Of a stretch of 64,000 nt of DNA, positions 1 through 64,000 are shown piece by piece. How positions within the stretch are numbered: position 1 is the first letter of the stretch; every line of letters begins with the position of its first letter. A model generated the notes under the pieces. The model was not told the DNA's origin and did not search any database. It saw nothing but the letters and a program-made list of their open reading frames with translations. The stretch lies in sequence record OM728297.1. One strand, given 5' to 3'. Position numbers and translations under genes: made by a program.

Positions 1-498
1 TATGAATCAATTGAGACTTATAATGGGGAATCTTATAATTTTATTAATGTTAGAAGAAATGGTCAGTACGCTATTTCTATTAGAAAGAATGGTAAAGAGA
101 GTAGTTTGAAAAAATTTAAGGTTACTAAATCTAAAGAAAAGGTAAAATTAAGTGGAGAAGTATTTGATACAAGAAGAGTTTATTCGCCTCTACATGTTAT
201 TACTGATAGAAAGGGTAACTTTCATGTTGGATTCAATAAAAAGGTATCAAATAAAAATGTAAAAATTAAAATGTATACTCTTGAGAAAAATGGTAAAAGA
301 AAATATAGAGGAACAAAAAGTATAAAGGGAAATAAACCACATAGAATTGATGCTAAATTTAATAAAACTAAAAAGTCAAGAAACTTTATTTTCACTTATA
401 CTATCGGTAAGAAAGAAAGTGAGTACACATTCTTAACATACGATAAAGAAGGGAAGTACATCGATGAAGAATTTGTTTCTAAAAAAGGAAAGAGATAA
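1..498 (+). CDS. Hypothetical basic protein, 5'-truncated by window edge
   Basis: Frame is open from base 1 (YESIETYNGE...) into the ORF-track 106..498 ORF; Lys-rich. Confidence 0.7.
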   Translation, partial: YESIETYNGESYNFINVRRNGQYAISIRKNGKESSLKKFKVTKSKEKVKLSGEVFDTRRVYSPLHVITDRKGNFHVGFNKKVSNKNVKIKMYTLEKNGKRKYRGTKSIKGNKPHRIDAKFNKTKKSRNFIFTYTIGKKESEYTFLTYDKEGKYIDEEFVSKKGKR

Positions 499-708
499 AT
501 GAGTGCTAAAAATATTGTCAAATTTCTTAATAATATTATGATTATATTATCAGTGATTGGAGGGGTGTTAGCTATAGCACTCTTTATCGCTAACTTTATT
601 AGTGAGGAAAGTTATTCATTTGTATCTACCCTCCTTATTGATTGGTTAGGTGTAATTTGCTTAGTTGCAGCATCTAATACAATCTTTTATTATATCATAT
701 TGAGATAA
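499..708 (+). CDS. Small membrane protein (2 TM)
   Basis: Two hydrophobic segments; abuts upstream stop. Confidence 0.7.
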   Translation: MSAKNIVKFLNNIMIILSVIGGVLAIALFIANFISEESYSFVSTLLIDWLGVICLVAASNTIFYYIILR

Positions 709-728
709 TAAAGGAGAAGTGATTGGTA

Positions 729-1355
729 ATGGCAGACAAGTATCCAAGTTTTGAAGTATTAGCAGAGAATGAAAAAAGAGGTATTGATTATGATATCTTT
801 GCTAGATTCAGCGCACTTAGAACCACAATTGTTTGCCCTCATGCTGGAGGAATTGAAGTTGGAACTAGTGAATTAGCTAGAAATACTGCTTTAACTGATT
901 TCAATATTTATTTATTTGAAGGGTTAAAACCAACTAATAATAAGGATCTTCATATTACTAGTGCAAAATTTGATGAACCAACAGCATTAGAGATAATGAG
1001 TAAAAGTGAGTTTGCATTATCATATCACGGGTTTAAATCTGATGAAAAATATACGATTGTTGGTGGATCTAATGAAGAACTAAATAAAAATTTAGTTAAA
1101 AGGCTACAAAATGGAGGTTTTAATGCTGTTATAGCTACTGACCGTTTTGCAGGTGCTGATCCAAACAATATTGTTAATAGAACAACAACAGGAATTGGAG
1201 TTCAACTCGAACTAAGTACCACTCAGCGAAAAGCATTCTTCCTAAATAATGATTGGAGTAAAAATAATCGTATGAATTTCACTAATGAATTTAGACTTTA
1301 TGTGGCAATTGTAAGAGATTTTCTAAAATATAATGAAAATCAAAATGTTGCATAA
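729..1355 (+). CDS. pghP: Poly-gamma-glutamate hydrolase (PghP/DUF867 family)
   Basis: HAGGIE, SYHG and QLE zinc-peptidase motifs typical of PghP; SD AAGGAG before ATG 729. Confidence 0.85.
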   Translation: MADKYPSFEVLAENEKRGIDYDIFARFSALRTTIVCPHAGGIEVGTSELARNTALTDFNIYLFEGLKPTNNKDLHITSAKFDEPTALEIMSKSEFALSYHGFKSDEKYTIVGGSNEELNKNLVKRLQNGGFNAVIATDRFAGADPNNIVNRTTTGIGVQLELSTTQRKAFFLNNDWSKNNRMNFTNEFRLYVAIVRDFLKYNENQNVA

Positions 1356-1357
1356 TT

Positions 1358-1400
1358 AAAATAAGACTATACCAATTATGGTATAGTCTTATTTTTTTTT
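1358..1400. terminator. Bidirectional hairpin terminator
   Basis: 17-bp perfect IR 1358-1374/1379-1395 plus T-tract between convergent genes. Confidence 0.8.
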
Positions 1401-3651
1401 AATAATGTACTTTAACCATATCATTTTTAATGATTAATGTTAAGTTATCTTTAGTAAAAGTGTAATTATTTTTCTTATCCAATTCTAACTTTTCCCACCA
1501 ACTACCAGTAAGAACTTTAGAGATCTTTTGTGTATTTAAGTCAATTGTTTGAGAAATAATAGATCTCTTAGTAACATCAAGAACATTATTTAGAGATTCT
1601 AATCTATCTTTATCAGTAATACTATCATTGTTCACAATTGCTTCACAGAATCTAATTGTATTTTTCATTGCTTCAGCAGGAGCATTTTTCTTTTTATCAT
1701 TTAAAACATCTTCAACTTTTGGAAGAGAAGACCATCCCTTTAAAGTAAATTCTAGTAAACGACTCATATAGAAATCATCAGGGTGAGATTCAGCAACTTC
1801 TCGTCCAATACCTTGATATTCTAGTCTAGAATTTAGACCATGTGCTTCTAATACTCGAATTTGATCAGCATTAAATTGTGCAAAATGTTCTGTCTTTTTC
1901 ATGTTATATGATTTATTTTTCAATTCATTGATATAATATTTAACCACTTTTTGTTTTGCTTTAAGAACATTAATGTCATGAACAATATTTAAAATATTCT
2001 CTGGATCATTATTTTTAGCATATAATCTATTAATAATTGGAAGAGATTCTAAATTAAAGGTAACGTCAATACTATTTACAGTTTTTTGTCCTTCTTCTTC
2101 ATTCCAATTAGCATCTAGATGCATGAATAATTTATCAAAATCAATAACTCCTTCTTGATGTAATGCCAATAACTTATCATATGTGTCTTTATCAATACGT
2201 ACAGTAATTTTATTTACATTGAGATTTCCATCTTTAATGATAGTTTGGGTGCGGTAAATACATGAGTCAACTTCTTTAGGAAGATCCACACGTTTAGCTT
2301 CTATTGGGTTAATAGAAACCTTACCATTAATCTTATAACGAATACTAATATTTAGGTGTTTAGCATTAAAAATTAGTTCATTCATAGGAGCTAATGGCTT
2401 TTCATCACTTTTCCTGAATACATTAAAAGTATCAGTTACCTTCTTACCAATACGATTATATTCACTACTATCTAAAGGAATATAATAGTTATTTCCAGTT
2501 GTTAAAACTTTAAGCAGATCCATAACACAGAAAGCATCTTCTTTAGGAAGATATTCCTCTTCAGCTCTTCCATCTTTAAAACGTGTTTTATTAACAAAAA
2601 TAGCTTTATTAAGCTCTTTCATATATTCTTGTCTTGCATCAGCAGTAAATGATTCCATATGTTTGTCAATGAAATACTTGTCACCAATACTCATATGCAT
2701 AATATCAAGCGATTCATCTGCTTTTCCAGCATAATATAACTCATAAGCTAATGCATATTTAAAGTTAGTCTCAGTAGTAACTGGGATTTTAGAATTAATT
2801 GAATCAACATCAATAATTTCATCATTTACTTTAATTTCTTTTGCATCAGTAATAATAAAGAATTGATTTTTAATTTTATTGAGGAAATCTAGATGCATAC
2901 TTCCTTCAGAATACTTAGTGTTTTTATTACTTAGATACAAAATTCTTGAATTTTCATCAGCATCAATAGTAACCTTCTCAGATACCATATCGCTTAAAAT
3001 TTGATAGTTATGACTAAAAATATCATCATAATCATTAATCTTACTAGAGTGAATTAATCGTCCAAACATAGTCTGAGCTGACATTTCTTCTAATAAAGCT
3101 CTATTATAATAATTGCCATAACCAATTGTATTTAAAGCCATAATATCATCTTTAATGGAATCAATTCTTTCCCAAATTAACTCATATTCTTTTTTCTCAT
3201 TGCTTACTACAGGAACACCGTCAGTAAAGAAAGTCACATTAAAATTAGGACAGAGGGCTTTTAAGTCATCAATAATTTCTTTAACATGCAATAGTGATTC
3301 AGAAAAACAAGTAGCACCAACAGGTGATTTAAGAGTATCGAGTAAAATATTAATATCTTCAGAATCACGTTTTGATTTACCTTTGAATACTGTTTTACAT
3401 TGACCTTCACTAGAGAACCAGATAACTGAAATTAGATCATTATCACTCATTAATCGTAATGTACCTTTAACATTTTCAATTAATTGTGGTAAATCAGTAT
3501 TCATTGACCAAGATCGATCCAATACATGAATATGATGTAATCTGTCAACCTCAATACTATTCTCTTTCACTTCTTCTTTAGAATAATTGATAGCAATGAC
3601 GGTTTTTTCAGTATTTCCCAATTTAATTTGACTTTTATATGTTTTCATCAT
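1399..3651 (-). CDS. von Willebrand factor A (vWA) domain protein
   Basis: MIDAS DRSWS...T...TDG in N-terminal ~200 aa; SD GGAGG; start 3651 or 3648. Confidence 0.8.
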   Translation of the reverse strand: MMKTYKSQIKLGNTEKTVIAINYSKEEVKENSIEVDRLHHIHVLDRSWSMNTDLPQLIENVKGTLRLMSDNDLISVIWFSSEGQCKTVFKGKSKRDSEDINILLDTLKSPVGATCFSESLLHVKEIIDDLKALCPNFNVTFFTDGVPVVSNEKKEYELIWERIDSIKDDIMALNTIGYGNYYNRALLEEMSAQTMFGRLIHSSKINDYDDIFSHNYQILSDMVSEKVTIDADENSRILYLSNKNTKYSEGSMHLDFLNKIKNQFFIITDAKEIKVNDEIIDVDSINSKIPVTTETNFKYALAYELYYAGKADESLDIMHMSIGDKYFIDKHMESFTADARQEYMKELNKAIFVNKTRFKDGRAEEEYLPKEDAFCVMDLLKVLTTGNNYYIPLDSSEYNRIGKKVTDTFNVFRKSDEKPLAPMNELIFNAKHLNISIRYKINGKVSINPIEAKRVDLPKEVDSCIYRTQTIIKDGNLNVNKITVRIDKDTYDKLLALHQEGVIDFDKLFMHLDANWNEEEGQKTVNSIDVTFNLESLPIINRLYAKNNDPENILNIVHDINVLKAKQKVVKYYINELKNKSYNMKKTEHFAQFNADQIRVLEAHGLNSRLEYQGIGREVAESHPDDFYMSRLLEFTLKGWSSLPKVEDVLNDKKKNAPAEAMKNTIRFCEAIVNNDSITDKDRLESLNNVLDVTKRSIISQTIDLNTQKISKVLTGSWWEKLELDKKNNYTFTKDNLTLIIKNDMVKVHY

Positions 3652-3677
3652 GTTCCTCCTCAAGATTTTCAGTTTTA

Positions 3678-3689
3678 CAATTGAGTGTT
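3678..3689 (-). promoter_or_regulatory. Late-type promoter AACA-N6-TG
   Basis: AACActcaatTG on minus strand upstream of vWA gene. Confidence 0.55.
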
Positions 3690-3742
3690 TGAACTTCTCA
3701 TAAAAAGTTAGGAGAAAACCGTATCAAAATTTTTTTATAAAT

Positions 3743-3751
3743 ATATATTAT
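3743..3751 (+). promoter_or_regulatory. Early-type promoter motif ATATATTAT
   Basis: Intergenic, ~45 nt before ATG 3798. Confidence 0.65.
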
Positions 3752-3797
3752 AATTGGGATAAATGGTACAATTTATTCGAAAAGGAGAGAAAAAATT

Positions 3798-4547
3798 ATG
3801 GGGAGAATTTTTATGGAGAGTGAACAAGGGATTGTGGAAGTGGAAGAAAAAGGAAATATTTATGAATTAACTGAAATCATGAAAGAAAAAGGTAGATCAG
3901 TGAAACTTAAGAAAACACATTTTATGGAAAGAGATGAGTTAGTGAAGTCTATGGATTTTAATTTAGTATCAGATAGCGTTATTACTAATTTTGAATTACA
4001 ATTTTTAATTGGAAACAGTGATGTTGTTAATAGAAAAGATAGTGATATAGAATTATTTTTCCACAAAAGATTAAAAGTATTCCTAACAGAGATGTTAGTT
4101 GAAAAATTAACTAATAATGAAATTAAAGGTGCAACATATTCATTCTTTGGAAATATGGGAAATGAACATTTTGTATCACATATTGATAAAGTTCAAATTT
4201 TTAAAGATGAAAATAAAGCAAATTTTGTCTTCTCAAGTGTATTAGATGGGAAAATTAACAGCCTAGATGTTGATTTACATAAAATGAAAAATGAATTTCA
4301 TGTTGATAAATTATTCAATATTATGAATAATATTATTGGTGAAGATGTTCGTACTATTAATCTAAACTGTAGTTATAACACACTTAACAATAGACGATTA
4401 TTTAATGTAAATATGTTACCTCTACTTATTGGCTATAAAACTAGCACTACACAAACTGAAAATTATCTATGTACCTTCACAGTATTTGACATAAATCTTT
4501 GGAAGGAGCCATTTATGATAGATAAAGAGCTAGGAAGAAATATATAA
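3798..4547 (+). CDS. Hypothetical protein (paralog of 4566..5366)
   Basis: SD AAGGAG; C-terminal motifs shared with next ORF. Confidence 0.75.
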   Translation: MGRIFMESEQGIVEVEEKGNIYELTEIMKEKGRSVKLKKTHFMERDELVKSMDFNLVSDSVITNFELQFLIGNSDVVNRKDSDIELFFHKRLKVFLTEMLVEKLTNNEIKGATYSFFGNMGNEHFVSHIDKVQIFKDENKANFVFSSVLDGKINSLDVDLHKMKNEFHVDKLFNIMNNIIGEDVRTINLNCSYNTLNNRRLFNVNMLPLLIGYKTSTTQTENYLCTFTVFDINLWKEPFMIDKELGRNI

Positions 4548-4565
4548 ATTATTTAAATATGGGAG

Positions 4566-5366
4566 ATGAGTGAAGAAATGACACCAATGGAGGAATATAG
4601 AGGATTATGTAATAGTGAAAGCATTCTAAGTATTTTTGATAGAAACTATAGATTTAGCGTTTCTAGAAATATTAAAGGTTTTAGCTTCACTGAGTCAATT
4701 AGAAATCCCTATGGCAACAATAAGATGAACATCGGATCCCTTTCACAAGATAAAGAAGGCATCATTAATGTTATAGATTATAGTAGATTAGATAAAGAAT
4801 ATAAATTGTCTAATCAAGTGGAATATGAATTCTTTATTAAAGATGTGAGAACTATTAATAAAGATTTTAAACTTTATAAAATATTCTTCTATAATGTTAT
4901 TAGAGAAATGATATGGGAGAGAATAAAGGAAACTCAAACATTTGACGGTTACAAAATCCCAGATAACCTTGAAATTAACTTAGTTGATACAGTTAATTTC
5001 ATGAGTATTGACATTCCTTCAAGAATGGTGAATTTTGATGAGATTCATTATAGTTATGGTAGATTTAATGATTCTATTAGTATTGATTTTGAATTTGCTA
5101 ATAAATATATTGATTTAGATAAATTGATTAATTTAGTTAATTCTGGTATTGAAAATAAAGAGCTAATAGAAATAGAAATGTCTCTACATGCACATAGGAA
5201 CTTTAAAGATAATAGAGATGATTATTTATTTGATCTACCAATATTTATGAATTGCCACTCAGATCCAATAGACCCTAGAGATTCTAAGGAGGATTGGATA
5301 ACAACAATGGCTATATTTAGTAATGAACTATGGGATGGAAATTATGAAAATTTTATAAAAAAATAA
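4566..5366 (+). CDS. Hypothetical protein (paralog of 3798..4547)
   Basis: SD GGGAG; 266 aa ORF. Confidence 0.75.
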   Translation: MSEEMTPMEEYRGLCNSESILSIFDRNYRFSVSRNIKGFSFTESIRNPYGNNKMNIGSLSQDKEGIINVIDYSRLDKEYKLSNQVEYEFFIKDVRTINKDFKLYKIFFYNVIREMIWERIKETQTFDGYKIPDNLEINLVDTVNFMSIDIPSRMVNFDEIHYSYGRFNDSISIDFEFANKYIDLDKLINLVNSGIENKELIEIEMSLHAHRNFKDNRDDYLFDLPIFMNCHSDPIDPRDSKEDWITTMAIFSNELWDGNYENFIKK

Positions 5367-5412
5367 AAGGAGGGAGTGAGTACATACCGTACCCCACTGC
5401 CCTTCTTTTTTT
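5367..5412. terminator. Imperfect hairpin terminator
   Basis: aaaaggaggg...cccttctttt stem with T-tract between convergent genes. Confidence 0.6.
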
Positions 5413-5631
5413 TTATTCTGATTTTTCAAATTCAAATCCAATTAAATCTGATACTCCTAAGTTACCATCTTTACAATTACAAATACTTGTTTTCTCAATT
5501 GGGATACCATTCCATGGTAATGGCTTATCATTTATAAGACCAATTAAAGCTGTTAATCCATCAGGAACATGAGTACTTTTATCCTCTTTATTACATCTCC
5601 TACATTTATAAACTAAGACACCATATTTCAT
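5413..5631 (-). CDS. Small Cys-rich hypothetical protein
   Basis: CRRC and CNC motifs; part of minus-strand cluster. Confidence 0.65.
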   Translation of the reverse strand: MKYGVLVYKCRRCNKEDKSTHVPDGLTALIGLINDKPLPWNGIPIEKTSICNCKDGNLGVSDLIGFEFEKSE

Positions 5632-5651
5632 TAAAATTATTTCCTTCTTTC

Positions 5652-5957
5652 TTACTTAATTTTATACTTTTTCTTTAAATTGGATAATTCAAATTCATAC
5701 TGTCGCTCATTAATCATTTCTTGATTAACTTTAGGTAGTGATCTTTCTAATTCACTTATTTTAATCTCTGCTTCACGATTTATTTTTAATGATTCTTTAT
5801 GAAAATCAATTTCTTTTTTAGCATTATCGCAATCACAGTAGAAGTATTGTTTGGCTGGTCTATGATTATTCCAAGACCAATCTTCTTTTGCTTTTTCTCC
5901 ACAATAAGAACAATATACTTCAATTCCAATTTTAAAAGTTTGAGTACCTACAGACAT
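5652..5957 (-). CDS. Small hypothetical protein with CxxC/CxC
   Basis: CSYC, CDC; SD GGAG. Confidence 0.7.
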   Translation of the reverse strand: MSVGTQTFKIGIEVYCSYCGEKAKEDWSWNNHRPAKQYFYCDCDNAKKEIDFHKESLKINREAEIKISELERSLPKVNQEMINERQYEFELSNLKKKYKIK

Positions 5958-5971
5958 AATAACATCTCCCT

Positions 5972-6190
5972 TTATACTTTAACTTTAACATGTGTTGCTA
6001 AAACTGTATCTTTTCTTCCATCTTCATAAATTACATGGTATGCCTTATGTACATAAGGATGCCAATATTCTCTAAAATATGCACCAACAACAGTTGCTTT
6101 ACCAATTAAATCTTTTTTCCCAATTATTGATCTCGTTCTACACTTATAAACCTCTACTTCAAATGGTGTTATTCTTTGAATATTTTCCAT
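5972..6190 (-). CDS. Hypothetical protein (SH3/KOW-like beta fold possible)
   Basis: Packed gene cluster; 72 aa. Confidence 0.6.
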   Translation of the reverse strand: MENIQRITPFEVEVYKCRTRSIIGKKDLIGKATVVGAYFREYWHPYVHKAYHVIYEDGRKDTVLATHVKVKV

Positions 6191-6191
6191 A

Positions 6192-6407
6192 TTAATGTTT
6201 CATTCTCCTATTTAATTCCCCTAATACTTTTTCAATATCGCTTTCAAACCTATATGCTTTTAAAAATGAATTAGGAATAATTCTAGACTTTTCATTATAT
6301 TGAACTAAAACTTGAAATAGATTAAGAAGGTTATTCTTTTTCATTTCTTCTAGAACAATATTATTCTCTTCAATAAAACTAATTTTTTCAACAGTATTAA
6401 CGCTCAT
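6192..6407 (-). CDS. Hypothetical protein
   Basis: Overlaps upstream gene end; SD GAGG. Confidence 0.6.
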   Translation of the reverse strand: MSVNTVEKISFIEENNIVLEEMKKNNLLNLFQVLVQYNEKSRIIPNSFLKAYRFESDIEKVLGELNRRMKH

Positions 6408-6597
6408 TATTCAAACCTCTCCTTCTGATCTCTTTACTTGTTAAATCTAAGATTGAGTTTTGACGTTTGATATATTCTTCTACAATATTACCACCAATTG
6501 AATGATCAAGAATTCTTCTCTTAGCATCCTCTTGACAAGCTAAGAGAGATTCGTTATCTAGATTCTTAATACTATTAATATAAAATGCTGTATTCAT
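6397..6597 (-). CDS. Hypothetical protein
   Basis: SD GGGG; packed cluster. Confidence 0.6.
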   Translation of the reverse strand: MNTAFYINSIKNLDNESLLACQEDAKRRILDHSIGGNIVEEYIKRQNSILDLTSKEIRRRGLNNER

Positions 6598-6606
6598 ATT
6601 TTCCCC

Positions 6607-7167
6607 CTAGAGACGATTATATTTGAGTGCCATTAATATTGAAGATTTACTAGCTTTATAGATTTTATTATCCACTATTAAATTAAGAGCTTCCTCTTTT
6701 GTAAATGCTTTTACTTCTCCAATTTCACCTTTTTGTGGAATAATATCATCAATAGTTGATCTCTTTAACCTAGTAATAAAAGTAAAATCCCTTTTATACT
6801 TAATCTGACCTCTCTTTAAATAAAACTTATCAGTATAATCAACAAGTTCAACTGTATAAGTTTGTATACCTGCCTTAATTCCAAATTCTTCTTCTAACTC
6901 TCTTAAAGCACATCTCATTGGTGATTCTCCTTTTTCAAGACCACCTCCGGGAATTGTCCATTTATATTCTTCTTCACCATTTGCAATTTTCTCATGTACA
7001 AAATCTGGTAAGTCTGTTCTTGTTCCCAAAATAATTCTATCTTTATCATCTAGTAAAATAATACCACAACCAATATCTCTAAAACTACTATTAACCTTCT
7101 TGTTAACTGTGATATCTTTTACTTTCTCAAAGATTGAGATATCACTATCTTTTCTTTTTGGAATCAT
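6607..7167 (-). CDS. Nudix hydrolase
   Basis: Nudix box GGLEKGESPMRCALRELEEEFG. Confidence 0.9.
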   Translation of the reverse strand: MIPKRKDSDISIFEKVKDITVNKKVNSSFRDIGCGIILLDDKDRIILGTRTDLPDFVHEKIANGEEEYKWTIPGGGLEKGESPMRCALRELEEEFGIKAGIQTYTVELVDYTDKFYLKRGQIKYKRDFTFITRLKRSTIDDIIPQKGEIGEVKAFTKEEALNLIVDNKIYKASKSSILMALKYNRL

Positions 7168-7201
7168 AATTATATTTCTCCTTTTTAAATTATTCTTTTT
7201 A

Positions 7202-7210
7202 ATAATATAT
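7202..7210 (-). promoter_or_regulatory. Early-type promoter motif ATATATTAT
   Basis: Minus strand, upstream of Nudix cluster. Confidence 0.65.
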
Positions 7211-7432
7211 ATTTAATGACTGATTTAAATAATTTTTTCCTTCACATTAATTGGTTATGTATTTTTTATAAATAATAAAAGATATCATTTTACATAACAA
7301 CATGTTATATATTTGAATATCCTTTATTATTATTTTATTAAATAATATTTTTTTTTTTATTAATCCTTCCCTAAAAACCCCTATTATTAATTTTGTTTAT
7401 TTTTTTATTTGCTTAAAAAAATTAGAGAATGG

Positions 7433-7444
7433 AACATTATATTA
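7433..7444 (+). promoter_or_regulatory. Late-type promoter AACA-N6-TA
   Basis: AACAttatatTA upstream of phoH. Confidence 0.65.
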
Positions 7445-7473
7445 AATTTGATGGGAAGGATTGAGATTAGATC

Positions 7474-8802
7474 ATGAGCAATAAAACTTTTGTCTTAGAT
7501 ACATCAGTACTATGTCATTACCCTGAATCATTATTTTCTTTTGAGGATAATAAGATTGTAATAACAGAAACAGTTATTGAAGAATTAAGTAGGCGTAGAA
7601 AATCAAGTGATGAATCAGGAAAAAATGCTCGTGATGCTATTAGATATATTAATGAACTGAGTAAGCAAGGCAATATTACTGAAGGTATAGAGATGGATAA
7701 TGAGGGTATTATTGTCATTGAAACTAATTATGCTGATATTGAAATGCCAGATGGCTGGAATAAAAATGATAATGATAATAAAATGCTTCAAGTCTGTCAA
7801 TATTTAATAAATCAAGGTGAAGATGTACATTTTGTAACAAAAAGTCCTTTAAGAAGTCTTAAGGCAACTATTCTTGAGATTCAAAATGAAGATTTTATTA
7901 CTGATAGAGTCGAAGATGAATATTCAGGTAGACGAGATATCTTATTAACAGAAGATGATCTAAATTTATTCTTCTCTGAAGGCACTATCGATACATTAAC
8001 AACTGAAATGTATGATATGGACGGTAATATTATTGATCCTAGTATCTTAACAGAGAATGAATATATTACCCTAATGTCAAATACAGATTTAAATCAAACA
8101 GGTTTAGGTTACTATACAAATGGTTATATTAAAAAGTTAATTTTTGGGGAATATAACCCTTATCAAGTACAACCTAAGAATGCGGCTCAAAGATTTGCTA
8201 TTGATGCATTAATGCAAACTCCAAAAGAAACACCATTGGTAATACTAAAAGGTCCAGCAGGAACAGCTAAAACTTTTCTATCAATTGCTTCAGCACTAGA
8301 TACAGTAGTTGATAGACAAGAATATAGACGGATTTTAGTTTGTAGACCAAATGTTTTAATGGAAGAAACACTTGGATTCCTTCCGGGAGATGAAAATGAA
8401 AAAATAGCACCATTAATGCGCCCTATTATGGATAATTTAGAAGTATTAATTGATGAACAATCAGTAATAAATAATCTATTTGAAACAGAAACTATCGTTA
8501 CCCAAGCAGTTGGATACTTACGAGGAAGATCTATTCCTAATACTTTTATTATTATAGATGAAGCACAAAATGTTACACCTAAAGCAATGAAAGGTATTCT
8601 TTCTCGTGTTGGTTATGGTACAAAAATTGTTATTTGTGGAGATACTGATCAGATTGATCATCCTTATTTAACTAAAGCTGTTAATGGTTTAGCATATGCT
8701 TCTGATAAAATGAAAGGTAGTTCACTTTGTAGACAAATCACTTTTAAAACTGAAGAAAATCAAAGATCTCCTTTAGCTCAAGAAGTAACAGAACGATTAT
8801 AA
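7474..8802 (+). CDS. phoH: PIN-domain PhoH family ATPase (YlaK/PhoH2-like)
   Basis: N-terminal VLDTSVL PIN motif; GPAGTAKT Walker A, IIDEAQN, GDTDQID PhoH motifs. Confidence 0.9.
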   Translation: MSNKTFVLDTSVLCHYPESLFSFEDNKIVITETVIEELSRRRKSSDESGKNARDAIRYINELSKQGNITEGIEMDNEGIIVIETNYADIEMPDGWNKNDNDNKMLQVCQYLINQGEDVHFVTKSPLRSLKATILEIQNEDFITDRVEDEYSGRRDILLTEDDLNLFFSEGTIDTLTTEMYDMDGNIIDPSILTENEYITLMSNTDLNQTGLGYYTNGYIKKLIFGEYNPYQVQPKNAAQRFAIDALMQTPKETPLVILKGPAGTAKTFLSIASALDTVVDRQEYRRILVCRPNVLMEETLGFLPGDENEKIAPLMRPIMDNLEVLIDEQSVINNLFETETIVTQAVGYLRGRSIPNTFIIIDEAQNVTPKAMKGILSRVGYGTKIVICGDTDQIDHPYLTKAVNGLAYASDKMKGSSLCRQITFKTEENQRSPLAQEVTERL

Positions 8803-8851
8803 GAAAAACAAGGATTTGGTGGTTAATTATACCGCTGAATCCTTGTTTTTC
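8803..8851 (+). terminator. Hairpin terminator
   Basis: gaaaaacaaggatt/aatccttgtttttc IR. Confidence 0.75.
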
Positions 8852-8865
8852 CTATTTTTTAACAA

Positions 8866-8877
8866 AACAATGCATTA
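8866..8877 (+). promoter_or_regulatory. Late-type promoter AACA-N6-TA
   Basis: AACAatgcatTA. Confidence 0.6.
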
Positions 8878-8919
8878 TAGGAGTCTACAAATAGAATGTT
8901 GATATAAGGGGGATTAAAC

Positions 8920-9354
8920 TTGAGCAGAGAGAAAATTTTAAAGGAGACATTGCTTCTTAATTCATTATTAGAAGCAAAAGTAATATCAAGAGAAAATGTT
9001 TTATTAAAAATCGAAAAAATGGTAAATAGTATGAACCCGCCACCTAAAAAGGTTATTTTTAGAGCAGTAAAAGATAAACAAGATAACTTAATAGATATAG
9101 AAGTTGTTGAACCGCAAAGATATGGAAAGGAGAAAACACTAATGAGTATTCAAAATGTTTTTACAACTGATTCAATTGAAAATACTCTAAGTGATATTGA
9201 GGCATCTTTTAAACTTGCAAATGAGTTTAAACCTATATTTAAAAAGGCAACTTTAAGAAAAAAGAAAAATAATACTGAATTCTATTTTTCATTCCATGAT
9301 AACAGACGTGTTTACAATCTTGAGACAGAAAAGTGGGAGAAAATGATAATGTAA
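8920..9354 (+). CDS. Hypothetical protein, possible virion component
   Basis: SD GGGG; late promoter; N-terminal ILKE/LLE motifs. Confidence 0.65.
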   Translation: MSREKILKETLLLNSLLEAKVISRENVLLKIEKMVNSMNPPPKKVIFRAVKDKQDNLIDIEVVEPQRYGKEKTLMSIQNVFTTDSIENTLSDIEASFKLANEFKPIFKKATLRKKKNNTEFYFSFHDNRRVYNLETEKWEKMIM

Positions 9355-9357
9355 ATG

Positions 9358-9396
9358 AAATAACAGTTAAGTGATTTAAACACTTAACTGTTATTT
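9358..9396. terminator. Bidirectional hairpin terminator
   Basis: 16-bp perfect IR. Confidence 0.75.
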
Positions 9397-9400
9397 ATAA

Positions 9401-9823
9401 TTATTTCATTTTACCCTTCATATTCAAGAGTGGTTTAAAATTAACTTTAACTGTTTTAATTTTACCATCTCTAGATCTATACAAAGCATATACAGTTCTT
9501 ATAGAACCTTTAGCTGTTGGACCTTCTTCTGTAATAACTACTTGACCATTAAAGGTTTTGAAATTTTGAGTTGAAATCTTAGTGAGTTTTCCTATAGAAA
9601 ATGTACTTTTCATACTACTTGAGAATACTGCTTTTAGTTCTTCTGAGTCTTTTAATTCATTAACACTTTTTACTGGTGTTAATCCTTTCTTTTGAGCCTT
9701 AGCATTTGTTTCTTTAAGAGCAATTTCAATAGCTTTTTTAAGATCAGGCGCTCCTTTACTTACACGAATTGCTTCATTAAACATAAATGAAGACTCAGCT
9801 AATTTTAACTGTTTTTCATTCAT
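9401..9823 (-). CDS. Basic hypothetical protein
   Basis: True start likely ATG 9823 (SD GGAGG), not the ORF-track 9937. Confidence 0.7.
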   Translation of the reverse strand: MNEKQLKLAESSFMFNEAIRVSKGAPDLKKAIEIALKETNAKAQKKGLTPVKSVNELKDSEELKAVFSSSMKSTFSIGKLTKISTQNFKTFNGQVVITEEGPTAKGSIRTVYALYRSRDGKIKTVKVNFKPLLNMKGKMK

Positions 9824-9846
9824 ATGAAAACCTCCAATATGTGATA

Positions 9847-9858
9847 TAATATATTGTT
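9847..9858 (-). promoter_or_regulatory. Late-type promoter overlapping an early-type motif
   Basis: Minus strand AACAATATATTAT contains both AACA-N6-TA and ATATATTAT. Confidence 0.6.
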
Positions 9859-9870
9859 TATGAAGAAGAC

Positions 9871-9882
9871 AACAATTAATTA
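9871..9882 (+). promoter_or_regulatory. Late-type promoter AACA-N6-TA
   Basis: AACAattaatTA upstream of HD-beta fusion gene. Confidence 0.65.
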
Positions 9883-9908
9883 TAGACTGGATAGGTAGGA
9901 GGATTATT

Positions 9909-11459
9909 ATGTCATTTTTTAAAGGTATTCGGAACATAGAAAGAGTTCAATATGATCTAGTACAATATTGTGACAAGGAATTTGTTCCAAAATTTATAGC
10001 AAGTCAAAATATTGATGAAGATAAATTATATGATACTATTGATTTTAGTTTGCAGTTAGCTGAAAAATTACATTTAGATTATAATATGTGTTTCACTATT
10101 GCAGTAATGCATGATTTTGGTTATATTGAAGAAGATGAAAATAATTTTAATACATTAATGAGCATAAAAGCAGATCAATTTTTGTTAAGATATTTTGATG
10201 GAAGTCAAATGGAGATTATTGAATCTGCTTGTAAAGAACACGATGGTACAAGTAGAGAAACAGGAATATTTACATCTTTATATTCAAAGGTTATTGCAGA
10301 TGCAGATAGGATGTCAATATTGAGAATTGAAGCTATGATTCGTCATTATTGGAAATTCTATTCTAATCAAAAGGCATTCTCTAATACAGATGAACGCCCT
10401 AACAAACTAACAGATAAAGAAATTTTTGATAAGATGTATAGTTTTCTAAAAAAAGAGTATGGTACAATTGTATCAAAAAATAAATTATTGTTAGAAGCAT
10501 CAAGAGAAATGATGAAAGATGAAATAGAGAATTCTAATAAAGTATTAAGCTCTGAAGAAGATACAAAAAGAATGGTTCTACATTTAGCTACTTATGGGGA
10601 AATCCAAATAAATAATGATGGAACGCTTACCGTAGAAAAAATAACTAAAGAGCCAATCAGTGAATCAGATCCTTTTGAATTATTTGAAAAAAATATAAAA
10701 GAGTCAGTAGATGAACAACTACTAGAAGCCGCACCAAAGAATCTATCAAAGAGACAAAAGGTAGAAGATTTAATATATAAGGTACTTTCAATTTTAGATG
10801 ATACTGGAGCTAACTTGAGAAAATATAAAGAGTTCTTTGGTAAAATGAATGATGAACAATTTGATAGATATATGAAAAAATTCCTAAAAGATGAAGATGA
10901 AAATTTTTATCTTGAAATTTTACCTAATAAAAGTGAACCTTCATTAAAGCAAATTAAAAAAGCACTAGATATCTTAAAAGTACCAACTGATGAATATGTA
11001 TATCTTCGACATGATGGTCATAAAAATGATCCTATTAGAACTGCATATAAAGTACCTGTTGGTTATATTACAATTAAGCGAGTACAACAAATTCTAAGTA
11101 AAAAGAATACTTATTCTCTTGATATTGCACAAAGAAACATGAAGAGTGGACAAGTTACAGGTAATGACAAAATTGCCAGAATATCTGATATTGAATCATA
11201 TAGTCTTGTTGCTATAGGAGCTGATAATGCTTTAAAAGAATTTCTTGGTCCAAGAGCAGATAACTCTGTAGCAAAGACAGATATGTATAAAAATATTAAT
11301 TTATATGGATATACTTATCTAAAAGATTTGGGTCATGATATTACTGAAAATCAAACTCTTAATACCATGTATGTATATCTAATGGGTGCTGGATTAGGGA
11401 ATGATTTATTAAAAGAGGATACTAATTTAGAAGAACTATTAGATAAAAAAGGAAAGTGA
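9909..11459 (+). CDS. rpoB: HD-domain / virion RNA polymerase beta C-terminal subunit fusion
   Basis: N-half has MHDFG...EHD...DADR (HD fold); C-half PVGYITIKRVQQ...GQVTGNDKIARISDIESYSL aligns to the beta C-terminal GxxYxxKL...GGQRFGEME region. Confidence 0.8.
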   Translation: MSFFKGIRNIERVQYDLVQYCDKEFVPKFIASQNIDEDKLYDTIDFSLQLAEKLHLDYNMCFTIAVMHDFGYIEEDENNFNTLMSIKADQFLLRYFDGSQMEIIESACKEHDGTSRETGIFTSLYSKVIADADRMSILRIEAMIRHYWKFYSNQKAFSNTDERPNKLTDKEIFDKMYSFLKKEYGTIVSKNKLLLEASREMMKDEIENSNKVLSSEEDTKRMVLHLATYGEIQINNDGTLTVEKITKEPISESDPFELFEKNIKESVDEQLLEAAPKNLSKRQKVEDLIYKVLSILDDTGANLRKYKEFFGKMNDEQFDRYMKKFLKDEDENFYLEILPNKSEPSLKQIKKALDILKVPTDEYVYLRHDGHKNDPIRTAYKVPVGYITIKRVQQILSKKNTYSLDIAQRNMKSGQVTGNDKIARISDIESYSLVAIGADNALKEFLGPRADNSVAKTDMYKNINLYGYTYLKDLGHDITENQTLNTMYVYLMGAGLGNDLLKEDTNLEELLDKKGK

Positions 11460-11463
11460 TATT

Positions 11464-12468
11464 ATGGAGAATAAAAGTAAAAACAATCCCCTTGAGATAA
11501 AAGGGGATTTTGTTTCATTAGCAGAAAATTTAAAATCATTTTTTTCTAAAGAATTAAAGGAAAATATTATTATTGATAAAGATAATATGCTATTAGAATA
11601 TGATTCAAATTTTGAGAAAGAATATTCATTCCCCTCAATCAAAATTGTAGAATCCAATAATAAATTAGTTGAAAGTAAATTTAAACAAATAGAATCTAGA
11701 CTAAAAGAAAATTATCAATTTACTAATTATGATCTAAATATAGATGAGGATAAATCAAATAATATAAAGTATATTAGCCACCATTACAATTTAAAGGAAA
11801 ATAAAAATGTTATCTTATCTATAAACATGATTAAGGATAATACGAGATATGATAAAATTATTGAGAGTATTAATATAAGCCTAGTATTTAGTAATCCTGT
11901 TATTACTGAAACTACGCATTTGGGAATCACAAAAACTAATATTTTAGAAGAAGATTTGTTAATGGAATCAGTATTTAAAAGAAATAAATATAATAATGAA
12001 TTAGAGAATATGGATCGAATAATGCGAATTAATAGTATCTCTACTGTTAACTTATTAAATGTTTTTGATAGTAAATTAGTTAGCATGTTAGAAAGAAGAT
12101 TTGGAACTTCTTTAAATGGAAATAAAGAATATTACACTACTTACAAAAAATCTTATGAAAAGGATCTTTTATTAAGACATTTTGTAGGAGAATATAATAA
12201 ATTAGTAAACAACAAAGCACTACCAAAGCATATTAGTTTTGCTTTCTCAGGACTGTTATATAAGGGACAAATGTACCCATTATTAATTTCTATTAATAAT
12301 AATATTAATAGGGTGATTGGAGTTTACTGTTTCTTATTAAGTCCAGATACTGAAAATGAGGGTGTTTATCAGATAGGAAAAGCTGAATTATATCACTCAC
12401 CAGTTGATTCACTAGCAAGTGATATATTAAAAGTACGTAAAGTTCTTAAGTGTTCATATTTTGGATAA
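11464..12468 (+). CDS. Hypothetical protein, possible virion component
   Basis: 334 aa, follows beta-C gene; several L-x-E motifs. Confidence 0.7.
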   Translation: MENKSKNNPLEIKGDFVSLAENLKSFFSKELKENIIIDKDNMLLEYDSNFEKEYSFPSIKIVESNNKLVESKFKQIESRLKENYQFTNYDLNIDEDKSNNIKYISHHYNLKENKNVILSINMIKDNTRYDKIIESINISLVFSNPVITETTHLGITKTNILEEDLLMESVFKRNKYNNELENMDRIMRINSISTVNLLNVFDSKLVSMLERRFGTSLNGNKEYYTTYKKSYEKDLLLRHFVGEYNKLVNNKALPKHISFAFSGLLYKGQMYPLLISINNNINRVIGVYCFLLSPDTENEGVYQIGKAELYHSPVDSLASDILKVRKVLKCSYFG

Positions 12469-12474
12469 ATAAAT

Positions 12475-12518
12475 AATGGAATATCATACGGTTTAACAGC
12501 CAAATATGATATTCCATT
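12475..12518 (+). terminator. Hairpin terminator
   Basis: 14-bp IR aatggaatatcata/tatgatattccatt. Confidence 0.65.
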
Positions 12519-12523
12519 TATTA

Positions 12524-12535
12524 AACAAATAATTA
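12524..12535 (+). promoter_or_regulatory. Late-type promoter AACA-N6-TA
   Basis: AACAaataatTA. Confidence 0.55.
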
Positions 12536-12578
12536 ATTTCCACTAAACTATTATTATGAAAGGGGTAGAACATGAGAA

Positions 12579-13529
12579 ATGAAGAACAAGAGAGCAAAAA
12601 GAACTCTAAATGTGTTCTCTGTTCTAGTATTTGCATTTTTATTATTACTCCTAATGGGAAGTAATTATGTCATCAATCTAGCTAATACTAGTTCTGAGAA
12701 AATAAGCTCTGCTATAGAAAATCAGAACCGACAGCATGCTAGGAGTAATCTCTTATATTTTAACGATAAATTAACAAGGGATTACGAGAACGGTAAATTA
12801 GATGTTACCAATCCAAAACAACTAGAGAAATGGGCTACTGATAATTTAAGAACAGTAAAATCAGATTCAACATTTAATAATTTTGCTGTAATTGAAGTTG
12901 AATATAGCAAAGCAAGTAAAGAGTATATTGGTAATTATATTTGGCGTGCATCTCCACAAAATATTGATAATGGTCTAGGATATATGACTACCTATGATAT
13001 CATTGTTAATCAAGAGAAAGCCAGAGTCTTCTTTTCCAATAATAAAGATATTGGTGGAAAATATCCATTTATTTCTTATAATTTAATTAAGAATTCCTAT
13101 AAAGGAAAGATCAGCGACCTAATTAAAGAAGAAATCATTAGATATAAAAATCCAGATGAAGTCCAAGATACCTTAAATGCTATGTATGAAGGATCAGTAA
13201 GTGGCAACAATGATAATTACACTTGGAAATATAATAATGGTAAAGAAAGCTTTATTGAATGGACAACAGTTCCTTTAGAATCTACTATTGGACTGAATGA
13301 TGAACCAAAAAATAAACGTGGATTAATAAATCCTAACTATAAAAGAATTATTATAGCATGTTCAGTTGATAAAGATTATGTTAACCAACCATTTAAGAAA
13401 CAAATAACAGATCTAGAACACTTTAAAGAGTGCGTTTTAATAGGAGTTAGTTTGTTTGTATTTCTCTCTATTGGTTTAATTCTCTATTTTACTTGGCTGA
13501 TTTGCTACAATAATAACCACAAAAAATAA
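12579..13529 (+). CDS. Membrane protein: TM - ~260-aa extracytoplasmic domain - TM
   Basis: Hydrophobic helices at residues ~10-30 and ~285-308 with basic termini. Confidence 0.75.
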   Translation: MKNKRAKRTLNVFSVLVFAFLLLLLMGSNYVINLANTSSEKISSAIENQNRQHARSNLLYFNDKLTRDYENGKLDVTNPKQLEKWATDNLRTVKSDSTFNNFAVIEVEYSKASKEYIGNYIWRASPQNIDNGLGYMTTYDIIVNQEKARVFFSNNKDIGGKYPFISYNLIKNSYKGKISDLIKEEIIRYKNPDEVQDTLNAMYEGSVSGNNDNYTWKYNNGKESFIEWTTVPLESTIGLNDEPKNKRGLINPNYKRIIIACSVDKDYVNQPFKKQITDLEHFKECVLIGVSLFVFLSIGLILYFTWLICYNNNHKK

Positions 13530-13542
13530 AAGAAAAGGAGCA

Positions 13543-13953
13543 TTGATAACCATGCCTAACCATACTGATGACACAATTGTCAGAATCTTATGGGTGGTAG
13601 TGATTAGCTTCTTTTCCGCATTCGCCAAGGAACTTAATGATCGTGCCAAAAACCCTAAAGAAACGTTTCTCTTATTTCTGAGTGAGGTTCTTCTAAACGG
13701 TGTTTGTGGTGCGATCACTGGAGTTCTAGCATTTAACCTCACGGATAATATCTATACAATATCTGCTATTTCCGCAATCGGAGGATTAATGGGAATGAAC
13801 CTCATCAAATACATTACTAAGCTTGGCATTGTTTATGTTGCGGCATTGAGAAATATAAACGTAGATGATCTTAGTAAAATTAATTTAGATGATGAAAAGC
13901 CTAGCGAAGAAGAAAAGAAAGAGAACACTACAGAAGAAAAAAGGGAATCCTAA
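13543..13953 (+). CDS. Putative holin (LydA-like / superfamily III)
   Basis: Three short TM segments, GxxG-rich, highly charged C-tail; SD AAGGAG; start TTG 13543 or ATG 13552. Confidence 0.65.
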   Translation: MITMPNHTDDTIVRILWVVVISFFSAFAKELNDRAKNPKETFLLFLSEVLLNGVCGAITGVLAFNLTDNIYTISAISAIGGLMGMNLIKYITKLGIVYVAALRNINVDDLSKINLDDEKPSEEEKKENTTEEKRES

Positions 13954-14004
13954 GATAATTAAAGAAGAATAGTCTAATAACTCACTGTTCTTCTTTGAAT
14001 TATC
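13954..14004 (+). terminator. Hairpin terminator
   Basis: aaagaagaatagt/actgttcttcttt stem extended by gataatt/aattatc. Confidence 0.65.
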
Positions 14005-14144
14005 ATGGCATGAGTTATAATGCTTCTTTTATGTTTTAATTTTATTACTTTTAAGTTATTATTTTAATATAAGAATAAAATTATACTGTACAGTATAATT
14101 TTTCAATTGCATTTAATTGTCATTACCTTAAATGAAATATAAGA

Positions 14145-14153
14145 ATATATTAT
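14145..14153 (+). promoter_or_regulatory. Early-type promoter motif ATATATTAT
   Basis: ~30 nt before ATG 14186. Confidence 0.65.
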
Positions 14154-14185
14154 TAATTTGTATATTTTATTAAGGAGGACATTAA

Positions 14186-15832
14186 ATGTCATATATTGAA
14201 ATCGATAAAGAATTTTTTATTAATAATATTCAGCCAGAGTTTGAAACTGATTCAGAAATTAATATTCAGGGTAGATCTAAACTTAGATATGGTGCATCAA
14301 TGTTAGAATTAAATCCAAATTCACTAGAATGGGATGACTTAGAAAAAATATATGATATTGCTCAGAATAAAGGCAATAGGTCTATTATGATGCAAGTTTC
14401 AGCGATTAAGAATTTAATCTCTGACTTTGAAGGAGCTAAGATAGCTAATTTAAGAGCACTTGCAATTGCACTACCTTCATACTTTAGTGATAATTTAATT
14501 GATGGATGGATTTATTCTTTAGATAGAAAAAATAATCCAATTACAGTTGATCCATATTTAATTACAGATATTCGCTACTATCCTCCTAAAAAGGATGATC
14601 CAGCGTCTGTTTCTATTAGATTAGTTGCTAATTCACCTCGTCAAAGTAGCCGCGATAAACGTTATACACGTAGTATTTATTTTGATAGTAGTGATATTAG
14701 AGGGAAAACAATTCCTCAAATACTGGCAAAAGAGAATCTGTTTCATGAAACAGAGGAACTAAAAAATATCTATCTAGAACAATTAGAATTATTTAATAAA
14801 TATCAACCTCAAAAAACGAAGCAATTTTTAATTTCAGGGAAAAGCTATGAAACATCAGGAGGAAGTTATTCTTCAGACTATTATTTTAATTCTAATGGTT
14901 ATATAGACATAGCAACTAAAAATAGATTTATTAATGATGAAGGAATAATTAAACGAGTTTTTAATGAAGAGTATGATCCTTATTACTGGAGAAACGAAGC
15001 AGGAGTGGAAGAAAAATTTGATAGAATTCCACAACATTGCTATATTTTTGGTTTTAACTTAGATACACATAAATATACATGGGTACATGCTACTAATATG
15101 AAACCATATGAATACGACACTGGTCTAAGAGATAAGCTAATACTCCCTCAACGACATAAGGATTTAATTGACATTCTAGTAAGTGATCTTGATATTCTTA
15201 AAGAAGATATAATTGAAGGTAAATCCGGTGGAACTACCATATTAGCTACAGGTAAACCGGGACTTGGTAAGACTCTTTCAGCAGAAATTTATTCTGAAGC
15301 AATTGAAAAACCACTTTATAAAGTTCATTCAGGACAATTAGGATTGAGCTCAAAAGATGTTCAAGAAAATCTAGAAGTAATATTAAAGAGAGCTTCACGT
15401 TGGGGAGCAATTGTATTATTAGATGAAGCTGATGTTTTTATTAGAGAAAGAGGAAATGATTTACAACAAAATGCTGTTGTTGCAAGCTTCTTAAGAACAC
15501 TGGAATACTTTGATGGTATTTTATTTATGACAACTAACAGGGAATTTGATGTAGATGATGCTATTAAATCAAGATGTATTGCTGTTATTAGATATGAAAC
15601 ACCTTCTGAAGAAGATGCTAAAAAAATATGGAAAGTATTATCTACTCAATTAGAAGTAAACCTTAGTGATGAATTAATTGATCAGTTAGTTCTTAAATTC
15701 CCAGAAGCATCAGGACGTGATATTAAAGAACTATTAAAACTTACATCAAGATTTGCCAAAGGAAAAAATGAAGAAATCTCATTAGAACTGTTTAGACAGT
15801 GTGCTCAATTTAGAGCTATTAAAATCAAATAG
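14186..15832 (+). CDS. AAA+ ATPase
   Basis: GKPGLGKT Walker A, LLDEAD Walker B, TTNR sensor 1, SRC arginine finger. Confidence 0.9.
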   Translation: MSYIEIDKEFFINNIQPEFETDSEINIQGRSKLRYGASMLELNPNSLEWDDLEKIYDIAQNKGNRSIMMQVSAIKNLISDFEGAKIANLRALAIALPSYFSDNLIDGWIYSLDRKNNPITVDPYLITDIRYYPPKKDDPASVSIRLVANSPRQSSRDKRYTRSIYFDSSDIRGKTIPQILAKENLFHETEELKNIYLEQLELFNKYQPQKTKQFLISGKSYETSGGSYSSDYYFNSNGYIDIATKNRFINDEGIIKRVFNEEYDPYYWRNEAGVEEKFDRIPQHCYIFGFNLDTHKYTWVHATNMKPYEYDTGLRDKLILPQRHKDLIDILVSDLDILKEDIIEGKSGGTTILATGKPGLGKTLSAEIYSEAIEKPLYKVHSGQLGLSSKDVQENLEVILKRASRWGAIVLLDEADVFIRERGNDLQQNAVVASFLRTLEYFDGILFMTTNREFDVDDAIKSRCIAVIRYETPSEEDAKKIWKVLSTQLEVNLSDELIDQLVLKFPEASGRDIKELLKLTSRFAKGKNEEISLELFRQCAQFRAIKIK

Positions 15833-15840
15833 AAGGAGTT

Positions 15841-16179
15841 ATGATAATGGGTAATATTCTTACTGAAATAAAAGCATTTGATACTAATTATATACAAAAA
15901 GGTGATGCTATTAAAATTATTTCACCTGAAATTTTCTCTAAATTAGGTGTTAATAATAGGAATGCGATAATTTCCGAAATTAAAGATAATGGTCAGGAGC
16001 TAGTGTGCTTTTTTGTATCTGATACGTATGTAAATACTTCTCCTTTTGGGGTTATCTTTAATGGTGATAATTACAAAATTTTATCAATTAGAATAAATGT
16101 TAAAGATGTAGTCAATAATATGATTATGGTTGAAAAATTAATTCCTGAAGAAGTTCCACAATCAAGTGAAATTTTATAA
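15841..16179 (+). CDS. Hypothetical protein
   Basis: SD AAGGAG. Confidence 0.65.
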   Translation: MIMGNILTEIKAFDTNYIQKGDAIKIISPEIFSKLGVNNRNAIISEIKDNGQELVCFFVSDTYVNTSPFGVIFNGDNYKILSIRINVKDVVNNMIMVEKLIPEEVPQSSEIL

Positions 16180-16186
16180 TATAAAT

Positions 16187-16223
16187 AAAGAATGAAATAG
16201 CTAATAATGCTATTTCATTCTTT
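16187..16223 (+). terminator. Hairpin terminator
   Basis: 15-bp perfect IR. Confidence 0.7.
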
Positions 16224-16247
16224 AAATAACTTTAAAGGAGTAACATA

Positions 16248-16706
16248 ATGGAAAATTTATGGGAAATGAATGATGAAATAGAAACTTTAAAAGATTCAGA
16301 TAATAATGAATATCTCTATCATATTACTGATAAAAACAATTTAGAAAAAATAATGAAAGATGGGCTTGATCCAACATCTAAAAAAGTAACAATAAATGAA
16401 CAGAATCTAATTTATCTTACATCAGACTATAATTTTATAATCGAAAATGATGATGAATTTTGGAGGAATGATTTAGTATTATTAAAAGTAATTATTAATG
16501 GAATTAAAGATAATTTAGAACCAGATTATGAGTATGATGTAGGTTTAGACATTAATGGTAATCCCTACCCAATTAAAGCTGTAACTTATGATAAAAAGAT
16601 TGATTCTAAGAGAATTTCAATTATTGGGGAACTTGAATTATACCCATTAGAAAATGTACCTTTTCCTATGTATCATGGAAAAATCAAAAATAAAGGGGAT
16701 ATGTAG
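16248..16706 (+). CDS. ADP-ribosyltransferase-fold protein (Tpt1/DarT-like motif pattern)
   Basis: YLYHIT..NL..I...GL.P, IYLT, VLLKV pattern. Confidence 0.55.
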   Translation: MENLWEMNDEIETLKDSDNNEYLYHITDKNNLEKIMKDGLDPTSKKVTINEQNLIYLTSDYNFIIENDDEFWRNDLVLLKVIINGIKDNLEPDYEYDVGLDINGNPYPIKAVTYDKKIDSKRISIIGELELYPLENVPFPMYHGKIKNKGDM

Positions 16707-16708
16707 AA

Positions 16709-16966
16709 ATGGCAAATAACTATACAGGTTACACAAGTGAATTTGGTTTGTTACTATATTCAAATAAAAAATATAATAGAAAAAATGTATTTAAAAGATT
16801 AAGATGTAAACATGATGTAATTACAAGAGATAGATGGGTAGAAGCAGGTTTCTATCCAACAGATTATAGCGTTTATTATTGTGAAAAGTGTGGAAAAATC
16901 AAAAATATTAAAAAATGGAGTGGTGAAAAGAGAAAATTAAAATTTGGTAGAATAAGGGAAATATAA
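16709..16966 (+). CDS. Small hypothetical protein (C/H...CxxC)
   Basis: RCKH and CEKC motifs. Confidence 0.65.
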   Translation: MANNYTGYTSEFGLLLYSNKKYNRKNVFKRLRCKHDVITRDRWVEAGFYPTDYSVYYCEKCGKIKNIKKWSGEKRKLKFGRIREI

Positions 16967-17028
16967 TAAAATAGATTTCCCTTCTCTTATGTATTCTCTT
17001 TTTAATAGAAAAAATTTAGAGAATTCCT

Positions 17029-17040
17029 AACAAGTAATTG
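17029..17040 (+). promoter_or_regulatory. Late-type promoter AACA-N6-TG
   Basis: AACAagtaatTG upstream of recA. Confidence 0.55.
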
Positions 17041-17074
17041 AAAATCTTGTTATACATGAGAGGGGAAATTCATA

Positions 17075-18334
17075 ATGTCAATCTTAACCGAAGAAATGCG
17101 TAAAATTATTAGTAAAGAAAAAATTGGAGAAGAAAATACTTATACTCCTGCATATAGAACTGGAATTGATCTTTTTGATTATCGTAACGGTCGTAGAGAA
17201 AGTGGTACTAAGAAGATTGGTATTGATGGTGGAAAGGTTCTTACAGTTGTAGGTAAATCAGGTACAGGTAAATCAACTCTTGCTATTGAGTTTGCCAGTA
17301 GTATTGTTGAACCATATAAAGAAGGACAAGTTTATCATTTGGATTTTGAACGTGCATCAACTTTATCACGTATTCAAACTATTACTGGTTGGTCAGATGA
17401 AAAAGTTAAAGAAAAATGGATTCTATTGAATCGTGGTATCTACAGTGAAAGTTTATATCAATTAGTTAAATCACTAGCTAAAATTAAGCTTGAAAAATTT
17501 GAAGAATTGGCTTTAGATACAAATGAAGTTGATTTACATGGAAATGATGTAAGAGTTCTTCCTCCAACAGTTATCTTACTTGACTCTTGGGCTACTCAAA
17601 TGCCTAAAAGTATCTCTGAGGAAGAAAAACTATCAGGTTCTATGTCAGCAACATCTATTGCTAAGACAAATAATGCTATTATTAAACGTATTATGGGTGA
17701 TCTTGAACAAGCAAATATTATCCTGATTATTATTAACCATATTACTCAAAAAATTGAAATTAACCCAATGGTTAAAACTCAGGCTCAAGTTAACTACTTC
17801 AAACAAGATGAATCTATTCCTGGAGGAACTTCTTGTATTTATCTTGCTAATACTCTTTTGAAACTTGTTTCTTCAAGTAAATTAGAGCCAGATAAAGAGT
17901 TTGGAATTAAAGGATTTAAAGTAAATGGTGAGTTAATCAAATCACGTTCTAATAGTGCTGGTAATAAATTTGAGATGGTATTCGACCAAGAAAAAGGTTT
18001 TGATAATGTTCTTACTAACTATCTTCTACTTAAATCTAGTGGTGCTATTGGTGGAGCAGGTAGAGGTTTCTATCTTAATACCCTTCCAGATGTAAAATTC
18101 TCTCAAAAAACAGTTAAAGAAAAGTATGAAACTGTTCCAGAATTTAAAGCTGAATTTGATCGTTTAGTTGAAGAGATTATGGAAGAATTCTTGTCTGGGA
18201 TTGATTTATCAGAAGATAATCTTACATTGGAAGAAAATATTGAAGGTAACATTTGGAGAGCTAGTGACGGTCAATATTATAAATTTGATGAAGAAACTGA
18301 GGAAGTTGAATTAATTGAAAATTACGGAAAATAA
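17075..18334 (+). CDS. recA: RecA/UvsX-like recombinase
   Basis: GKSGTGKS Walker A, LDFE, ILLDSW Walker B, INH, PGG, KSR motifs. Confidence 0.9.
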   Translation: MSILTEEMRKIISKEKIGEENTYTPAYRTGIDLFDYRNGRRESGTKKIGIDGGKVLTVVGKSGTGKSTLAIEFASSIVEPYKEGQVYHLDFERASTLSRIQTITGWSDEKVKEKWILLNRGIYSESLYQLVKSLAKIKLEKFEELALDTNEVDLHGNDVRVLPPTVILLDSWATQMPKSISEEEKLSGSMSATSIAKTNNAIIKRIMGDLEQANIILIIINHITQKIEINPMVKTQAQVNYFKQDESIPGGTSCIYLANTLLKLVSSSKLEPDKEFGIKGFKVNGELIKSRSNSAGNKFEMVFDQEKGFDNVLTNYLLLKSSGAIGGAGRGFYLNTLPDVKFSQKTVKEKYETVPEFKAEFDRLVEEIMEEFLSGIDLSEDNLTLEENIEGNIWRASDGQYYKFDEETEEVELIENYGK

Positions 18335-18341
18335 TCTTAAG

Positions 18342-18381
18342 ATGAGAATAGTGTAAATTACACTATTCTCATTATCTTTTT
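18342..18381 (+). terminator. Hairpin terminator
   Basis: atgagaatagtgtaa/ttacactattctcat IR then T-rich run. Confidence 0.7.
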
Positions 18382-18399
18382 CCAATTTATTTTTTAGAT

Positions 18400-18408
18400 A
18401 TATATTAT
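18400..18408 (+). promoter_or_regulatory. Early-type promoter motif ATATATTAT
   Basis: Upstream of operon containing nvRNAP beta-C. Confidence 0.65.
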
Positions 18409-18467
18409 AAAAAAGAATTCTCATTATCTAAAGGGAATGAAAAAGTCTATATCAGACAAATAAAAAT

Positions 18468-18496
18468 TTGCTTTTTATTAAAAAATATGTTATAAT
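18468..18496 (+). promoter_or_regulatory. Host sigma-A-like promoter (TTGCTT-17-TATAAT, extended -10 TG)
   Basis: Exact 17-nt spacer and TGnTATAAT. Confidence 0.45.
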
Positions 18497-18514
18497 AAAA
18501 GGAGGAAAATTTAA

Positions 18515-18907
18515 ATGAAAGTTGTAAAAAGCATAGTGAATGTAGCAATTCAACCAGAAAGTGTAGATTATATGAATAATTTATTTTCTTGTTATACAGA
18601 AGAAAATAATGTTCCACACCGTTTAACTATTAATAATCCAGTTATTCATATGTATCCAAAAGAAGATACATATGGTGAAGATGGAAAATTATATGGTTTT
18701 ATTGATGTATTGAGGTTTACAGTAGATATCTATGACTCAGAGAAGAAAATAGTTTATAGAGATAATCGATTAAGAGATGTTATCAAAACAAATGATAGTA
18801 AAATCAAAAATATTTCTTACTTCAAAGATCTTAGTACTATGATATCCTTTGATGGTAAACATATGTTGCTTCCAAATTATATAGAACTATTAGTAGAAAA
18901 AATATAG
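18515..18907 (+). CDS. Hypothetical protein
   Basis: SD AAGGAGG. Confidence 0.75.
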   Translation: MKVVKSIVNVAIQPESVDYMNNLFSCYTEENNVPHRLTINNPVIHMYPKEDTYGEDGKLYGFIDVLRFTVDIYDSEKKIVYRDNRLRDVIKTNDSKIKNISYFKDLSTMISFDGKHMLLPNYIELLVEKI

Positions 18908-18918
18908 GAGTTATCATA

Positions 18919-19056
18919 ATGTTAATACAACCAGTCAGCCCTGTCCTACCCATTTATAATAATAAATTAAAAGATAAATTCTTAAAAAATAAAAAGAATG
19001 AAGAACAAAAGAATGATTTAATATTTAAAGATATTTTAGAGAAATATATGCAATAA
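18919..19056 (+). CDS. Small hypothetical protein (45 aa, not in ORF track)
   Basis: SD AGGAG, MLIQPVSPVLP...EKYMQ*. Confidence 0.55.
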   Translation: MLIQPVSPVLPIYNNKLKDKFLKNKKNEEQKNDLIFKDILEKYMQ

Positions 19057-19090
19057 GTTAAGGAATTACATACAACTAGGAGGAATATAA

Positions 19091-21106
19091 ATGGATGACA
19101 TCAGTGTAATTAAGAATGAAGATTATGAAGGTTCACATAGATTTTTAGCAGAGGAATTACTAATGCCTAATGCAAATAAAACAGATGGTAATAGATCTAC
19201 AATGTTCTGCTCTCACTTAGCACAGGCAGTAACTCTACAAAAGGCTGAACCGCCATTAGTCTATACTAACTTTGAGAATCAAGTTGGAAAGTATTCAACT
19301 GCAGGTTATAGAAAAGCTAATAGTAATTATAAGGTTATTGAAAAAATTTATAAGAATGATTATAATTATGTACTTATTGTACAAGATCAGGAAACTGGGG
19401 AATATACATTATTTGAAAGAGCTGAATGTGAGTTTCTAACTGAACATTATGGTTTTCAATGGGATAACGATAAAATTGATTCATTAAAGAAAGATGATAC
19501 AATTGAAAAAGATACTGTATTATATAAGAATACCTGTTATGATGAAAATATGAATTTTGGCTATGGTGTTAATTTAAATGCTGCATATTTTAGTTATAAG
19601 AATGAAACATTAGAGGATGCTATTGTAATCTCTGAAAGTGCCGCTAAAAAGCTAGGAACATATAGTGTTAACAAAGTAAAAGTATCTGTCAATACAAATG
19701 ATATCTTGCTTAACCTATATGGTGATAATGAGAATTATAAAGGATTCCCAGATATTGGAGAGCATATTAAAAATCAGATTATTGCTAGCCGTAGAAGATT
19801 TGATTATAACACTGCATTATATGAATTAAAGAATCTAAATGAAATGAGAGATTCAGATACTCCATTCTTTGCTGATGGTAAGATTGTAGATATTGAGATT
19901 TTCTCTAATGTACCTGAAGAAGAATTAAAGGTACAGAAGTATAATGAACAAGTTCTATACTATATTAATAAGCAAAAAGAATTTTCTAATAATGTTTATC
20001 AAAAACTTAAAAAGATTGTAGAAGGTAAAGATAGTAATGTTTCAGACAAGCTATTGCACTTCTATAATAATTGTAAAATGAGAATTGATGAAAATATTTC
20101 TTACACTTATCAGAATAGTAAGTTTAGTGGTTTTATTATGGAATTCACAATTTTAGAGGAAGAACCATTAAATAAAGGAAGTAAGATTACAGGTAGATAT
20201 GGTAATAAAGGTGTAATTAGTAAAATACTCCCTGATGATCAAATGCCTACTGTGGCTGAAGGACGTTTTAAAGGACTCAAGGCAGACATTTGTCTTAATC
20301 CTCTTGGTGTATTTAACCGCCTTAATCCAAGTCAGTTGATCGAACAAGAATTAAACTGGATTGCTAAATTCATTAGAAAAGATATGGAAGAAGCAGGAAG
20401 TAATGAAGAAAAAGTTAGCATCTTACTTGATTTCTTAAATAGAGTGAATAAAGAAGAAACTGAATTAATGGAAGAATTCATTAATAGTTTTAATAAAACA
20501 GAATTAGAAGAGTTTCTAAATGATATTATTGAAAATGGAATTCCTATCTGTCAAAAGCCATTCTTTGGTAATATTGGTTTAGATGAACTTTGGGAATTAT
20601 ACGATCATTATGATCATATTGATTACTTTAAATGTGAGGGAATTAGTACTCCTTTAATTATTGGAGAAATTTATATGGTTAGATTAAAACATGAGCCGCA
20701 TTCTAAATTTAGCGCTCGTAGTACATCATTTATGAACCTAAGAGGTCTACCAGCTAAATCTAAGAACTTTAAAGAGCATAAAGACTTATATTCAAAAACA
20801 CCTGTACGTATTGGTAATATGGAGATTTCTAACTTAAGTCTTACCAATGAAATGGGTTCTATTATGGATATGCTAAATTCATACTCTAATAATGAGACTA
20901 ATAGAAGAGAACTTATTATGCAATTATTAACTGGAAATCCATTTGATACCAATATTGATCTTTCAGATGTAGAGTCAGGTACAAGTAAGATTCTTAAATC
21001 TTTATTCACATGTCTCGGTCTTTCTATTGATGATGTAGAAGAAGAATGGGAGAATAAACTAAATGGAAAAGTAGAGGATGAAAATAATGGGAGTGAGAAG
21101 AAGTGA
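19091..21106 (+). CDS. rpoB: Non-virion RNA polymerase beta subunit, C-terminal part
   Basis: EDAIVISES, GSKITGRYGNKG, LNPLG..RLNPSQ, IYMVRLKH, RIGNME; closely resembles AR9 nvRNAP beta-C as remembered. Confidence 0.95.
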   Translation: MDDISVIKNEDYEGSHRFLAEELLMPNANKTDGNRSTMFCSHLAQAVTLQKAEPPLVYTNFENQVGKYSTAGYRKANSNYKVIEKIYKNDYNYVLIVQDQETGEYTLFERAECEFLTEHYGFQWDNDKIDSLKKDDTIEKDTVLYKNTCYDENMNFGYGVNLNAAYFSYKNETLEDAIVISESAAKKLGTYSVNKVKVSVNTNDILLNLYGDNENYKGFPDIGEHIKNQIIASRRRFDYNTALYELKNLNEMRDSDTPFFADGKIVDIEIFSNVPEEELKVQKYNEQVLYYINKQKEFSNNVYQKLKKIVEGKDSNVSDKLLHFYNNCKMRIDENISYTYQNSKFSGFIMEFTILEEEPLNKGSKITGRYGNKGVISKILPDDQMPTVAEGRFKGLKADICLNPLGVFNRLNPSQLIEQELNWIAKFIRKDMEEAGSNEEKVSILLDFLNRVNKEETELMEEFINSFNKTELEEFLNDIIENGIPICQKPFFGNIGLDELWELYDHYDHIDYFKCEGISTPLIIGEIYMVRLKHEPHSKFSARSTSFMNLRGLPAKSKNFKEHKDLYSKTPVRIGNMEISNLSLTNEMGSIMDMLNSYSNNETNRRELIMQLLTGNPFDTNIDLSDVESGTSKILKSLFTCLGLSIDDVEEEWENKLNGKVEDENNGSEKK

Positions 21107-21422
21107 TTATCTAATTATTGGGTATGATATTGGTTATGACCAATATCATCCTGATAAGTATGATGAGTTTGAGGAACTCAATGAGATTAAAGAAGAAGGA
21201 AAATTAACTTATTTAATTGATTTTATGAATGGGGAATATTTCTTTGTAGGTGAAATTATAAAGTGTGACGAAGAAGGAATCAATGGGTTTGGTACAGTTT
21301 GTTTAGAAGAACATTCATATGAGTTTATTGATAGTAGGATGAGAGTGAAAAGATACATTAAAGAAAAATTTGGAATGAAAAATGTTTTACCAAGACTTTA
21401 TTTAATTAACCATTTTTCATAA
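21078..21422 (+). CDS. Hypothetical protein
   Basis: SD GAGG; overlaps end of beta-C. Confidence 0.7.
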   Translation: MKIMGVRRSDYLIIGYDIGYDQYHPDKYDEFEELNEIKEEGKLTYLIDFMNGEYFFVGEIIKCDEEGINGFGTVCLEEHSYEFIDSRMRVKRYIKEKFGMKNVLPRLYLINHFS

Positions 21423-21448
21423 TAATTCTTCTTTATATATCAACAGGA

Positions 21449-21637
21449 GTGAATGAAATGAGTGAACAAGAAAAAGAAATTAGATGGGTTGCTGATAATA
21501 CTATCTTTACCCATTTTACTTTTGGTATTCGTAATTTTAAGAAGATTCTAGAAGCTGTTTTAATTAAGTTAGATGGTCAATATGACACAAAATTAGTTCA
21601 AGATATAACTAGAGAAATTTATAATGAACAAGTATAA
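21449..21637 (+). CDS. Hypothetical protein
   Basis: SD AGGAG; start 21449 or 21458. Confidence 0.65.
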   Translation: MNEMSEQEKEIRWVADNTIFTHFTFGIRNFKKILEAVLIKLDGQYDTKLVQDITREIYNEQV

Positions 21638-21651
21638 ATCATAATAAGAGA

Positions 21652-21690
21652 CGTATAATAGATGTGTGCCAGTTTCACATCTATTATACG
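21652..21690 (+). terminator. Hairpin (terminator-like)
   Basis: 15-bp perfect IR. Confidence 0.65.
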
Positions 21691-21773
21691 CTATTAAAAT
21701 TACAGGAGGACATTATTAATATGTTTATTTCCTGTAATAAAAAAGACATAATTTTGAGAGGAAGAGATATTTT

Positions 21774-22181
21774 ATGGGGAATGTAGTAGAATTTAAAAGA
21801 AAAACAGAAAATGAAGAAGTAACCGTAGAAGAAATTCAGTTAGAATATGTTAAAAAGAAAATTTTAGATACATATGAATTAGAAGAAAAAGATATTATGG
21901 AAGTTGATGAGATGGTTAAAGTATATTTAGATCATCTAGAAAAAGGAGAGGTAATGGTCTTCTCAAGTAGTGAAGACGCTTTATCATTTGCTAATATTAT
22001 AATTAATCATCCAGAATTTAAAGATATTTCACATTTTAAAGTTACTCCTAATATTTCACGACTTTCAATGTTTTATGAACTAGAACCTATAATGAAAAAT
22101 TCTAATAAAAAGTATATCTTTCCATCAGAAGATAAATTTGTTCCATCTATTCACTATAGAAATATCAATGAAATTCTATAA
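21774..22181 (+). CDS. Hypothetical protein
   Basis: SD GAGG. Confidence 0.7.
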   Translation: MGNVVEFKRKTENEEVTVEEIQLEYVKKKILDTYELEEKDIMEVDEMVKVYLDHLEKGEVMVFSSSEDALSFANIIINHPEFKDISHFKVTPNISRLSMFYELEPIMKNSNKKYIFPSEDKFVPSIHYRNINEIL

Positions 22182-22250
22182 TATTACATGAACTAGGAAG
22201 GGGTTCTAGAAATCATTACACTTATATTCTTTAAAATAGGAGGAAGAAAA

Positions 22251-22778
22251 ATGATAATTGAGAAAGAAGGTAACTTGCTTGAAGCTGAGGAAAATATAAT
22301 TGCGCACCAAGTAAATTGTCAGGGAGTTATGAGATCTGGTATTGCGTTACAGATTGCTAAAAAACATCCTCTTATTCTTAAAAAATATAAAGAAATTTGT
22401 AAGTCAACAAAGCCGGAAAATCTACTTGGTGAATGTCAAATTATTCTTGTATCTCGTAAATCTCCTTTTAGTGAAGAAGATGATTTATTTACTTATAATA
22501 GTACAAAATATTTTGTAAATCTATTTTCACAATTTGGATATGGTAATAAGGGAAGATATACACGATATTCTTATTTAAAAGAATGCTTAATAACACTAAA
22601 AGAATTTGCAAAACCTCATAATTTATCTATAGCACTTCCATATAAAATTGGTTGTGGAAGAGGTGGAGGAGATTGGATAAAAGTTAGAAAAATAATTAAT
22701 GATGTTTTTGATGATTATGATGTGACATTATATAAATTTGATGAAAGAAAGTTAGAGTCTCAATATGGAAAAAGATAA
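22251..22778 (+). CDS. Macrodomain protein (Poa1p/TARG1-like class)
   Basis: GNLL...IAHQVNCQGVMRSGIA...P and IGCGRGGGDW motifs. Confidence 0.85.
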   Translation: MIIEKEGNLLEAEENIIAHQVNCQGVMRSGIALQIAKKHPLILKKYKEICKSTKPENLLGECQIILVSRKSPFSEEDDLFTYNSTKYFVNLFSQFGYGNKGRYTRYSYLKECLITLKEFAKPHNLSIALPYKIGCGRGGGDWIKVRKIINDVFDDYDVTLYKFDERKLESQYGKR

Positions 22779-22929
22779 TCTAAGAGAATGGATTAAAACA
22801 TTTAGGTGGGTAAAGAAGAATCCTTTATATGCTGTACAGAGATTATTTCATTATGAAGAAATAATTGAAAGACGAGATAACACTATTAAAGAATTAAAAT
22901 TAAAAATTAAGAAATTAGAGGGGAATTAA
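22765..22929 (+). CDS. Small hypothetical protein (54 aa, not in ORF track)
   Basis: ATG overlaps macro gene end; stop 2 nt before next ATG; coiled-coil C-end. Confidence 0.5.
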   Translation: MEKDNLREWIKTFRWVKKNPLYAVQRLFHYEEIIERRDNTIKELKLKIKKLEGN

Positions 22930-22931
22930 CT

Positions 22932-23168
22932 ATGGGAAAAGAAGTAACATTTGAGATAGTAAAAGAATTAGGAGTACTTTCAGAGGGTAAAAATGGTTGG
23001 ACAAAGCAGGTTAATATTGTTAAATGGAATAATGGAAAACCTAAATTAGATATTCGGGATTGGAATGAAGACCGAAGTAAGATGGGTAAAGGAATTACAT
23101 TAAATTATGATGACGTTCAACTATTATCTGACATTTTAGAAGATTGTAAAGATGATCTTGATATCTAA
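22932..23168 (+). CDS. PC4/YdbC-family ssDNA-binding protein
   Basis: LGVLSE...GWTKQVN.V.WN....KLDIRDW......MGKGITL signature. Confidence 0.85.
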   Translation: MGKEVTFEIVKELGVLSEGKNGWTKQVNIVKWNNGKPKLDIRDWNEDRSKMGKGITLNYDDVQLLSDILEDCKDDLDI

Positions 23169-23213
23169 TTGATATCAAGATCTCTTATTACATAATTAGG
23201 AGGATAATTTAAA

Positions 23214-23495
23214 ATGGAAAAACAATATTTCTTAGAATTCGTTCACAACACTATTAAAGAAAATCCTGATTGGTTGGGGGAGGCAGTTCTTTATATGCAG
23301 GATGGTCTTAAAAGATCATTAGAAGAAGAAAGACAAAAAAGAAATGATGCTGAATATGCATTAGTAATGGCATATGATATGTTAAGCGAGAAAAAATTAA
23401 ATAGTCGCCCAGCTAATCATACTGCCATTAAGAAAGTACTGAAAAATAGTTCTGCCTTCCAAGGTACTGCTTTTGTAGAAGAATTAGATGTATAA
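23214..23495 (+). CDS. Hypothetical protein
   Basis: SD AGGAGG. Confidence 0.7.
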   Translation: MEKQYFLEFVHNTIKENPDWLGEAVLYMQDGLKRSLEEERQKRNDAEYALVMAYDMLSEKKLNSRPANHTAIKKVLKNSSAFQGTAFVEELDV

Positions 23496-23559
23496 TATAG
23501 GAAATAATTTCAATATAAATGAAATATAGCAACAAAAAATTTTAAAGGAGGAATTAACA

Positions 23560-25605
23560 TTGGATAAACTTAAAATTCAGAAATTCATTATGAGTCTTAA
23601 ACAAAAGAAAAATTTGAGTGCAGAAAAATTAGAAGAGGTCAAATCATTTCTAGATAAGGCTTCAGAAGCCTATTATAACACTGGGCAAGAAATCTTATCT
23701 GATGATGAATTTGATGCCATTGCCAGAGAATTTAAACGTTTGGGTGGTAAATTAGATGTAGGCGCTAATCCACCTAAAGGAAAAGGAACAGTAGATGTAT
23801 CTCATACATTTGCTGAGTTAGTTGGTACATTAGATAAAACAAATTTTATTTATGAAAAGAACGTTGATGATCCAAGCAAGAAGAGTGTAGAAGAATGGCT
23901 AAACAATATTATCAAAAAGTTAGGGAATGATAAAGAATTTAGTCTAGGTATCAGTTTTAAATTTGATGGTAATTCGGTTGTTATTGAATATAAAGATGGA
24001 AAAGTAGTTAGAGCATTAACAAGAGGTAGAAATGGTCTAGGAATGGATTTAACTCATGTCTTTAAAGATCATACTATTAAAAGAAAAGATCATGTAGGAA
24101 TCAAATATGAAATCATTATTCCTTGGAAACGTTATGAAGACTTAATGAAAGATACTGGTGTGTCATATGCTAATCCTAGATCATTAGTATCTGGTAAATT
24201 AGGTGACGATAATGCTTATGAGTATTATAAATATATGGAATTAGTTCCATTATGGATAAAACCTTACAATTCAACAATGGAAAGAACTGAACAGCTAGAA
24301 TTTATTGAAGAAGCATTTGGGGAAGATAATAGTTTATTCAGTGATTATAGATTGATTGAAGGAGTAACAGGAAATAATTTAACTCCTTTTATGGAAGAAT
24401 TAGAAGATATGTATGAAAAATATAATATTGAAAGATATAATCTTCCATTTATGATAGATGGTTTAGTTATTGAAGTATTAGAAGAAGATATTAGAAATAC
24501 ATTAGGGTACGTGAATGATGAACCTAACTGGGCAACTGCTTTAAAATTCCCTTATATGGAAAAAACTACTACTGTAACTGATTTTGATTTTACATTAGGT
24601 GACTCAGGAATTATTACTGCAAGAGTCTGGTATGAACCAGTAACTTTTAATGGAACTGAACACCGAAAACAATCCCTTCAGAACTATAAGAGATTTAAAG
24701 AGTTAGGTTTAGGAATTGGTAGTCAAATTCTAGTTCAGTATCGCAATGATTGTCTTAGCTATGTTGTTCCAATTTTAAATGAGCACAATAAAAATATCAC
24801 CCCTCACCCTTATACTGATAAATGTCCAGTATGTAGTGGTGAAGTTGGGATTACTAAAACTGGTGCTTTCGCCTATTGTAAGAATGAAATATGTGAAGGT
24901 AAGACAGTAGGTAAAATTCAGAACTATTTAACTAAGATGGATATTAAAGGGATTAAAGAATCAACTATTGTCAAACTTCATAATGCAGGATTAGTAAAAA
25001 GTATCACTGATCTTTATACAATGGATTATGGAAAGATTGCTGAAGTAGACGGTTTAGGTGCAATTGCTTCAATTAATATTAGTGGTGCTATCAATAGTAA
25101 AATTCCATATGACTATGAAATTATTGGTGCATTAGGTATTAGTAGTTTTTCTACATCCAAAGCTAAAGAACTTTGTAAAGTATTTTCTGTTCAAGAAATG
25201 CTTGATATACTTGAGTATTACTATCCTGAAAATCTAATTAACAGTATTACTCAACAAGAAGGATTTTCTGATATTACCGCTAACTATATTGTGGAAGGCT
25301 TACAAAAGAATAAAGAAACTATTGAATTTTTATTAAAAAGAGAACACAAAGTCTTTAAAACAGAATATGAAAAAATGGCTGGAGTACAAGCTATGAAAAT
25401 TGTTTTTACTAACTTCCGTGATGAAGCAATGCAAATTCAATTAGAGATGGCTGGTCATAAAATTACAAGTGCAGTCTCAAGAAAAACTAATATTGTCGTA
25501 ACCCCTAATCCAAACGGAAATACAGTTAAATTAAAGAAAGCAAGAGAATATGGAATCCGAATTGTAAGTGTAGATGAGTTCAAAGAAGAAATGGGAATTA
25601 GCTAA
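23560..25605 (+). CDS. ligA: NAD-dependent DNA ligase
   Basis: AYYN...SD.EFD, KFDG adenylation motif, TRG.G..G, DGLV, C4 Zn finger, HhH, C-terminal BRCT. Confidence 0.95.
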   Translation: MDKLKIQKFIMSLKQKKNLSAEKLEEVKSFLDKASEAYYNTGQEILSDDEFDAIAREFKRLGGKLDVGANPPKGKGTVDVSHTFAELVGTLDKTNFIYEKNVDDPSKKSVEEWLNNIIKKLGNDKEFSLGISFKFDGNSVVIEYKDGKVVRALTRGRNGLGMDLTHVFKDHTIKRKDHVGIKYEIIIPWKRYEDLMKDTGVSYANPRSLVSGKLGDDNAYEYYKYMELVPLWIKPYNSTMERTEQLEFIEEAFGEDNSLFSDYRLIEGVTGNNLTPFMEELEDMYEKYNIERYNLPFMIDGLVIEVLEEDIRNTLGYVNDEPNWATALKFPYMEKTTTVTDFDFTLGDSGIITARVWYEPVTFNGTEHRKQSLQNYKRFKELGLGIGSQILVQYRNDCLSYVVPILNEHNKNITPHPYTDKCPVCSGEVGITKTGAFAYCKNEICEGKTVGKIQNYLTKMDIKGIKESTIVKLHNAGLVKSITDLYTMDYGKIAEVDGLGAIASINISGAINSKIPYDYEIIGALGISSFSTSKAKELCKVFSVQEMLDILEYYYPENLINSITQQEGFSDITANYIVEGLQKNKETIEFLLKREHKVFKTEYEKMAGVQAMKIVFTNFRDEAMQIQLEMAGHKITSAVSRKTNIVVTPNPNGNTVKLKKAREYGIRIVSVDEFKEEMGIS

Positions 25606-25608
25606 TAT

Positions 25609-25650
25609 AAAATAAAGAGATTCTATAATAGAATCTCTTTATTTTTTTTT
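25609..25650. terminator. Bidirectional hairpin terminator
   Basis: 17-bp perfect IR plus T-tract. Confidence 0.75.
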
Positions 25651-26455
25651 AATTTACCATGGATATAATAGCACCATTAATGGATGATACAACCTTAGAT
25701 AGAGATGCTAGTATTTTAGAATTAAGTTTAATTAATTCTGAGTGAACATGAATGGAACTTGATCCAATGAGATAACTTAATTCATAATTATCCATTCTTG
25801 AAATTCTTTCTTTAATTACAGAAAGATTATCTTTTAATTCTTTCATTGTTCCTTCCACTTCAGCAATGTTTTTATAAGATAATTTTAAGAATGTTAATAG
25901 TTTATCAATATCTTTTGTGGTATAAGATGAACTACTCTTATTATCAAGTTTTTCACCAATTGATCGACTTAAACCATCTAAAGATACATCCATAGATGTT
26001 TTAAGAATACTAAATTGAGAAGGATCAGTAATGGTGGACATTCGATTGTGACTATCCATTAGTTTTTTATAATAAGGATCATCTGAAAATGAACTAATAG
26101 TTTTTAATATTTTATCTGGATCAATTTCAATTGTAACTTTCTTTCCACTTGTAAAGTCACTTTCATGAATCTTCTTTTCTAATTCTGATGTCTTTTTGGC
26201 TAATTTAGAAGCAAATTTCTTAAGCTGTGTATTAATCCATTCTTTTATCCTCTGGATAAGTTCAGACAATTTTTTGATGATCTTTTTTAATCCATTAGAT
26301 AAACCCTCATTAAGTAATTCAGTATTTTCTTTAAGTAGGTTATTGTGATGCTTGATAATTAAATTTCTTTCTTCAAGATTCATTTCATTAATTAAGTTCA
26401 TTAAGAAAATGTTCTCTTCATTTAGACTAATAAGAAAGTCGGTTGTTAAGTCCAT
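25649..26455 (-). CDS. Putative internal head protein
   Basis: N-terminal propeptide ending LLNE-G then amphipathic KKIIKKLSELIQRIKEWI, as in jumbo-phage inner head proteins; late promoter. Confidence 0.55.
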   Translation of the reverse strand: MDLTTDFLISLNEENIFLMNLINEMNLEERNLIIKHHNNLLKENTELLNEGLSNGLKKIIKKLSELIQRIKEWINTQLKKFASKLAKKTSELEKKIHESDFTSGKKVTIEIDPDKILKTISSFSDDPYYKKLMDSHNRMSTITDPSQFSILKTSMDVSLDGLSRSIGEKLDNKSSSSYTTKDIDKLLTFLKLSYKNIAEVEGTMKELKDNLSVIKERISRMDNYELSYLIGSSSIHVHSELIKLNSKILASLSKVVSSINGAIISMVN

Positions 26456-26483
26456 AAATATAAACCTCCAATTTTATACTTTT

Positions 26484-26495
26484 TATTAAATTGTT
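26484..26495 (-). promoter_or_regulatory. Late-type promoter AACA-N6-TA
   Basis: AACAatttaaTA on minus strand. Confidence 0.65.
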
Positions 26496-26512
26496 CTAAT
26501 AGAAATATAAAT

Positions 26513-26521
26513 ATATATTAT
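26513..26521 (+). promoter_or_regulatory. Early-type promoter motif ATATATTAT
   Basis: Upstream of 26555. Confidence 0.65.
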
Positions 26522-26554
26522 TATACTGATCAATTTGTAAAGGAGAGAATTTCA

Positions 26555-26758
26555 ATGAGTTTATCTGATTCTATTGGAGTTGGAAGAGTAACAAAATTGG
26601 ATAAGGATGAATTAAAAAGAGAACTTGAAAAATTCTATAATACTTCTAATCATCCTAAAAGAGAAAAATTATTTGAACTTGCTTGGGAATATGGTCATGC
26701 TCATGGTAGCCATGAAGTAGATTTTTATTATGATGATTTAATTGATCTTATTCGATAA
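26555..26758 (+). CDS. Hypothetical protein
   Basis: SD AAGGAG; AWEYGHAHG motif. Confidence 0.7.
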   Translation: MSLSDSIGVGRVTKLDKDELKRELEKFYNTSNHPKREKLFELAWEYGHAHGSHEVDFYYDDLIDLIR

Positions 26759-26773
26759 AAAGGAGAGAATAAA

Positions 26774-26920
26774 GTGAAAGAAAAAATCGGTATACTTTTA
26801 GAGAAGATTAAAGATATGAACATTAATTTTAATCATGGCGGTGTAAATCTAGTTATTAACGAAGAAGGATTTAAATTAAATGTTGCTAAGAAGGAACAAA
26901 AGAAATTAGAGAATAAATAA
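26774..26920 (+). CDS. Small hypothetical protein (48 aa, not in ORF track)
   Basis: SD AAGGAG, GTG start, followed by hairpin. Confidence 0.6.
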   Translation: MKEKIGILLEKIKDMNINFNHGGVNLVINEEGFKLNVAKKEQKKLENK

Positions 26921-26932
26921 TTGGGAAATGAA

Positions 26933-26962
26933 AAATTAGGGAAGAATATTCTTCCCTAATTT
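26933..26962 (+). terminator. Hairpin terminator
   Basis: 14-bp perfect IR. Confidence 0.7.
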
Positions 26963-26993
26963 GTTTATACTAATATAAAAAGGAGGTTAATGT

Positions 26994-27533
26994 ATGTCTA
27001 TTAAAAGACAAGATGTAATTGACCAACTATGGGAAAGAAGATCAAATGATTATGTACTTAAAGATGATAAAGAAGAATTTGAGCTTGATGAAATAGTAAA
27101 AGTAACGCACCGTCATCAAATTTTTGAAAAAGATCTTCATGATGTTGAATTTAAATTACAGCATTTACTTGAAAGAAGTATTACATGTCCTATTTGTCAA
27201 CCTAATACTCAGCATGAAGCTGGTGTAAAAGTCTTAAGAGATTATTTTAAGAATAAACTTCAATTGGTAGATGAAGAAATTCAAGAAAAGGCTATTGAAA
27301 CAGATAAAGGACATGTATTTGATTTTCTAATATTTGATCGTTTAGTAATACATTATTTTGATCCATCTTATTATGTAAACTTTACAAGAGAATCAGATGA
27401 AATGGTGGATTTAATGGCAGAATTTGTTGATTCAGATGATTATGATTTACTCCCCGTAAACTATGCTGATATTACTAATATCTTAGCAGGTGGAGATTTA
27501 GAGTTAAATCCAGATGAAGATGATGAAGAATGA
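26994..27533 (+). CDS. Hypothetical protein with CPIC motif, possible degenerate PD-(D/E)xK fold
   Basis: TCPICQP followed by FDF-LI strand pattern. Confidence 0.6.
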   Translation: MSIKRQDVIDQLWERRSNDYVLKDDKEEFELDEIVKVTHRHQIFEKDLHDVEFKLQHLLERSITCPICQPNTQHEAGVKVLRDYFKNKLQLVDEEIQEKAIETDKGHVFDFLIFDRLVIHYFDPSYYVNFTRESDEMVDLMAEFVDSDDYDLLPVNYADITNILAGGDLELNPDEDDEE

Positions 27534-27558
27534 CAGAAGGTTTATTTGAACCTTCTGT
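27533..27558 (+). terminator. Hairpin terminator
   Basis: 10-bp IR acagaaggtt/aaccttctgt. Confidence 0.6.
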
Positions 27559-27586
27559 TATATTTATTTAAAGGAGAGAGGATTAG

Positions 27587-28390
27587 ATGATTACTAAAAG
27601 ACAAGTTGAAAGAGTATTCAAAGTTGCTTTACAAGAACAAGGAAAGAAAAATGATTACATAAGAGAAATTGCAAGAAGCTATAAAGGGCATTTTAAGACA
27701 TTTAACTTCTCTGATTTTGAAAATTTTGCAAAAAATTTAGATAATAAAATGTATGAAAAAGCATTTAGAAAGTTTAAAAAAGATTTTAAAGATGATACAT
27801 TAGAATTATATCTACCTTTTGATAATATGGAAATTATCTTTAATAATGGAGATGGTTTAGTTCCACTAGGTAAGAAAGAAAGATATGAGATTATTAGAAT
27901 CTTCATTACAAAGATTAAAGGAACTATTTATATTACTTCACATATTCTTGATAATGAAGAAAAGAAATTATACAATAATTATATTACTTTAGAAAATGGT
28001 ATTCTTGGAGGAATTCATGGTGAAGGAATGTTATCTGATAATTTAGCATCATTTGATTTATTTGTAAATCTAATGGTATGGCTAGATTATATCAATGGAA
28101 GTTACAGTGTAAAAATTATTGATAATAAGAGTCTTCCAAGAGAAGAAAGAAGACGTGTTAAAAGGGAATATCAAAAAGCAAGTGGCACTATTAATTTAAA
28201 CTCAAAAGAATTAATTAAAAGATATATTAGGGAAAAAGAATCAAATAAAAGAGGTAATAAAATCACCAAGCAATTTGAAGTCAGAGGTCATTGGGTACAC
28301 CGTAAAGATGGAACTAAATATTGGAGAAGAGGTTATGTAAAGGGTAAACATTTGGAAGAAAAAACAAACAAAGATTATAATATTAGCTAG
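27587..28390 (+). CDS. Hypothetical protein with C-terminal VRGHW...W..GY.KG motif
   Basis: SD GGAG/GAGG; motif commonly seen in phage proteins. Confidence 0.7.
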   Translation: MITKRQVERVFKVALQEQGKKNDYIREIARSYKGHFKTFNFSDFENFAKNLDNKMYEKAFRKFKKDFKDDTLELYLPFDNMEIIFNNGDGLVPLGKKERYEIIRIFITKIKGTIYITSHILDNEEKKLYNNYITLENGILGGIHGEGMLSDNLASFDLFVNLMVWLDYINGSYSVKIIDNKSLPREERRRVKREYQKASGTINLNSKELIKRYIREKESNKRGNKITKQFEVRGHWVHRKDGTKYWRRGYVKGKHLEEKTNKDYNIS

Positions 28391-28490
28391 GAGGCTTAAT
28401 ATTTGTTAATCAATAGTTATGTACTATTTAGAGATATCATTTTAGGAATGCAATCTGGTTATAATGTAGTAGAAATAATTATAAATTATA

Positions 28491-28751
28491 TTGCGGGAGA
28501 AAAATATGGAAAAACCAATTTTGGTACTTCTAGAAGGTGAGTATCACCGTAGAAAGAATATATTAGTAACTACTGATGTAAGAAAAGTTGCAAGAGAATA
28601 TATAAATTTATTATTAGAAGATGATTGGTTAAATTATCCACATGTAGAAATATGGAAAAACGGAGAGGAAATAAAATATTTTGATGAAAGAATTAAAGAC
28701 GAAAAAAAGTTAGTAAAGATATTAAGTAAATATGCATATAACGATGCATAG
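28491..28751 (+). CDS. Hypothetical protein
   Basis: Likely start ATG 28506 after GGGAG. Confidence 0.6.
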   Translation: MREKNMEKPILVLLEGEYHRRKNILVTTDVRKVAREYINLLLEDDWLNYPHVEIWKNGEEIKYFDERIKDEKKLVKILSKYAYNDA

Positions 28752-28755
28752 TTAA

Positions 28756-28795
28756 AAAGTAATCATAGTAGATATAAGTCTACTATGATTACTTT
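28756..28795. terminator. Bidirectional hairpin terminator
   Basis: 17-bp perfect IR. Confidence 0.75.
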
Positions 28796-28804
28796 ATTTT
28801 AAAT

Positions 28805-29101
28805 TTATTTTTTTAAAGGTTCTTGAAGATGCTTTTTAAGTGTATCAAAAGTTTTAAATGAAGCTCGGCGTGAAGCAGGAATTGTCATTGGTTCACGAGT
28901 ACTAGGGTTATGTCCTTCATAAGATTCACGATAAGTTACAGTAAATTTACCAAGTTTAGGAATAGAAACAGTTGTTTCTTGTTCTTTGTTAACTTCTTTG
29001 TAGATCAATCCAACAAAAGCGTTAAACATTTCCTCAGCTTGTTTTTTAGTAACTCCCGGTACTTCTTCTTTAATATGTTGTGCGATTTGATTGACATTCA
29101 T
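28805..29101 (-). CDS. hup: HU/IHF-family DNA-binding protein
   Basis: VSIPKLGKF.V..R...GHNPSTREPMTIPA.....FK signature. Confidence 0.9.
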   Translation of the reverse strand: MNVNQIAQHIKEEVPGVTKKQAEEMFNAFVGLIYKEVNKEQETTVSIPKLGKFTVTYRESYEGHNPSTREPMTIPASRRASFKTFDTLKKHLQEPLKK

Positions 29102-29184
29102 TATAATGTCCTCCTTAGAATTTATAATTTTTATTTTATCCTAAATCAATATCTTCTAAACAAGATTCTGATTAAGAATTTTTC

Positions 29185-29196
29185 TATAAATTTGTT
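29185..29196 (-). promoter_or_regulatory. Late-type promoter AACA-N6-TA
   Basis: AACAaatttaTA upstream of HU gene. Confidence 0.55.
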
Positions 29197-29310
29197 CTAG
29201 AACCCACATATATTTTTTAATTTTTTCGAAAAATATATAGGGGAGAACTATAGAAATTTATTTATATATTTGTTACATGCAAATTATAATATTTAAAAAG
29301 TTATGAAAAT

Positions 29311-29319
29311 ATATATTAT
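29311..29319 (+). promoter_or_regulatory. Early-type promoter motif ATATATTAT
   Basis: Upstream of ugi. Confidence 0.65.
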
Positions 29320-29343
29320 TTATAAGATAAAATAAGTAATTAA

Positions 29344-29363
29344 AGGAGGTGTTTAAAATGTAA
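29344..29363 (+). other. Strong SD followed by ATG-TAA start-stop element
   Basis: AAGGAGGTG-tttaaa-ATG-TAA in ugi leader. Confidence 0.5.
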
Positions 29364-29446
29364 ATTATATTAAAATCGGTATAATAGAAAGAGAGAATTT
29401 AAATTGGGAATATACAAGTAATACAAAAATTAGGAGGAATTTCAAC

Positions 29447-29701
29447 ATGACAAATTTATCTGACATCATTGAAAAAGAAACAGGAAAAGAATTAGTAATT
29501 CAAGAATCAATCTTAATGACACCTGAAGAAGTAGAGGAAGTAATTGGGAATGCACCAAAAAGTGATATTTTAGTTCATACTGCTTATGATGAAAGCACAG
29601 ATGAGAATATAATGCTTTTAACTTCAGATGCACCAGAATATAAACCATGGGCTTTAGTGATTCAGAATAATAATGGAGAAAATAAAATTAAAATGCTATA
29701 A
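29447..29701 (+). CDS. ugi: Uracil-DNA glycosylase inhibitor
   Basis: 84 aa, 77/84 identical to the PBS2 Ugi sequence as remembered. Confidence 0.97.
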   Translation: MTNLSDIIEKETGKELVIQESILMTPEEVEEVIGNAPKSDILVHTAYDESTDENIMLLTSDAPEYKPWALVIQNNNGENKIKML

Positions 29702-29705
29702 GTAT

Positions 29706-29745
29706 AAATATTAGTATATAGGAGTATTCCTATATACTAATATTT
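29706..29745 (+). terminator. Hairpin terminator
   Basis: 18-bp perfect IR. Confidence 0.75.
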
Positions 29746-29793
29746 CTTTAATAAAAAAAAAATCTATTTTTATTTCCATTTTATTGAATTTTA

Positions 29794-29802
29794 TGTTATA
29801 AT
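29794..29802 (+). promoter_or_regulatory. Extended -10-like element TGTTATAAT
   Basis: Same TATGTTATAATA context as 18486-18497; weak -35. Confidence 0.35.
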
Positions 29803-29959
29803 AAATAGAGAACTAAAAAACTATTTTCCTAACTTTTTATGTGAACTCATAAAAATATAATATAGGTTTTGATAGGTAATAATATAAAATTAATATTATT
29901 ATATATTAAATTTTAATAAAATAATTATATAATAATAATATTATAGGAGGAAAACATTT

Positions 29960-31450
29960 GTGATCAGTAATTTTAGAAAGTTTCATGGTAATAAGAATCA
30001 AGAAAAATTTAATGAAAATCTTATTCTTAATAAGGAAAATGAAAGTATTTTAAATTATTTAGATCCTATTTGTAAAACGTTGGAGATCATCCCAGAGATT
30101 ACATATCTTGGATCATCTGTAGAACCAATTAATAAAGTATATAAGTTTAATAAAGAAGAGAAGACTTCTGATATTGAACGCTCAGAACTGCAATTAATTA
30201 AAATGTCCTTCCTTATTGAAAAAGATGATAAGAAAGAAGAAATAAATAAATTTATTTATTTTCCAAAATTAATTGATTCACAGTACTTTATTATTAATGG
30301 TAATAGATATTATCCAATCTATCAATTACTTGATAGTGGTACTTATCGTACAAATAAAGCTCTCACACTTAAAACACTACTTATGCCAATTGTTCTAAGA
30401 GAAAAGAAAGAGACATTTGATGATATTAATGGTGAAACACATACAATGTTAAATGTTGATCTTGATTTATTTAAGAGTAAAGTTCCATTCTTAATATACT
30501 TCTTCTCTAAATTTGGATTTGAAGGAACTCTTGAATATTTTGGTTTAAAATATTTAATTCATGTTTTAATGAAAGAAGACTTAGACCAATTGGATAAAGA
30601 TGAACTTAATGATAATGTAATTTTTATGATTACTAAAAATATCTCCTTAGTTGTTGATAAGAATTTCTTTAGTAATAAAAATAATCAGATTATTATTGCC
30701 ACATTACTTAACTGCTTTAATACTAGAATTAAAATTGATAAGATTTATGAAAAAGATTATTGGGTGAAGAAACTCGGTGGTTACTTTACTACTAATAATA
30801 GTAATAAGCAAGAAAAAGGAGAAGGAATTATTCTTTCATTTGAACGTATTCTTGATGAATGGACTAAGAAAATTTTGCGTACAGAGGAAAAGAATAAGGA
30901 AGATATTTATTCAGTAGTTAGATGGATGATTAATAATTATCTTGCTTTAGTAAAACAAGATAACATGAACTTGGCTAATAAGAGAATCAGACTATATGAG
31001 TATCTCTTACATCCATTACTAATCAAATTCAGTAAAGGTACTTATCGTGTTTTAAATAATCGTAATTCTAATAAGTTTGAGAAGATTAAAACGATTTTTA
31101 GTAACATCCAAGAAGGTTTCCTAGTAAAGAAAATTATCAATAATGAATTATTACGTTATGATAATAGTGTAAATAGCATTAGTCTTTTCACGCTGATTCT
31201 AAGATATACACAATCTGGTCCACAAAGTCCTTTTAGTTCTAATAGTACAAACAATAAACTTAGAGGACTTCATCCATCTTACTTAGGGAGATTAGGTTTA
31301 ACTTCTACTTCTGCTGGTGATCCGGGAGCCAGTGGTTCTTTGACTCCTTTCTTAGAACTTCCTGAGAATAGTTATATGCATTTTACAGAAGAACCAGAAA
31401 TTAATTTGAATATTGATGATATCTCAATTGATGAAGTTATTGAATCTTAA
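29960..31450 (+). CDS. rpoB: Non-virion RNA polymerase beta subunit, N-terminal part
   Basis: YFIINGNRYYPIYQL, RGLHPSYLGRL..TSTSAGDPGASG; closely resembles AR9 nvRNAP beta-N as remembered. Confidence 0.95.
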   Translation: MISNFRKFHGNKNQEKFNENLILNKENESILNYLDPICKTLEIIPEITYLGSSVEPINKVYKFNKEEKTSDIERSELQLIKMSFLIEKDDKKEEINKFIYFPKLIDSQYFIINGNRYYPIYQLLDSGTYRTNKALTLKTLLMPIVLREKKETFDDINGETHTMLNVDLDLFKSKVPFLIYFFSKFGFEGTLEYFGLKYLIHVLMKEDLDQLDKDELNDNVIFMITKNISLVVDKNFFSNKNNQIIIATLLNCFNTRIKIDKIYEKDYWVKKLGGYFTTNNSNKQEKGEGIILSFERILDEWTKKILRTEEKNKEDIYSVVRWMINNYLALVKQDNMNLANKRIRLYEYLLHPLLIKFSKGTYRVLNNRNSNKFEKIKTIFSNIQEGFLVKKIINNELLRYDNSVNSISLFTLILRYTQSGPQSPFSSNSTNNKLRGLHPSYLGRLGLTSTSAGDPGASGSLTPFLELPENSYMHFTEEPEINLNIDDISIDEVIES

Positions 31451-31459
31451 TTATAATAT

Positions 31460-31693
31460 TTGGGAGGAAAAATAATGAAAGATCTTATTAATGAGTTATA
31501 TAGTGAAAAATGGTCGGCTGAAAATGAACTGAGTAAACAAAAAGTTCATGTTAAAAATATTACGAATAAATTAAATAGAGAACTTATTCGTAAAGCCGCT
31601 TCTGACATTGTTAAATATTCTGATGAAGGAAAATTAGATAATTGGTCAGTAGAATTAATTATAAATGATCTTCTATCTAAGATGAGAAACTAG
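31460..31693 (+). CDS. Hypothetical protein
   Basis: Likely start at internal ATG after GGAGG. Confidence 0.65.
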   Translation: MGGKIMKDLINELYSEKWSAENELSKQKVHVKNITNKLNRELIRKAASDIVKYSDEGKLDNWSVELIINDLLSKMRN

Positions 31694-31702
31694 ATAATAC
31701 AA

Positions 31703-31736
31703 AAAGCCATACTAATTAGTATGGCTTTATTTTTTT
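31703..31736 (+). terminator. Hairpin terminator
   Basis: 12-bp IR plus T-tract. Confidence 0.7.
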
Positions 31737-31755
31737 AAAGGGAGAGCATTAAAAA

Positions 31756-32151
31756 ATGAAAAAAGAAGGAAAACTTATTATTATAACTGGTGATTTAACT
31801 TATAGATCTGCTTATTCTTTATTTCCCGCATTTAATAATATTATTGATTTAAATTCATTTCATCCTTTGCAATTTAAAGAATGTTTATTAGATATACTTG
31901 AGAGCATTAAAAATGGTTCAGAAATTCTTTTAATAATTAATAGTGATGTTGCTATTAGTATTCTTAATAACATTCTTATTACTGATAGTAAAAATTATCC
32001 TCTAAATATAATAAAATTATATGAAATAAATAAGTTTGAAATGAAAGAAATTAGTTTTGGAAAATTAGGTTATGAAATTGAATGGATGAATGGTTTCTTA
32101 AATAACCTATTTGAAGAAACATTAGAAATTCAAGAAAAAATTAGTGAATAG
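31756..32151 (+). CDS. Hypothetical protein
   Basis: SD GGGAG. Confidence 0.65.
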   Translation: MKKEGKLIIITGDLTYRSAYSLFPAFNNIIDLNSFHPLQFKECLLDILESIKNGSEILLIINSDVAISILNNILITDSKNYPLNIIKLYEINKFEMKEISFGKLGYEIEWMNGFLNNLFEETLEIQEKISE

Positions 32152-32182
32152 TTATTTACCGTATTAAAAATATTTTTCAAGC

Positions 32183-32191
32183 ATATATTAT
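32183..32191 (+). promoter_or_regulatory. Early-type promoter motif ATATATTAT
   Basis: Upstream of 32236. Confidence 0.65.
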
Positions 32192-32235
32192 ATTCCTGTA
32201 ATACCAGACTATTTAAAAGAGGAGGAATATAATAT

Positions 32236-32580
32236 ATGCCTAACACCAAATCAGAACTGACAGAATTCAAAGATCCTCTACTGGTCACGAATCATTTCAC
32301 AAAAGAAAAACGAATTTTTCTAAGAAAGACGCTTGGTGAAGATTATAGTATCCTAAGTAGCTCTGAACTTATTAATGAAATCGATAATGATCCATTAGAA
32401 TTTCTTGATAGAAAGGGGGTTAATAAATACGATTTGGTAATATTTGATACTGGTAGTAATATAAATGAAAAAATTCTAGACACAGTTTCCTCAAAACCAC
32501 TAACTCTTCAAAGAACCACAAAAACTACTCCATCATTCAAGCTTCTAGAATTTCATAATGATAAATTTAATATAATTTAA
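32236..32580 (+). CDS. Hypothetical protein
   Basis: SD GGAGG. Confidence 0.7.
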   Translation: MPNTKSELTEFKDPLLVTNHFTKEKRIFLRKTLGEDYSILSSSELINEIDNDPLEFLDRKGVNKYDLVIFDTGSNINEKILDTVSSKPLTLQRTTKTTPSFKLLEFHNDKFNII

Positions 32581-32583
32581 AAT

Positions 32584-32613
32584 AAAAGGATAATCTTAGT
32601 GATTATCCTTTTT
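32584..32613 (+). terminator. Hairpin terminator
   Basis: 12-bp IR. Confidence 0.65.
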
Positions 32614-32647
32614 ACATATTCAAAGATTTTAATGGGGGAATATTGGA

Positions 32648-32974
32648 ATGGATATTAATGGTAGAGTAATATTAGCCGCAATTGCGGTTATTGTGGGAGG
32701 TACAGTATTAATTAGTATAATACCTTTCTCAAGCTTTATAATTATTGCATGTATAATAGGAGCTGTAATACCTTGGATTCTTCCTAGAAGGAATGAACAA
32801 ATTCAACAATACAACCAAGAACAAGAGTATTATATAAAATTAGAAGAAGAGAATTTAAAACTTAGAGAACAGTTAAACCTAGAAGAAGAAAACCTAAGAT
32901 TAAAAGAAAGATTAAAACTAGAGGAAGAAAATCTAAAACTAAGAGAAGAATTAGAAAAATTAAAGGAGAAATAA
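32648..32974 (+). CDS. Membrane-anchored coiled-coil protein
   Basis: Two N-terminal TM segments, C-terminal repeated LEEENL. Confidence 0.7.
   Translation: MDINGRVILAAIAVIVGGTVLISIIPFSSFIIIACIIGAVIPWILPRRNEQIQQYNQEQEYYIKLEEENLKLREQLNLEEENLRLKERLKLEEENLKLREELEKLKEK
32837..32953 (+). repeat. Three 39-nt (13-aa) tandem repeats
   Basis: KLEEENLKLREQL / NLEEENLRLKERL / KLEEENLKLREEL. Confidence 0.8.
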
Positions 32975-32976
32975 AA

Positions 32977-33693
32977 ATGAAATTAACAGAAATTAAAAAA
33001 GAAGATAAAATTATATTGGTTGAAAAATGCAAAGAATTACTTAATCTAAAAGATGCTAAACTCCCAGATGAGTATTATTATTCCAGTCTTCCTTTATGTG
33101 TAATTGACTCTATCTTTTCTATTAATTCCAATTATACAAGTGTGAAAAATGTAATTAAACGTTATTGCACTTATTTTAATATTAACCCATTAAGAGAAAG
33201 TAGTTCATTCCCTAGTACATCTAATCAGTTATCTGTAAAAAGTTTTATTGATTCTTATGAAAAAATAGGGGTAGATTTTTACACTCAAAAAATCTTTAAT
33301 AATAGGCAACGAACTTCAGCAGTTAATGGAATATTAAAATCTGAAGCCGTTTATGAGTTTTGTAAAGTTCTAAATAAGTATAATATTAATTATTTTCAAG
33401 ATGTAAAAAACATATATGGTAATAAAGAATTTGAAAAAGATATTAGAAATATTAAGGGACAAGGAAAAGGAGTCTCTTTATTATACTTCCTTATGCTTTC
33501 TGGTGAAGAAGATAAAATAAAACCAGATAGAATGATAATCCGCTTTCTTGAAGAGATACTTCAAAGAAAGATTAATATAGATGAATCACAAATATTACTT
33601 AAAGAAGCATCAGTAGTACTATCAAAAGAATATCCAAATTTGAGTCCAAGATTATTGGATTATACAATTTGGGAATATGCTAGGGGAAATTAA
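32977..33693 (+). CDS. HhH-GPD superfamily DNA glycosylase-like protein
   Basis: IRNIKGQGKG HhH motif, then KPDRMIIRFL (candidate catalytic Asp) and LDYTIW. Confidence 0.6.
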   Translation: MKLTEIKKEDKIILVEKCKELLNLKDAKLPDEYYYSSLPLCVIDSIFSINSNYTSVKNVIKRYCTYFNINPLRESSSFPSTSNQLSVKSFIDSYEKIGVDFYTQKIFNNRQRTSAVNGILKSEAVYEFCKVLNKYNINYFQDVKNIYGNKEFEKDIRNIKGQGKGVSLLYFLMLSGEEDKIKPDRMIIRFLEEILQRKINIDESQILLKEASVVLSKEYPNLSPRLLDYTIWEYARGN

Positions 33694-33718
33694 AAACCAT
33701 AATTTCACTATGGTTTTT
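33692..33718 (+). terminator. Hairpin terminator
   Basis: 10-bp IR aaaaaccata/tatggttttt. Confidence 0.6.
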
Positions 33719-33755
33719 AATATAAATTCAATAATTATAGAAAGAGGAGATTTAG

Positions 33756-34052
33756 GTGTACAAAAACGCAAAAGATCTAAGAGAATTAGCACTCAAAAAA
33801 TTAGACTTAAGATTGAATGAGATTATTGATGATTTTGTTTTTCCTGCTTTGAATGATGCCGCTAATAAAGGAAAAATGTCAATAAAATTTACTAGAAATA
33901 ATTATTATGATTTTCTAAAAGATAGTGAGGACTATGAAAAGTTTCAATTAATTTTTGAAAATCAAAAATTATTTAAAGAGAAACTTTCTGAACATGGTTT
34001 AACGTTTATAGATGATTCAACATTAACGTCTATCACAGTCTCTTGGCAATAA
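33756..34052 (+). CDS. Hypothetical protein
   Basis: GTG start, SD GAGGAG. Confidence 0.65.
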   Translation: MYKNAKDLRELALKKLDLRLNEIIDDFVFPALNDAANKGKMSIKFTRNNYYDFLKDSEDYEKFQLIFENQKLFKEKLSEHGLTFIDDSTLTSITVSWQ

Positions 34053-34055
34053 ATT

Positions 34056-34093
34056 AAAAGACATTATAAGGGAATTCCCTTATAATGTCTTTT
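34056..34093. terminator. Bidirectional hairpin terminator
   Basis: 18-bp perfect IR. Confidence 0.75.
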
Positions 34094-34094
34094 C

Positions 34095-34787
34095 CTAATA
34101 GATATATAATTTTTTTCTATTTGCTTGTTTTGCTACATTCTGTCTCCACTTATCTAATAACTCTTGTTTTCTATCTGTTGCTTCTTGTAATTCATCCACA
34201 AATAATTCAATATTGCCAAATGCAGTTTGGAGGTTTGCAAACCGTTTTCTAATTTGATATAATACTTCTTTCGTGTCGTATAATGCTAATTTTAGAAATT
34301 CAGTTTGAAGGTTAGTTGGAATTGTACCAAAATGATCTGGATGGACAACATTTAATAAAAGCTTTGTTTTTCTAATAGTGTATAAAGCAGGGGTTATAGT
34401 AATAATATTTGGATAAGTAAATTGGTAAGTCATTGGGTTTCTATTCATTGATGATAGATCAGCTTGTATTTGTCTACTCACAGGATCAATCATATTATTA
34501 CTATAAGGTACTAATTCTGCACCAAAGTATCTAGTTGTATTATCATACATTCTTGCTACGTTTAATATATTATAATCAGTATTAATATAATATTGGTTTC
34601 CAGTTCCTTCAACTTTATCTTCATTTGATATAATAGCTTCAATTTGATAAGGGAAAAAATTACTAAATGTAACTAATGTTTCTTCTTTAATATTATCAAT
34701 AATTTCATCTGGGTCCATTTCAAGTTCATTAAATTTATAACCTAATTTTTTTTCTATGAACCGAAGGATATAGGTACTAGACAACAT
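34095..34787 (-). CDS. Putative neck/head-completion protein (T4 gp13-like)
   Basis: ILRFIEKKLG..ELE.D.D.I.D.I pattern and C-terminal helix resemble gp13; position in head cluster. Confidence 0.55.
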   Translation of the reverse strand: MLSSTYILRFIEKKLGYKFNELEMDPDEIIDNIKEETLVTFSNFFPYQIEAIISNEDKVEGTGNQYYINTDYNILNVARMYDNTTRYFGAELVPYSNNMIDPVSRQIQADLSSMNRNPMTYQFTYPNIITITPALYTIRKTKLLLNVVHPDHFGTIPTNLQTEFLKLALYDTKEVLYQIRKRFANLQTAFGNIELFVDELQEATDRKQELLDKWRQNVAKQANRKKLYIY

Positions 34788-34807
34788 ATTATCAATCCTC
34801 TCTTTTA

Positions 34808-35050
34808 TTAACTGGTAGAACTAATAAAGTCTACATCCTTCTTAGGAATATCTTCAATTTTTGAATAGCGCTTACTCATAGCTCTATGAGTATAGCAATA
34901 GTACTCTCCATCTTTATTTTTAGCAAAACTACATTCAGTTTTTCCAAATTTATTTTCAATATATTCCTTCTCTTTTGGAGTCAAAGGAATATGCTGAATT
35001 GCTTCAATTAATAATAAACTTTCACAAATCATCTTATACTTTTTATCCAT
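34808..35050 (-). CDS. Small hypothetical protein, possible virion protein
   Basis: SD GGAGG; ICES/LLIEA motifs. Confidence 0.65.
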   Translation of the reverse strand: MDKKYKMICESLLLIEAIQHIPLTPKEKEYIENKFGKTECSFAKNKDGEYYCYTHRAMSKRYSKIEDIPKKDVDFISSTS

Positions 35051-35072
35051 AATGCCCTCCTATAATTTAATA

Positions 35073-35098
35073 TGGTTACTCTATAATTAGAGTAACCA
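35073..35098 (-). terminator. Hairpin downstream of protease gene
   Basis: 11-bp perfect IR. Confidence 0.55.
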
Positions 35099-35104
35099 CT
35101 TATT

Positions 35105-35911
35105 TTAAAATTGAATTAAAAGGAAATTATCAATTTCTTTTTTAATTTCATCTTCAATAAATAAAACAGCTTTACCATCTTCAGTATTGAAGCTAACTGT
35201 TTTACCATCTTCACCTAATTTGGCAGTTCTTTCATCTAAACCAAGATGATCAACTGTTGTTTTAATATTTTGACTCTCTTCCTTGATGTAATTAAGGATT
35301 TCATCTTGAGCCACTGACACCATTAGACCTTCATTAAGAATTCTCTTATTCATAGGATGAATAGCATCTTCTTTAATAATATTTGTCTGATAGGCATTAG
35401 AATGAGAAGGGAAGATTACCCAATCCCAAGTAACAATGTGAAGAGGTTTTTCAACTCGTGTTAGTCCATTCACTTTACGAGTAACACCACCAAGACCTCT
35501 CATTGAAAATGCTACTTCAGTACCTTGTCTAATTAAACCTTCCATATCTTTACCAACGGCAGTGTTAGTAGTTGCTACCACACCTTTTAGTAATTTTTGT
35601 TCCCACCATAATTTCTCAATAACATGAGACATTCTAGTTTGATCAATGTATGTCTGTCTTTCCATTTTATCAGACAATGGATGTCCGGCTTCCCCAAATA
35701 ATGATTTACGTCTTAACTTTTCTTGAATTTGAGGAGAACGAATAGCACCATCTAATGCTTCAAATGCATATTCCCTTCTATTTCTATTACCAGCTTCTGC
35801 CTCTTGAAGAATAGCTTCAATTACAACATTATCTTTATTATGCTCAATAATATTAGGTTTAACTGGTTCTGATGTAGATTCAATAATTAGAAAACCACAA
35901 TTTTGATCCAT
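35105..35911 (-). CDS. Prohead core protease (T4 gp21-like, peptidase S77)
   Basis: NRNRREY, FGEAGHP, FSMRGLG, TWDWVIFPS motifs. Confidence 0.9.
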   Translation of the reverse strand: MDQNCGFLIIESTSEPVKPNIIEHNKDNVVIEAILQEAEAGNRNRREYAFEALDGAIRSPQIQEKLRRKSLFGEAGHPLSDKMERQTYIDQTRMSHVIEKLWWEQKLLKGVVATTNTAVGKDMEGLIRQGTEVAFSMRGLGGVTRKVNGLTRVEKPLHIVTWDWVIFPSHSNAYQTNIIKEDAIHPMNKRILNEGLMVSVAQDEILNYIKEESQNIKTTVDHLGLDERTAKLGEDGKTVSFNTEDGKAVLFIEDEIKKEIDNFLLIQF

Positions 35912-35947
35912 TATTTAGCCGCCTTTCTAATAACTTAATTAAATTTA

Positions 35948-35984
35948 TTAATTATATGTTTTCTAATAAAAAACATATAATTAA
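35948..35984. promoter_or_regulatory. Back-to-back late promoters forming a 15-bp inverted repeat
   Basis: ttaattatatgtttt-7nt-aaaacatataattaa; AACAtataatTA on both strands. Confidence 0.75.
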
Positions 35985-36018
35985 GTTAAATCATAATATT
36001 AAAAGGAGGTACATCAAA

Positions 36019-36477
36019 ATGTTATCCAAATATGAGTCATTATTATTAGTTGAACATGAAGAATTTGATTCATATAGAGAAGAATATTTTCTATTAAAAG
36101 AAGGTTTAGCAACTGATGTCGATAAGACTACTAAAGGTATATTTAATATAATTAAAAAACTCCATTCCTCTAGTGATGATAGATTAATTGAAAATATGCC
36201 AGATTTTTCTAGACTATTAACACGTTGTATCATTATTGGAAGTATTGCCGTTATCAGTCCTGTTATTGGTCTTATTACTTTATATACTAGTTCAGTTATT
36301 AGAAGACGTAATGATGCTAATAGAAGAGAAAAATTAATTCATCTTTATTCTAGTAAATTAGAATATATTGAAGACCGATTAACTAGAGAATCAGATGAAA
36401 AGAAAAGACAAAATATGATTAAAATGAAAAATAAATTAAAAAGTGACTTAGATAAACTAAAAGTCATTAAAGATTAA
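36019..36477 (+). CDS. Hypothetical virion protein with central hydrophobic segment
   Basis: True start likely ATG 36019 (SD AAGGAGG); LLKE-G motif. Confidence 0.7.
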   Translation: MLSKYESLLLVEHEEFDSYREEYFLLKEGLATDVDKTTKGIFNIIKKLHSSSDDRLIENMPDFSRLLTRCIIIGSIAVISPVIGLITLYTSSVIRRRNDANRREKLIHLYSSKLEYIEDRLTRESDEKKRQNMIKMKNKLKSDLDKLKVIKD

Positions 36478-36496
36478 ATGAAGGGAGTGTATATAT

Positions 36497-37126
36497 GTGA
36501 CAGATTTTGATACCCTTCTAATTGATTTTAATAAAAAATTAATGGAAGATACAAAACATAATAATAATTTTTTCCTTAAAGAAGATGAAGACGATGATGA
36601 TGTAGGTATGGATAGTCTTGAAGACTTATCTGTTGGACACTCTAATGACCCTGCTCATCCAGAAGATGAAACAGATAGTAAATCTGAAGAAACTAATGAT
36701 GGCAATCCACCAGAATCTTTAGACGATGGAGATGATAGTTCAAATCCTTCAGATGGAGATCCTGATGGTCAAGGAGATGAATCAGGAGATTTAGATAGTG
36801 AACAAGATGATAGTCCTACTGATAATGATAAAAAATTACAATTGTATAAGTCATATAAGACAATTTACACATCTATCGATAATTTTTTAGATAAAGTTTC
36901 ATCTTATAAGGAATATTTAGATACAGAAGAAAATAAGAGTAAGAATTATGAACTTGTTGAATATATCGAAGATAAATTATATAATCTAAAAGATAGTACC
37001 AAAATTATGTTAACTGACAAAATTAAGACAATGGATTATGAAAAAGTAAAAACTGTTTTCGTATATACAAAAAGTGAAATTAACTTACTGGTCAACCTAT
37101 TTAACAAATTTTCTTCTTCCAAGTAA
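36497..37126 (+). CDS. Acidic low-complexity protein, possible scaffold/core protein
   Basis: D/S/G-rich N-half, helical C-half, between protease and capsid genes. Confidence 0.5.
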   Translation: MTDFDTLLIDFNKKLMEDTKHNNNFFLKEDEDDDDVGMDSLEDLSVGHSNDPAHPEDETDSKSEETNDGNPPESLDDGDDSSNPSDGDPDGQGDESGDLDSEQDDSPTDNDKKLQLYKSYKTIYTSIDNFLDKVSSYKEYLDTEENKSKNYELVEYIEDKLYNLKDSTKIMLTDKIKTMDYEKVKTVFVYTKSEINLLVNLFNKFSSSK

Positions 37127-37128
37127 TA

Positions 37129-37140
37129 AACAATTTAATA
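37129..37140 (+). promoter_or_regulatory. Late-type promoter AACA-N6-TA
   Basis: AACAatttaaTA upstream of capsid gene. Confidence 0.7.
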
Positions 37141-37237
37141 GTAAAAAAATTATAAATCAATTTATTAGATTTTATATTAGAGAGATCTAAACAAAAAATT
37201 ATTAAAATCTAATAATTAAGAAAAGGAGTAATGATCA

Positions 37238-38833
37238 ATGTCCGTAGAATATCGAACTAATCATTCAACTGGAACAACTGATGAATTCAGTCAAACATTA
37301 AAAGAAAGTCATCAATATTTCTTACAAACTCAACAAGTAAACATCCTTGGAGAAGGCTTCAGTGATGTTCTTTCTGAAGCATCCACTTTTAGTGCTTATG
37401 TAGATAAATTAGTAGAAGGCTTAGATGCAACTGAAGAAGCAGATATGCGTCAATTACTTGCAAACAACCGTCAAGCAATCCTTCAAGAGTCCGTAGTTGC
37501 AGGTATCCCTCCAATTGCGTCTCTATCTATGCCAACTATTCGTAAAATGTGGGCTAAGATTGCATTGAAATATGCTATTCCTACTGAACCTGTTAAAACA
37601 CCTGCTTTCTCTGTATCATTCTCTAAACCTTATATCATTGATTCAGTATCAGGTGAAAAACATTATCTTCCAGAATCTCTTCGTTCTTTAGATAATGGAC
37701 TTGCTGAAAAAACAAAACTTTCTTCTCAAGCTTATGAGCTACCTTTGGATAACAAAGATCTTCTTGCTGATGTAGGTGCTTCTGCACAAGCTGGAGATGC
37801 AATTGATCGCCGTTTCCATATTGTTGAAGTTGAAGTTTCTGCGGCAAGTGCAACTGGAACAGCTGAGACTGCTGAAACAGTTAAAGTAAAAGTTAACTCT
37901 AAAATTGATATTAACAACAAACTATATGCTGAAGTTAAAGCTAAACACTCTGATGGTACTGTAACTTCTGACGTACTTATGGGTGCTGTTGATCCAGAAA
38001 AAGGTACTGTTAGCTTAGTATCTCTTCGTCAAGCAGTTAAAAAAGTTGTATTCCTTGGTTATGTATCTTCTGAGGCTCATAACAGAGCAACTAACGTATC
38101 TTTCGATATTGAACGTAGAGATATCACTATCGGAACTGGCGAACACTTAGAGGCTTCTCTACCACTTGAAATGCTAACTGATACAATGGCACTTTATCAA
38201 ATTGATGGTGCTAATGAAGTGGTAGACACAATGTCTAACGTTACAGCTCAAAAAGTTGACCAAGAAATTTATAACTTTATTGATGCGGCTTTCCAATCTA
38301 ACCCTACTTATATGGGTAAATTTAACGTTCATCCTGCACCTCAGTTTGCTGGAAATCCTAGAGATTGGTTGGATGGTATCAAACGAGTAATTGATTACTT
38401 TGCTCAAAAAATTAAATCTGAAACTTACTACTACCAAGGTTACTTTGTAATTGTTGGGAACCCACTTGATACTGCTTTGATTCCAAATGTTACTTGGACA
38501 TTTAACCGAGTATCAGATGCTCAAAATGGTATTGAAGTAGATTACAGTATTGGAGCTGTTTCTGGTGCAAGCCGTTACACAATTGTTTCTTCTGACTTGA
38601 TTCCTCAAGGCGAATTGACAATGTTCATGGTTCCACTTACTAATAAATTTATGACGTTCAAGTACTATCCGTACACTTTCAATGTTGTACACAACTACCT
38701 GAACACTCGTAATCCTAATATTCCTTCCATTATGATGACTAAACGTCATACCCTTGAAGAGTTCCTTCCAATGGTATGCAAAATCAAAATTGAGAACAAT
38801 GATGGTACTCTTGTTTCTCAATATAATGGATAA
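37238..38833 (+). CDS. Major capsid protein precursor
   Basis: 531 aa; propeptide ending ILQE-S; gp23-like ITIG/LEAS and YYPY motifs; locus context. Confidence 0.85.
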   Translation: MSVEYRTNHSTGTTDEFSQTLKESHQYFLQTQQVNILGEGFSDVLSEASTFSAYVDKLVEGLDATEEADMRQLLANNRQAILQESVVAGIPPIASLSMPTIRKMWAKIALKYAIPTEPVKTPAFSVSFSKPYIIDSVSGEKHYLPESLRSLDNGLAEKTKLSSQAYELPLDNKDLLADVGASAQAGDAIDRRFHIVEVEVSAASATGTAETAETVKVKVNSKIDINNKLYAEVKAKHSDGTVTSDVLMGAVDPEKGTVSLVSLRQAVKKVVFLGYVSSEAHNRATNVSFDIERRDITIGTGEHLEASLPLEMLTDTMALYQIDGANEVVDTMSNVTAQKVDQEIYNFIDAAFQSNPTYMGKFNVHPAPQFAGNPRDWLDGIKRVIDYFAQKIKSETYYYQGYFVIVGNPLDTALIPNVTWTFNRVSDAQNGIEVDYSIGAVSGASRYTIVSSDLIPQGELTMFMVPLTNKFMTFKYYPYTFNVVHNYLNTRNPNIPSIMMTKRHTLEEFLPMVCKIKIENNDGTLVSQYNG

Positions 38834-38840
38834 TAAATAA

Positions 38841-38879
38841 AAATATCAGTTGTGACCATAACGGTTACAACTGATATTT
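38841..38879 (+). terminator. Hairpin terminator
   Basis: 17-bp IR with one G-U pair. Confidence 0.7.
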
Positions 38880-38899
38880 ATTTTAAGAGGTGTAGATGT

Positions 38900-39871
38900 A
38901 TGGTAGATACTATTTTACTAGAAAAAATTTATCATAGAACAGAATTGGATCAATTAGATGAATGCTTTGAAGAAATACTTAATCTACTACCATCGAAGAA
39001 TTTTAAAGATGCTGGTTTTAAAAGGAATATATCAAAAATAGAAAAACTCTTGAAGAGTACTTTTAATATAGATTGTAAAATTTTTCTTCATCCAACATTA
39101 AGTAATAAAGTAAGTTATGGTATGAGAATTTTCCCTTCTTATGAAGAAATGAAAGGACAATATTTAGAAGCCATTGAATCTAAGAAAAAAGGTTATCAGT
39201 TAATCGATTGTCATAATGTATCAATTGAAATTGAAGGATCTCTTTTAAACCTATTTAAAAGAGAAGGAGCAACATCTAGAATGCTAACTGCAATTTTAAT
39301 TCATGAAATTGGACATAAAGTATATGTTAAAGTTCAAAATGCTCTTAGGGATGAAGAAAATTCTAAGAATATGGCTAATATTGGTTATGGCATGGGATTA
39401 GCTATGGCAGTACTCTCTATGACCGTTAGAATGGGTAAGAGAACTTTATCAGTTCCATTAACTGTAATGAGCCCAATTATAGGTTTTGTAGGTTTGGTTA
39501 TGATTGTAATGGGTACAAGTTCTCTTATGGATTTTGTTGCAAATAAATATTATTCAGAGAGAGAAATATATAGCGATAGCTTAGCAGTTAAATATGGATA
39601 TGCCGATGAGATGTATCAGACACTCTCAATGCTTCAAAATCATACTAACTCAACTCATAAAATTAGTACGAATGTATTTATTAATTGGATAAGGAAAAAT
39701 TTAAACTTCTATTATTTAAGAAGAAAAGGAGTTATTGATGTTCTCAAGAAAGAATATCAGACTGCTGAAACAGAATTAGAGAAAGAGTTGATTAAGAAAG
39801 TACTAATTGATTTAAATAATAAGCAGAATAAAGATTTTGGTGAGGATAATACTCTTTTATTAAAAAAATAA
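38900..39871 (+). CDS. Zincin-type metallopeptidase-like protein with hydrophobic hairpin
   Basis: LIHEIGH, downstream E..SD..A..YGY; start likely ATG 38900 after AGAGG. Confidence 0.65.
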   Translation: MVDTILLEKIYHRTELDQLDECFEEILNLLPSKNFKDAGFKRNISKIEKLLKSTFNIDCKIFLHPTLSNKVSYGMRIFPSYEEMKGQYLEAIESKKKGYQLIDCHNVSIEIEGSLLNLFKREGATSRMLTAILIHEIGHKVYVKVQNALRDEENSKNMANIGYGMGLAMAVLSMTVRMGKRTLSVPLTVMSPIIGFVGLVMIVMGTSSLMDFVANKYYSEREIYSDSLAVKYGYADEMYQTLSMLQNHTNSTHKISTNVFINWIRKNLNFYYLRRKGVIDVLKKEYQTAETELEKELIKKVLIDLNNKQNKDFGEDNTLLLKK

Positions 39872-39900
39872 AGAAGGGCAAAGTATCTGTCCTTCTTTAT
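39868..39900. terminator. Bidirectional hairpin terminator
   Basis: 13-bp IR. Confidence 0.65.
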
Positions 39901-39905
39901 TGTAA

Positions 39906-40094
39906 CTATTCAGTTATTAATTGTCCAAGATTATCAACTATATTATTAGCAAATGGTCCAATATTATACAATTCATCTTCCATATCATTTAGTTCTCCGA
40001 TAAATTCGCTATTGCTATCATCATCTAGTTCTACAAAATCAAAACTAATTTCATCAATACCATCAAGTAGTTCTTTGACCTCCGCTTTGCTCAT
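39906..40094 (-). CDS. Small acidic hypothetical protein
   Basis: SD AAGGAGG. Confidence 0.65.
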   Translation of the reverse strand: MSKAEVKELLDGIDEISFDFVELDDDSNSEFIGELNDMEDELYNIGPFANNIVDNLGQLITE

Positions 40095-40170
40095 TTCAAA
40101 TTCCTCCTTGAGTGAGAGTTGGTATTTCTAGATGTTTTTATTTTAACCAGAAAACTTCATCTTGAAACTC

Positions 40171-40215
40171 AAAAAAGAAAAAAAAATTCACCTGAACTAG
40201 TTTATGCAGGTGAAT
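40171..40215 (-). terminator. Hairpin terminator (minus strand)
   Basis: attcacctg/caggtgaat IR with A-tract on plus strand. Confidence 0.65.
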
Positions 40216-40227
40216 CTCTAAGATGTC

Positions 40228-40938
40228 TTATGTTAGTTTAGTTAGTAGGATTCTAAATCCATTTACACTAACAGGGGAATATTGAATACTAAGTATTTCT
40301 CTATCTGGAAATTTCTTTCTTATATAACTCTCAGTTTCTTCATTTTCAGGAACAGCAAAATATTCCAATATAGAACTATCATCATCTGAAAATGTTATAA
40401 AAGCACCGTATAATTTATAATCAAATCCTTCTATTCCCTGTGTTCTTTTATATTCAGTGATAATCCTATCAGATATTCCCATAGTTTCTAAAGCAGTTAA
40501 TATCATTTTCTCAGAAAGACTACCAAGTTTATCAATGCTTGTTAAACTCTTTTTGCTCATAAAATCAAGTAATTTATTTAAATTATCTAAACCATGTTTC
40601 CTTAATAAGTTAAATGTTCTTAAGTCTAATAAATCTTTATCAATCTGATAATTCATTTTATTTCTTTTACCTTCTAGTAGTTCTTCTTCTTTACATTTTT
40701 CAAATGCAGTCCATACTAATTGATTTACTCGTGATGATGATAAATTCATTATTTGACCTACTTCTTCATTAGATAAAATTTTATCCCCACCAAATTTTAT
40801 AATTACTGTTTGTAACTCATTAGGAGATATTACATTTTTGTTTCTGTTAAAGAATTTAATTACATCCTCTAATTCATAATTGATTCCAAAATATTCTATT
40901 ATTTCCTTGTCAATATTTCTTCTCTCTTTTCGTACCAA
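40228..40938 (-). CDS. Sigma-70 region-4-like HTH fused to RNAP alpha-CTD-like domain
   Basis: ISPNE..V...FG....LSNEEVG..MNLSSSRVNQL and L.LRTFNLLRKHG......L......L......LG..S. Confidence 0.65.
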   Translation of the reverse strand: MVRKERRNIDKEIIEYFGINYELEDVIKFFNRNKNVISPNELQTVIIKFGGDKILSNEEVGQIMNLSSSRVNQLVWTAFEKCKEEELLEGKRNKMNYQIDKDLLDLRTFNLLRKHGLDNLNKLLDFMSKKSLTSIDKLGSLSEKMILTALETMGISDRIITEYKRTQGIEGFDYKLYGAFITFSDDDSSILEYFAVPENEETESYIRKKFPDREILSIQYSPVSVNGFRILLTKLT

Positions 40939-40969
40939 TGACTTTCTCTCCTTTCACTCTTTCTCATAT

Positions 40970-40978
40970 ATAATATAT
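40970..40978 (-). promoter_or_regulatory. Early-type promoter motif ATATATTAT
   Basis: ~30 nt upstream of TTG 40938. Confidence 0.65.
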
Positions 40979-41006
40979 ACTTAGTTTTATATTTTAATAC
41001 GGTACA

Positions 41007-41018
41007 AACATTCTATTA
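41007..41018 (+). promoter_or_regulatory. Late-type promoter AACA-N6-TA
   Basis: AACAttctatTA upstream of terminase. Confidence 0.7.
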
Positions 41019-41044
41019 AAATATCATAATAGGAGGTTGATTAA

Positions 41045-43015
41045 ATGTATGATTATTCTACTAGAAACCTAAGTTTTATTAAGATCTGGAAGTTTCTAAA
41101 AGATCAAGGTATAAAAAATAATAAATTCTTTTTAAAATTAAATGATGAAACATTACAAGGTGTTGATCCATATGATCCAAATTTAACTGATGAACAAAAG
41201 GTAAGAATACAGGTTGAAGTAATGACTAACTTTTGGTATTTCTTGAGGGAAGTAGTGCGAATTCCTGAATCGGGTGGTTCTATTCATTTCATGCTACACA
41301 GAGCTAATCTTGGTCAAATGTTTCTTATGGAAAATAATATTGATATGATTGAAATACTGCCTCGTCAGAATGGAAAAACAATTGGGGCTGTATGTCGATA
41401 TATATGGGTATACCATTGGGCTACCAAAAATACTCATATGATTTTTAGTAATAAACAGTACGCCGATTCCCAATTAAATATTAAACGTTTCAATGATATA
41501 ACAGAATTATTACCAAGTTATTTAAAAACGCATTTAGATCCTAAAAAAGATACAAATAACTTAGCTCAAATTTCATGTGCAAAGAATAATAATAAAATTG
41601 ATGCAATGAGTACTGCTAGGACTGTTACTGACGCTGACAAATTAGGAAGGGGTTGTACTGTTCCCATCATCTGGTATGATGAATTTGCGTTTTTAAAATA
41701 TAATGATACGGTATACGCTAGTGCAGCACCAGCACTATCAAAGGCGTCAGAAGCCGCACAGCGTAATGGTACTCCTTATGGGAAATTAATTACAACTACA
41801 CCAAATGATCTTGATACAGAAATGGGTAAATATTGTAAGGGTATGATTGATGATGCATGTCCATTTGATGAAGCTTGGTATGATTGGGATATTGATGAAA
41901 TTAAAAAATATATTGAACAGAACTCTCGAAATGACTTTGTTTATTTAGTATTTAATTATAAAGAGTTAGGACATGATGACAAATGGTATCAAAAACAATG
42001 CCGTCAGCTCAATAATGACTTATTAAAAATTAAACGTGAAATATTATTGGAATGGACATTGGCTAACGATACTTCGCCTTTTTCAGAGGAACAATTAGCA
42101 GAAATTGGACAACATGCAGGTGAACCTATTGGTAAGTTTTATGTAATGAAAAGATATAAATTTGAAATTTTCAGTGAAATGCGAAATATATTTAAAAAAT
42201 CATGGCTGATCGGTATAGATATTGGAGCAGGTTTGAATCGAGATTTTACAGTGATATCTATTATTGATCCTAAAGATATGGTTCAAAAAGCAGTATTTAG
42301 AAGTAATAATATATCTTTACCTGATTTAAAAGATTTGGTTATACACCTAGTATTAGAATTTTGTCCTAATGGTGTCATTATTCCAGAACGAAATAACTTA
42401 GGTATCTCTTTAATACAAGATCTACTACGTTCAGAAGTAGCTAATAACTTATATTATGAAGTTAGAGAAGTAAAGGGAGAAAAGAAAGTTGATGACCCAA
42501 AAAGATCATCTAAAAAGACAGTTAAGACTAAAACAAGAGTTTATGGGGTTACTACTAGTAAAGATAGTCGGGATATAATGATCAATGAGATTCTTAGTAA
42601 TGCAGTTAATGATACTCCACATGTGTTTACAAGTAAATATATTTTTGAAGAATTAAGAACATTAGAAAGAAATAAGAAAGGAAAGATTGAACATAGGGAT
42701 GGAGGTCATGATGATACATTATTCTCATGGCTAGTGGCATGCTATGCTTTCTTATATGGAAATAATATAAATAAATTTGTTAAAGTCATCAGTGATGGCG
42801 ATAATAATGAGAATGAAGAAAATAATAAAGATAGAGCTAGAAATATTCATGCATTGTCTAAAATTAATAGTGGTGAAAAATCACAGAGTGAAATATTATT
42901 AGAAATGTATAAGAATGAAAGTAGATTCTTTGAAGATCATAATGAGAATGATAATAATATTAGAAAGCAAAAAAGAATGAAAAGCCTAAATTTTATTACT
43001 AGTTTAAATAGATAA
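41045..43015 (+). CDS. terL: Terminase large subunit
   Basis: PRQNGKT Walker A, IWYDEFAF Walker B, IGIDIG and HDD nuclease motifs. Confidence 0.9.
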   Translation: MYDYSTRNLSFIKIWKFLKDQGIKNNKFFLKLNDETLQGVDPYDPNLTDEQKVRIQVEVMTNFWYFLREVVRIPESGGSIHFMLHRANLGQMFLMENNIDMIEILPRQNGKTIGAVCRYIWVYHWATKNTHMIFSNKQYADSQLNIKRFNDITELLPSYLKTHLDPKKDTNNLAQISCAKNNNKIDAMSTARTVTDADKLGRGCTVPIIWYDEFAFLKYNDTVYASAAPALSKASEAAQRNGTPYGKLITTTPNDLDTEMGKYCKGMIDDACPFDEAWYDWDIDEIKKYIEQNSRNDFVYLVFNYKELGHDDKWYQKQCRQLNNDLLKIKREILLEWTLANDTSPFSEEQLAEIGQHAGEPIGKFYVMKRYKFEIFSEMRNIFKKSWLIGIDIGAGLNRDFTVISIIDPKDMVQKAVFRSNNISLPDLKDLVIHLVLEFCPNGVIIPERNNLGISLIQDLLRSEVANNLYYEVREVKGEKKVDDPKRSSKKTVKTKTRVYGVTTSKDSRDIMINEILSNAVNDTPHVFTSKYIFEELRTLERNKKGKIEHRDGGHDDTLFSWLVACYAFLYGNNINKFVKVISDGDNNENEENNKDRARNIHALSKINSGEKSQSEILLEMYKNESRFFEDHNENDNNIRKQKRMKSLNFITSLNR

Positions 43016-43018
43016 ATG

Positions 43019-43051
43019 AAAGAATGTAGATGAAAATCTACATTCTTTTTT
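43019..43051 (+). terminator. Hairpin terminator
   Basis: 13-bp IR plus T-tract. Confidence 0.7.
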
Positions 43052-43069
43052 ATATTGAAGAGAATTACT

Positions 43070-43081
43070 AACAAATTCATA
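43070..43081 (+). promoter_or_regulatory. Late-type promoter AACA-N6-TA
   Basis: AACAaattcaTA. Confidence 0.6.
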
Positions 43082-43124
43082 TGAATTTAATTAAAATTAG
43101 TTGACATATATAGGAGGAAGTCTA

Positions 43125-43895
43125 ATGGCTGAAATGATGGATGAGCAAGAAGCAAAATTTTTAACAGATGAGGATATTGATCATGTAATTACATCTTTAT
43201 CAGATGATATTATTTTTGATAGTTTGAAAGAACAGATTAGCAATGTATTTGTACAATCTGATAGTAATCCAGTATACTATATTACTTATTTTACTGGTAA
43301 ATATAATTATATTATGAATAAATATTCAGAGTATGAAGAAGTATGTGAAAAAATAAAAGAAATTAGAGAAGAATTTTATGAAAAACTTAAAACACTAATT
43401 GAAGAAAAATTTGATTTTACATTAAATTTACCTGCATTCTTTGATGATGAAGAGAAGTTTAATATTATTGGGAACCTTTATGATTTCTTCATAATTAGAA
43501 ATAAAGTAAATTCAGTTAATGTTATCTCTGGATATATTGACAAAGAAATTAAGGATCTCATTAAATACTATAAACCTTTAATTGATAAAAAAGATCTTAC
43601 CTATAATAACATCAAAAAGACTATTAATAAAGATATTGCAGTAATTATTTGTAAACTACCTGACATTATTTCAAATCTGACAGTGGAGTCTGGGTTTGAT
43701 CTAGTACAGCTAATGATAGATGATGAACAAGAAATTACGAATATGGTTATTGGTACTTTATTTGATGAGAATACTGAATATATTAATATTGGAGAAAGCT
43801 TTATTGATAATATTCTTAATGCTATTAAGAAAAATGAAGTATATTACTTGCAGGCTAGAACTCAATTAGTAAATAAATATTCAGATAAAAAATAA
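43125..43895 (+). CDS. Hypothetical acidic helical protein
   Basis: Start likely ATG 43125 after GGAGG. Confidence 0.7.
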   Translation: MAEMMDEQEAKFLTDEDIDHVITSLSDDIIFDSLKEQISNVFVQSDSNPVYYITYFTGKYNYIMNKYSEYEEVCEKIKEIREEFYEKLKTLIEEKFDFTLNLPAFFDDEEKFNIIGNLYDFFIIRNKVNSVNVISGYIDKEIKDLIKYYKPLIDKKDLTYNNIKKTINKDIAVIICKLPDIISNLTVESGFDLVQLMIDDEQEITNMVIGTLFDENTEYINIGESFIDNILNAIKKNEVYYLQARTQLVNKYSDKK

Positions 43896-43915
43896 ATTAT
43901 TGGAGGACTATATAA

Positions 43916-44626
43916 ATGGCAATTATTGATAGTAAAAATAATGACATGATTAAAACAATGAAAGGACTTCAAGAAAGTTCAGAATCACTATTAAAAACTT
44001 TTAAAGATTTAGGTTTAGATAAAGAAAATAAAGAAGAGTTTGAGATATTAGAAAAGTCTGCTAATGAAATTAAGCAAGAATTTGATACTATTGCTACAAT
44101 TGAGGAAGAAGTTAAGAAATATTCTGGCTGTAGTGCTTTTATTAAACAGCTAGAAGAGGTTCTTGAAGATGATTCACAGAGTGAAGAATTAAAAGAAAAA
44201 ATTAAGAGACAGATTTTTATGATTAAAAGTAGTTATAATTTTAAAGCATTTAGTGAATTACAACCTACTTTAAAGCCTAAAACTTTACTTAATAATTATA
44301 AAGCATTACGAAATAAAGCTGAAAATAAATTAAAGAATAATAATACTTTTACATTTAATACATCCTTTTATTTAGAAAAAATGATTAAAGGAGTATTACC
44401 AGATGATTTGAAATCTTATTCTAGAATGACAGCGTCATATATTTATGCTTTTATTAATACTGCTTCTCTTAAGCGAGGCGGTTATGCTATCTTTGTTGGA
44501 TTCTTAATTAACAATATTAATAATTTAGATAAAGAATATCCAGAAAAAGAAGAATTGGTTAATAATCTTATCAAATTAACTCAATTACTAAAAGATGAAT
44601 TAATTGGTAGTGCTAAAACAAAATAA
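43916..44626 (+). CDS. Hypothetical helical protein
   Basis: SD GGAGG. Confidence 0.7.
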   Translation: MAIIDSKNNDMIKTMKGLQESSESLLKTFKDLGLDKENKEEFEILEKSANEIKQEFDTIATIEEEVKKYSGCSAFIKQLEEVLEDDSQSEELKEKIKRQIFMIKSSYNFKAFSELQPTLKPKTLLNNYKALRNKAENKLKNNNTFTFNTSFYLEKMIKGVLPDDLKSYSRMTASYIYAFINTASLKRGGYAIFVGFLINNINNLDKEYPEKEELVNNLIKLTQLLKDELIGSAKTK

Positions 44627-44630
44627 ATAA

Positions 44631-44674
44631 AATAAGTAAACCTATATATTAAATTATATATAGGTTTACTTATT
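44631..44674 (+). terminator. Hairpin terminator
   Basis: 19-bp perfect IR. Confidence 0.7.
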
Positions 44675-44679
44675 ATTAA

Positions 44680-44691
44680 AACATAATATTG
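44680..44691 (+). promoter_or_regulatory. Late-type promoter AACA-N6-TG
   Basis: AACAtaatatTG. Confidence 0.55.
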
Positions 44692-44721
44692 AACTACTAA
44701 GTCATGAAAGGAGTTTAACAA

Positions 44722-45468
44722 TTGAAATATAATTTTTTAAAGAAAGTTGATAATAAAATAATTTTTGATGGTGAATATATGGAAGTTTATATTCCTAAAG
44801 ACTATTTTTCAAAAGGAATTGCTAGTTATCATGGTGATATGGTGAATACATTAGGGGTTTTTAACTTTATGGTTTACACTCAACCAAAAGAATCCAAAAA
44901 TAAAGGTGAGATTCATCTATTAAAGCTTCCTATGGAAATAAAGTTTGAATTTACAACATACCATGATATATCTACTAAATTAAGAGCAGACTTAGATAAG
45001 GACGATTATAGAGTTTTTCAATTGGAAAAAGGCTCTGTATTCATTGATAATGTTATTAAAGAACAATCTGCTGAAAACAGTAAAAAATTTATTTACCTAC
45101 TTCATGGTGGAAAATTACCTAAATCACTAAAGTACAGTGATATAATTGACTTATATCATGAAAGTATCTCTTTAAATAAAGTAAAATTAAATAACCCATC
45201 AGTAATATTTGAATTAATCATTGCTGAACTATGTCGCTATAGAAATAATACAGAAGTTCCATTTAGAATGATGATTGGTAAAGAGAATGCTAAAGTATCT
45301 GACTATGACTATAATAATATAGCTCTTAAGAAATTACCTGCTATTAACTCAACATTTAATGCAATGACATTTGAAGATATTAACCAAGCCATTATATCTT
45401 CAATTCGTAAAACTCGTAATAATGAGAATGAAAATCCATCACCTGTAGAAAGAATAATTAAGTACTAA
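44722..45468 (+). CDS. Hypothetical protein
   Basis: TTG start, SD AAGGAG; precedes sheath. Confidence 0.7.
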   Translation: MKYNFLKKVDNKIIFDGEYMEVYIPKDYFSKGIASYHGDMVNTLGVFNFMVYTQPKESKNKGEIHLLKLPMEIKFEFTTYHDISTKLRADLDKDDYRVFQLEKGSVFIDNVIKEQSAENSKKFIYLLHGGKLPKSLKYSDIIDLYHESISLNKVKLNNPSVIFELIIAELCRYRNNTEVPFRMMIGKENAKVSDYDYNNIALKKLPAINSTFNAMTFEDINQAIISSIRKTRNNENENPSPVERIIKY

Positions 45469-45488
45469 AATTTTCTTATTTGTAAAAG

Positions 45489-45500
45489 AACATTTAATTA
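45489..45500 (+). promoter_or_regulatory. Late-type promoter AACA-N6-TA
   Basis: AACAtttaatTA upstream of sheath. Confidence 0.7.
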
Positions 45501-45533
45501 ATGAAATAAAGATTTCTGTAAAGGAGAGATAAA

Positions 45534-48497
45534 ATGGCTACTGAAGCTAGTACATCACAATCAATTTCTACTGGTACTGAAGTAAGTCCTACTTGGTTAC
45601 ACCCAAGCGTTACAAGTGTAATCAATAGTGAAGAGATCACTTATCAAAGTGGCTCTGGACAACAAAAAATGCTTTCTATCTTTACTTCTGAAAAAGGTGA
45701 AGATAATAAACTAGTACTATATACTGATCCTGATGAATTTATTGCCAAAACTGGTAATCCAAATCTTAAAAAATATGGTCAATCAGCTTATAACATCATT
45801 AACTGGTTAAAGGCTGGTGGTGAAGTTTATGGTATGCGTGTAATGCCTGATAATGCAGGTTTTGCTCATGCATTCTTAAATGTTCTTTCTAAAGTTGATA
45901 CTAAAAAAGTCAAGGATAAGGACGGTAATGCTGTTTCCTATAAAAATGTTACATTGAAACCAGCAGTTGCTTATTCAGATGTAAATAATGTATCTGAAAC
46001 ATTATTAAATTATGAATTAAATAAAGATAGATCATCTGATGAGACTATTGATGGATTTAAGAATCACTTATTATTTGCAGTCTATCCTACAGGACGAGGA
46101 AGTGCATATAATAACTTGGGATTCCGAATCACTCTAAATACTTCTTATGATGAACAACACGATTTCCGTGTTTATAACTTTGAAGTAATTAGATATGATG
46201 AATATAATACCGCTAATATTATTGAAGGACCATTTTATGTATCTTTGAGTCCAGATGCTCTTTCTTCATCTAATGAAAGTATGTTTATTGCAGATGTAGT
46301 TAATAAATATTCTACTCATTTAAGATGTATGTTTAATGAAGATGCTTTCCTTGATCTTTGTCGTACTATTAATCCAGATGTTTCTCCATCTAAGATTGAT
46401 CCACTAACAGGTAAGACAAGAACTGTTCGAGGTGTAGTTGATACTTTCTATAGTAACATTACTAAGAAATTTGAAGATACACATATTTCTTTACACCGCT
46501 ATGATACTAATGGAAATGTTATGACTGATTCTAACGATAATCCAATCTTGAATATTATTGATGCTGGTGATCTAATTGAGCAATCAATTCTATTGGCAGA
46601 TAACACTTATCGTAAACGTATGTATGAAAGATATCTTGCTGGTATCGATTATATGAAACAAGTGTTCAATAGTATTGAAAATAATGATTATAATACAATC
46701 ATTACTAAATTGCTTTATACTCCTGATGGTGTAACTCCTGAATCTGGTTTAATTCCAGAAATGGTTGAAAAGCTAAATGGTTATCATACTACTATTCAAA
46801 ACCTTGTAACAGTATTTAATAGTAGTCATTTAGAATCAGATTTCAATCGGATTGTCACTGAGAATACTCTTGTTGAACAAGGCATTAAAGATATTATGAG
46901 TCTGATTGGTCAACTTCTAAGTTATCATAAAGCATTAGAAATGAGTTCAACAGTTCTTGATCTAGATGAGAAAGTTAATTCTGTTTACAACAAGTTAAAT
47001 CTTAAAGAGATTATTGATATCCGTGCAGTTTCTAAAAAAGATAAGATTAATGAAATTTCTGACACTATTCTTACTTTAAAAGGAACTGGTGATGAAGATG
47101 AACAAGCAAGTGCTTTAACCTCTATTCTTTCTGATGTTAAAACAACTATTGATTATCTTCTTATGATCATCAATGAAAATTCTCTATCTGCTACAGATAT
47201 TAACCAAGCAGTAACTCGTTATAATGCAATCATTGATATGTATAATGCTATCTTTGATCCAATTGTATCTAATGATGCGGCTAAAACTATTCTTGCTAAT
47301 ATTTATAACAGTCTAGATGAATTAGTTGCAGATCTTTATAATATTTGTGAACTTGCTATCGTTAATATTGATTTACTTATTATTGACGATATTATTAGTA
47401 AGAAAATTGCAAATATTGTATCTGGTATTGTTCCTGTAACATATACTAATACTGAATTGTATGCACAAAAGGTTTCTACAACTGAAGGCAAGGCTGAACT
47501 CTTATCTAGTATTCGTAAGAATATTGATAACTCTACAGCTGTTGTAACTGTGATGAAATCTATTGTCTATACTACTCAGCTTCAAGATTTTAATTCTCCT
47601 GCTATTTTTATGAATGGTAGTGATGGTGATCTTGATGAAAGTAATCCTACACTTAAGAGTAAAACTATGTTGAGCCTCCTAGTTAAAGGATATCAAGGAT
47701 TAATTGATGATAGTGTTACTAATCGTAAAGTTGCTCCTTTCCAATTTGTATTAGATGCTAACTATCCAACAGATGTTAAGAATGCAATTGTTACATTGGC
47801 GAGAGATATCCGTAAAGATATTTTCTTCTATGCAGATTCTGGTATTCAGGCTAGTCCAGCAGATGCTATTAGTTGGAGAAATGCTTCTTTCAATGTATCT
47901 TCCCAATTCCTTGGAATTTATACTCAAGACTTCGTAGTTTATGATGAGTATAATGGAAGAGATATTAAAGTAACACCAACTTATTTCTTGGCTACTAAAA
48001 TTCCTAGTGTTGCATCTCAATATGGATTGCAATATCCAATTGCAGGTAATAAACGTGGTACAATTGATGGATTTAAGTCTATTAGTTATGTACCAAATGA
48101 ATCTTATAAAGAACAATTATATACTCGTCAATTGAACTATGTAGAACATGATAGTAAACGTACTAAGTTTGGTAGTCAATTAACAGCTGATATGCAAAGA
48201 ACTCCATTATCTAATATCAATAACGCTATCATTGCTCTTGATATTAAACGTAATGTTGAGGAAATGGCTGAAGATTATCAATTCGAATTTGAAGATGATG
48301 AAACTATCAGAACATTCCAGTACAATCTTAATGATTATCTATCTACCTACATTTCTAATAGAAGTTGTGATGAAATTTCTGCAAATGTTTATGCATCTGA
48401 TTATGATAAAACTCAACAGATTCTTCGTGTTAGAATCGAAGTTAAGTTTAAAGCGGTTGTTGAACGCATCGTAATTAGTATTGATGTAGTTAAGTAA
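45534..48497 (+). CDS. Contractile tail sheath protein
   Basis: SEKGEDNK..F....G.P N-terminus, GSDG, IAGNKRG, C-terminal RI.I.IDV; precedes tube gene. Confidence 0.85.
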   Translation: MATEASTSQSISTGTEVSPTWLHPSVTSVINSEEITYQSGSGQQKMLSIFTSEKGEDNKLVLYTDPDEFIAKTGNPNLKKYGQSAYNIINWLKAGGEVYGMRVMPDNAGFAHAFLNVLSKVDTKKVKDKDGNAVSYKNVTLKPAVAYSDVNNVSETLLNYELNKDRSSDETIDGFKNHLLFAVYPTGRGSAYNNLGFRITLNTSYDEQHDFRVYNFEVIRYDEYNTANIIEGPFYVSLSPDALSSSNESMFIADVVNKYSTHLRCMFNEDAFLDLCRTINPDVSPSKIDPLTGKTRTVRGVVDTFYSNITKKFEDTHISLHRYDTNGNVMTDSNDNPILNIIDAGDLIEQSILLADNTYRKRMYERYLAGIDYMKQVFNSIENNDYNTIITKLLYTPDGVTPESGLIPEMVEKLNGYHTTIQNLVTVFNSSHLESDFNRIVTENTLVEQGIKDIMSLIGQLLSYHKALEMSSTVLDLDEKVNSVYNKLNLKEIIDIRAVSKKDKINEISDTILTLKGTGDEDEQASALTSILSDVKTTIDYLLMIINENSLSATDINQAVTRYNAIIDMYNAIFDPIVSNDAAKTILANIYNSLDELVADLYNICELAIVNIDLLIIDDIISKKIANIVSGIVPVTYTNTELYAQKVSTTEGKAELLSSIRKNIDNSTAVVTVMKSIVYTTQLQDFNSPAIFMNGSDGDLDESNPTLKSKTMLSLLVKGYQGLIDDSVTNRKVAPFQFVLDANYPTDVKNAIVTLARDIRKDIFFYADSGIQASPADAISWRNASFNVSSQFLGIYTQDFVVYDEYNGRDIKVTPTYFLATKIPSVASQYGLQYPIAGNKRGTIDGFKSISYVPNESYKEQLYTRQLNYVEHDSKRTKFGSQLTADMQRTPLSNINNAIIALDIKRNVEEMAEDYQFEFEDDETIRTFQYNLNDYLSTYISNRSCDEISANVYASDYDKTQQILRVRIEVKFKAVVERIVISIDVVK

Positions 48498-48509
48498 TAC
48501 AGTAATAAT

Positions 48510-48542
48510 GTATAGTGTGAGGATAATTGCCTCACACTATAC
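48510..48542 (+). terminator. Hairpin terminator
   Basis: 13-bp perfect IR. Confidence 0.7.
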
Positions 48543-48557
48543 TATTTATAATAATTA

Positions 48558-48569
48558 AACATATTGATA
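48558..48569 (+). promoter_or_regulatory. Late-type promoter AACA-N6-TA
   Basis: AACAtattgaTA upstream of tube gene. Confidence 0.7.
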
Positions 48570-48606
48570 TAGAACTTTTATATTATGAGAGAAAGGTGAA
48601 TGATTA

Positions 48607-49404
48607 ATGATTAAACAAGGTAACGTTAGAGTTTTTGACTCTTCACTGGCGCAACAGCAATCATTCTTCACTGGTGGCTTAAATCTCAAACAACTAGCTT
48701 TTGACCCATTGGTTACTGGTTATGCGTTTATTGTTTGGACTAAATTACCAAAATGGATTGTCCAAGAATATCCGGGATTCAAAGCTATGACAGAGAAGAA
48801 CTTTAAAGGATTCACTGGTCTAGAAGATATGGAACTTCAGACACAACAATACCAATATGGTTTTGCTAACAATGATTATAATGTTGCGGCTGGTATTACT
48901 AAAAATAACACTGAATTCACTCTTCGTCATCAAGAGTATTCTGGTAGTCCTATTAAAAATATGTATCAGTTCTGGGTTTCTTCTATTTCAGATCCAGAGA
49001 CAGGTATTGCAACATATCCAAAAGTATATGGAATGGAATATGCGGCTAAAAACCATACTGGCGAGTTAATGTACATTGTTACACGTCCTGACGTTAATAA
49101 TACTGAAAAGAGAAATATTGAGCAAGCCGTATACTATACTAATGTAATGCCTAAGCGTATTCCATTATCTCACTTTGATTATACTCAAGGTGAACATAAC
49201 CTAGTTGAGCTTGAAATTCCATTTAGTGGTAATATGCATATTTCTTCTAAAGTAGATAACTATGCTAAGAAACTTCTTGCTACTACTTACTCCTTTGTTA
49301 CTGCTGGTCTATTTGATCCAGAAAAAGCTAATGTTGGTGGACGTTATCTTTCTGAATTTAATAATAGTGCTGGTAGCGTACAACAAGGTCTTGGTGATAT
49401 TTAA
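48607..49404 (+). CDS. Tail tube protein
   Basis: Follows sheath; FTL...E.SGSP.....QFW...I.DP.TG and YTNVMP pattern. Confidence 0.75.
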   Translation: MIKQGNVRVFDSSLAQQQSFFTGGLNLKQLAFDPLVTGYAFIVWTKLPKWIVQEYPGFKAMTEKNFKGFTGLEDMELQTQQYQYGFANNDYNVAAGITKNNTEFTLRHQEYSGSPIKNMYQFWVSSISDPETGIATYPKVYGMEYAAKNHTGELMYIVTRPDVNNTEKRNIEQAVYYTNVMPKRIPLSHFDYTQGEHNLVELEIPFSGNMHISSKVDNYAKKLLATTYSFVTAGLFDPEKANVGGRYLSEFNNSAGSVQQGLGDI

Positions 49405-49410
49405 TAATAA

Positions 49411-49448
49411 AATAAAAGCATATATCTTAATTGATATATGCTTTTATT
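49411..49448. terminator. Bidirectional hairpin terminator
   Basis: 16-bp perfect IR. Confidence 0.75.
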
Positions 49449-49455
49449 CTTTAAA

Positions 49456-51651
49456 TTAGAATCCTCCTCCTAAGTCTCCTCCATCGCCTTCAGAATTATT
49501 TGTCTTAAGGGCATTTTCAGTAGAATCCATTAGAGCATCTTCGTATAATCTATCCATTAGATCCCAATCAATATTTGGAATCATTTGTCTAACAATTTTC
49601 TTCTTAAAACTAGTCTTTTTAGATGTATCTGCATCTGTTTCGTCTATATAGGATGATGTAATAAAATCAACCGTTTGACTAGCATTAGAAATCTGATCAT
49701 TAATATTAGTCAGATTAAGAGATATTGGAGGTGGAAATAATACTTCAATATCATTAACATCAATATAATCTTGACTATCTTTTTTCTTCTTTCCATTATC
49801 TTTATCTTTTCTATTATCATTTAAATGATATTCATTGCGATATAATATTCTAATTAATTCTGAAAAGCTCTCAGAGAATGATGCTTGATCTGATACAATA
49901 GTTCTTACAAATGTAGAGTTTTGCATAACAAGTGATCTAGCAAAATCAACATCTTGAGAAGCATCAATATAGTTAGCAGGTACTCCTGTACCATTTACTG
50001 CTGACTTTAATAAGAATTGAAGGAAATCACTATCTGCATCCACATCCATACCACTCAATGTATCAAAGTCCAAAGGTTTTTCTCCATCTATAAGAGGAAT
50101 ATAGTAGTCATCAAATACTCCAATACTATTTAGAATTGTAGAGACGCTTTTTAGAATATCTGTCTGAATTTCTTTTGACTTAATATCTTTAACTACTCCT
50201 TGAATAGCACCTTCAATATCAGCATCTAATCCGGTTTCAACATATACCAAACGTTTATCTCTACCACGAGAGATCTTTTGCATTAATTCTGTAATCAAAG
50301 TAGCAAGATATAATTTAGCAAAGAACAGACTTCTTGCTAATTTTGATTGTCCATATAATTCATCACTATCAGTCATAAAATGTACTACTTCATCTGGTGC
50401 TAGGTAGGTAATCTTAACTTTCTTTTCAGTGATATATTTTTCCTTTAATAACGCATAGATATAGTCTTTGAATTCTTTATTATCTTTAATGAATTCATTA
50501 TCTATCTTTTTTGAAATCCCTTTAATAAACACATTGGCAATAATTTCTTCTCTATCCTTATGATTTGATTGCTCAATATCTACTCTTGAATTAAAGAAAT
50601 CACTAATTGCTGTTGTACCTGAACCCTGTGTTGCAATCTCATCTGTCTTCTCAATATGAATATAACCAAAATTTATTCCATCTACTTCAAGTTTAATAAC
50701 ATTTTCAGGTGAAAGCATTCTTATAATAGAACCCTTAATACCAAAATGTGTAAACTCATCCTCATCATTTTCCTTATTTTTCTTTTTATTTAATTGAGAT
50801 AATCCATCCGCAGATAAGTTAAGTAAAGATTTTCTTGGATCATCTTCATAATCAATATTATTATTTATAACACTTGAGATTTCTGATTTAATCTGATTAT
50901 AATTATACTCTGATTTCTCATTCAAATTAGTTTCGAAAAGCATTTTTAAATCTTTATCATCAATATCTTCTTTCATGATAAATCTAGAATTTTGCTGTTC
51001 CTCATTATTTGAGTTAAATAAATCCTTATTATCTTCAGTCAATAGCATTTTATTAAATTCTTCATCATATCTTAATACTGCAACAAAATAATCACCAAGC
51101 GTTAATGCTTTTCTTATAATATTCTTTGCTCTCTTATTTAATTTATATTTTTTAACGAGAAAATTAGTATTCTTTATAACATCATTACTTAATTCATCTT
51201 TTACTTTATCTGATTTATAACGGATATTTAAAGAGTCTTTAGTCAAATCATCTGGTGACATAATACTATCTCTATAAACATTAATACACTCAGCTAATTG
51301 AGGAATATAAGAGTAGATAATACTATAATCACTATATCTAGAGATTCTTTCTTTTTCAAAACCCATTAATTGTGATAAATTCTCTTTGGATAAGACTTTT
51401 TCTAACTGACCTTTATCAAATTTCTTCTTAGGTTTTTCTCCACTCATATTAGCATCATTATTAAATTCAGATGCATTTAGAAAGTCCATCATATTTGGAG
51501 TAGTATAAGATTTATTTTGATCTATAATCTTATTAATAGAGTTAGATATTTCTTTTGTATCGTTCTCGAAATTATCAGATGTATCAGTACCAAAGATCTG
51601 ATTATTTATCTTATGTTCTAAACCATCAATTTTTCCTCTTGGATCTGCCAT
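49456..51651 (-). CDS. Portal protein (T4 gp20-like)
   Basis: RDKRLVYVETG, DDYYIP..DGE......L.G, FL...V.GTGVP motifs; start likely ATG 51651. Confidence 0.8.
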   Translation of the reverse strand: MADPRGKIDGLEHKINNQIFGTDTSDNFENDTKEISNSINKIIDQNKSYTTPNMMDFLNASEFNNDANMSGEKPKKKFDKGQLEKVLSKENLSQLMGFEKERISRYSDYSIIYSYIPQLAECINVYRDSIMSPDDLTKDSLNIRYKSDKVKDELSNDVIKNTNFLVKKYKLNKRAKNIIRKALTLGDYFVAVLRYDEEFNKMLLTEDNKDLFNSNNEEQQNSRFIMKEDIDDKDLKMLFETNLNEKSEYNYNQIKSEISSVINNNIDYEDDPRKSLLNLSADGLSQLNKKKNKENDEDEFTHFGIKGSIIRMLSPENVIKLEVDGINFGYIHIEKTDEIATQGSGTTAISDFFNSRVDIEQSNHKDREEIIANVFIKGISKKIDNEFIKDNKEFKDYIYALLKEKYITEKKVKITYLAPDEVVHFMTDSDELYGQSKLARSLFFAKLYLATLITELMQKISRGRDKRLVYVETGLDADIEGAIQGVVKDIKSKEIQTDILKSVSTILNSIGVFDDYYIPLIDGEKPLDFDTLSGMDVDADSDFLQFLLKSAVNGTGVPANYIDASQDVDFARSLVMQNSTFVRTIVSDQASFSESFSELIRILYRNEYHLNDNRKDKDNGKKKKDSQDYIDVNDIEVLFPPPISLNLTNINDQISNASQTVDFITSSYIDETDADTSKKTSFKKKIVRQMIPNIDWDLMDRLYEDALMDSTENALKTNNSEGDGGDLGGGF

Positions 51652-51679
51652 TTCATCACCTTTTTCCATTTCAACATTA

Positions 51680-51691
51680 TAATTAAATGTT
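51680..51691 (-). promoter_or_regulatory. Late-type promoter AACA-N6-TA
   Basis: AACAtttaatTA upstream of portal. Confidence 0.65.
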
Positions 51692-51710
51692 TTTCTTTAT
51701 GAAAAAAATA

Positions 51711-51741
51711 AAAAAAATAAAGCATGTAAACATGCTTTATT
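51711..51741 (-). terminator. Hairpin terminator (minus strand)
   Basis: 12-bp IR with A-tract on plus strand. Confidence 0.65.
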
Positions 51742-52453
51742 CTGCTATATCAGTAATAAGTATATACTGTTTTACCTCAATATTATTTGAAGGAACAATA
51801 ATCTCGATAATATAGAGATTTTCATCTGAATTATAATCATATAATTTAAAATAGATATCTTGTTTAGATGTCTTAGTACCTTTGAATCCAACTAAAAATT
51901 TCTTATTATAAATTATTCTAATATAGCTATCATCATCTTCTAATTTTTCATCTATAGTACAATTACCAGTATTAGGGTAGAAATAAATAGAAAATGGTGA
52001 ATTCTTATATTCTTTTATTACCTCAGTTTGATCGCTATTTAATTGAAACTCTCCTAATAACTTATAGTTTTCTATCTTAAATCTATTAGAATCATCAATA
52101 AATTCATATTTTTGTTCTACTAAAGGTACGTTAGTGTTAAATTCAATGTAATTATTATCTATTCTTACTTCAGTTATATTATTCTTATATTCTTTAAAGA
52201 AGGCATAATAATCAGATCCCCTAATGGAAAATCTACAATTATTAATTATATCTTCTAAAAATGCATTCTTTTTAGAATAGACAGGATAAGCAGTAATATA
52301 AGGAGTTAGTTGTTCATGACCATTAGCAATTATAACTCCATTAATGTAGTTATAATGTTCTCTACTATTATGTACCTTTTTCATATATTGATTAAGGTCA
52401 TTAAGCAGTTTACAAAATTCTTTAACCTCATTCGCATCAGATAATACAATCAT
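51737..52453 (-). CDS. Hypothetical protein in replication cluster
   Basis: SD GGAG; beta-rich 238 aa. Confidence 0.7.
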   Translation of the reverse strand: MIVLSDANEVKEFCKLLNDLNQYMKKVHNSREHYNYINGVIIANGHEQLTPYITAYPVYSKKNAFLEDIINNCRFSIRGSDYYAFFKEYKNNITEVRIDNNYIEFNTNVPLVEQKYEFIDDSNRFKIENYKLLGEFQLNSDQTEVIKEYKNSPFSIYFYPNTGNCTIDEKLEDDDSYIRIIYNKKFLVGFKGTKTSKQDIYFKLYDYNSDENLYIIEIIVPSNNIEVKQYILITDIAE

Positions 52454-52472
52454 ATTATCACTCCTATTATAA

Positions 52473-52503
52473 TAATTCCAGTAGATAAATTCTACTGGAA
52501 TTA
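52473..52503 (-). terminator. Hairpin
   Basis: 13-bp perfect IR. Confidence 0.55.
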
Positions 52504-52506
52504 TAT

Positions 52507-52791
52507 TTATTTATCTTTCCATTGAAGTCCAATATTTAAATTCACTTGTTTAGGTTTTAAGATAGTTATTGAATCCCAGTTTAAACCAAATTTAAACTCT
52601 TCTTTATTTGAAAATACTTTTACATTCAAATTTTTTAAGTTAACTAGAAATATTCTACTTGTACAACTATCATAATTTATCATCCATGCCATATCATCAT
52701 CTCTTACAAGGAAATAGCCGTCACTAATATCTTTAAATTTTAATTTTTTTGGTTCGTCTTTAGTAATTTTTAACTGAATTGACATACTCAT
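52507..52791 (-). CDS. Hypothetical protein
   Basis: SD GGGAG. Confidence 0.65.
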   Translation of the reverse strand: MSMSIQLKITKDEPKKLKFKDISDGYFLVRDDDMAWMINYDSCTSRIFLVNLKNLNVKVFSNKEEFKFGLNWDSITILKPKQVNLNIGLQWKDK

Positions 52792-52798
52792 TCTCCCT

Positions 52799-53014
52799 TT
52801 AATAGTCCTCTATCGGTTCACCTTCATAAAATCTAAAATATTCTGTAGCATAGGTTTCATAGAGACCTTTATCATTAGTAATAATAATTTGATTTACACC
52901 AGCATTTTCATGCACTAAATAAACTTTATTTCTAGTTAAATTAAATTCAGAAGTCTCAGCTACTACCAAATCGAGATCATTTACCGGTTTATTGTAACAA
53001 TTTCCTTTTTTCAT
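52799..53014 (-). CDS. Hypothetical protein
   Basis: SD GAGG. Confidence 0.65.
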   Translation of the reverse strand: MKKGNCYNKPVNDLDLVVAETSEFNLTRNKVYLVHENAGVNQIIITNDKGLYETYATEYFRFYEGEPIEDY

Positions 53015-53024
53015 AATGTATCCC

Positions 53025-53261
53025 TCATTTACTTGTTATCTGTTCTTTATTTTTAACTTGAGATTTCTTTAGACGCTTATTTTGGTGTTCTAATAAGTTA
53101 TTATGACTGTTAATCCTAATATTCTCATTTGATAAGTATTCAGTTTTTGTCCGTTCTTCATTATATTTATCCATTAAACTTCGATATTTGTATAATAACG
53201 AAAAAGCAGCAACATTAACTATCACAAATTCCACTCCTAGAAATACCTTAATAGTATCCAA
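53025..53261 (-). CDS. Small membrane-anchored coiled-coil protein
   Basis: N-terminal TM; SD GGAG. Confidence 0.65.
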   Translation of the reverse strand: MDTIKVFLGVEFVIVNVAAFSLLYKYRSLMDKYNEERTKTEYLSNENIRINSHNNLLEHQNKRLKKSQVKNKEQITSK

Positions 53262-53274
53262 TATTATATCTCCT

Positions 53275-53868
53275 TTAGTGTTTTTTACTAACCAATGCCC
53301 TCTTATTAATTACCTTTCTATGATAAGTACTATTAAGCTTGTAATAACATTCTTTAATTACTTTGGCATCATGGAGTGCATTATGTTTATTTTCACTAAA
53401 TGGTAATCCAATATATTCTTCTCGATTAATATCAGGATCAATATCTAGGATTTTAAATAGAGTACAAATATCAAAAGGAATATAATTAATATTATCTGGA
53501 ATATCGAAAGCACTACCAAATAAATTATTAAATAATATCCAGTCATAAGATAAACAATCAGACCACATGTCAATATAATCAAACTGTTCTAACCATATTT
53601 CTAATGCTTCCTTAATTTCTTTAGAATTTCCTTTCATTGTTACAGTGTATTCATCTCTATTAGATTTAAAATTATTAAATTGATTATAATCATTATATAG
53701 TAATTTATCAATAACATTTTCCTGTAACCATTCATCCACTTGATCTTTGTTATAATCATTAAATTCAGCATAAAAAGATCTTCCATTTTCAGCAACTAAT
53801 CCAATACTAATAAGACTGGTCTCCTGATGAAGACCAGTAAATTCTGTATCAAAGAAAATTTTTGCCAT
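53275..53868 (-). CDS. DEDDh 3'-5' exonuclease
   Basis: FFDTEFTG, SYDW, HNALHDA motifs. Confidence 0.9.
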   Translation of the reverse strand: MAKIFFDTEFTGLHQETSLISIGLVAENGRSFYAEFNDYNKDQVDEWLQENVIDKLLYNDYNQFNNFKSNRDEYTVTMKGNSKEIKEALEIWLEQFDYIDMWSDCLSYDWILFNNLFGSAFDIPDNINYIPFDICTLFKILDIDPDINREEYIGLPFSENKHNALHDAKVIKECYYKLNSTYHRKVINKRALVSKKH

Positions 53869-53881
53869 TTATATCTCTCCC

Positions 53882-55546
53882 TTAAGATACTTGTAATTGT
53901 TTTTGCTGTTTTAATTTTTGAATTAAATCACTTGTTGTTGGCAGATTATGCCATTTATTACCAAAATTAATATAGTCCTTACTTGAATAATCATCAACAT
54001 ATTCTTTTGATATATCATTGCCATCTTCTTCAATAATGACTCTTCCATAACATGTTTCAGGAGAGATATTAAATGCTTGAATAATTGATGGATACAGAGA
54101 GCTTAAATCAAAGTCAATACAATTCTCAAATAGGAATTTAGATTTTTCCCCTAATAACTCAATACCAATATTATCAATATTATTTGGATTAGCTACAAAT
54201 GCGCCTTTAATTTTTCCTTCTGTCTGCTCTCTAATCTTAGCTCTGTTATTAGAGATATAAACTCCTTTTTCACGATAGAATTTAGAAGCAAGATTTCGTA
54301 AACAAATTGTTTTCTTCATTGCTTTCTCAATACGTGTTTCAGTTAACATTGCTACTGAATAGATTGCATCAACATCTCTATTCTTTTCTTCCATCATCAT
54401 CATCATAACAGTATCTTGAATATTATAAAACATAAATTTCTTATAATCGGTAATATGGAAAGTTTTAAATCCTTCTTCCATTACATCTTTTGTTAGACCT
54501 ACTTCTTTTTCCCCAATATAGTCCAAACTATAAGACTCTTCTTTACCCATACCTTTTCTTAAGTTAGCATAGAGGTTCATTGCATCTAGATATACTGAAT
54601 AAGATGTAACATTCATTTCATTACCATTATCAGATGGATCTTGGTTAAATGTATCTTTTCTATAGCTAACTCTCTTATATTTAAATTCTTTTGGACACAT
54701 AATATCTTCTGGATTATGACCTAATCTCATAATTCTATTCATTAAGTAAGGATTATCGAATCCATGTCCATTCCAAGCTAATACAAAATCAGGTTTAATT
54801 TCAATATTAATAAGATCGTAGAATCGTTTTATCATATGAATCTCACTTTCCCATTCTTCAATGATAAAATTCATCTTTCTACCTTTTAAGATCTTTTTAT
54901 ATCTTTCTTCTAGTTCACTCTTAATACTATCTAGGTTACTCATTGTTTCTACATAAGTATCATGATTATATTTTAAGCAAAGTGTATAACAATTAAGATT
55001 ATCCATATCAATAAGTGTCATAATATTTACTGGTGCTTCAGCTTCTTCTGGTTCAGGGAATCCAACAATTTTCTCAATATCAACCTCTATATCGTATACC
55101 ACTTTAGTTAAACCGAAGTTATTTTTATCGGCTGGGTGTTTCTTTAAAAATTGAGAAATATAATAATCTTGAATGTTTACATCTGAACCATGTAAACGAT
55201 AGTCTAAATGAATTCGATTTAATTTCTTTCCAATTCCATAGCCGCCAGATTTTATTGTATCCCAGAAATAATTTGTAAGATTCTGATCATTTAATGTAGT
55301 GATAATTGACTTATATAAATCTTTCGCATAACATTTGATTGGAAGTACCTTATCTTTTTCAATGTAGTTTCTTAGTTTTCCATCCCAATATTGTGGTTTT
55401 GTAATGTAATATTCAATGACTGGTTTTTCAATTGTTTCACAACGCTTATTACCATTTTCATCTTTAACAATAAATAGTACCTTATCAAAACCATCTTTAC
55501 TTTTTCTATCTGGATAAAAATAATGTGTGTTAATCATCTGAACCAT
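53882..55546 (-). CDS. polB: Family B DNA polymerase, N-terminal part (exonuclease plus motif A) of a split gene
   Basis: YDIEV, AWNGHGFD, FYNIQD exonuclease motifs; DFDLSSLYPSII motif A; no motif B or C. Confidence 0.9.
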   Translation of the reverse strand: MVQMINTHYFYPDRKSKDGFDKVLFIVKDENGNKRCETIEKPVIEYYITKPQYWDGKLRNYIEKDKVLPIKCYAKDLYKSIITTLNDQNLTNYFWDTIKSGGYGIGKKLNRIHLDYRLHGSDVNIQDYYISQFLKKHPADKNNFGLTKVVYDIEVDIEKIVGFPEPEEAEAPVNIMTLIDMDNLNCYTLCLKYNHDTYVETMSNLDSIKSELEERYKKILKGRKMNFIIEEWESEIHMIKRFYDLINIEIKPDFVLAWNGHGFDNPYLMNRIMRLGHNPEDIMCPKEFKYKRVSYRKDTFNQDPSDNGNEMNVTSYSVYLDAMNLYANLRKGMGKEESYSLDYIGEKEVGLTKDVMEEGFKTFHITDYKKFMFYNIQDTVMMMMMEEKNRDVDAIYSVAMLTETRIEKAMKKTICLRNLASKFYREKGVYISNNRAKIREQTEGKIKGAFVANPNNIDNIGIELLGEKSKFLFENCIDFDLSSLYPSIIQAFNISPETCYGRVIIEEDGNDISKEYVDDYSSKDYINFGNKWHNLPTTSDLIQKLKQQKQLQVS

Positions 55547-55651
55547 AAATTTATAACCTCCTCAATATTCATCAATAATTTAGTTTTCCATTTTTATAAA
55601 AAGTTAGGCTAAATCACTATATTCTTCCTTTCTATTTATGTAATCATTTAT

Positions 55652-55660
55652 ATAATATAT
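55652..55660 (-). promoter_or_regulatory. Early-type promoter motif ATATATTAT
   Basis: Upstream of polymerase gene. Confidence 0.6.
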
Positions 55661-55664
55661 ATTT

Positions 55665-55703
55665 AAAGTGATTATGTGAATTTAATATCCACATAATCAC
55701 TTT
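55665..55703 (-). terminator. Hairpin terminator
   Basis: 14-bp perfect IR. Confidence 0.65.
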
Positions 55704-55706
55704 TTA

Positions 55707-55961
55707 TTATCTAGTATTTACTTTATTAGCCTTTAGTTTAATTAATTTTAATTTTCCGTCTGAAAATTCAACAGTCATCTTATCAGTTTCACCATTACTG
55801 TTGACTTTAATAATATTTTTAATACTATATCCATAAGTAGTAGCATTACTTACTTCATTAATTACCTCTTCCTCTGATTTTGCTTGGTTGAAGTATATTT
55901 CATCATTTTCATCTTTACTAATTACTATAAAGCTATTCTTTTCAATTTTTTCTTTATTCAT
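55707..55961 (-). CDS. Hypothetical protein
   Basis: Packed cluster. Confidence 0.65.
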   Translation of the reverse strand: MNKEKIEKNSFIVISKDENDEIYFNQAKSEEEVINEVSNATTYGYSIKNIIKVNSNGETDKMTVEFSDGKLKLIKLKANKVNTR

Positions 55962-55988
55962 TTTATCTTCATCCTTTGATAAATTATT

Positions 55989-56369
55989 TTAATTACTCTC
56001 AGATCCAAATTTCTTTTTTAGTTCTTCATATCTTTTTCTATCTGCTTCTTCTTTTCTTCTTAGATGATCTTTTCTAACTTGCTCTTGCTTTCTCTTAACT
56101 TCTTTATCATACTCTTCCCAATCTTTTTCAGTAATAATTCCTCTCTTATTAAGTTCATCTCTAACATATTTGTCATTATATAGACTATATTGTGCTTGTA
56201 TTTTTGGATATACTCTAATTTCAGTGTCCCCAAATTCATCAGTCTTTTGCTGAATCAAACAAACTCCACCATCTTTAGTAGAAATAGTAGTATAGTCAGC
56301 AAATTGATTTGCTGAAACAAAGCCAATTACTTTTCCTTCTAAATCATTAGTATCATCGATAAAATACAT
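55989..56369 (-). CDS. Hypothetical protein
   Basis: SD GGAGG; C-terminal coiled coil. Confidence 0.7.
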   Translation of the reverse strand: MYFIDDTNDLEGKVIGFVSANQFADYTTISTKDGGVCLIQQKTDEFGDTEIRVYPKIQAQYSLYNDKYVRDELNKRGIITEKDWEEYDKEVKRKQEQVRKDHLRRKEEADRKRYEELKKKFGSESN

Positions 56370-56373
56370 ACTA

Positions 56374-56649
56374 TTACACCTCCTTATTTTTACGTCTATC
56401 TAATTTAAAGACATCATTTAGATAAAGGGCAAGCCAGTCTAATTCCAATTCTGTTTTCCCTCTTCCATTTTTAATACTTTTACGAATTGCATTATTTACA
56501 TCTGAAATTCCTTTATTTTTTCTGAATAAATATTTTCCTTCAATAGCTTGTTCTAAATCTTCTTTATTTTTAATATTTCCAAAGAAAAATTGACCTGCAA
56601 GATCTTTTAAATTATATACTTTTTTCATTATTAGTCTCCTAACATTCAC
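56374..56649 (-). CDS. Hypothetical protein
   Basis: Likely start at internal ATG after GGAG. Confidence 0.6.
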   Translation of the reverse strand: MNVRRLIMKKVYNLKDLAGQFFFGNIKNKEDLEQAIEGKYLFRKNKGISDVNNAIRKSIKNGRGKTELELDWLALYLNDVFKLDRRKNKEV

Positions 56650-56905
56650 TACATTTTTTACATACTCTATAATAATAAAATTTGCCTAAATCAGTTCCTA
56701 CCCAATATTGACAACTATTTCCCTTTTGTATCATCTCATTACAGAATTCACATATAAAATTTTTTCTTGATTCTCTAACTTGTCTAATTTTCATGAATGG
56801 AGGATAGGTGGGGATTCTTCCTAACCTCTCATCATTATTATAAAATTCACTCATTATTTTTGAATAGATTAATAAAATTCCAAATATCCCCATAAGAAAT
56901 ATCAT
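56639..56905 (-). CDS. Small protein with N-terminal hydrophobic segment and C-terminal Zn finger
   Basis: CEFC...CKKC; start uncertain, overlaps neighbour. Confidence 0.55.
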   Translation of the reverse strand: MIFLMGIFGILLIYSKIMSEFYNNDERLGRIPTYPPFMKIRQVRESRKNFICEFCNEMIQKGNSCQYWVGTDLGKFYYYRVCKKCSEC

Positions 56906-57317
56906 TTAATATTTCAAATTCACCAGTCCAATTACCTCTTTCTTTTAAAACAATGGTATCTGGAATATTTAATGCTTTAATATTGTTAAGAAGTTTATTT
57001 AGAGCCTCAATTTGTTTTGAAGATAATTTTTTCAAAATATACTCTTTCTGTAATTGTGTATATTTTTCACCCTTTAATTCTTCATAAGTATAATAAAATT
57101 CTTGTCGAAACTCTATATCATTAGCATCATTTCGAAACCAAATTTGTTTTTTATTTTCATCTATATCAATAATACCTCTAACGCCTTCATTATAAATAAT
57201 ATTTACTTTTCTATGATAATCAAGTTCAGCCATTGCTTCAGCATTATTCAATATTTTCCAGTATAACTCAATAAACATATTCATTTCTTCATCAGAAATT
57301 CTTTCTATTTTACGCAT
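56847..57317 (-). CDS. Hypothetical protein
   Basis: SD GAGG. Confidence 0.65.
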   Translation of the reverse strand: MRKIERISDEEMNMFIELYWKILNNAEAMAELDYHRKVNIIYNEGVRGIIDIDENKKQIWFRNDANDIEFRQEFYYTYEELKGEKYTQLQKEYILKKLSSKQIEALNKLLNNIKALNIPDTIVLKERGNWTGEFEILNDISYGDIWNFINLFKNNE

Positions 57318-57810
57318 CTTTAACCACCTCTTTTTTCATAGTTATATACCAATAATTATATTTATTATCAAACTCAATATTTGTATACGGATTATTATTA
57401 AAATAAGATACAATCATATGAATTAAATCATTTCCATAATCATTAAAACTCTTATTCTTATCAATGATATATTTATATACTTTGCGACTTACTTTGTTTT
57501 TCTTTCTCCAGAAATCAAATCTAAAGAATTCATCTAAAGATATATCAGCATTAGATTCAGATATTGCTAATTCAACACCTTGTGATGGATATTTTACTAA
57601 TGCATTTTCAATATAGGATATTACTTCATTGACTGCAAGCTTATAATACTTGTGTTTATTTTTATTATATCTTTTTCTTTCAAAAGCCTGAAACTTCTTA
57701 TAGACGAAGTTACAAGGCTTTTCAATGAGAAATAAAAGTATACTATAGTACAACTTTTTATATTTTTTCTTTCTTTTTTCTTTATTGATTCTTTTTGGTA
57801 TGTGACTCAA
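57310..57810 (-). CDS. Basic hypothetical protein
   Basis: SD GGGG; TTG start. Confidence 0.65.
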   Translation of the reverse strand: MSHIPKRINKEKRKKKYKKLYYSILLFLIEKPCNFVYKKFQAFERKRYNKNKHKYYKLAVNEVISYIENALVKYPSQGVELAISESNADISLDEFFRFDFWRKKNKVSRKVYKYIIDKNKSFNDYGNDLIHMIVSYFNNNPYTNIEFDNKYNYWYITMKKEVVKDA

Positions 57811-57822
57811 TTAAATTCCCCC

Positions 57823-60558
57823 CTAGTACTTATAAATAATTCCTTTATTTTGCATGAACTCTTCATTATCTGTGTCTATATTATGACCATTTAATAAAAT
57901 TAGATCAACTGGACTAGAATCAAATTCATTATTATGACTGATCACAAATACTTGCTCGATACCTAATTCTTGAATTTGAGACTCAAGCAATGATGTATAT
58001 AGTCTTCTATTTCTTGCAGATAACGTACTATCAACCTCATCTAAATAAAGAATATTATACTTAGTTGATTCCATCATTCTTTCTATCATTCCTAGTGATA
58101 GAGAGATAATTGTTAATGATGTTTCCCCTTGAGAAGCTTCTTTAATATCTTCTAGAGAAGTGCCATCAGATTTAAAAACATTGATAAAGAAATCAGATGC
58201 ACTTATATCAAATTTAATCTTAAATTGATCACCATATGCAATATCTAATAAGTTATTAGCTCTCATTGCTATATCTTTAAGATAGTTATCGATAAAGAAT
58301 AATGGAATTCCTTTCTTTGGATCAAGTGCTTCTTTAATAATTTTATAATTATTATAATTTTCCTCAATTTCTTTTAATCTTTCAGTGCAATCATCAATAA
58401 TAATTAAGTCTCTTTGAACTTCTTTTAATTTAATTTCTAACGGTTCAAGTTCAGATCTTTTGCTTCTTAATAGAAGAAGATTATCATTAATGATTTTCTC
58501 ATTTGCTTTAATAGAATTATAGATGTTTAGTTTCTTTTGGTAGTCTGCTTCTTTTTTATTTAATTCATTAGTATTATTCTCAATAATACTTTTTTGATTT
58601 TTAATAGTTTCTAAAATTGCTAATTTTGTTTTATTATTTTTAATTTTCTTGTCTGTTGATTTTTTACTAGAAATTAGAGTATCAATTTCACTCTTAAACT
58701 GAAGATACTTTTCCTTAATTTCCAATAATTCCTTTTTAGCCTGTTCAACAATTTCATTTTGCTTTTGTGCTGTTTTAAGATGAGATAATAAATTTTCTTT
58801 TTTATCTTTTTCAATTATAATATCCACTTTTACACTAGCTATTTCAATAATATCCTTAATTGAAAACTTTTCTTGGATGTCACTAATACTACTTTTTAGA
58901 ATATCAATTATATTTTCTTCTGTTATAGCGTTATCATAAATCAATGAAATTGCTTCTTTATTAGAACTGATTTTCTTGTTCAATCTCATAATATCTTGAG
59001 CATAATTCCATCTATTTCTTAATTCTTCAAGATTTTTCTGATCTTCAATAATGCTATTTTCAATATCTATTAATTCACTAAGTAAGGGTTCTAACCTAGA
59101 ATAATCATTATTTCTATAATCTAAAGCTTTAACAATAAAAGGACATGTATCAATTATACAATTACTTGGTCTTTTCTCAAGTGTTTCAAGTAAATAAGAA
59201 TTTGACTCAATCTTATTAGTCTCTTTTTCAATAGTATTTTTTCTATTTAGATCAACTTGTAATTTTTCATCAAGTCTCTTAATCTCATTAGGTATAGTAA
59301 TTATTTCAGAAACATTAAATGATTCAATGATATGGCTAGTATGATCAGACTTAATTGATTCAATTGTTTCAACAATTCCATCTAAGATATATTGATATTG
59401 TGTTGCCATTTGAACTGTTATATCTAGATCTGAATAAGGACTATTTAAAATTTTCTTTTCATACTGTTCAATTAATGAATCTTTATTCTTTATTTGTTCC
59501 TCTATATAGTCAGTATCAGCTTTATTTTCAATAATACTATTTTTAGAAGTGATTTCGTTTCCTAGACGAACAATATCTTTTTCAAGATTATCAATCTGAC
59601 TATTGATTAAATTTAATTCTCCATTTAGTTCAACTTCTAACTTATTACATTCCATAATTGAATTATTAATTCTATCAATCTCATAATTTTTAAGGTTTGG
59701 ATATTTGTCATAATAAGTATCCAAAATCTTTTCACCTTTTATAATTTCTACTTGCATCTGTTTAATAGTATTGCTTAGATGGTTAATATAATGATCATAA
59801 TCATCAAAGCCCTCAGTATCTAGAATTACTTTTAATTCGTCTATCTTTCCCTCAGTTCGGTTAATATTCTTATCAATATTCTCAATCTCTTTATTTAATT
59901 CATTAATTCTTTTGGTCAATGTTTCATTTAATTTTTCCAAGTTATCCTTGGAATCTAATTTTTCTAATTGACTTCTAATGCTTTTAATAGTACTTGTAAC
60001 ATTCTTAAATTTTTCATTGACTATCTCAAATGCTTCTAAATAATCATCAATATCTGGAAGAAAATTGTTTATATATTTCTTCCTATCAGCAGTTTTTAAA
60101 TCTACAAATGTAGTTACATTACTCCCAAGTCTTGCTACTCTAAAATAATCCCTTGTTAGATTAAATTCTTCTTGAAGAATTTTTTCAAATGTTCTAATAC
60201 CGCCATTTTCATTCAGTTCTTCACCATTCTTTGAAATAAATGATTTATTACCACTACTATTAAATTTACCATCTACCACTTTTGCATAGTAATGTCTAAT
60301 AATGTAGTTATCTTTTTCACTAGAGAGATGAATTTCTTTTTCACCTTTCTTGCCATCAAGAATGATAGATTTTCTCTCATCATTAGTATCTCTATAAGGA
60401 GTTAATAAACTTAAAATAGTCGTTTTACCAGAACCATTATCACCGATTAAAGCAATAATTTTATTAGTAGATTTTGAGAAATCAAGCTCTAGTTCTGTTT
60501 TACCTAATCCAGCATAAATTCCAGCAAAGTTAACAAATCTTGCATAAGTGATTTTCAT
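57823..60558 (-). CDS. sbcC: SbcC/Rad50-like SMC ATPase
   Basis: GDNGSGKT, long coiled coils, central CIIDTC, SQGE signature, LYLDE, ISH. Confidence 0.9.
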   Translation of the reverse strand: MKITYARFVNFAGIYAGLGKTELELDFSKSTNKIIALIGDNGSGKTTILSLLTPYRDTNDERKSIILDGKKGEKEIHLSSEKDNYIIRHYYAKVVDGKFNSSGNKSFISKNGEELNENGGIRTFEKILQEEFNLTRDYFRVARLGSNVTTFVDLKTADRKKYINNFLPDIDDYLEAFEIVNEKFKNVTSTIKSIRSQLEKLDSKDNLEKLNETLTKRINELNKEIENIDKNINRTEGKIDELKVILDTEGFDDYDHYINHLSNTIKQMQVEIIKGEKILDTYYDKYPNLKNYEIDRINNSIMECNKLEVELNGELNLINSQIDNLEKDIVRLGNEITSKNSIIENKADTDYIEEQIKNKDSLIEQYEKKILNSPYSDLDITVQMATQYQYILDGIVETIESIKSDHTSHIIESFNVSEIITIPNEIKRLDEKLQVDLNRKNTIEKETNKIESNSYLLETLEKRPSNCIIDTCPFIVKALDYRNNDYSRLEPLLSELIDIENSIIEDQKNLEELRNRWNYAQDIMRLNKKISSNKEAISLIYDNAITEENIIDILKSSISDIQEKFSIKDIIEIASVKVDIIIEKDKKENLLSHLKTAQKQNEIVEQAKKELLEIKEKYLQFKSEIDTLISSKKSTDKKIKNNKTKLAILETIKNQKSIIENNTNELNKKEADYQKKLNIYNSIKANEKIINDNLLLLRSKRSELEPLEIKLKEVQRDLIIIDDCTERLKEIEENYNNYKIIKEALDPKKGIPLFFIDNYLKDIAMRANNLLDIAYGDQFKIKFDISASDFFINVFKSDGTSLEDIKEASQGETSLTIISLSLGMIERMMESTKYNILYLDEVDSTLSARNRRLYTSLLESQIQELGIEQVFVISHNNEFDSSPVDLILLNGHNIDTDNEEFMQNKGIIYKY

Positions 60559-60581
60559 TCTCTCAACTCTCCCATATGTCT

Positions 60582-61013
60582 CTATTTAAGCTCTTCTCTA
60601 ACTTTCATGAGAATCTTACCTAATTTATTTTGTCCTTTCCCATTGCATACTCCCCAAGTTGTATCATTCCATGTATTTCCTTCAATTAATTCAAGATTTC
60701 CTGTAGCAATTAATTTTCTTTTGAGTCCTTCATTTTGTGAGAATTTAGCATAAACAATTCTATACATAATATCCTCTTTAATATTCTCCCAATCTGGTCT
60801 TAGACGAACACTACGACCTTTTCTTTTGGCTAGATTTGGAGGAAGAATTGTAAATTGTTTACGAATAAAGCTTGAAGTAACCTTCATAGCTTGAAAGGCG
60901 GCTTCGTTATTATTAAACTCTAAGTCAGCAAATTTTACTTTTGCAGGATAAAAATTACTTAAAAAATAATATTTACCTGAAAAACTATCAATCTTATTCA
61001 TCAACATCCCCAC
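60582..61013 (-). CDS. NADAR (YbiA-like) family protein
   Basis: FLSNFYP, EAAFQAMK, AKRKGR....RPDWE, KF.QN..L...L..TG...LIEGN.W.D..WG, G.N.LGKILM.VR. Confidence 0.92.
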   Translation of the reverse strand: MGMLMNKIDSFSGKYYFLSNFYPAKVKFADLEFNNNEAAFQAMKVTSSFIRKQFTILPPNLAKRKGRSVRLRPDWENIKEDIMYRIVYAKFSQNEGLKRKLIATGNLELIEGNTWNDTTWGVCNGKGQNKLGKILMKVREELK

Positions 61014-61079
61014 CTTAGTTTAATATTCTTCATTTTCATGTTTTTAAATAATTTTTTTAGTTACAAGAATATAAATTAT

Positions 61080-61223
61080 TTAGTATATATCTGCTTGATT
61101 ATATTCTTCAAAATTATCACATTCTTCACATTGTATTACAAGTAATGAACCAGATTCATCATCGTCTACTATAAAACTAATATTGTTTGATCCACATTCA
61201 TCACATCTAATAGTAAAACTCAT
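61080..61223 (-). CDS. Small acidic Zn-ribbon protein (47 aa, not in ORF track)
   Basis: SD GGAG; CDEC...CEEC. Confidence 0.7.
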   Translation of the reverse strand: MSFTIRCDECGSNNISFIVDDDESGSLLVIQCEECDNFEEYNQADIY

Positions 61224-61264
61224 TTAAATCACTCCATTTTTTCTTTTATTTTATTAACTTATTT

Positions 61265-61273
61265 ATAATATAT
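61265..61273 (-). promoter_or_regulatory. Early-type promoter motif ATATATTAT
   Basis: Heads the Zn-ribbon/NADAR/sbcC operon. Confidence 0.65.
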
Positions 61274-61371
61274 TCTTTAATCTTTTTTTATTTTTAGAGA
61301 ATTAATTATAATAAAACAAAATTATAATAAAATAAACCCCTCAATAAAAGCAGAACAATATTGTTTAATTA

Positions 61372-61404
61372 AACCAAGGATATCAAATAATGATATCCTT
61401 GGTT
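61372..61404 (-). terminator. Hairpin terminator
   Basis: 14-bp perfect IR downstream of 61408..62094. Confidence 0.7.
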
Positions 61405-61407
61405 ATT

Positions 61408-62094
61408 TTATTCTTCATCTTCAGTAAATTCTACTACATCATAAATTTTTCCATTTTCATCTCTTGCAATGTATTCCCCATTTTCTTCAATAATTTCTAT
61501 TTGTAGATCCGGTATTTCAGCATCTTCTATAATATTGTAACTACTGTCTAAACAATAGATATTCTTGTCAATATCTACTACATACTGATGCTCATTTACT
61601 TCCTCTATTTGTGTATCTTCTTTTTCAGAATTATTCTCATTTTGTTCTTCTTTTAATCTTGCTTCTAACAATGCATCTATATCTTCTTCATCATTTTTCT
61701 GTGAACCACCAGAAATTTCAGACTCTTTTTTATTTATAATTTCACTAAATTTTTTATCTTTTTTATTATTAAGAATATAATCATGAACACCAGCAACAAT
61801 TTCTCTAATATCAGAGTTATCGCCACCCTCTTGATTTCTTTGATTTTTAAGTGCAATATCAGCTTCAGTTTTCTTAGCATTTACGATTTGCTGAATAATA
61901 GATATCTTACCAGTTTTAAGTGAAATTAAATTAGAGGTTTGTTTTTCTATAAATGTAAGAGTTCCATTACTGCCACTATTTTTAACTTTATCATAATGCT
62001 CTTTTGTTTCATCATATAATTCATCGATTTTTTCTAATTCATTCTGAAGAATACTTAATTCTTTAGAAATATCGATATTAATATTATCAGCCAT
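61408..62094 (-). CDS. Acidic coiled-coil hypothetical protein
   Basis: SD GGAG; late promoter. Confidence 0.7.
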   Translation of the reverse strand: MADNINIDISKELSILQNELEKIDELYDETKEHYDKVKNSGSNGTLTFIEKQTSNLISLKTGKISIIQQIVNAKKTEADIALKNQRNQEGGDNSDIREIVAGVHDYILNNKKDKKFSEIINKKESEISGGSQKNDEEDIDALLEARLKEEQNENNSEKEDTQIEEVNEHQYVVDIDKNIYCLDSSYNIIEDAEIPDLQIEIIEENGEYIARDENGKIYDVVEFTEDEE

Positions 62095-62122
62095 TTTCTA
62101 TCACTCCTATAATATTTAATAC

Positions 62123-62134
62123 TAATATAATGTT
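62123..62134 (-). promoter_or_regulatory. Late-type promoter AACA-N6-TA
   Basis: AACAttatatTA. Confidence 0.65.
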
Positions 62135-62157
62135 CCGTATCAAAAAGATTTTCAAGT

Positions 62158-62166
62158 ATATATTAT
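62158..62166 (+). promoter_or_regulatory. Early-type promoter motif ATATATTAT
   Basis: Directly precedes structured non-coding region. Confidence 0.65.
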
Positions 62167-62487
62167 TACTGTGACGATATCGAAGTAATAGAATTTCGTC
62201 ATAATTCCTACGGTATCATTGTAGGGTAATTTTCTTAGATATTGTTCATTTACACGGACTCAAACATGTGCCCGTAGCTGTAACAATAAGAAACACAAAA
62301 ACTAGTAATAAATAAGGTAATAAAAGAATGGTTGGAAAGACAAAAATATTCATCAGGCTACATACCACGAAAAGTGTATTGAACGAATGACAATACCCAC
62401 CTAGTGATTATAGCAAGATCTTTCACCATTCTCCGTATCCTTATAAAGAGAAAAAGGATTTTTTTAAAATGGAGAGGAGAATACGCT

Positions 62488-62568
62488 ATGACAAACACAG
62501 TTGAGAAAAATGATTGTCTGGGAAAATTCCCTATTGATGCAGTAAGAATTAGAAGTTCTATTATTTAA
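62488..62568 (+). CDS. 26-aa small ORF MTNTVEKNDCLGKFPIDAVRIRSSII
   Basis: SD GAGGAG ~8 nt upstream; lies inside the structured transcript. Confidence 0.4.
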   Translation: MTNTVEKNDCLGKFPIDAVRIRSSII

Positions 62569-62590
62569 ACATATACGACGACTACTTTTA

Positions 62591-62628
62591 CTATGGGTGG
62601 GGGCAACCCCACCCATAGGGCTTTTTTT
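62591..62628 (+). terminator. Strong intrinsic terminator
   Basis: ctatgggtgggg-GCAA-ccccacccatag then ggc and T7. Confidence 0.85.
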
Positions 62629-62677
62629 GGTCAATGTATAACGATTTCGTCAAAATACTTAATGGGGAGGTTTTTGA

Positions 62678-63451
62678 TTGAATTGGTTTAAAAGAATGTT
62701 TATGGCAAAGGAGAAGGATAAGGAAATTGATTCACTAAGAAGGATGGTTGAACAGAGTAATGAAACTATTAAACTCATGGATGGTGTCATAAAAAGATTA
62801 GAGGATAATATGACTAAATCCAGACAAGAATCAGCAGCAACTCTTCAGGAAGAAAAAGAATATCAAGATCAAATGAAATTGGAATCAGAAAGGATGCGGG
62901 AATATGAATATATTCAAAATGCTCAAAAAGTTGTTTCTACTTATTTAACTAAATATCTAGATCGTTTTAATCTAATTGAAAATCGTTTTTCACTTGCTCA
63001 TAATATAGATCTTCTTTCTAATTCTGATGACTTAATGTTTAAAATTGTACAAATGATTAAATTGTCTAAGACCAGTGTTGAATTTGCTACTGTTTGGAAC
63101 AATCATGTTATAAGAATTAGTATTGATAATGATGAAGATGATGTATATTATAGTATTAATGGTGGAAAAAATCTAAGTTCCGACATTGTAGGAACCAAAT
63201 TTCTTACTAAATTTAAGAAGGACATCCAATTAGATATATTAAATTTTCCATGTGTTCAGACAAATAAGATTTACGAAGTAACTGGTAAGAAGTACAAGTA
63301 TGTCTTAGCTAACTCAAGAAGAGAATGTTATTATATACTTAAAGATAAAGAGATGAAAACAAAAATAAAAGAAGTTAGTTTTGTTGAACCAAGTGCATAT
63401 ACACGTTCTATTAGATCTAGATTAGTATATGTAGTGCCTCATCAAACTTAA
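62678..63451 (+). CDS. Hypothetical protein with N-terminal coiled coil
   Basis: TTG start, SD GGGAGG. Confidence 0.75.
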   Translation: MNWFKRMFMAKEKDKEIDSLRRMVEQSNETIKLMDGVIKRLEDNMTKSRQESAATLQEEKEYQDQMKLESERMREYEYIQNAQKVVSTYLTKYLDRFNLIENRFSLAHNIDLLSNSDDLMFKIVQMIKLSKTSVEFATVWNNHVIRISIDNDEDDVYYSINGGKNLSSDIVGTKFLTKFKKDIQLDILNFPCVQTNKIYEVTGKKYKYVLANSRRECYYILKDKEMKTKIKEVSFVEPSAYTRSIRSRLVYVVPHQT

Positions 63452-63458
63452 TGCTTAT

Positions 63459-63499
63459 AAGAGTAAAGTCTTTTATAGACTTTACTCTTTTTTTTTTTG
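63459..63499. terminator. Bidirectional hairpin terminator
   Basis: 13-bp IR plus long T-tract. Confidence 0.75.
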
Positions 63500-63679
63500 T
63501 TAATAACGTTTGATATCTAATAATAAGTATTGATTATTTTTATAAAGAAAATTTGAATATTGTTTTACTTTAAAACCAAATCTTTGTAATAGCCAGCAAG
63601 GGAAAGAAATAATAAACATTAACAAAATTAGTATAATTAACAATAGTCCTTCCAATAAATTTATCTTAAAACCCCACAT
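63500..63679 (-). CDS. Small membrane protein (59 aa, not in ORF track)
   Basis: SD GGAGG; LLEGLLLIILILLMFIISF TM segment. Confidence 0.65.
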   Translation of the reverse strand: MWGFKINLLEGLLLIILILLMFIISFPCWLLQRFGFKVKQYSNFLYKNNQYLLLDIKRY

Positions 63680-63690
63680 AGAAATCCTCC

Positions 63691-64000
63691 TTATTCTCTA
63701 GTTAGAGAATAAATTGCTTGTATTGCTTCATTCCCAATTTGACGAGAGTTTCGTCCCATTTGGTCTAACATATTCTTCTTTTCCCATATTAGTCGTTCTG
63801 CTTCTTCATTAGCTTCTTTACTAAATACTCCACGTAGAGATACTGTATCACCATCATAATCTCCTCCTAATGCTTTTAAATAACCATTATAAGGAATTAC
63901 TGTGTCTACAAACAATTCATCTTCAGCAGGATAGTCAGGATAAACTACAGGATAATCAGGGAGATAACGATCTTCTAATTTTTGTGGCTTAGTTTCTTTT
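63691..64000 (-). CDS. rpoC: RNA polymerase beta' fragment with catalytic motif (probably virion RNAP), 5'-truncated by window edge
   Basis: LGGDYDGD (NADFDGD equivalent); frame is open to base 64000. Confidence 0.88.
   Translation of the reverse strand, partial: KETKPQKLEDRYLPDYPVVYPDYPAEDELFVDTVIPYNGYLKALGGDYDGDTVSLRGVFSKEANEEAERLIWEKKNMLDQMGRNSRQIGNEAIQAIYSLTRE

Follow-up and report, generated by a model that had tools for sequence, protein, structure and literature searches.

The jumbo phages AR9, PBS1, vB_BspM_Internexus and vB_BsuM-Goe21 belong to Takahashivirus; their DNA contains uracil, and each has two multisubunit RNA polymerases (RNAPs). In the GenBank record of AR9, virion proteomics is the basis for annotating gene AR9_g078 (RefSeq BI022_gp077) as 'proteolysed', with the RNAP domain alone found in virions, and the same annotation reads the product as a virion RNAP (vRNAP) subunit and an HD family phosphohydrolase. 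According to the AR9 transcriptome study, gp078 is among the late-expressed vRNAP subunits, and a vRNAP made so late needs silencing until it is packaged (PMC5312081). The fusion of an HD domain to the RNAP beta-C subunit has been published for AR9 and PBS1, and Iyer et al. (2021; PMC7824862), who described it, called the HD domain 'active'.

Stand-alone beta-C subunits are known from phiKZ (gp149; 224 aa, annotated 'RNA polymerase beta subunit; structural head protein') and SPN3US (gp218), both of which are virion head proteins. The literature assigns the gp149-type family to the C-terminal part of bacterial RNAP beta (PMC7824862). SPN3US loads none of its five vRNAP subunits into the prohead until they have assembled, a step that cannot do without beta-C (PMC5694885); gp218 is itself an essential protein that enters only within the assembled five-subunit polymerase, and it is listed without a processing site (PMC5694885).

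In jumbo phages, long propeptides that the prohead protease cuts off are nothing unusual. They measure 111–254 aa in SPN3US, and in 201phi2-1 a propeptide of 275 aa is removed from vRNAP beta, a different vRNAP subunit (PMC5694885). These propeptides are N-terminal, are cut at x-x-E motifs by proteases related to T4 gp21 and contain internal sites, which are thought to aid clearance of the fragments (PMC5694885); the literature covered here describes no recognisable enzyme fold in them. In T4 itself, gp21 cuts Alt at ITE-6 and LTE-619 (PMC5694885), and the capsid-targeting sequences (CTSs) of IPI–III and Alt are N-terminal segments that end in I/L-x-E and are removed by the S77 protease after prohead entry.

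Here, we compare with these systems a gene of Bacillus phage Goe21 for which the original prediction, made from the DNA alone, had proposed an HD domain fused to beta-C and removed during head maturation. The proposal is correct but not new, as both the fusion and the removal are on record for the AR9 gene, which is 99 per cent identical in nucleotide sequence, is recorded as proteolysed and leaves only its RNAP domain in virions. Our analysis adds a conserved cleavage module, a predicted site, ligand loss under purifying selection, a diversity of passenger domains and an intron-less allele, which are useful but incremental details.

The Goe21 gene and its relatives

The window, a 64-kb (64,000 nucleotides) stretch of DNA with a G+C content of ~25–32 per cent throughout, comes from the Goe21 genome (OM728297.1; 100 per cent identity over the target region). 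The gene, Goe21_00920, is a complete coding sequence at 9909..11459 on the plus strand, with an ATG start and a Shine–Dalgarno sequence, AGGAGG, recognized by inspection 6 nt upstream (9897..9902, plus strand). It encodes a 516-aa, 60.0-kDa precursor orthologous to AR9 gp078. The target region is 98–99 per cent identical in nucleotide sequence to its counterparts in AR9, PBS1 and Internexus, and AR9 gp078 and PBS1 gp269–272, whose exons show this same identity, resemble the Goe21 gene in domain order, neighbouring genes and the pattern of HD ligand residues.

The beta-C half

By homology over the whole subunit, we assign residues 274–516 (10728..11456, plus strand) to the phiKZ gp149 type of vRNAP beta-C. 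PHROG 3233, 'RNA polymerase beta subunit', matches from about residue 280 (E = 2e-40; profile positions 3–223 of 225), and residues 278–501 align with the whole of phiKZ gp149 (residues 1–224; E = 2e-18), the gp149 Met-1 falling on L278. These matches bear out the original prediction of a phiKZ-type beta-C subunit from about residue 281. A tblastn search found the domain in 161 phage records, which include phiR1-37 g203 and jumbo phages of Pseudomonas, Erwinia, Salmonella and Staphylococcus. The similarity to the cellular enzyme is weak: in a phmmer search, Goe21 beta-C matched residues 1150–1308 of Escherichia coli beta with E = 0.04, in a co-linear alignment that agrees with the assignment of the family to the C-terminal part of beta. 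The predicted mature subunit is a basic protein (pI 8.7) of 243 aa and 27.9 kDa. Unlike the Goe21 protein, phiKZ gp149 and SPN3US gp218 have no pro-region.

Linker and predicted cleavage site

The two halves are joined by a disordered, acidic linker (pI 4.2) comprising residues 231–273 (10599..10727, plus strand). In an AlphaFold2 (AF2) model built from an 86-sequence alignment (mean pLDDT of 74.9), it is predicted with low confidence: the pLDDT is below 50 at residues 244–250 and 263–278, and the confident beta-C structure starts from residue 281. The clustered I/L-x-E motifs that had originally drawn attention to the linker are indeed present on the plus strand, as ISE-S (residue 250; 10656–10664), LFE-K (residue 258; 10680–10688), IKE-S (residue 263; 10695–10703) and LLE-A (residues 271–274; LLE codons at 10719–10727), and VDE adds a fifth site within 10599..10727. 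Five [ILVF]-x-E sites in 31 linker residues are modestly more than expected by chance (p ~ 0.01 with two kinds of shuffle). The strict motif [ILVF][LFI][NTSL]E[AS] is not enriched in the window as a whole, with 3 found against 2.9 expected.

Much stronger evidence than the motif cluster in Goe21 alone comes from the last site, which is conserved across homologues. We collected ~125 beta-C homologues and located in each the conserved start of the domain, K-R-K-K-x-E-x-L. Stand-alone homologues (237–258 aa) have their Met 2–11 residues before KRKK. In all 30 homologues that are extended at the N-terminus (by 15–639 aa), [ILVFYM]-x-E-[ADSVETG] occurs within the last 16 residues of the extension, and the Glu of this junction motif, h-[LF]-x-E/[ADS], always lies 5–9 residues before KRKK. 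The background frequency is 21.5 per cent, measured in other 16-residue windows of the same extensions, so that 30 of 30 has a binomial probability of ~1e-20 if relatedness is ignored. Typical junctions read I-L-N-E-A-A, I-L-T-E-A-P or I-L-S-E-A-A; Staphylococcus phage SA1 has V-L-N-E-A-A, and Goe21 has Q-L-L-E273-A-A-P. The LLE-A singled out in the original prediction is therefore the very site that is conserved in 30 of 30. Many extensions, like that of Goe21, carry one or two extra copies of the motif just upstream, and some homologues have only 9–34 aa ahead of the site.

From the motif we infer that the phage's T4 gp21-type (S77) prohead protease cleaves between E273 and A274 (codons GAA and GCC, 10725..10730, plus strand). 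The cut would release a 32.1-kDa acidic pro-region from the 243-aa mature subunit, which matches the stand-alone homologues in size. The presumed processing enzyme is encoded on the minus strand at 35105..35911 and belongs to Peptidase_S77, the T4 gp21 family (E = 8e-14; head maturation protease in PHROGs). The major capsid protein precursor, of the T4 gp23 type (37238..38833, plus strand), has sites of the same kind in its N-terminus, as the original comparison of the linker with the capsid propeptide implied. An alignment of its homologues shows L-K-E at aa 21–23 (37298–37306, plus strand) conserved in 119 of 120 sequences, and L-Q-E at aa 82–84 (37481–37489, plus strand), part of I-L-Q-E/S at 81–85, in all 120. 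We rejected capsid V-L-S-E/A (aa 44–48) as a match to the junction consensus, its Glu being Asp in 74 of 120 homologues.

In being long, N-terminal, provided with internal x-x-E sites and paired with a T4 gp21-related protease, the Goe21 pro-region resembles the propeptides of 201phi2-1 vRNAP beta and of SPN3US. The proteases of those phages prefer A/S/G/T at P3, whereas P3 in Goe21 is L/I/F, as in T4. The short beta-C extensions of 9–34 aa resemble T4 CTSs; unlike a CTS, the part predicted to be removed in Goe21 is 273 aa long and includes a folded domain, and beta-C homologues without such a segment are common.

The HD domain

Residues 1–230 (9909..10598, plus strand) form an all-helical domain with the HD fold, of the YpgQ/YedJ type but without most of the conserved ligand residues. 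Pfam HD (PF01966) matches residues 45–136 with E = 0.0024, and the score of 18.6–20.1 bits is below the 22-bit cut-off; NCBIfam assigns the Goe21 domain to none of its families. When residues 1–275 were searched exhaustively with phmmer, 163 relatives came up, mostly stand-alone proteins of 200–240 aa, and 35 of 40 aligned N-domain sequences have a Pfam HD match. Compared with the PDB, the profile of the N-domain family finds 2pq7 (E = 6e-13), E. coli YedJ (3gw7; 1e-11) and Bacillus subtilis YpgQ (5dqv; 4e-8). In the AF2 model, residues 1–230 are all-helical and, over most of this range, confident, most of residues 1–150 exceeding a pLDDT of 85. A Foldseek search of the PDB with the model gives, as its best 13 matches, only HD hydrolases of the YpgQ/YedJ group (probability 0.97–1.00; TM 0.44–0.58 on the target, with modest E-values of 1e-3 to 1e-1). 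We consider HD membership secure by transitive homology despite the sub-cut-off Pfam score. The nearest stand-alone relative sits in an ordinary bacterial chromosomal neighbourhood, and together these lines of evidence point to derivation of the domain from a cellular YpgQ-like enzyme. The original prediction of an HD-hydrolase pattern at residues ~1–230 is thus confirmed at the level of the fold.

The fold and a detectable sequence homology are shared with YpgQ/YedJ-type phosphohydrolases (5DQV, 3GW7 and 2PQ7), but the conserved residues are largely not. Fourteen polar positions conserved in at least 80 per cent of 35 stand-alone relatives define the YpgQ/YedJ-like set: in Goe21 numbering, D32, H35, H39, H68, D69, R75, H78, H111, R112, S114, D131, A132, D133 and R146. 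Goe21, AR9, PBS1 and Internexus read S, I, K, H, D, E, N, H, D, T, D, A, D and H at these positions. Six of the 14 are kept in Goe21 (H68, D69, H111, D131, A132 and D133), and H68-D69, H111 and D131-A-D133-R134 lie exactly where the original prediction had placed them. The other eight are substituted (D32, H35, H39, R75, H78, R112, S114 and R146). These include the first His ligands (H35 to I and H39 to K), the third His (H78 to N) and the R and S of the H-R-x-S motif, and the H...HD...D ligand set is accordingly incomplete. The suspicion that the first metal-binding His and the usual His pair are absent and that the domain may be degenerate was well founded. All 14 positions are kept in homologues P0011, P0007 and P0010. 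Sister lineages of the Goe21 group have lost more residues, and different ones: D133 is V in P0001 and P0002, and P0003, P0004 and P0005 have HQ or HE for the HD dyad and N or F for H111. A Pfam HD search of P0003, P0004 and P0001 gave no match. In our tree, the ligand-poor HD domains form one clade with support of 100/100 on a long stem branch.

The domain nevertheless shows no sign of decay. Across its length, the four close phages differ by 9–15 synonymous and 0–1 nonsynonymous substitutions, and it is therefore under strong purifying selection. The substitutions are consistent with an ancestral catalytic site that has been lost, against the 'active' label in the literature, and the Goe21 domain has presumably lost catalytic competence. 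It is probably a constrained module, either non-catalytic or re-purposed; H68-D69, H111 and D131/D133, which survive under purifying selection, could conceivably form a modified active site.

Fused domains in relatives

Relatives carry different passengers ahead of beta-C. The 836-aa homologue P0005 combines a degenerate HD domain with P-loop kinase-like and GNAT domains, and P0178 has a GNAT domain. P0011 (886 aa), from a phage contig with similar gene order, has a transglutaminase-like domain, a ligand-intact HD domain and further sequence. At locus L007, a 456-aa protein consists of an unrelated domain of ~210 aa, a linker and beta-C, and the HD-like protein is a separate open reading frame (ORF) that overlaps it by 4 nt, an arrangement that counts against the explanation we favour below. 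Staphylococcus phages SA1 (679 aa) and UFV_DC4 (677 aa) have an extension without a Pfam match; the UFV_DC4 orthologue was not detected in a virion proteome of that phage, which is too shallow. BpSp has a 237-aa extension, and we rejected it as a third HD-bearing example, as no HD signal is detectable in that extension.

A single origin of all HD domains fused to beta-C is unsupported by the tree. The intact HD domain of P0011 groups with those of P0009 and P0010, outside the degenerate clade (support 98/94). HD domains were therefore probably recruited to beta-C more than once.

Proposed processing of the precursor and alternative explanations

The explanation that we hold to be the probable one is that Goe21_00920 encodes a precursor of beta-C with a degenerate HD pro-domain, that the precursor is cut after E273 in the prohead and that the pro-region is lost. 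The 60-kDa precursor of this subunit of the five-piece vRNAP would be made late and would enter the prohead, most likely within the pre-assembled polymerase. Its residues 1–230 would still be folded like a YpgQ-type HD phosphohydrolase but lack most of the metal and substrate ligands. The prohead protease would then cut behind E273 and, probably, also at the I/L-x-E sites farther upstream, leaving a 243-aa beta-C whose first residue would lie 4 positions ahead of the one aligned with Met-1 of phiKZ gp149, and the pro-region would not be retained in the virion. We favour this order of events in view of the assembly rule of SPN3US and of the propeptides of jumbo phages.

That the pro-domain has a role is indicated by the purifying selection. 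It is unlikely to be a general loading signal, since many related phages have beta-C without any pro-region and SPN3US beta-C is unprocessed, and the unrelated folds of the passengers in relatives argue against one common inhibitory mechanism. We suggest, very tentatively, that the pro-domain is a non-catalytic module whose action precedes or accompanies maturation, for instance by maintaining a precursor state of the vRNAP or by aiding assembly or loading. A gate on vRNAP assembly or activity would be attractive given the need to silence the late-made vRNAP, but is speculative.

Three other accounts place the HD domain elsewhere, or do without proteolysis. The original prediction had offered, besides removal, a nucleotide-processing passenger injected with the RNAP. 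On this account, the HD domain would be freed in the capsid, ejected with the DNA and would hydrolyse (signalling) nucleotides in the next host. A folded domain of 27 kDa freed within a closed capsid has no ready way of diffusing out, T4 ejection proteins too are substrates of a protease of the gp21 family (PMC5694885), and relatives fuse plausibly active enzymes at this position (the intact HD of P0011 and the GNAT domains of P0178 and P0005). The AR9 annotation, however, has the RNAP domain alone in virions, the domain of Goe21 and AR9 has lost the first His ligands along with six further residues that the family conserves, and the tandem sites fit propeptide clearance, all of which makes injection very unlikely. 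Somewhat less improbable, though still doubtful, is an enzyme active in the cytoplasm, a late nucleotide (pyro)phosphohydrolase serving, for example, the nucleotide economy of dU-containing DNA and fused to beta-C for co-expression only. The strong purifying selection, the retention of HD, H111 and D-A-D, the presence of the nucleotide pyrophosphohydrolase YpgQ among the closest solved relatives and the description of the domain as active (Iyer et al. 2021; PMC7824862) would all suit such an enzyme. Its conservation pattern would not: eight of 14 conserved polar residues are gone, the first His ligands included, in sister lineages the HD dyad (now HQ or HE), H111 (N or F) or D133 (V) is altered, the N-domain of Goe21 scores below the Pfam cut-off and P0003, P0004 and P0001 lack a Pfam HD match altogether. 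Moreover, the gene is late, whereas the classical thymidylate-excluding activities of PBS2 appear early.

It is barely credible that no proteolysis takes place and that the virion species consisting of RNAP alone arises by translation from an internal start, with the full-length protein as a separate cytoplasmic product. Codon 303 is a TTG with GGAG ahead of it, but initiation there would delete the conserved first helix (residues 281–296), which is present in every stand-alone homologue. Between codons 255 and 302, ATG, GTG and TTG are all absent; internal initiation therefore cannot yield a complete beta-C, and we rejected it. It would also leave the conserved L-x-E/A motif unexplained, and the AR9 depositors call the protein proteolysed.

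A broader reading of the precursor model, which we regard as unlikely but less so than these three, extends it to Firmicutes jumbo phages. The N-terminus of beta-C would be a general loading site released by the protease, where a conserved acidic segment ending in h-L-x-E/A may couple diverse domains to the polymerase, and the HD domain of the AR9 lineage would be a pseudoenzyme that gates the vRNAP until it is cut. The passengers named in this reading are HD, GNAT, kinase-like, transglutaminase-like, zinc-ribbon-like and unknown domains. If true, it would answer how a late-made vRNAP avoids untimely transcription of early genes. According to the AR9 literature (PMC5312081), a jumbo-phage virion RNA polymerase has yet to be purified, and a cleavable precursor subunit offers a direct experimental handle on vRNAP loading and on the timing of transcription.

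Annotation and introns

These results correct several records. The GenBank record of Goe21 labels Goe21_00920 only as 'hypothetical protein', and the Staphylococcus phage orthologues of 677–679 aa are unannotated. In the PBS1 and Internexus records, the gene is mis-annotated, its first and third exons being listed as genes of their own, labelled 'hydrolase' or hypothetical. PHROGs splits Goe21_00920 into a 'hydrolase' at residues 1–422 (E = 7e-267) and an 'RNA polymerase beta subunit' at residues 280–501 (E = 2e-40). PHROG 23439, a 'hydrolase' family, is built from exon-1 read-through ORFs.

The gene has two group I introns in AR9, PBS1 and Internexus, at aa ~412–415 and 451, whereas the Goe21 copy is uninterrupted. 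At default thresholds, Rfam reported no intron in four loci, and a focused scan detected the introns. The first, whose insert in AR9 matches Rfam Intron_gpI with 85 bits, is present in AR9, PBS1 and Internexus and occupies the same site in BpSp; its empty insertion site in Goe21 is at 11143..11151 (plus strand; blastn break at coding-sequence nt 1235/1243). The empty site of the second, which in AR9, PBS1 and Internexus encodes an HNH endonuclease, is at 11259..11261 (plus strand). The intron-less Goe21 allele thereby defines the exon junctions of AR9 and PBS1 exactly.

Group I introns and database annotation

Two group I introns split the HD-domain–beta-C precursor gene in the phages AR9 (L001 3736-4070 and 4183-5395), PBS1, and Internexus, and both are located in the RNAP part of the gene. 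The Goe21 copy, which lacks both, is a natural empty site, with window 11143-11151 corresponding to intron 1 and window 11259-11261 to intron 2. In AR9 and Internexus, intron 1 has a length of 335 nt, and the PBS1 version is 1259 nt long and carries an HNH ORF; intron 2 measures 1213-1427 nt in the three phages and has an HNH ORF inside it. The beta-C gene of BpSp is also interrupted, at the same intron-1 site.

In sequence records, exons 1 and 3 of the split gene are presented as two genes: both are named 'hydrolase' in PBS1 (L005 3001-4272 and 7031-7234), and they are named 'putative hydrolase' and 'hypothetical protein', respectively, in Internexus (L006 3001-4272 and 6077-6310). The exon 1 ORF in both records runs on into the intron, to a length of 423 aa. 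These read-through ORFs appear to be the source of PHROG 23439, which has 423 positions and is named 'hydrolase'; its name therefore conceals the RNAP part. A 240-aa beta-C homolog (P0220) carries the source name 'NADH dehydrogenase subunit G', which is probably a mis-annotation.

Goe21 and AR9 also differ by insertions elsewhere. The AR9 prohead protease gene, annotated as a two-piece join, contains a 358 nt insertion (L009 23070-23427) that is absent from Goe21 (window 35672-35684), and the large terminase gene of AR9, a five-piece join, has approximately 1.4 kb of additional sequence (L009 29400-30792) not present in Goe21 (window 41642-41803). Conversely, four Goe21 insertions of 360-470 nt each (window 16239-16690, 21097-21458, 22318-22685, and 52526-52994) are missing in AR9.

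Beta-C precursors of other phages

The beta-C precursors of the Staphylococcus jumbo phages SA1 (679 aa, L015 229-2268) and UFV_DC4 (677 aa, L016 535-2568) are annotated only as 'hypothetical'. The SA1 precursor begins with a zinc-ribbon-like CxxC...CxxC segment; ahead of KRQE it carries the sites L-N-E, I-L-E, and V-L-N-E|A in tandem. In BpSp gp148 (P0175, L003 2237-3352), beta-C bears a 237-aa extension, in which no HD similarity was found (BLASTP not significant, hhalign probability of 1.6 per cent, no Pfam HD), whereas a review counts BpSp among the HD-bearing phages. In a metagenomic relative (L007), a degenerate HD-like protein of 223 aa is encoded by its own ORF (47-718), which overlaps the beta-C precursor gene (715-2085) by 4 nt, and the precursor itself bears a different domain of ~210 aa. 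The separate HD-like ORF could reflect either a genuine split or a frameshift in the assembly.

Additional candidate cleavage motifs and the upstream region

Within the Goe21 HD domain, L-L-L-E-A-S (aa 193-197, window 10485-10499) also matches the strict junction motif. This match could represent a secondary cut, but it is probably a coincidence, because a helix is predicted at this position and the HD-domain relatives P0002 and P0003 do not keep the Glu. At the N-terminus of the capsid protein, L-K-E (aa 21-23, window 37298-37306) and I-L-Q-E-S (aa 81-85, window 37478-37492) are kept in 119-120 of 120 homologs. These are the likely propeptide cleavage sites, with S85 a candidate for the mature capsid N-terminus.

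Upstream of the precursor gene, a mechanically called 178-aa ORF on the minus strand (window 9401-9937) shares 29 nt with the start of the gene. In the AR9 and Goe21 records, this ORF starts later and encodes a 140-aa virion protein (window 9401-9823). A divergent intergenic region of 85 nt therefore remains, and the late promoters of both genes should lie within it.

Follow-up and report, generated by a model that had tools for sequence, protein, structure and literature searches.

An early gene of a uracil-DNA jumbo phage encodes a protein with sigma region 4-like and alpha-CTD-like domains

AR9 and PBS1 serve as models of jumbo phages with uracil-containing DNA and possess two unusual multisubunit RNA polymerases. 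According to the papers on these phages, up to a review of June 2026, their genomes encode no counterpart of bacterial alpha, sigma or omega. For one gene in the window analysed here, a 64,000-nucleotide stretch of record OM728297.1, a first-pass annotation made from the sequence alone had proposed an early protein that combines region 4 of a sigma factor with a module resembling the C-terminal domain of alpha (alpha-CTD). This raises the questions whether both domains are real and what a protein composed of them might do during infection. The region around the gene (positions 39800-41100) is 100% identical to the record of Bacillus phage vB_BsuM-Goe21, 92.7% identical to AR9, 92.6% to PBS1 and 90.6% to Internexus.

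The coding sequence lies on the minus strand (40228..40938), starts with a TTG codon and encodes 236 amino acids followed by the stop codon; AR9 g120 and PBS1 gene 6 are its orthologues. A ribosome-binding site, AAAGGAG, was read off the sequence 9 nt 5' of the start (40948..40954, minus strand). The first-pass annotation had let the gene end at 40978, a position that lies within the promoter (40970-40982) and not within the open reading frame. The product of AR9 g120 is called "hypothetical protein" in GenBank, "RNA polymerase" in RefSeq and uncharacterised in UniProt, PBS1 gene 6 carries the label "RNA polymerase subunit A", and PHROG 28674 ("RNA polymerase") matches the 236-residue protein from end to end. 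The polymerase labels of RefSeq, PBS1 and the PHROG indicate that the alpha-like piece had already been spotted by annotators. A literature search retrieved no paper that discusses AR9 gp120 and likewise none on sigma-4/alpha-CTD fusions. The AR9 record also contains a "Crl" note on g123, but Pfam gave no such match for the orthologue in the window.

Early expression of the gene was supported both by its promoter and by published transcript data. On the minus strand at 40963..40982, the sequence AAGTATATATTAT-6N-G, with a predicted start G at 40963, matches the AR9 early consensus AAATATATATTAT-6N-G with one mismatch; this consensus is recognised by the injected virion polymerase (PMC5312081). 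Eight early-type sites were found in the 64-kb window versus 0.7 expected by chance. The intergenic region that carries the promoter is identical in Goe21 and AR9 throughout and differs by one base in PBS1. In AR9, the g120 transcript was detected by primer extension at 5 min (PMC5312081), RNA-seq placed it in a small group peaking at 5 min, and the record marks the g120 promoter as early. The early-type promoter that had been proposed was thus borne out by the near-perfect consensus match and the primer extension result. The "pre-early" transcript class may reflect RNA stability instead, because g109 and g111 are without promoters of their own in the AR9 record. Directly 3' of the stop codon, a terminator-like hairpin (40182-40219) is followed by a U-run (together 40171..40219, minus strand). 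It was found by folding (centroid -15.3 kcal/mol, z -2.5), and AR9 shares it with 100% identity; a consensus terminator scanner missed it, which we attribute to its loop limit of 3-8 nt. Because hairpin and U-run directly follow the stop codon, the gene is probably a transcription unit of its own.

The N-terminal part of the protein was found to be related to sigma region 4. Residues 30-90 (40669..40851, minus strand) form a sigma-70 region-4-like helix-turn-helix (HTH) with a recognition helix at about residues 66-83, as judged from Pfam, profiles and the structural model, and residues 1-29 (40852..40938, minus strand) are modelled as two helices that extend this domain. Taken as a single sequence, the protein scored just under the Pfam Sigma70_r4 cut-off of 24.1 bits (21.1 bits, E 2.2e-4, residues 55-84). 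A profile built from four family members matched only sigma region 4 and alpha-CTD among all PDB sequences, and the best sigma-4 matches were S. aureus and B. subtilis SigA (E 4e-6 to 2e-5, residues 34-84). Alignment of the sigma-4 part with hhalign against segments above the Pfam threshold gave a probability of 98.4%. Dozens of sigma-4 domains were among the structural matches in a scan of 48,161 PDB chains, and the model superimposed on sigma-4 domains with Z scores of 6-7.4 and rmsd values of 1.4-2.6 A over about 60 residues. For residues 11-94, the top structural match was UPF0122/YlxM (Z 8.3-8.6). Profile, hhalign and superposition thus agree with the placement of a region-4 HTH at residues ~37-82 by the first-pass annotation. 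The letter pattern quoted there represents the family consensus, with which the actual residues of the protein agree only partially.

Residues 91-158 (40465..40668, minus strand) were assigned to an alpha-CTD-like helix-hairpin-helix by profiles, hhalign and the model. The NCBIfam rpoA model matched the single sequence with an E value of 2e-4 (residues 82-155 aligned with model positions 220-293), and the four-member family profile found alpha-CTDs in the PDB with residues 95-157 (E 3.8e-5). A profile of the alpha-CTD part alone reached 3.5e-6, the top 13 matches all being alpha-CTDs, and the hhalign probability for this part was 98.2%. The AlphaFold2 model superimposed on the B. subtilis alpha-CTD of the Spx complex (1z3e_B) over 66 of 67 residues (Z 8.0, rmsd 2.3 A). 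This domain ranked second among the structural matches in the scan of the 48,161 PDB chains, which was independent of Foldseek, and alpha-CTDs from E. coli, H. pylori, chloroplast, M. smegmatis and T. thermophilus were among the others that matched. The model has a mean pLDDT of 74.8 and a pTM of 0.39, with values of 80-92 for the two domains, which are not packed against each other; its input alignment held alpha-CTD relatives, so that the structural result partly depends on the sequence result. Because the domains are unpacked, whole-model Foldseek searches of PDB, AFDB and BFVD were uninformative, and BFVD returned only the AR9 orthologue, an "Uncharacterized protein". Profile, hhalign and superposition on 1z3e_B bear out the alpha-CTD pattern that had been read at residues ~99-151. 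Profile searches, on whose outcome the first-pass annotation had staked its proposal, recovered both domains (E 4e-6 for sigma-4 and 3.5e-6 for alpha-CTD). Both the sigma-4-like and the alpha-CTD-like domain are therefore confirmed as real.

A third domain, on which the first-pass annotation had been silent, comprises residues 159-236 (40231..40464, minus strand). It is modelled as strand-strand-helix-strand and, when modelled alone, as a small confident domain with a pLDDT of about 90. The domain is specific to the clade and, besides the PBS1-type orthologues, is common only to the distant homologue P0004 described below. A search with the domain alone yielded no fold match at Z >= 5, and the best Foldseek E value was 0.14. 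Within the whole model, the domain resembled T7 Gp2 and phi29 p56 (Z 5.6 and 4.9, respectively), but the domain alone reached only Z 3.3 with Gp2, and both candidates were dropped. The phi29 protein is a uracil-glycosylase inhibitor, which had made this likeness tempting for a phage with uracil-containing DNA. A resemblance to a ribosomal protein was weak in the whole model and was lost in the domain-only search. By analogy with HTH regulators that bear a small alpha/beta C-terminal domain, this part may serve pairing or the binding of a partner.

The family proved to be very narrow. Word-indexed protein searches and IMG/VR yielded only PBS1-type phages, and an exhaustive HMMER scan of 1.84 billion representatives, which gave 8 matches, was needed to find P0004. 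This protein of 232 amino acids aligns over the full length with 27-28% identity (E 1e-12); it passes the Pfam threshold for Sigma70_r4 (42.8 bits) and scores 21.7 bits for RNA_pol_A_CTD, for which the cut-off is 23.8. The 260-kb contig that encodes it (L004) also contains genes for a uracil-glycosylase inhibitor, a prohead protease and a Gp23-like capsid protein, and these genes identify it as a distant PBS1-like jumbo phage. The P0004 gene is preceded by a perfect match to the early promoter, which ends 23 nt before the ATG, and is followed by a convergent gene. Because this distant gene also has an early promoter, not only the gene but also its early expression is conserved across the clade. 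Searches with HMMs of each of the three domains found no second gene copy in the window or in L004.

The genomic context also bears on the possibility that the protein binds DNA for a purpose other than transcription, for instance as a small terminase or as some other factor in packaging, replication or the nucleoid. In the window, the gene adjoins terL and is transcribed divergently from it, and an N-terminal HTH followed by a strand-rich C-terminal domain loosely recalls the layout of small terminases. However, no terminase family was matched in Pfam or PHROGs, the transcript peaks at 5 min whereas terL follows by 20 min, and in L004 the gene lies upstream of the prohead protease and capsid genes, unlike its position in the window. 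We therefore regard such a role as very improbable.

The other genuine matches, P0005-P0009, are larger proteins that contain Sigma70_r4 together with one or two RNA_pol_A_CTD domains, and their phmmer matches extend over both regions. In Pfam, sigma-4 scores 45-64 bits in all of them except P0006, which with 22.3 bits lies below the cut-off, and alpha-CTD scores 63-113 bits in all five. In the ESM Atlas, several clusters with 94-198 members each were found, nearly all of whose members have both Pfam families; viral clusters predominate, and one comes from Bacillota. About a dozen further fusion proteins, none of them meaningfully named, were retrieved by a profile search. P0009, P0011 (on a 324-kb contig) and P0015 are encoded within phage arrays of very small genes, P0006 within a defence-island-like cluster, and P0007 and P0008 on chromosomes, P0007 between ftsY and ylxM-ffh. 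Three fusion proteins consist of one sigma-4 and two alpha-CTDs, which corresponds to the upstream-promoter readers of one holoenzyme. The recurrence of this architecture in many uncharacterised phage and bacterial proteins had gone unmentioned in the first-pass annotation.

Residues known to mediate promoter contacts were mapped through HMMER alignments (for sigma-4 to B. subtilis SigA) and the family alignment. In region 4.2 of E. coli sigma-70, the -35 element is contacted by R584, E585, R586, R588 and Q589. The corresponding residues are Ser68, Ser69, Arg70, Asn72 and Gln73, such that two of the five are kept (R586 and Q589) and three are replaced. P0004 has Tyr, Thr, Arg, Arg and Gln at these positions, and the bacterial relative P0008 retains all five contact residues; R70 and Q73 are invariant across all family members. 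The equivalent of F563 is also retained. The "265 determinant" of the E. coli alpha-CTD consists of R265, N268, C269, G296, K298 and S299. Four of these residues have identical counterparts, R107, N110, G139 and S142 (R265, N268, G296 and S299, respectively), whereas L141 replaces K298 and C269 is also replaced by Leu. The alignment of Arg107 and Asn110 with Arg265 and Asn268, in the profile as well as in the family alignment, upholds the earlier proposal that the DNA-contacting Arg and Asn are kept; both residues are present in the protein, its orthologues, P0004 and nearly all related alpha-CTD repeats. In the PBS1 group, the sigma-4-like domain is acidic, with a net charge of -2, and the alpha-CTD-like domain is basic, with +4 (+6 in Internexus). 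In P0004, the charges of the two domains are reversed, and thus a basic character is consistent for neither of them. Judged by these residues, the alpha-CTD-like domain could plausibly bind DNA through the minor groove.

Two of the functions suggested by the first-pass annotation lost ground through these comparisons. Occupation of host -35 elements appears less likely because R584, E585 and R588 are represented by Ser, Ser and Asn and because the sigma-4-like domain is acidic. Titration of Spx as a conserved role appears less likely because the position of B. subtilis alpha Tyr263, which is Phe in the 236-residue protein, is Cys in P0004, the same residue as in the cxs-1 mutant (Y263C), in which Spx control is abolished. 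Since the two phage clades depart from SigA, and from each other, at the remaining positions of the recognition helix, a lineage-specific site would fit better than the universal host -35 element.

These results also bear on a broader role in host take-over, the main idea of the first-pass annotation, in which the protein would be a decoy or competitor of the host's upstream-promoter readers and would depress sigma-A-dependent transcription. It could do so by sitting on UP-like DNA or the beta-flap, or by soaking up partners of sigma-4 and alpha-CTD. The domains derive from exactly these two host modules, the top sequence matches being SigA region 4 and alpha-CTD of Firmicutes, and expression is very early, as seen for AR9 g120. 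In addition, total host mRNA drops during AR9 infection, the host polymerase is dispensable for the phage, and the protein is absent from both phage polymerases. Firmicute phages are known to attack the sigma-4 interface; phage G1 ORF67 reportedly binds region 4 of sigma-A, and the complex of the two is PDB entry 4g6d, which was matched here. However, three of five -35-contact residues are replaced in an acidic domain, and the recognition helix and the Tyr263 position vary between the two phage clades, which would not be expected if an invariant host surface were the target. Moreover, measured against the host pool, a change is seen in only 34 of the 4,175 host genes, with no promoter-class-specific effect evident in data that do not cover rRNA promoters. 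Taken together, we consider an attack on host transcription unlikely, but still a serious competitor.

Next, a cofactor of the phage polymerases has to be considered, with the sigma-4-like domain placed on the flap of the virion or non-virion enzyme and the alpha-CTD-like domain supplying upstream DNA contacts that would be missing from these alpha-less enzymes. The composition of the AR9 polymerases and the reviews confirm the earlier statement that the enzymes of this group are without an alpha subunit. Of sigma-4, only the N-terminal helix is present in gp226, reviews still describe these phages as devoid of sigma and alpha homologues, and the flap of these polymerases is without a known partner (Iyer et al.). 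All of this would leave room for such a cofactor. On the other hand, the non-virion polymerase of AR9, whether purified or recombinant, consists of four core pieces and gp226 and is promoter-specific without the g120 protein, and the recombinant enzyme is fully active. The C-terminal domain of gp226 already touches DNA about 35 bp upstream, where late promoters lack conservation. Early transcription requires no new protein synthesis, and g120 is not among the many virion proteins flagged in the AR9 record. A role as polymerase cofactor is thus improbable.

Comparison of Goe21 with AR9 revealed an unusual history of the gene. For the 43 kb of the window that could be aligned, the median identity of 300-nt segments was 99.0%. 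The lowest of the 141 segments (84.0%) lies within the gene for the 236-residue protein, and its neighbouring segment has 89.7% identity. The divergence has sharp borders: identity is 99-100% in codons 1-29, in both intergenic regions, in g119 and in terL, whereas it is 83-88% in codons 30-236. Residues 1-29 are therefore the only part of the gene with about 99% identity to AR9. For codons 30-236, dS was 0.485 and dN 0.099, resulting in a dN/dS of 0.20 (91 substitutions). Separated by domains, dN/dS was 0.17 for the sigma-4-like, 0.12 for the alpha-CTD-like and 0.42 for the C-terminal domain. In the recognition helix, one residue differs (S69A), although dS is 0.6. Because dS is high, a recent burst of change does not account for the divergence. 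Rather, an old diverged allele has recombined into an otherwise near-identical genome, and both alleles are under purifying selection. The comparison shows that the gene is real and under constraint and that the phage population contains different alleles of it.

The explanation that we favour, tentatively and at somewhat less than an even chance, is that the protein is an early, free-standing DNA-binding transcription regulator whose target is most likely the phage's own DNA. The injected virion polymerase would transcribe the gene from its early promoter, so that the protein appears a few minutes into infection. The sigma-4-type HTH would read a specific site in the major groove, with a specificity that has drifted from the host -35 hexamer and varies between phage lineages. 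The helix-hairpin-helix of the alpha-CTD type, with Arg107 and Asn110, would grip adjacent A/T-rich DNA via the minor groove, which is alike with uracil or thymine. The C-terminal domain would pair two copies or bind a partner. Bound at promoters, the protein might block or re-time early transcription, and the likeliest target would be the uracil-containing DNA of the phage, although nothing directly separates phage from host DNA in this respect.

Several lines of evidence argue for this kind of regulator. Both modules are DNA-reading, R70 and Q73 are invariant, R107 and N110 are kept, and the alpha-CTD-like domain carries a net positive charge. Even where the protein identity is down to 27-28%, the gene still has an early promoter of its own, and the AR9 transcript peaks at 5 min. 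The protein is neither flagged as a virion protein nor found in the non-virion polymerase, dN/dS is low in both DNA-reading domains, and two-domain relatives occur in phage arrays of small early-type genes. Against a regulator speak the acidic sigma-4-like domain of the PBS1 group, the replacement of Lys298 by Leu and the reversed charges of P0004. In addition, sigma-4 and alpha-CTD are also modules for protein contacts, and thus a protein-binding role would be equally compatible with the folds. A binding site for the protein did not emerge from the analysis. The probability not taken up by a regulator, an attack on host transcription, a polymerase cofactor or a non-transcriptional DNA-binding role falls to some other function altogether.

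A further idea, which we consider rather unlikely, is that the protein acts as a portable reader of upstream promoter DNA, its sigma-4-like domain docking on a polymerase flap and thereby delivering an alpha-CTD in trans. If this were true, it would either complete the phage enzymes, which lack alpha and a full sigma-4, at a subset of promoters or, on host core or holoenzyme, poison initiation that depends on -35 and UP elements. It would be the first factor derived from sigma or alpha in a group of phages said to lack any, and it would provide the first function for the widespread family of sigma-4/alpha-CTD fusions. Irrespective of this idea, the gene encodes a clear homologue of one alpha domain and one sigma domain and is among the earliest transcripts. 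It is thus a candidate for causing the fall of host transcription, for switching off the earliest transcripts, or for helping the alpha-less polymerases with upstream DNA. The finding also highlights an unstudied protein family that combines sigma-4 with one or two alpha-CTDs and has members in phages and in chromosomes of the Clostridia type.

Comparison with known systems helps to define what the protein is. With SigA region 4 (7ckq_F, 4g6d_A, 1ku7_A) it shares the HTH fold, a sequence relationship over residues 34-84 and the equivalents of R586, Q589 and F563. Unlike a primary sigma factor, it does not have regions 1-3, has other residues in place of R584, E585 and R588, and carries a net negative charge on its sigma-4-like domain. 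Pfam and NCBIfam gave no match to Sigma70_r2 or Sigma70_r3, and the 29 residues that precede the sigma-4-like domain are too few for region 2, the part responsible for core binding and -10 recognition. Because regions 1-3 are absent, core binding or promoter opening in the manner of a sigma factor is not expected. The likeness to UPF0122/YlxM (1s7o, 1xsv) is confined to the fold, with 9-11% identity and no match to Pfam UPF0122. With the alpha-CTD of RNA polymerase (1z3e_B), the protein shares the helix-hairpin-helix, 21% identity and the equivalents of R265, N268, G296 and S299. In contrast to alpha, it is without the N-terminal assembly domain, K298 and C269 are Leu, and the alpha-CTD is tethered to a sigma-4-like domain instead of the alpha-NTD. 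For the alpha-NTD, Pfam gave no match, and rpoA models matched only at positions 220-293, far under the full-length cut-offs. The protein is therefore not a sigma factor, nor is it an alpha subunit.

AR9 gp226, which confers promoter specificity on the non-virion polymerase, belongs to the same phage lineage and also has a sigma-derived structure. However, gp226 is a stable polymerase subunit that contains sigma-2-like and finger-like parts and, of sigma-4, nothing beyond the first helix, whereas the 236-residue protein has a complete sigma-4 HTH and is absent from the enzyme. The closest likeness in architecture is to the fusion proteins of phages and Bacillota, among them P0005, P0007-P0009, P0011 and P0015, which contain the two domains in identical order and are matched by phmmer with E values of 1e-5 to 3e-4. 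Several of these relatives are also encoded in phage arrays of small early-type genes. They differ in having near-canonical contact residues, often two alpha-CTDs and no C-terminal domain, and some are chromosomal; the literature search yielded no published function for them. In the 236-residue protein, as in these relatives, the sigma-4 domain comes first, both domains are on one chain, and homology to family members was found by phmmer as well as by hhalign. Judged by these sequence relationships, it is a divergent member of an uncharacterised sigma-4/alpha-CTD fusion family, to which a C-terminal domain has been added.

Comparison with the related phage AR9 revealed that the gene for the sigma-4 and alpha-CTD fusion protein is not uniformly conserved. 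Codons 30-236 (40231-40851) shared only 83-88% of their nucleotides with AR9, whereas the flanks were 99-100% identical, so that the divergent region has sharp edges. When 43 kb were compared with AR9 in 141 segments of 300 nt (median identity 99.0%), the lowest value fell within these codons. Because dS was 0.485 and dN/dS was 0.20 for this region, it represents an old allele that was brought in by recombination.

The surroundings of the gene were also analyzed. The next gene downstream, the orthologue of AR9 g119 (39906-40094, minus strand), was 98.9% identical to AR9. It encodes a protein of 62 aa with a pI of 4.05 and a net charge of -16, for which no Pfam or NCBIfam matches were found, and which may act by mimicking DNA or by binding and inhibiting a protein. 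On the other side, a match to the AR9 late-promoter consensus AACA-6N-TA (41007-41018, plus strand) is located 27 nt upstream of the start codon of the large terminase gene. It and the early promoter of the fusion gene are arranged divergently within one intergenic region of 106 bp, which was 100% identical to AR9. The terminase gene itself (41045-43015, plus strand) is a single uninterrupted ORF of 656 aa, whereas the AR9 record assembles it by joining five pieces; the present phage lacks three insertions (about 636, 320 and 309 bp) that AR9 carries. For g123, the AR9 record lists a Pfam match to "transcriptional regulator Crl", but current Pfam did not yield such a match for the orthologous protein in the window (43101-43895, plus strand).

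The early-promoter motif was also found in a distant phage. The proteins of SRR12632060_494, a metagenomic jumbo phage contig of 260 kb, are only about 27% identical to those of PBS1-type phages, and yet its 13-nt motif is exactly the same; a uracil-glycosylase-inhibitor gene is also present. In L004, the stretch of this contig that encodes the distant full-length homologue, four perfect motif copies occur within 20.7 kb (9959-9978, and also at 1353, 6173, and 19130).

Sequences nearly identical to the AR9 copy of the locus (L005 4700-6000) were detected in metatranscriptomes of food fermentations (19-38% of sampled words) and of wastewater (12%), which indicates that AR9-like phages are transcriptionally active there. 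The locus sequence was also contained in the AR9 infection RNA-seq runs of 2017.

Relatives outside this phage group were also compared. In P0006 (L009 6307-8439; 710 aa), a sigma-4-like stretch accompanies two alpha-CTD domains. The neighbouring genes encode a DNA methylase, an SNF2 helicase, and HATPase, HNH and EcoRII-N proteins, and the cluster resembles a defence island. Two further genes are chromosomal in bacterial assemblies, namely those for P0007 (L008 8001-9296), between ftsY and ylxM-ffh, and for P0008 (L006 6592-7929), which has kept all five -35-contact residues. A described function was found for neither protein. Each combines one sigma-4 domain with two alpha-CTD domains, the very set of modules that one RNA polymerase holoenzyme uses upstream of the promoter.

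Follow-up and report, generated by a model that had tools for sequence, protein, structure and literature searches.

Results

An early-type transcription unit between divergent genes

The window, a 64,000-nt stretch of sequence record OM728297.1, is 100% identical in sequence to Bacillus phage Goe21, a jumbo phage of the AR9/PBS1 group. Positions 62095–62677 are intergenic, are flanked by divergent genes, and hold a predicted early promoter, a long structured leader, a small open reading frame (ORF), and an intrinsic terminator; coordinates of these features refer to the + strand. A sequence-only reading of the window had placed here a discrete structured unit with its own early promoter and a strong terminator, and our analysis agrees. 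The whole predicted RNA (62173–62628, reaching from the predicted start through the T-tract of the terminator) is ~456 nt long, has an MFE of −123.4 kcal/mol (z = −6.3 versus shuffles), and is conserved. The same reading described the gap as richer in G/C and as having no long ORF. The excess is real but modest (0.33–0.355 versus 0.23–0.29 in the immediate flanks), with some coding stretches reaching similar values, and the statement on ORFs is true but misses a conserved 26-codon ORF with a strong Shine–Dalgarno (SD) sequence.

Positions 62135–62173 fit the consensus of AR9-type early promoters, those of the virion RNA polymerase (RNAP). In AR9, 39 mapped promoters (Table S2, PMC5312081) define this consensus as a/tATATATTAT, followed after 5–6 nt by a purine start, often with an upstream CCGTAT[TC]AAAA, which lies ~25–35 nt upstream of many of the mapped early promoters. 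At our locus, the upstream element CCGTATCAAAA (62135–62145) is conserved in other lineages, the core TATATATTAT (62157–62166) fits the AR9 consensus and is identical in 11/11 lineages, and the G at 62173, 6 nt after the motif, is the predicted transcription start, judged by the spacing in Table S2 (PMC5312081). The motif that had been pointed out just before the transcript (ATATATTAT, 62158–62166) is thereby placed within a full AR9 early-promoter context. The bare 9-mer is only ~2-fold enriched in the window (15 found versus 8.2 expected), and it is the extended context, not the 9-mer, that makes the promoter call convincing. At the other end, the intrinsic terminator (62591–62628) consists of a 12-bp stem (62591–62618) with a GCAA loop, a GGC spacer, and a T7 tract. 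Its description as the strongest terminator in the window stands: at −24.3 kcal/mol, it ranks first among 27 terminator-like hairpins. The stem covaries, the tail TAGGGCTTTTTTT is nearly invariant across lineages, and the hairpin is not a terminator on the minus strand. Promoter and terminator are both conserved in 11/11 lineages. A search for minus-strand promoters, with a manual check for late promoters, found no conserved one, and no AR9 minus-strand start site is listed here. As a sequence feature, this transcription unit is real, running on the + strand from an early-type promoter to a predicted terminator.

The AR9 dRNA-seq start-site list (PMC5312081) has no entry at this locus, and the AR9 promoter core carries an A>G change at the position equivalent to 62160. 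FPKM values for the AR9 'g143' region, for which the counted strand is uncertain, are 39, 531, and 1799 (PMC5312081), moderate and not outstanding; the 39 FPKM at 5 min, on the same uncertain strand, compares with <1 for both neighbours. The g143 gene itself, annotated on the opposite strand, is probably spurious. An abundant non-coding AR9 transcript, which the sequence-only reading mentioned as having been reported, could not be found, as PMC5312081 contains neither a mention of it nor a start site here. Neither the AR9 transcriptome paper (PMC5312081) nor the Goe21 paper nor a 2026 review of jumbo phages reports this RNA.

Homologous units occupy the same locus in 11 diverged lineages, in which the flanking proteins are only ~37–57% identical. 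In the 10 other lineages the unit is 424–519 nt long, and the module is present in one copy per genome. The extra lineages were reached only via profiles of the flanking proteins; DNA pattern scans returned chance matches in GC-rich DNA from metagenome and genome contigs, and AR9 itself plus one chance match from viral contigs. Two relatives, Listeria phage LPJP1 and L029, do not carry the module, which is an insertion relative to both, and they are therefore uninformative for its structure. The leader has a nucleotide identity of 0.86, compared to 0.79–0.81 for the flanking genes. Trans targets or paralogues sought in the window yielded only short A-rich chance matches.

Searches of known families bore out the earlier statement that the RNA matches none. 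Rfam 15 gave 0 hits at gathering score in the window, only trivial hairpin matches (E ~9) at E≤10 over 62000–62750, and nothing at the locus in the 10 other lineages, with no recurrent sub-threshold family; these searches covered riboswitches, T-box, 6S, tmRNA, RNase P, GOLLD, ROOL, ribozymes, and type I toxin/antitoxin RNAs. ARAGORN found 0 tRNA or tmRNA genes in 61000–64000. Pfam and PHROG gave no match for the g142 and g144 homologues, a 59-aa ORF, or the micro-peptide encoded by the small ORF.

The minus strand of this inverted repeat folds nearly as well as the plus strand (z = −5.5), and neither counts of G·U versus A·C nor plus/minus duplex energies gave a consistent strand bias, so the strand is assigned from the promoter, terminator, SD, and ORF. 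Such near-symmetry, the position between divergent genes, and the insertion relative to LPJP1 and L029 favour a DNA-level element, with the inverted repeat serving as a cruciform, replication origin, pac site, or MITE-like relic and the transcript being incidental. This explanation leaves the promoter, SD, start codon, open frame, anti-SD, three-way junction, and unidirectional terminator unaccounted for; moreover, the module is single copy and one arm is deleted in viable PBS1. We consider it highly improbable.

In 10/11 lineages the terminator is followed by a homologue of AR9 g144 (62678–63451), whose AlphaFold model (pLDDT 86) has a long N-terminal helix and an alpha/beta domain, with no PDB fold match at E<0.3. 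This arrangement would suit a leader-peptide or riboswitch-type attenuator that controls terminator read-through into g144, as would the AR9 data, which list no separate g144 start and put late g144 FPKM at ~14% of the upstream region. We regard such control as very unlikely, because L027 lacks g144 although its RNA, ORF, and terminator are complete; the stop codon is ~21 nt from the terminator stem in all lineages, beyond the reach of a terminating ribosome; the search for a conserved antiterminator pairing turned up nothing more than weak 6-bp matches to the terminator; and the terminator is ~99% efficient at 5 min by FPKM.

A predicted panhandle pairs the 5′ end with the ORF body

The dominant predicted element of this RNA is none of the local hairpins listed in the sequence-only reading but a self-antisense duplex between the 5′ and 3′ regions, which that reading missed. 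The 5′ arm (62175–62241) is a built-in antisense to the ORF body and pairs with the 3′ arm (62515–62577), which spans ORF codons ~10–26 plus 9 nt. For the arm–arm duplex, five lineages were tested and gave z-scores between −4.9 and −7.7, and an alignment-free comparison gave a mean of −49.5 kcal/mol for self duplexes versus −20.7 ± 7.5 for non-self arms, with the self partner best in 11/11 lineages. In an unfitted MAFFT alignment, 92.4% of cells in a 17-pair core were paired, versus 33–53% with the partners slid, and double-sided changes occurred in 11/17 core pairs, which 0/500 shuffles reached; this and the other co-variation comparisons rest on 11 lineages and thus have limited power. The predicted pairing of 62175–62241 with 62515–62577 co-evolves in every lineage. 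Compensatory changes among homologues, which had been proposed as a check on the structure, were found in the panhandle, the core helices, and P1 (see below). The arms contain 14–15-bp perfect helices, and the outer end of the 3′ arm lies ≤ ~17 nt from the stop codon in every lineage.

Two 5′ hairpins read by eye, 62172–62201 and 62207–25, are present in the sequence but are neither conserved nor significant (z −2.9 to +0.8), and considering them as conserved metastable structures did not make them significant across lineages. Also rejected was the pairing of the inner arm with the start codon in the MFE fold, which is not conserved across lineages.

A putatively masked SD precedes a micro-ORF that is kept open

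The micro-ORF (MTNTVEKNDCLGKFPIDAVRIRSSII, 62488–62568) has 26 codons plus a stop and begins at the ATG at 62488. Eight nt upstream of this ATG lies the SD GGAGAGGAG (62471–79), which together with the adjoining AAT (62471–62482) pairs with the anti-SD ATTCTCC (62428–34). The anti-SD overlaps the 3′ strand of helix P1 (62419–32), and the combined segment (62419–62434) contains CATTCTCC, invariant in 8 lineages. The SD:anti-SD helix is 94.8% paired across lineages; its covariation versus shuffles was not significant. The 5′ part of the anti-SD (ATTC) doubles as the end of the P1 3′ strand, and L025 and L027 display a concerted three-way change (AGAATGG to GGAATGG, ATTCT to ATTCC, and GGAGAAT to GGGGAAT), in which ATTCC in the anti-SD matches G in the P1 5′ strand and in the SD tail alike. 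L028 has G·U pairs instead.

An SD and a start codon are present in 11/11 lineages, with canonical spacing in each, and the frame is open for 23–41 codons in all 11, the chance of its staying open being 0.04–0.10 per lineage. The stop codon tracks the outer end of the duplex across lineages. The micro-ORF has a dN/dS of 0.44–0.75, compared to 0.09–0.14 for the flanking genes, and its dS is depressed (0.38 versus 1.0–1.2). The 11 micro-peptides are hydrophilic or mixed, contain no hydrophobic stretch of transmembrane length, and share only a weak motif, their C-terminal parts having diverged completely between lineages; in BpSp, this motif is in another frame than the ATG that follows the SD. 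An ORF that is open in every lineage while its amino acids are almost free to change suggests selection on the RNA fold and on the translatability of the ORF, not on the peptide. The micro-ORF is unannotated in Goe21, AR9, PBS1, and Internexus.

The plain non-coding transcript of the sequence-only reading is hard to reconcile with a canonical SD, an ATG, and an open frame in every lineage. In a fuller version, the RNA would be purely non-coding but functional (a decoy, a scaffold, or a precursor processed by RNase III to free its central domain), and the SD-like sequence and ORF would be structural by-products. Nothing else at the locus is as conserved as the RNA, whose leader exceeds the neighbouring genes in identity; the peptide is nearly unconstrained, the core has conserved unpaired blocks and a junction or pseudoknot topology, and long perfect helices such as those of the arms are plausible substrates of B. 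subtilis RNase III. Yet frames of this length, in AT-rich sequence and with fully diverged C-terminal parts, are unlikely to stay open by chance in 11 of 11 lineages, and neither the canonical SD–start spacing nor a stop codon that tracks the duplex end is expected of by-products; nor was a trans target found within the window. We consider a purely non-coding role unlikely, although it deserves some weight. The roles proposed in the sequence-only reading, as a scaffold for phage RNAP or a decoy or sponge for a host defence or RNA-binding protein, are speculative.

The leader core is predicted to form a three-way junction

Comparative folding assigns to the leader core a three-way junction (H2/H3/H4), which covaries, and helix P1. 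The 5′ strand of H2, the conserved block TTGTTCATTTACAC (62242–62255), pairs in the RNAalifold model with GTGTATTGAACGA (62374–62386); H2 is in the isolated-core MFE fold of 11/11 lineages and covaries, with U-A replaced by C-G in three. H3 (62256–62273) is a GG…CC hairpin of variable loop and length, both of whose closing pairs change from G-C to A-U in 3–4 lineages; it is longer in L025, L027, and L028 and missing in L019. H4 pairs GTAGCT (62274–62279) with GGCTAC (62356–62361) and is nearly invariant and 98% paired across lineages, taking the form TAAGCC × GGCTTA in a manual alignment of L019. Together, H2, H3, and H4 are 92% paired, versus 24–42% when slid, and contain 10 double-sided cells compared to 4.0 ± 1.5 expected (0/500 shuffles). 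Forcing these helices costs only 3.9 kcal/mol over the MFE. The core also holds conserved unpaired blocks, and an A/C-rich, G-poor linker (62280–62324), variable in sequence and A-rich in all lineages, is unpaired in the predicted folds.

P1 joins AGAATGGTTGGAAAGA (62325–62340) to 62419–62432. Its proximal 8 bp are 87.5% paired, with three double-sided changes (3/500 shuffles as high); for distal P1, self/non-self energies did not discriminate co-evolution. Because P1 crosses H2 and H4, one has to assume either a pseudoknot or folds that exclude one another.

Some of the helices first read by eye recur in this model: 62325–40/62419–32, which is P1, and 62254–57/62272–75, which corresponds to H3, are both in the fold and covary. 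The hairpin gtattg/caatac (62376–81/62391–96), whose 5′ half lies in the H2 3′ strand, is found in the MFE fold but is weak and competes with the better-supported helix. As a conserved alternative to H2 (H5), it was rejected, being inconsistently predicted, at −1.3 to −5.5 kcal/mol, and too weak for a switch claim. The pairings 62231–36/62288–93, 62241–46/62282–87, and 62437–42/62454–59 were not recovered comparatively.

Phage PBS1 is missing a 109-nt segment (62169–62277) that includes the 5′ arm, the H2 5′ strand, H3, and most of the H4 5′ strand. The deletion is flanked by CTGT microhomology and is present in both independent PBS1 records. The viability of PBS1 shows that the 5′ arm and junction are dispensable in the laboratory.

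Discussion

With moderate confidence, we read this RNA as a structured mRNA or dual-function RNA that is self-antisense and gated by translation; it has the look of a self-locking translational switch more than of a plain non-coding RNA. An early RNA of ~456 nt would consist of a ~315-nt leader followed by the 26-codon ORF. Its first ~70 nt would act as antisense to the ORF body, and a panhandle of ~65–80 bp would close the RNA from the 5′ end to the stop codon. In this closed form, the SD would be masked by the anti-SD and the 5′ end buried in the duplex, leaving the RNA translationally silent and shielded from 5′-end-dependent decay. Rearrangement of the core could then expose the SD, one way being full formation of P1, which would pull ATTC off the anti-SD. 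A ribosome reading the ORF would have to unzip the whole panhandle, and a long-dsRNA state would give way to an open one in which the 5′ arm is free. Masking of the SD, opening triggered by the core, and unzipping by the ribosome would together make a self-locking, translation-gated switch that is produced at the start of infection. Downstream, the switch might set when, or how much of, a fast-evolving early micro-peptide is made, alter the half-life or RNase III sensitivity of the RNA, or let the free 5′ arm and core act in trans.

Several type I toxin mRNAs are inhibited by folding back on themselves, including hok/mok of plasmid R1, tisB, zorO, and dinQ, and bsrG, txpA, and yonT of B. subtilis prophages. 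Our RNA resembles them in its tiny ORF, long structured 5′ region, 5′–3′ locking, masked SD, and duplex over the 3′ part of the ORF, and it resembles mok in that the reading frame must be open while its sequence matters little. The 5′–3′ fold-back and SD sequestration that mark locked type I mRNAs are present in the predicted fold; a hydrophobic peptide is not. The antisense partner (62175–62241) is fused in cis instead of being a separate gene, the peptide is barely conserved, there is neither sequence similarity nor an Rfam match, and the setting here is a lytic jumbo phage with a virion-RNAP promoter. These likenesses raise the prospect of a type-I-toxin-like early host-takeover peptide, in which the 5′ arm would be a cis-fused antitoxin RNA that silences the mRNA and/or sends it to RNase III. 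The early promoter upstream agrees with this, fast peptide evolution suits an arms-race gene, and the fold-back architecture is that of hok, tisB, bsrG, and txpA. Against it, the peptides are hydrophilic or mixed with only a weak motif, and a dN/dS of ~0.7 together with radical replacements (G/E, LG/FP) does not fit a defined toxic fold. Neither a separate antisense gene nor a conserved promoter on the minus strand was seen, and PBS1 is viable without the putative antitoxin arm. A toxin is, in our view, a doubtful explanation.

The switch that we favour also shares features with other regulatory RNAs. Like the dual-function RNAs RNAIII of S. aureus (26-aa hld) and SR1/SR1P of B. subtilis, it is several hundred nt long, has a long-range 5′–3′ closure and many helices, and contains a tiny ORF whose translation is (here, by prediction) restrained by the RNA's own structure; in contrast to them, it has its ORF in the 3′ arm and puts almost no constraint on the peptide, there is no homology, and no trans targets were found in the window. 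As in translational riboswitches and SD-sequestering leaders, a conserved core of several helices is predicted, its closing helix P1 shares nucleotides with the SD-masking anti-SD, and three segments covary in concert, but no known aptamer class fits and the regulated 'gene' is a 26-codon ORF within the structure itself. Leader-peptide attenuators such as those of ermC, trp, and cat offer a parallel for the proposed remodelling of pairing by translation of a short ORF with a largely unimportant peptide sequence; unlike these, no antiterminator or alternative terminator pairing was found, and the downstream gene is missing in L027. Finally, the size class, phage context, and ornate structure recall GOLLD and ROOL, and the long irregular duplex with a central domain recalls 6S RNA, but no covariance model of these matched at E≤10 and our RNA has an SD and a translated-looking ORF.

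A more speculative possibility, to which we give little credence, is that the RNA represents a phage class of 'translation-sensing' dual-state RNAs. Such an RNA would be open while its ORF is read and fold into the dsRNA panhandle of ~70 bp when translation stops, or the reverse; it would couple the translational or RNase III state of the host to an early phage decision, or its dsRNA or core would be a decoy for a host nucleic-acid sensor or nuclease, and the peptide would be irrelevant.

For the self-locking switch, the predicted elements are short enough for compensatory mutagenesis, B. subtilis 168 is a host for Goe21, AR9, and PBS1 alike, and PBS1 provides a natural deletion mutant without the 5′ arm. 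The annotation of the locus changes with the probable removal of AR9 g143 and the addition of the micro-ORF. Jumbo phages of the AR9/PBS1 type rely on two RNA polymerases of their own for genome transcription, and to our knowledge almost nothing is known of RNA-level regulation in them. The unit found here points to an undescribed family of ~450-nt structured RNAs that is better conserved than the neighbouring protein genes, and to an unusual design in which an mRNA would carry its own antisense across the reading frame, and in which that frame must be open while its product is nearly free to vary.

The RNA unit lies between divergent genes and has its own promoter and terminator

The unit, predicted to be transcribed from the plus strand at 62173–62628, occupies a 583-nt intergenic gap (62095–62677) between divergently oriented homologues of AR9 g142 (61408–62094, minus strand) on the left and AR9 g144 (62678–63451, plus strand) on the right. 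Among the uracil-DNA jumbo phages of the Takahashivirus group (Goe21, AR9, Internexus, and PBS1), identity across the gap is 100% for Bacillus phage vB_BsuM-Goe21 and 99–99.5% for AR9 and Internexus, and PBS1 also matches save for one internal deletion. The G+C excess described in the sequence-only reading exists but is only modest. The gap is annotated solely in the AR9 record, as a minus-strand hypothetical protein, 'g143' (window 62464–62634; AR9 116988–117140), which spans the ORF region and crosses the terminator hairpin. Because g143 is not called in the Goe21, PBS1, or Internexus records and has no counterpart in the diverged phage BpSp, the annotation is probably spurious, although FPKM values have been published under this name.

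The motif ATATATTAT at 62158–62166, which the same reading had taken for an early promoter, is enriched merely ~2-fold as a bare 9-mer in this AT-rich window. Its full context, however, consists of CCGTATCAAAA at 62135–62145, TATATATTAT at 62157–62166, six bases, and then G62173, which is the pattern of 39 mapped AR9 early promoters (PMC5312081, Table S2) and upholds the assignment. AR9 differs by A>G at 62160 within the promoter core (TATGTATTAT), a change that may explain why the AR9 start-site lists from dRNA-seq contain no start at this promoter (PMC5312081). The AR9 'g143' region was reported at 39, 531, and 1799 FPKM at 5, 20, and 40 min, from counting that was possibly not strand-specific, and its neighbours g142 and g144 at 0.76 and 0.43 FPKM at 5 min (PMC5312081). 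The 5-min value of 39 is a typical early-gene level. The sequence-only reading mentioned a report of an abundant non-coding AR9 transcript; this RNA does not rank with the abundant transcripts of AR9, and we found no paper that describes it. On the minus strand, AR9 g142 has a mapped late promoter with its start site at AR9 116648 (~window 62123), which directly abuts the early promoter's upstream element in the opposite orientation, so that two divergent promoters, serving two different phage RNAPs, share ~50 bp (62100–62150).

The unit ends in a 12-bp stem with a GCAA loop (62591–62618) followed by GGC and T7. At −24.3 kcal/mol, this is the most stable terminator-like hairpin of the window (rank 1 of 27), just as had been proposed from the sequence. 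Bacterial intrinsic terminators do not usually have an unpaired spacer such as the GGC seen here between stem and T-tract; it may be related to the phage RNAPs or to an additional pairing. The RNA region begins with a stretch (62167–62182) that is 81% complementary to 62642–62657, downstream of the terminator and upstream of g144. Such pairing would be relevant on read-through only, position 62642 is different in AR9, PBS1, and Internexus, and the complementarity may be due to chance.

Homologous units occur in ten further lineages

DNA searches recovered BpSp as the only diverged relative, and pattern scans of large sequence collections returned chance matches. Further loci were found by profile searches with both flanking proteins, after which the contigs were fetched. 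Together these gave ten independent lineages besides Goe21: BpSp (L003) and the related loci L007, L008, L019, L022, L023, L024, L025 (identical to L026 and counted once), L027, and L028. Although the flanking proteins are just ~37–57% identical to those of Goe21, every lineage has the same promoter, an ORF of 23–41 codons whose start codon is preceded by a Shine-Dalgarno sequence (SD), a 5′ arm with complementarity to this frame, and a terminator whose stem covaries and whose 3′ tail, TAGGGCTTTTTTT (62619–62628), is near-invariant.

In Listeria phage LPJP1 (L006, 1920–4259) and the related locus L029 (981–3190), the RNAP β′ gene is followed directly by the g142 homologue, with neither the RNA nor g144 at the locus, whereas L027 (366–3154) has the RNA and lacks g144. 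The direct adjacency of the RNAP β′ N-terminal gene and the g142 homologue indicates, by comparison of gene order, that the Bacillus-phage clade acquired the RNA and g144 as an inverted insertion of ~1.4 kb. The absence of both elements from LPJP1 and L029, together with the presence of the RNA alone in L027, shows that the RNA unit is a self-contained module independent of g144; an attenuator controlling g144 is less well supported.

Searches of Pfam and PHROGs found a function for neither flanking protein nor for a 59-aa hydrophobic ORF (63500–63679, minus strand; PHROG 34384) located between g144 and the RNAP β′ gene and annotated in PBS1 but not in Goe21. The g144 homologue gave a confident AlphaFold model (pLDDT 86) with an 85-residue N-terminal helix and an α/β domain, for which a PDB fold search returned no significant match and Pfam no family. 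We found no support for the 'Spc97/Spc98' note that the AR9 record carries. L019 carries a group I intron (5255–5592, minus strand; Rfam RF00028, 75.9 bits) beside or inside the RNAP β′ gene of this metagenomic relative. Introns with homing endonucleases also interrupt AR9 g145, the RNAP β′ homologue, and the Goe21 gene is annotated as uninterrupted.

The arms form a conserved long-range duplex

The sequence 62173–62628 folds far better than its shuffles (z = −6.3). Rather than the set of local hairpins read by eye, its MFE structure is dominated by a long-range duplex of the 5′ arm (62175–62241) with the 3′ arm (62515–62577), which encloses a central domain and extends to 62282 on the 5′ side and back to 62482 on the 3′ side. 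Two hairpins proposed near the 5′ end proved particular to this sequence and were not significant across lineages. In the five lineages tested, the duplex with the own arm is far more stable than with a shuffled arm (z −4.9 to −7.7). In an alignment-free test, the 5′ arm paired best with its own 3′ arm in 11/11 lineages, with a mean energy of −49.5 kcal/mol for self compared to −20.7 ± 7.5 for non-self pairs, at a 5′ arm identity between lineages of only ~59%. In a standard MAFFT alignment made without structural fitting, a 17-pair arm core was 92.4% paired, compared to 33–53% when the partners were slid; 11 pairs had double-sided changes, with up to six pair types per position, and 0/500 shuffles matched this result. 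The minus strand folds almost as well and the strand bias of wobble pairs is inconsistent, so the strand is assigned from the promoter, from the SD and ORF, and from a terminator that is unidirectional. Given these elements, a DNA-level repeat is a less well supported account of the complementarity.

A leader core may alternate with helix P1

In helix H2, identified by RNAalifold, the conserved block TTGTTCAtttACAC (62242–62255) pairs with GTGTAtTGAAC (62374–62384), and in 11/11 lineages the MFE of the core folded on its own is closed by H2. Together with the H3 hairpin (62256–62273) and H4 (GTAGCT, 62274–62279, with GGCTAC, 62356–62361), it forms a three-way junction, whose 18 pairs were 92% paired on the MAFFT alignment compared to 24–42% when slid, with double-sided cells exceeding all 500 shuffles. 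H4 is near-invariant, which is consistent with pairing but does not prove it. MFE pairings of the conserved block with the start codon are not conserved across lineages. Forcing H2 and H4 costs just 3.9 kcal/mol relative to the MFE.

The long-range helix 62325–62340/62419–62432 (P1), already noticed by eye, is present in the MFE, and its proximal 8 bp include three double-sided changes; the gtattg/caatac hairpin that it was thought to enclose is weak and competes with H2. As P1 crosses H2 and H4, the RNA would be either pseudoknotted or alternate between folds. Pairing of the SD with an invariant anti-SD, ATTCTCC (62428–62434), is 94.8% across lineages, with variation too low for significance, and the ATTC of the anti-SD doubles as the terminal part of the P1 3′ strand. 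Where L025 and L027 have a T-to-C change in the anti-SD, corresponding A-to-G changes occur in the SD tail and in the P1 5′ strand, and in L028 both of these competitors form G·U pairs with the anti-SD. Of all the sequence comparisons, these coordinated changes in three segments hint most strongly at switching between P1 and a masked SD.

The 3′ arm contains an ORF kept open in all lineages

The earlier interpretation as a non-coding RNA is only partly right, as it overlooked a canonical Bacillus ribosome-binding site, GGAGAGGAG (62471–62479), 8 nt upstream of an ATG at 62488 that opens a 26-codon ORF (62488–62568) inside the 3′ arm. The ORF is open in 11/11 lineages, with a chance of staying open of 0.04–0.10 per lineage; a pure non-coding RNA or RNase III precursor is correspondingly less well supported. 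No more than ~17 nt separate its stop codon from the outer duplex end, which is itself paired with RNA nucleotides 1–3. C-terminal parts are unrelated between lineages, and the peptides share only a weak motif, M-x-[NIT]-T near the N-terminus and L-[GE]-K-[LF]-x-[MVI]-[DE] at approximately residues 12–18, which BpSp retains solely in a TTG-initiated frame, its ATG frame being different. Radical changes in the motif (G/E, LG/FP) are accompanied by matching changes in the 5′ arm. For the same genome pairs, dN/dS was 0.44–0.75 for the ORF compared to 0.09–0.14 for the flanking genes, and synonymous divergence was depressed (0.38 compared to 1.0–1.2); nucleotide conservation was higher in the leader (0.86) than in the flanking genes (0.79–0.81). 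In our reading, these patterns suggest that selection keeps the RNA fold and a translatable frame and that the peptide matters little.

A possible mechanism and a natural mutant

Support for the structural features is in silico, and from here we infer steps. The closed RNA, in which the 5′ end and the body of the ORF are base-paired and the SD is masked, should be silent and stable. Rearrangement of the core toward full P1 would weaken SD masking, after which translation would require the ribosome to unwind the whole panhandle, finishing exactly at the duplex end. The RNA resembles locked type I toxin mRNAs, but here the antisense is in cis and the peptide is not toxin-like; a toxin with a cis-antitoxin is less well supported. 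It also resembles structured dual-function RNAs such as RNAIII. No test assigned it to a family: Rfam returned no family for the RNA at gathering score or at E ≤ 10, and no tRNA or tmRNA was found, in agreement with the first reading. Taken together, the comparative evidence indicates that the unit is a real, conserved, and previously undescribed structured RNA.

Both PBS1 records, which are independent, lack 62169–62277, a 109-nt deletion between CTGT microhomologies. Lost with it are the entire 5′ arm, H3, most of H4, and the 5′ strand of H2; the promoter, P1, anti-SD, SD, ORF, and terminator are retained. The arm and junction are thus dispensable for laboratory growth. PBS1 is a ready-made natural mutant of the element, whose unusual design is open to immediate testing.

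Follow-up and report, generated by a model that had tools for sequence, protein, structure and literature searches.

The window analyzed here, a 64,000-nt stretch of sequence record OM728297.1, derives from a jumbo Bacillus phage of the PBS1/AR9 type (genus Takahashivirus). Within it, positions 62100-62680 are shared with vB_BsuM-Goe21 (100% identity), AR9 (99.5%) and Internexus (99.1%), match PBS1 with a gap and align to the B. pumilus phage BpSp at ~70% identity with partial coverage. A 583-nt spacer separates a minus-strand homolog of g142 (61408-62094) from a plus-strand homolog of g144 (62678-63451), and a small unit built around a micro-ORF lies inside this spacer. The spacer is annotated with a 50-aa minus-strand gene, g143, in AR9, with a 30-aa plus-strand ORF in BpSp and with nothing in PBS1 and Internexus. 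As a gene, minus-strand g143 was rejected: it crosses a terminator hairpin, lies on the strand opposite to the RNA and has no Shine–Dalgarno (SD) sequence by eye. AR9_g143 and the matching 56-aa minus-strand ORF of the window (62464-62634) are probably mis-annotations of the plus-strand unit. The AR9 genome contains no paralogs of the unit, no tRNA was detected and the study of CBASS in Goe21 (PMC11153139) reports nothing on the micro-ORF locus.

The g144 homolog, including its own SD, extends over 62664-63451 of the plus strand (CDS 62678-63451) and encodes a 257-aa protein of no recognizable family. Pfam and PADLOC returned no significant match and no defense or toxin family, and a single-sequence AlphaFold model of the protein was poor (pLDDT 50). 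In the Listeria phage LPJP1 (L015, 1420-3759), the g142 homolog directly follows the RNAP beta' gene on the same strand, and the cassette of RNA and g144, present on the plus strand in the Bacillus phages, is absent; the cassette, thus, looks like an inserted module. In the window, positions 63691-64000 (minus strand) are the start of the virion RNAP beta' gene, which in AR9 consists of three joined pieces interrupted by a homing-endonuclease gene (AR9_g145, g146). Late-promoter motifs (AACA-N6-TA) occur at 61315-61326 on the plus strand and at 62123-62134 on the minus strand, and both match published AR9 starts, at 115851 (plus strand, antisense to g142) and 116648 (minus strand, the g142 start). 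The plus-strand late transcript crosses the micro-ORF unit and may supply late g144 RNA. The segment 61201-61618 has the second most negative folding z score of the window (−5.1); it contains a hairpin between g141 and g142, aaccaaggatatc...gatatccttggtt (about 61374-61405), which is probably a terminator.

The unit is a stand-alone early transcript of ~455 nt (62173-62628) that runs from a promoter to a strong intrinsic terminator, and RNA data support these boundaries. An early promoter of the type used by the virion RNAP occupies 62154-62173 on the plus strand (AAGTATATATTAT-TACTGT-G), with a predicted start at G62173. Its core is an exact match to the AR9 early-promoter consensus, AAATATATATTAT-(6N)-G(+1) (Lavysh et al. 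2017, PMC5312081), one of 11 such matches in the 64-kb window, and the motif is kept in all eight lineages compared below; AR9 itself carries an A>G change at 62160, inside the motif. Relative to the AR9 early units described in the same paper (PMC5312081), the unit has the same promoter consensus and comes from the same phage group but is missing from the start-site tables, which hold no early start at this position, and AR9 annotates the opposite strand (g143). At the other boundary, the terminator (62591-62628, plus strand) combines a GC-rich 12-bp stem containing eight G-C pairs with a 4-nt loop and a U7 tract. It was found in all eight lineages, among which its stem covaries. An octamer palindrome, CGATATCG, occupies 62175-62182, equivalent to transcript positions +3 to +10; it is exact in BpSp and partly retained in other lineages (GATGATATTG, GAAGATATTG), and it could be an operator or an RNA dimerization site.

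Published AR9 expression values (Table S4) for the g143 stretch are 39, 531 and 1799 FPKM at 5, 20 and 40 min, whereas g142 and g144 reach 0.76 and 0.43 FPKM at 5 min, indicating that early transcription is confined to the unit. Contigs from two food-fermentation metatranscriptomes cover 62191-62888 (depth 146) and 62224-62581 (depth 430); in the same datasets, the g144 body has a depth of 4-5 and g142 a depth of 0. The RNA strand is the plus strand, as the A-tails added in poly(A)-tailed AR9 libraries follow plus-strand 3' ends. By AR9 FPKM and contig depths, g144 RNA is 10-90 times scarcer than the short RNA, and the g144/g143 RNA ratio in AR9 rises from 1% (5 min) through 8% (20 min) to 14% (40 min). 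A scan of the eight lineages revealed no conserved promoter motif, late-type motifs included, between the terminator and g144, and the gap between the two is, by eye, only ~20 nt in several lineages; together, these features suggest that g144 is reached by terminator read-through. Two candidate links to the terminator were rejected. A putative antiterminator, ACCCACCUAG, pairs with the terminator 5' strand (−16.7 kcal/mol) but is kept in L017 and L096 despite their differing stems and, judged by eye, fails to covary with the terminator. Coupling of ribosomes to the terminator was discarded as well, with the distance from stop codon to terminator stem varying from 4 to 22 nt (by eye).

For comparative analysis, g144 protein searches added six diverged loci from metagenome assemblies (L016, L017, L094, L095, L096 and L097) to the window group and BpSp, giving eight lineages. 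All six metagenome loci share the layout of a g142-like gene on the minus strand, a ~600-nt spacer and a g144-like gene on the plus strand, and flanking protein identity is 37-45% where measured (BpSp, L016 and L017). The eight lineages are alike in having the early-promoter motif, an SD with an ATG downstream, a frame that stays open for 26-38 codons, the terminator and a long fold-back stem. A seventh metagenome locus on a short contig, L098, lacks the unit, and a degenerate g144 peptide scan of viral and metagenome contigs yielded no relatives.

The 26-codon ORF itself, MTNTVEKNDCLGKFPIDAVRIRSSII (62488-62568, plus strand), had been proposed from the window alone; with its SD and ATG it is borne out by an open frame of corresponding position in all eight lineages. 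The chance of such an open frame is 0.04-0.11 per lineage, which gives a product of 1.4e-9 for lineages that are related. In three of the four lineages examined, the other two frames contain 2-6 stops each; L017 has 4 and 0. In seven of eight lineages, insertions and deletions in the first part of the ORF have lengths divisible by 3, and in the same proportion of lineages the ATG lies 30, 33 or 36 nt from a weak peptide motif, L-[GE]-K-[LF]-x-[IVM]-[ED], whose leucines are encoded by CTG, TTG and TTA. In BpSp (L003), the motif (..FPKLSMER..) is read in the frame 3322-3405, whose start codon, GTG or TTG, falls within the SD, and not in the ATG frame 3338-3430 (annotated as gp210); the frame may truly have changed, or the sequence may be in error by one nucleotide.

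Conservation of the peptide is a different matter. Peptide similarity is weak (z −1 to 2.9), and diversity at codon positions 1, 2 and 3 is 0.51, 0.52 and 0.57, without third-position excess, indicating that the peptide sequence is under little constraint. The frame is conserved; the codon positions carry no signal of purifying selection on the amino-acid sequence. The eight peptides are hydrophilic (GRAVY −1.16 to 0.17), with no membrane helix and a maximum 15-residue hydropathy of at most 1.37 (below 0.7 in seven of eight). Since the peptide is barely conserved and not hydrophobic, it is not a type I membrane toxin, and the comparison drawn in the original prediction to type I toxin mRNA leaders fails on this point. 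Our reading of the sequences is that the frame is probably translated and that selection acts mainly on its being translated and on a short motif rather than on a folded protein.

The original prediction centered on positions 62425-62434 (ACCATTCTCC), thought to pair either upstream with GAATGGT (62326-62332) or downstream with GGAGAAT (62476-62482), the SD of the ATG at 62488; all of these positions are exact. The upstream option, helix U, joins a 5' strand at 62326-62340 (GAAUGGU..GAAAGA) to a 3' strand at 62419-62431. The downstream option, helix D, pairs the anti-SD CAUUCUCC (62427-62434) with the SD region GGAGAGGAGAAU (62471-62482). Helix U 3' strand and anti-SD together span 62419-62434 and share the nucleotides AUUC (62428-62431). 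In the window sequence alone, this pattern does not exceed chance: the region 62325-62568 has three perfect 7-mer complementary pairs versus 2.9 in shuffled sequences, and the three-partner arrangement arises in ~10% of shuffles. An exact anti-SD 7-mer no more than 100 nt upstream is rarer than the three-partner layout, at 1.2% of shuffles. Significance comes instead from comparison, as the order GAAUG(G/A), CAUUC(U/C)(C/U)C and GGAG-type SD is the same in all eight diverged lineages.

This conservation, with compensatory changes in each helix, identifies both proposed pairings as real. In the eight-lineage consensus, 94.6% of the cells of helix D (AUUCUCC:GGAGAAU) are paired versus 48-73% when the partners are slid; in L095 a C-G pair replaces U-A, and L096 contains a wobble. 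In the fold of the window, the GGAG cores have a probability of 0.04-0.3 of being unpaired. In helix U, seven lineages have GAAUGG:CCAUUC without variation and BpSp has GAAUGA:UCAUUC (G-C to A-U); the extension of this helix covaries (GAAAG:CUUUC versus GAAAA:UUUUC). Both GAAU partners of AUUC are retained in seven of eight lineages. A further register suggested earlier, cgtat/atacg, has a pairing probability of ~0 and by eye is not conserved.

How far the two helices act as a mutually exclusive switch was assessed with thermodynamic models, which ignore pseudoknots and bound factors. Suboptimal folds with full helix U (−123.0 kcal/mol) and full helix D (−122.3 kcal/mol) lie within 1.1 kcal/mol of the MFE fold (−123.4 kcal/mol) and of each other, and their ensemble shares are 0.26 and 0.12. 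The helices overlap by only 4 nt (AUUC), or 2 nt in L016, and are present side by side, with a junction that slides between them. When helix U is imposed, the cost of opening the SD falls from 2.3 to 1.6 kcal/mol and that of the whole ribosome-binding site (RBS) from 6.35 to 5.65 kcal/mol. Across the eight lineages, opening the RBS costs 4.5-10 kcal/mol, mostly because of the local anti-SD. The proposed switch, therefore, stands in part: the SD is sequestered by a conserved anti-SD, but with a 4-nt overlap and a gain of 0.7 kcal/mol, clean on/off control by helix U is a possibility that such models do not demonstrate. Of the controlling factors that had been envisaged, a ligand found no backing in Rfam, where no ligand-binding or other family matched the unit of the window or BpSp at E values up to 10. 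Antisense control fared no better in a scan for phage promoters: no early- or late-type motif is conserved on the minus strand of the eight lineages.

Between the promoter-proximal region and the SD, several sequence blocks are conserved. B1 (TTGTTCATTTACACGG, from 62242; TTGTTCA..ACACG) and B2 (GCCCGTAGCTG, 62270-62280; core GCCCGTAGCT) together span 62242-62280 and are exact in five lineages (window group, BpSp, L016, L017 and L094). An A-rich linker (62283-62325, plus strand) follows, which is unpaired in the MFE fold, predicted to be single-stranded and A/C-rich in the aligned lineages. Further blocks lie in 62357-62400: B4 (GCTACATA, 62357-62364), B5 (AGTGTATTGAAC, 62373-62384; core GTGTATTGAAC) and ATACCCAC (62393-62400), the last conserved in about five lineages. 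At 62396-62405, ACCCACCTAG is a near copy of the terminator 3' strand and can pair with the 5' strand (−16.7 kcal/mol); ATACCCAC, however, shows no covariation with the terminators of the lineages. RNAalifold places B2 and B4 in a helix that is 100% paired in all eight lineages versus 15-54% when slid; in L097, matching insertions on the two strands add an A-U pair and so preserve it. A candidate B1:B5 helix is invariant in six lineages and, by eye, disrupted in part in L095 and L097. The 5' strand of helix U lies within the B2:B4 loop and its 3' strand outside, so that the topology is pseudoknot-like or the two helices alternate. As DNA patterns, B1..B2 recovered only AR9 itself, and two B2..B4 searches gave 19 and 58 matches that, beyond the AR9 locus, were chance hits or tRNA genes without the other blocks.

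The dominant feature of the locus, overlooked in the original prediction, is a fold-back stem, P1, formed between the 5' end of the RNA and the coding region. Its 5' arm (62175-62282) pairs in the MFE fold with a 3' arm at 62482-62577, a pairing also recovered by covariation. In the window, P1 is a 79-bp interrupted stem in which 67 of the 81 nt of the ORF pair with the 5' arm. RNA 62173-62630 folds at −123.4 kcal/mol compared with −87.9 kcal/mol in shuffles (z −6.2). Without the terminator, z is −7.3, the most extreme value among 107 window segments with a mean of −0.96 and an s.d. of 1.45; taken together, the z values for the window range from −6.2 to −7.4. BpSp has the same fold architecture (z −7.6), and P1 is predicted in all eight lineages with 51-79 bp and z −5.1 to −8.8, beginning at transcript nucleotides +1 to +3 in seven of them. 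Its best-aligned helix has 88.5% paired cells, 30 additional pair types and a score of 0.51 for covariation, while controls with slid partners reach 32-53% paired cells and a score of at most 0.18. Between the window and BpSp, compensatory changes persist at six pairs even when the arms are aligned by sequence alone.

Fold energies of the two strands are nearly equal (−97.5 versus −94.0 kcal/mol in the window, −96.3 versus −91.9 kcal/mol in BpSp). On the plus strand, P1 contains 18 G-U pairs versus four A-C mismatches, which favors selection on plus-strand RNA. Deleting the first 110 nt shifts the RBS opening cost by only ~1 kcal/mol, in either direction; in these models, P1, thus, does not mask initiation. 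It is the anti-SD that throttles initiation in them, and P1 covers the body of the ORF. With respect to the original prediction as a whole, the layout was right, but the transcript boundaries, P1, the core blocks and the terminator that parts the ORF from g144 had been missed.

The unit is damaged in two laboratory phages. In PBS1 records, a 109-nt deletion between two CTGT repeats (62169/62173 to 62277/62281) has taken out the start site together with the 5' arm, B1 and B2, and PBS1 is viable. AR9 has the A>G change in its promoter motif and, in RNA-seq contigs, a junction of 62130 with 62243 between TGTTC repeats; the 112 nt thus skipped (62131-62242) comprise the promoter and the greater part of the 5' arm. 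The skipped part is spanned by no contig, although contigs cannot show that this sequence is absent; the skip could reflect a deletion in the genome of the stock or have arisen in the RNA or during reverse transcription. In Goe21, Internexus, BpSp, the metagenome lineages and the metatranscriptomes, the unit is intact. The lesions in the old laboratory phages PBS1 and AR9, a small sample, suggest that the unit is dispensable or costly in domesticated hosts.

Taken together, the data identify a real, unannotated, cis-repressed fold-back micro-ORF RNA of jumbo phages. The explanation we favor, and regard on sequence and comparative grounds as probable, is a stand-alone early RNA that acts as a structured micro-ORF messenger repressed in cis by two layers. 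A virion-RNAP promoter would drive a ~455-nt RNA that ends at the strong intrinsic terminator, which keeps the g144 message far scarcer than the short RNA. In the first layer, shown by comparison of the lineages, the anti-SD CAUUCUCC pairs with the SD and imposes a cost of about 4.5-10 kcal/mol on ribosome loading. In the second, likewise shown by comparison, the first ~100 nt, from nucleotides +1 to +3, zip onto nearly the whole coding region as a 51-79-bp stem. With its 5' end zipped onto the ORF, the untranslated RNA would be a closed rod with both ends buried; such a rod might be shielded from 5' and 3' exonucleases, and a translating ribosome would have to unzip the stem. The core between the arms (B1, B2:B4, B5 and helix U abutting the anti-SD) might receive a signal that shifts the balance. 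A more elaborate possibility, which we consider improbable, is a phage riboregulator of a new kind: an early RNA that closes on itself and has a conserved, pseudoknot-like core able to sense a signal from host or phage and release the micro-ORF, whereupon the ribosome unzips the rod. Unzipping would alter the fate of the RNA and perhaps also read-through into g144. If so, the module would be conditionally useful, for example against host defense, or costly in domesticated hosts, which would explain why PBS1 and AR9 carry lesions and recent isolates and natural populations are intact.

Three other explanations deserve weighing against the repressed-messenger model. The micro-ORF unit could be a switch in the sense of the original prediction, in which a ligand, protein or RNA that stabilizes the core pulls AUUC out of helix D and turns on translation of the micropeptide. 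In seven of eight lineages, AUUC retains both of its partners, including the GAAU that follows the SD and is dispensable for SD function and coding; the full-U and full-D folds are nearly isoenergetic (−123.0 and −122.3 kcal/mol), and the surrounding core consists of invariant 8-17-nt blocks in a pseudoknot-like topology, with B3:B6 crossing B2:B4. We nevertheless judge such a switch unlikely, as the helices share just 4 nt (2 nt in L016), all modeled states have a paired GGAG core and forcing helix U relieves just 0.7 kcal/mol of the SD opening cost. A riboswitch match in Rfam is also missing, and the product would be an unconserved peptide rather than a metabolic gene.

Somewhat better placed, if still on the unlikely side, is a non-coding structured RNA (a decoy, sponge or trans-regulator) or an attenuated g144 leader, in which the ORF is untranslated or serves to remodel the fold. 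RNA-level conservation exceeds that of the peptide, with invariant blocks, covarying helices and codon positions that vary equally, and BpSp reads the homologous nucleotides in another frame. The 10-90-fold excess of the short RNA over g144 RNA, the lack of a g144 promoter in every lineage and the absence of the cassette from LPJP1 fit as well. Against this, an SD, an ATG and an open frame occur in all eight lineages (1.4e-9), with in-frame indels in seven, and no conserved antiterminator was found; the strongest candidate, ACCCACCUAG, by eye does not covary. That the arms form a DNA-level inverted repeat, such as a cruciform, recombination site or replication element, instead of an RNA structure is very improbable. 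Similar fold energies of the two strands and the recurrence of deletions between short direct repeats would agree with this idea, but the arms lie exactly between promoter and terminator in an abundantly transcribed stretch, the stem starts at the first transcript nucleotides in seven of eight lineages and G-U pairs outnumber A-C mismatches by 18 to 4.

PBS1 and AR9 are model jumbo phages with uracil-containing DNA and two phage RNA polymerases. The unit is missing from their gene lists, with AR9 annotating the opposite strand and PBS1, like Internexus, nothing. Few other non-protein features at the locus are as strongly structured or as well conserved, and the unit is abundant in natural infections. 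It may time or sense early phage gene expression and, if the laboratory-strain lesions reflect selection, points to a host-dependent accessory function. It is also an accessible example of a 5' UTR paired with an entire coding region, in a genus, Bacillus, whose transcription and translation are uncoupled.

Several known RNA systems share individual features with the unit. Like type III toxin–antitoxin loci (toxIN), it has the order promoter, abundant short RNA, terminator and read-through protein gene; unlike in toxIN, no tandem repeats were found in the unit RNA, and g144 matches no toxin family. Riboswitches that sequester the SD and RNA thermometers resemble it in their structured leader, an anti-SD:SD helix and a neighboring helix that shares anti-SD nucleotides. 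The unit differs from them in having no Rfam match, an overlap of 4 nt, a small energetic effect and a leader that pairs with its own coding region. Closer parallels come from hok of plasmid R1 and aapA1 of Helicobacter pylori, type I toxin mRNAs locked by long-distance pairing between their 5' and 3' parts. As in these, an ORF of ~30 codons has its SD sequestered by an upstream anti-SD, is equipped with its own promoter and terminator and belongs to an RNA closed by a long-range interaction of the 5' end with the 3' part, here 51-79 bp in all eight lineages. In contrast to hok and aapA1, the unit encodes hydrophilic peptides, has no conserved antisense promoter and folds back onto the ORF body and not the SD; it also resides in a virulent jumbo phage under an early phage promoter, and PBS1 lives without the lock. 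By analogy, the unit would work most like the fold-back-locked type I toxin mRNAs, minus the hydrophobic toxin and the antisense partner.
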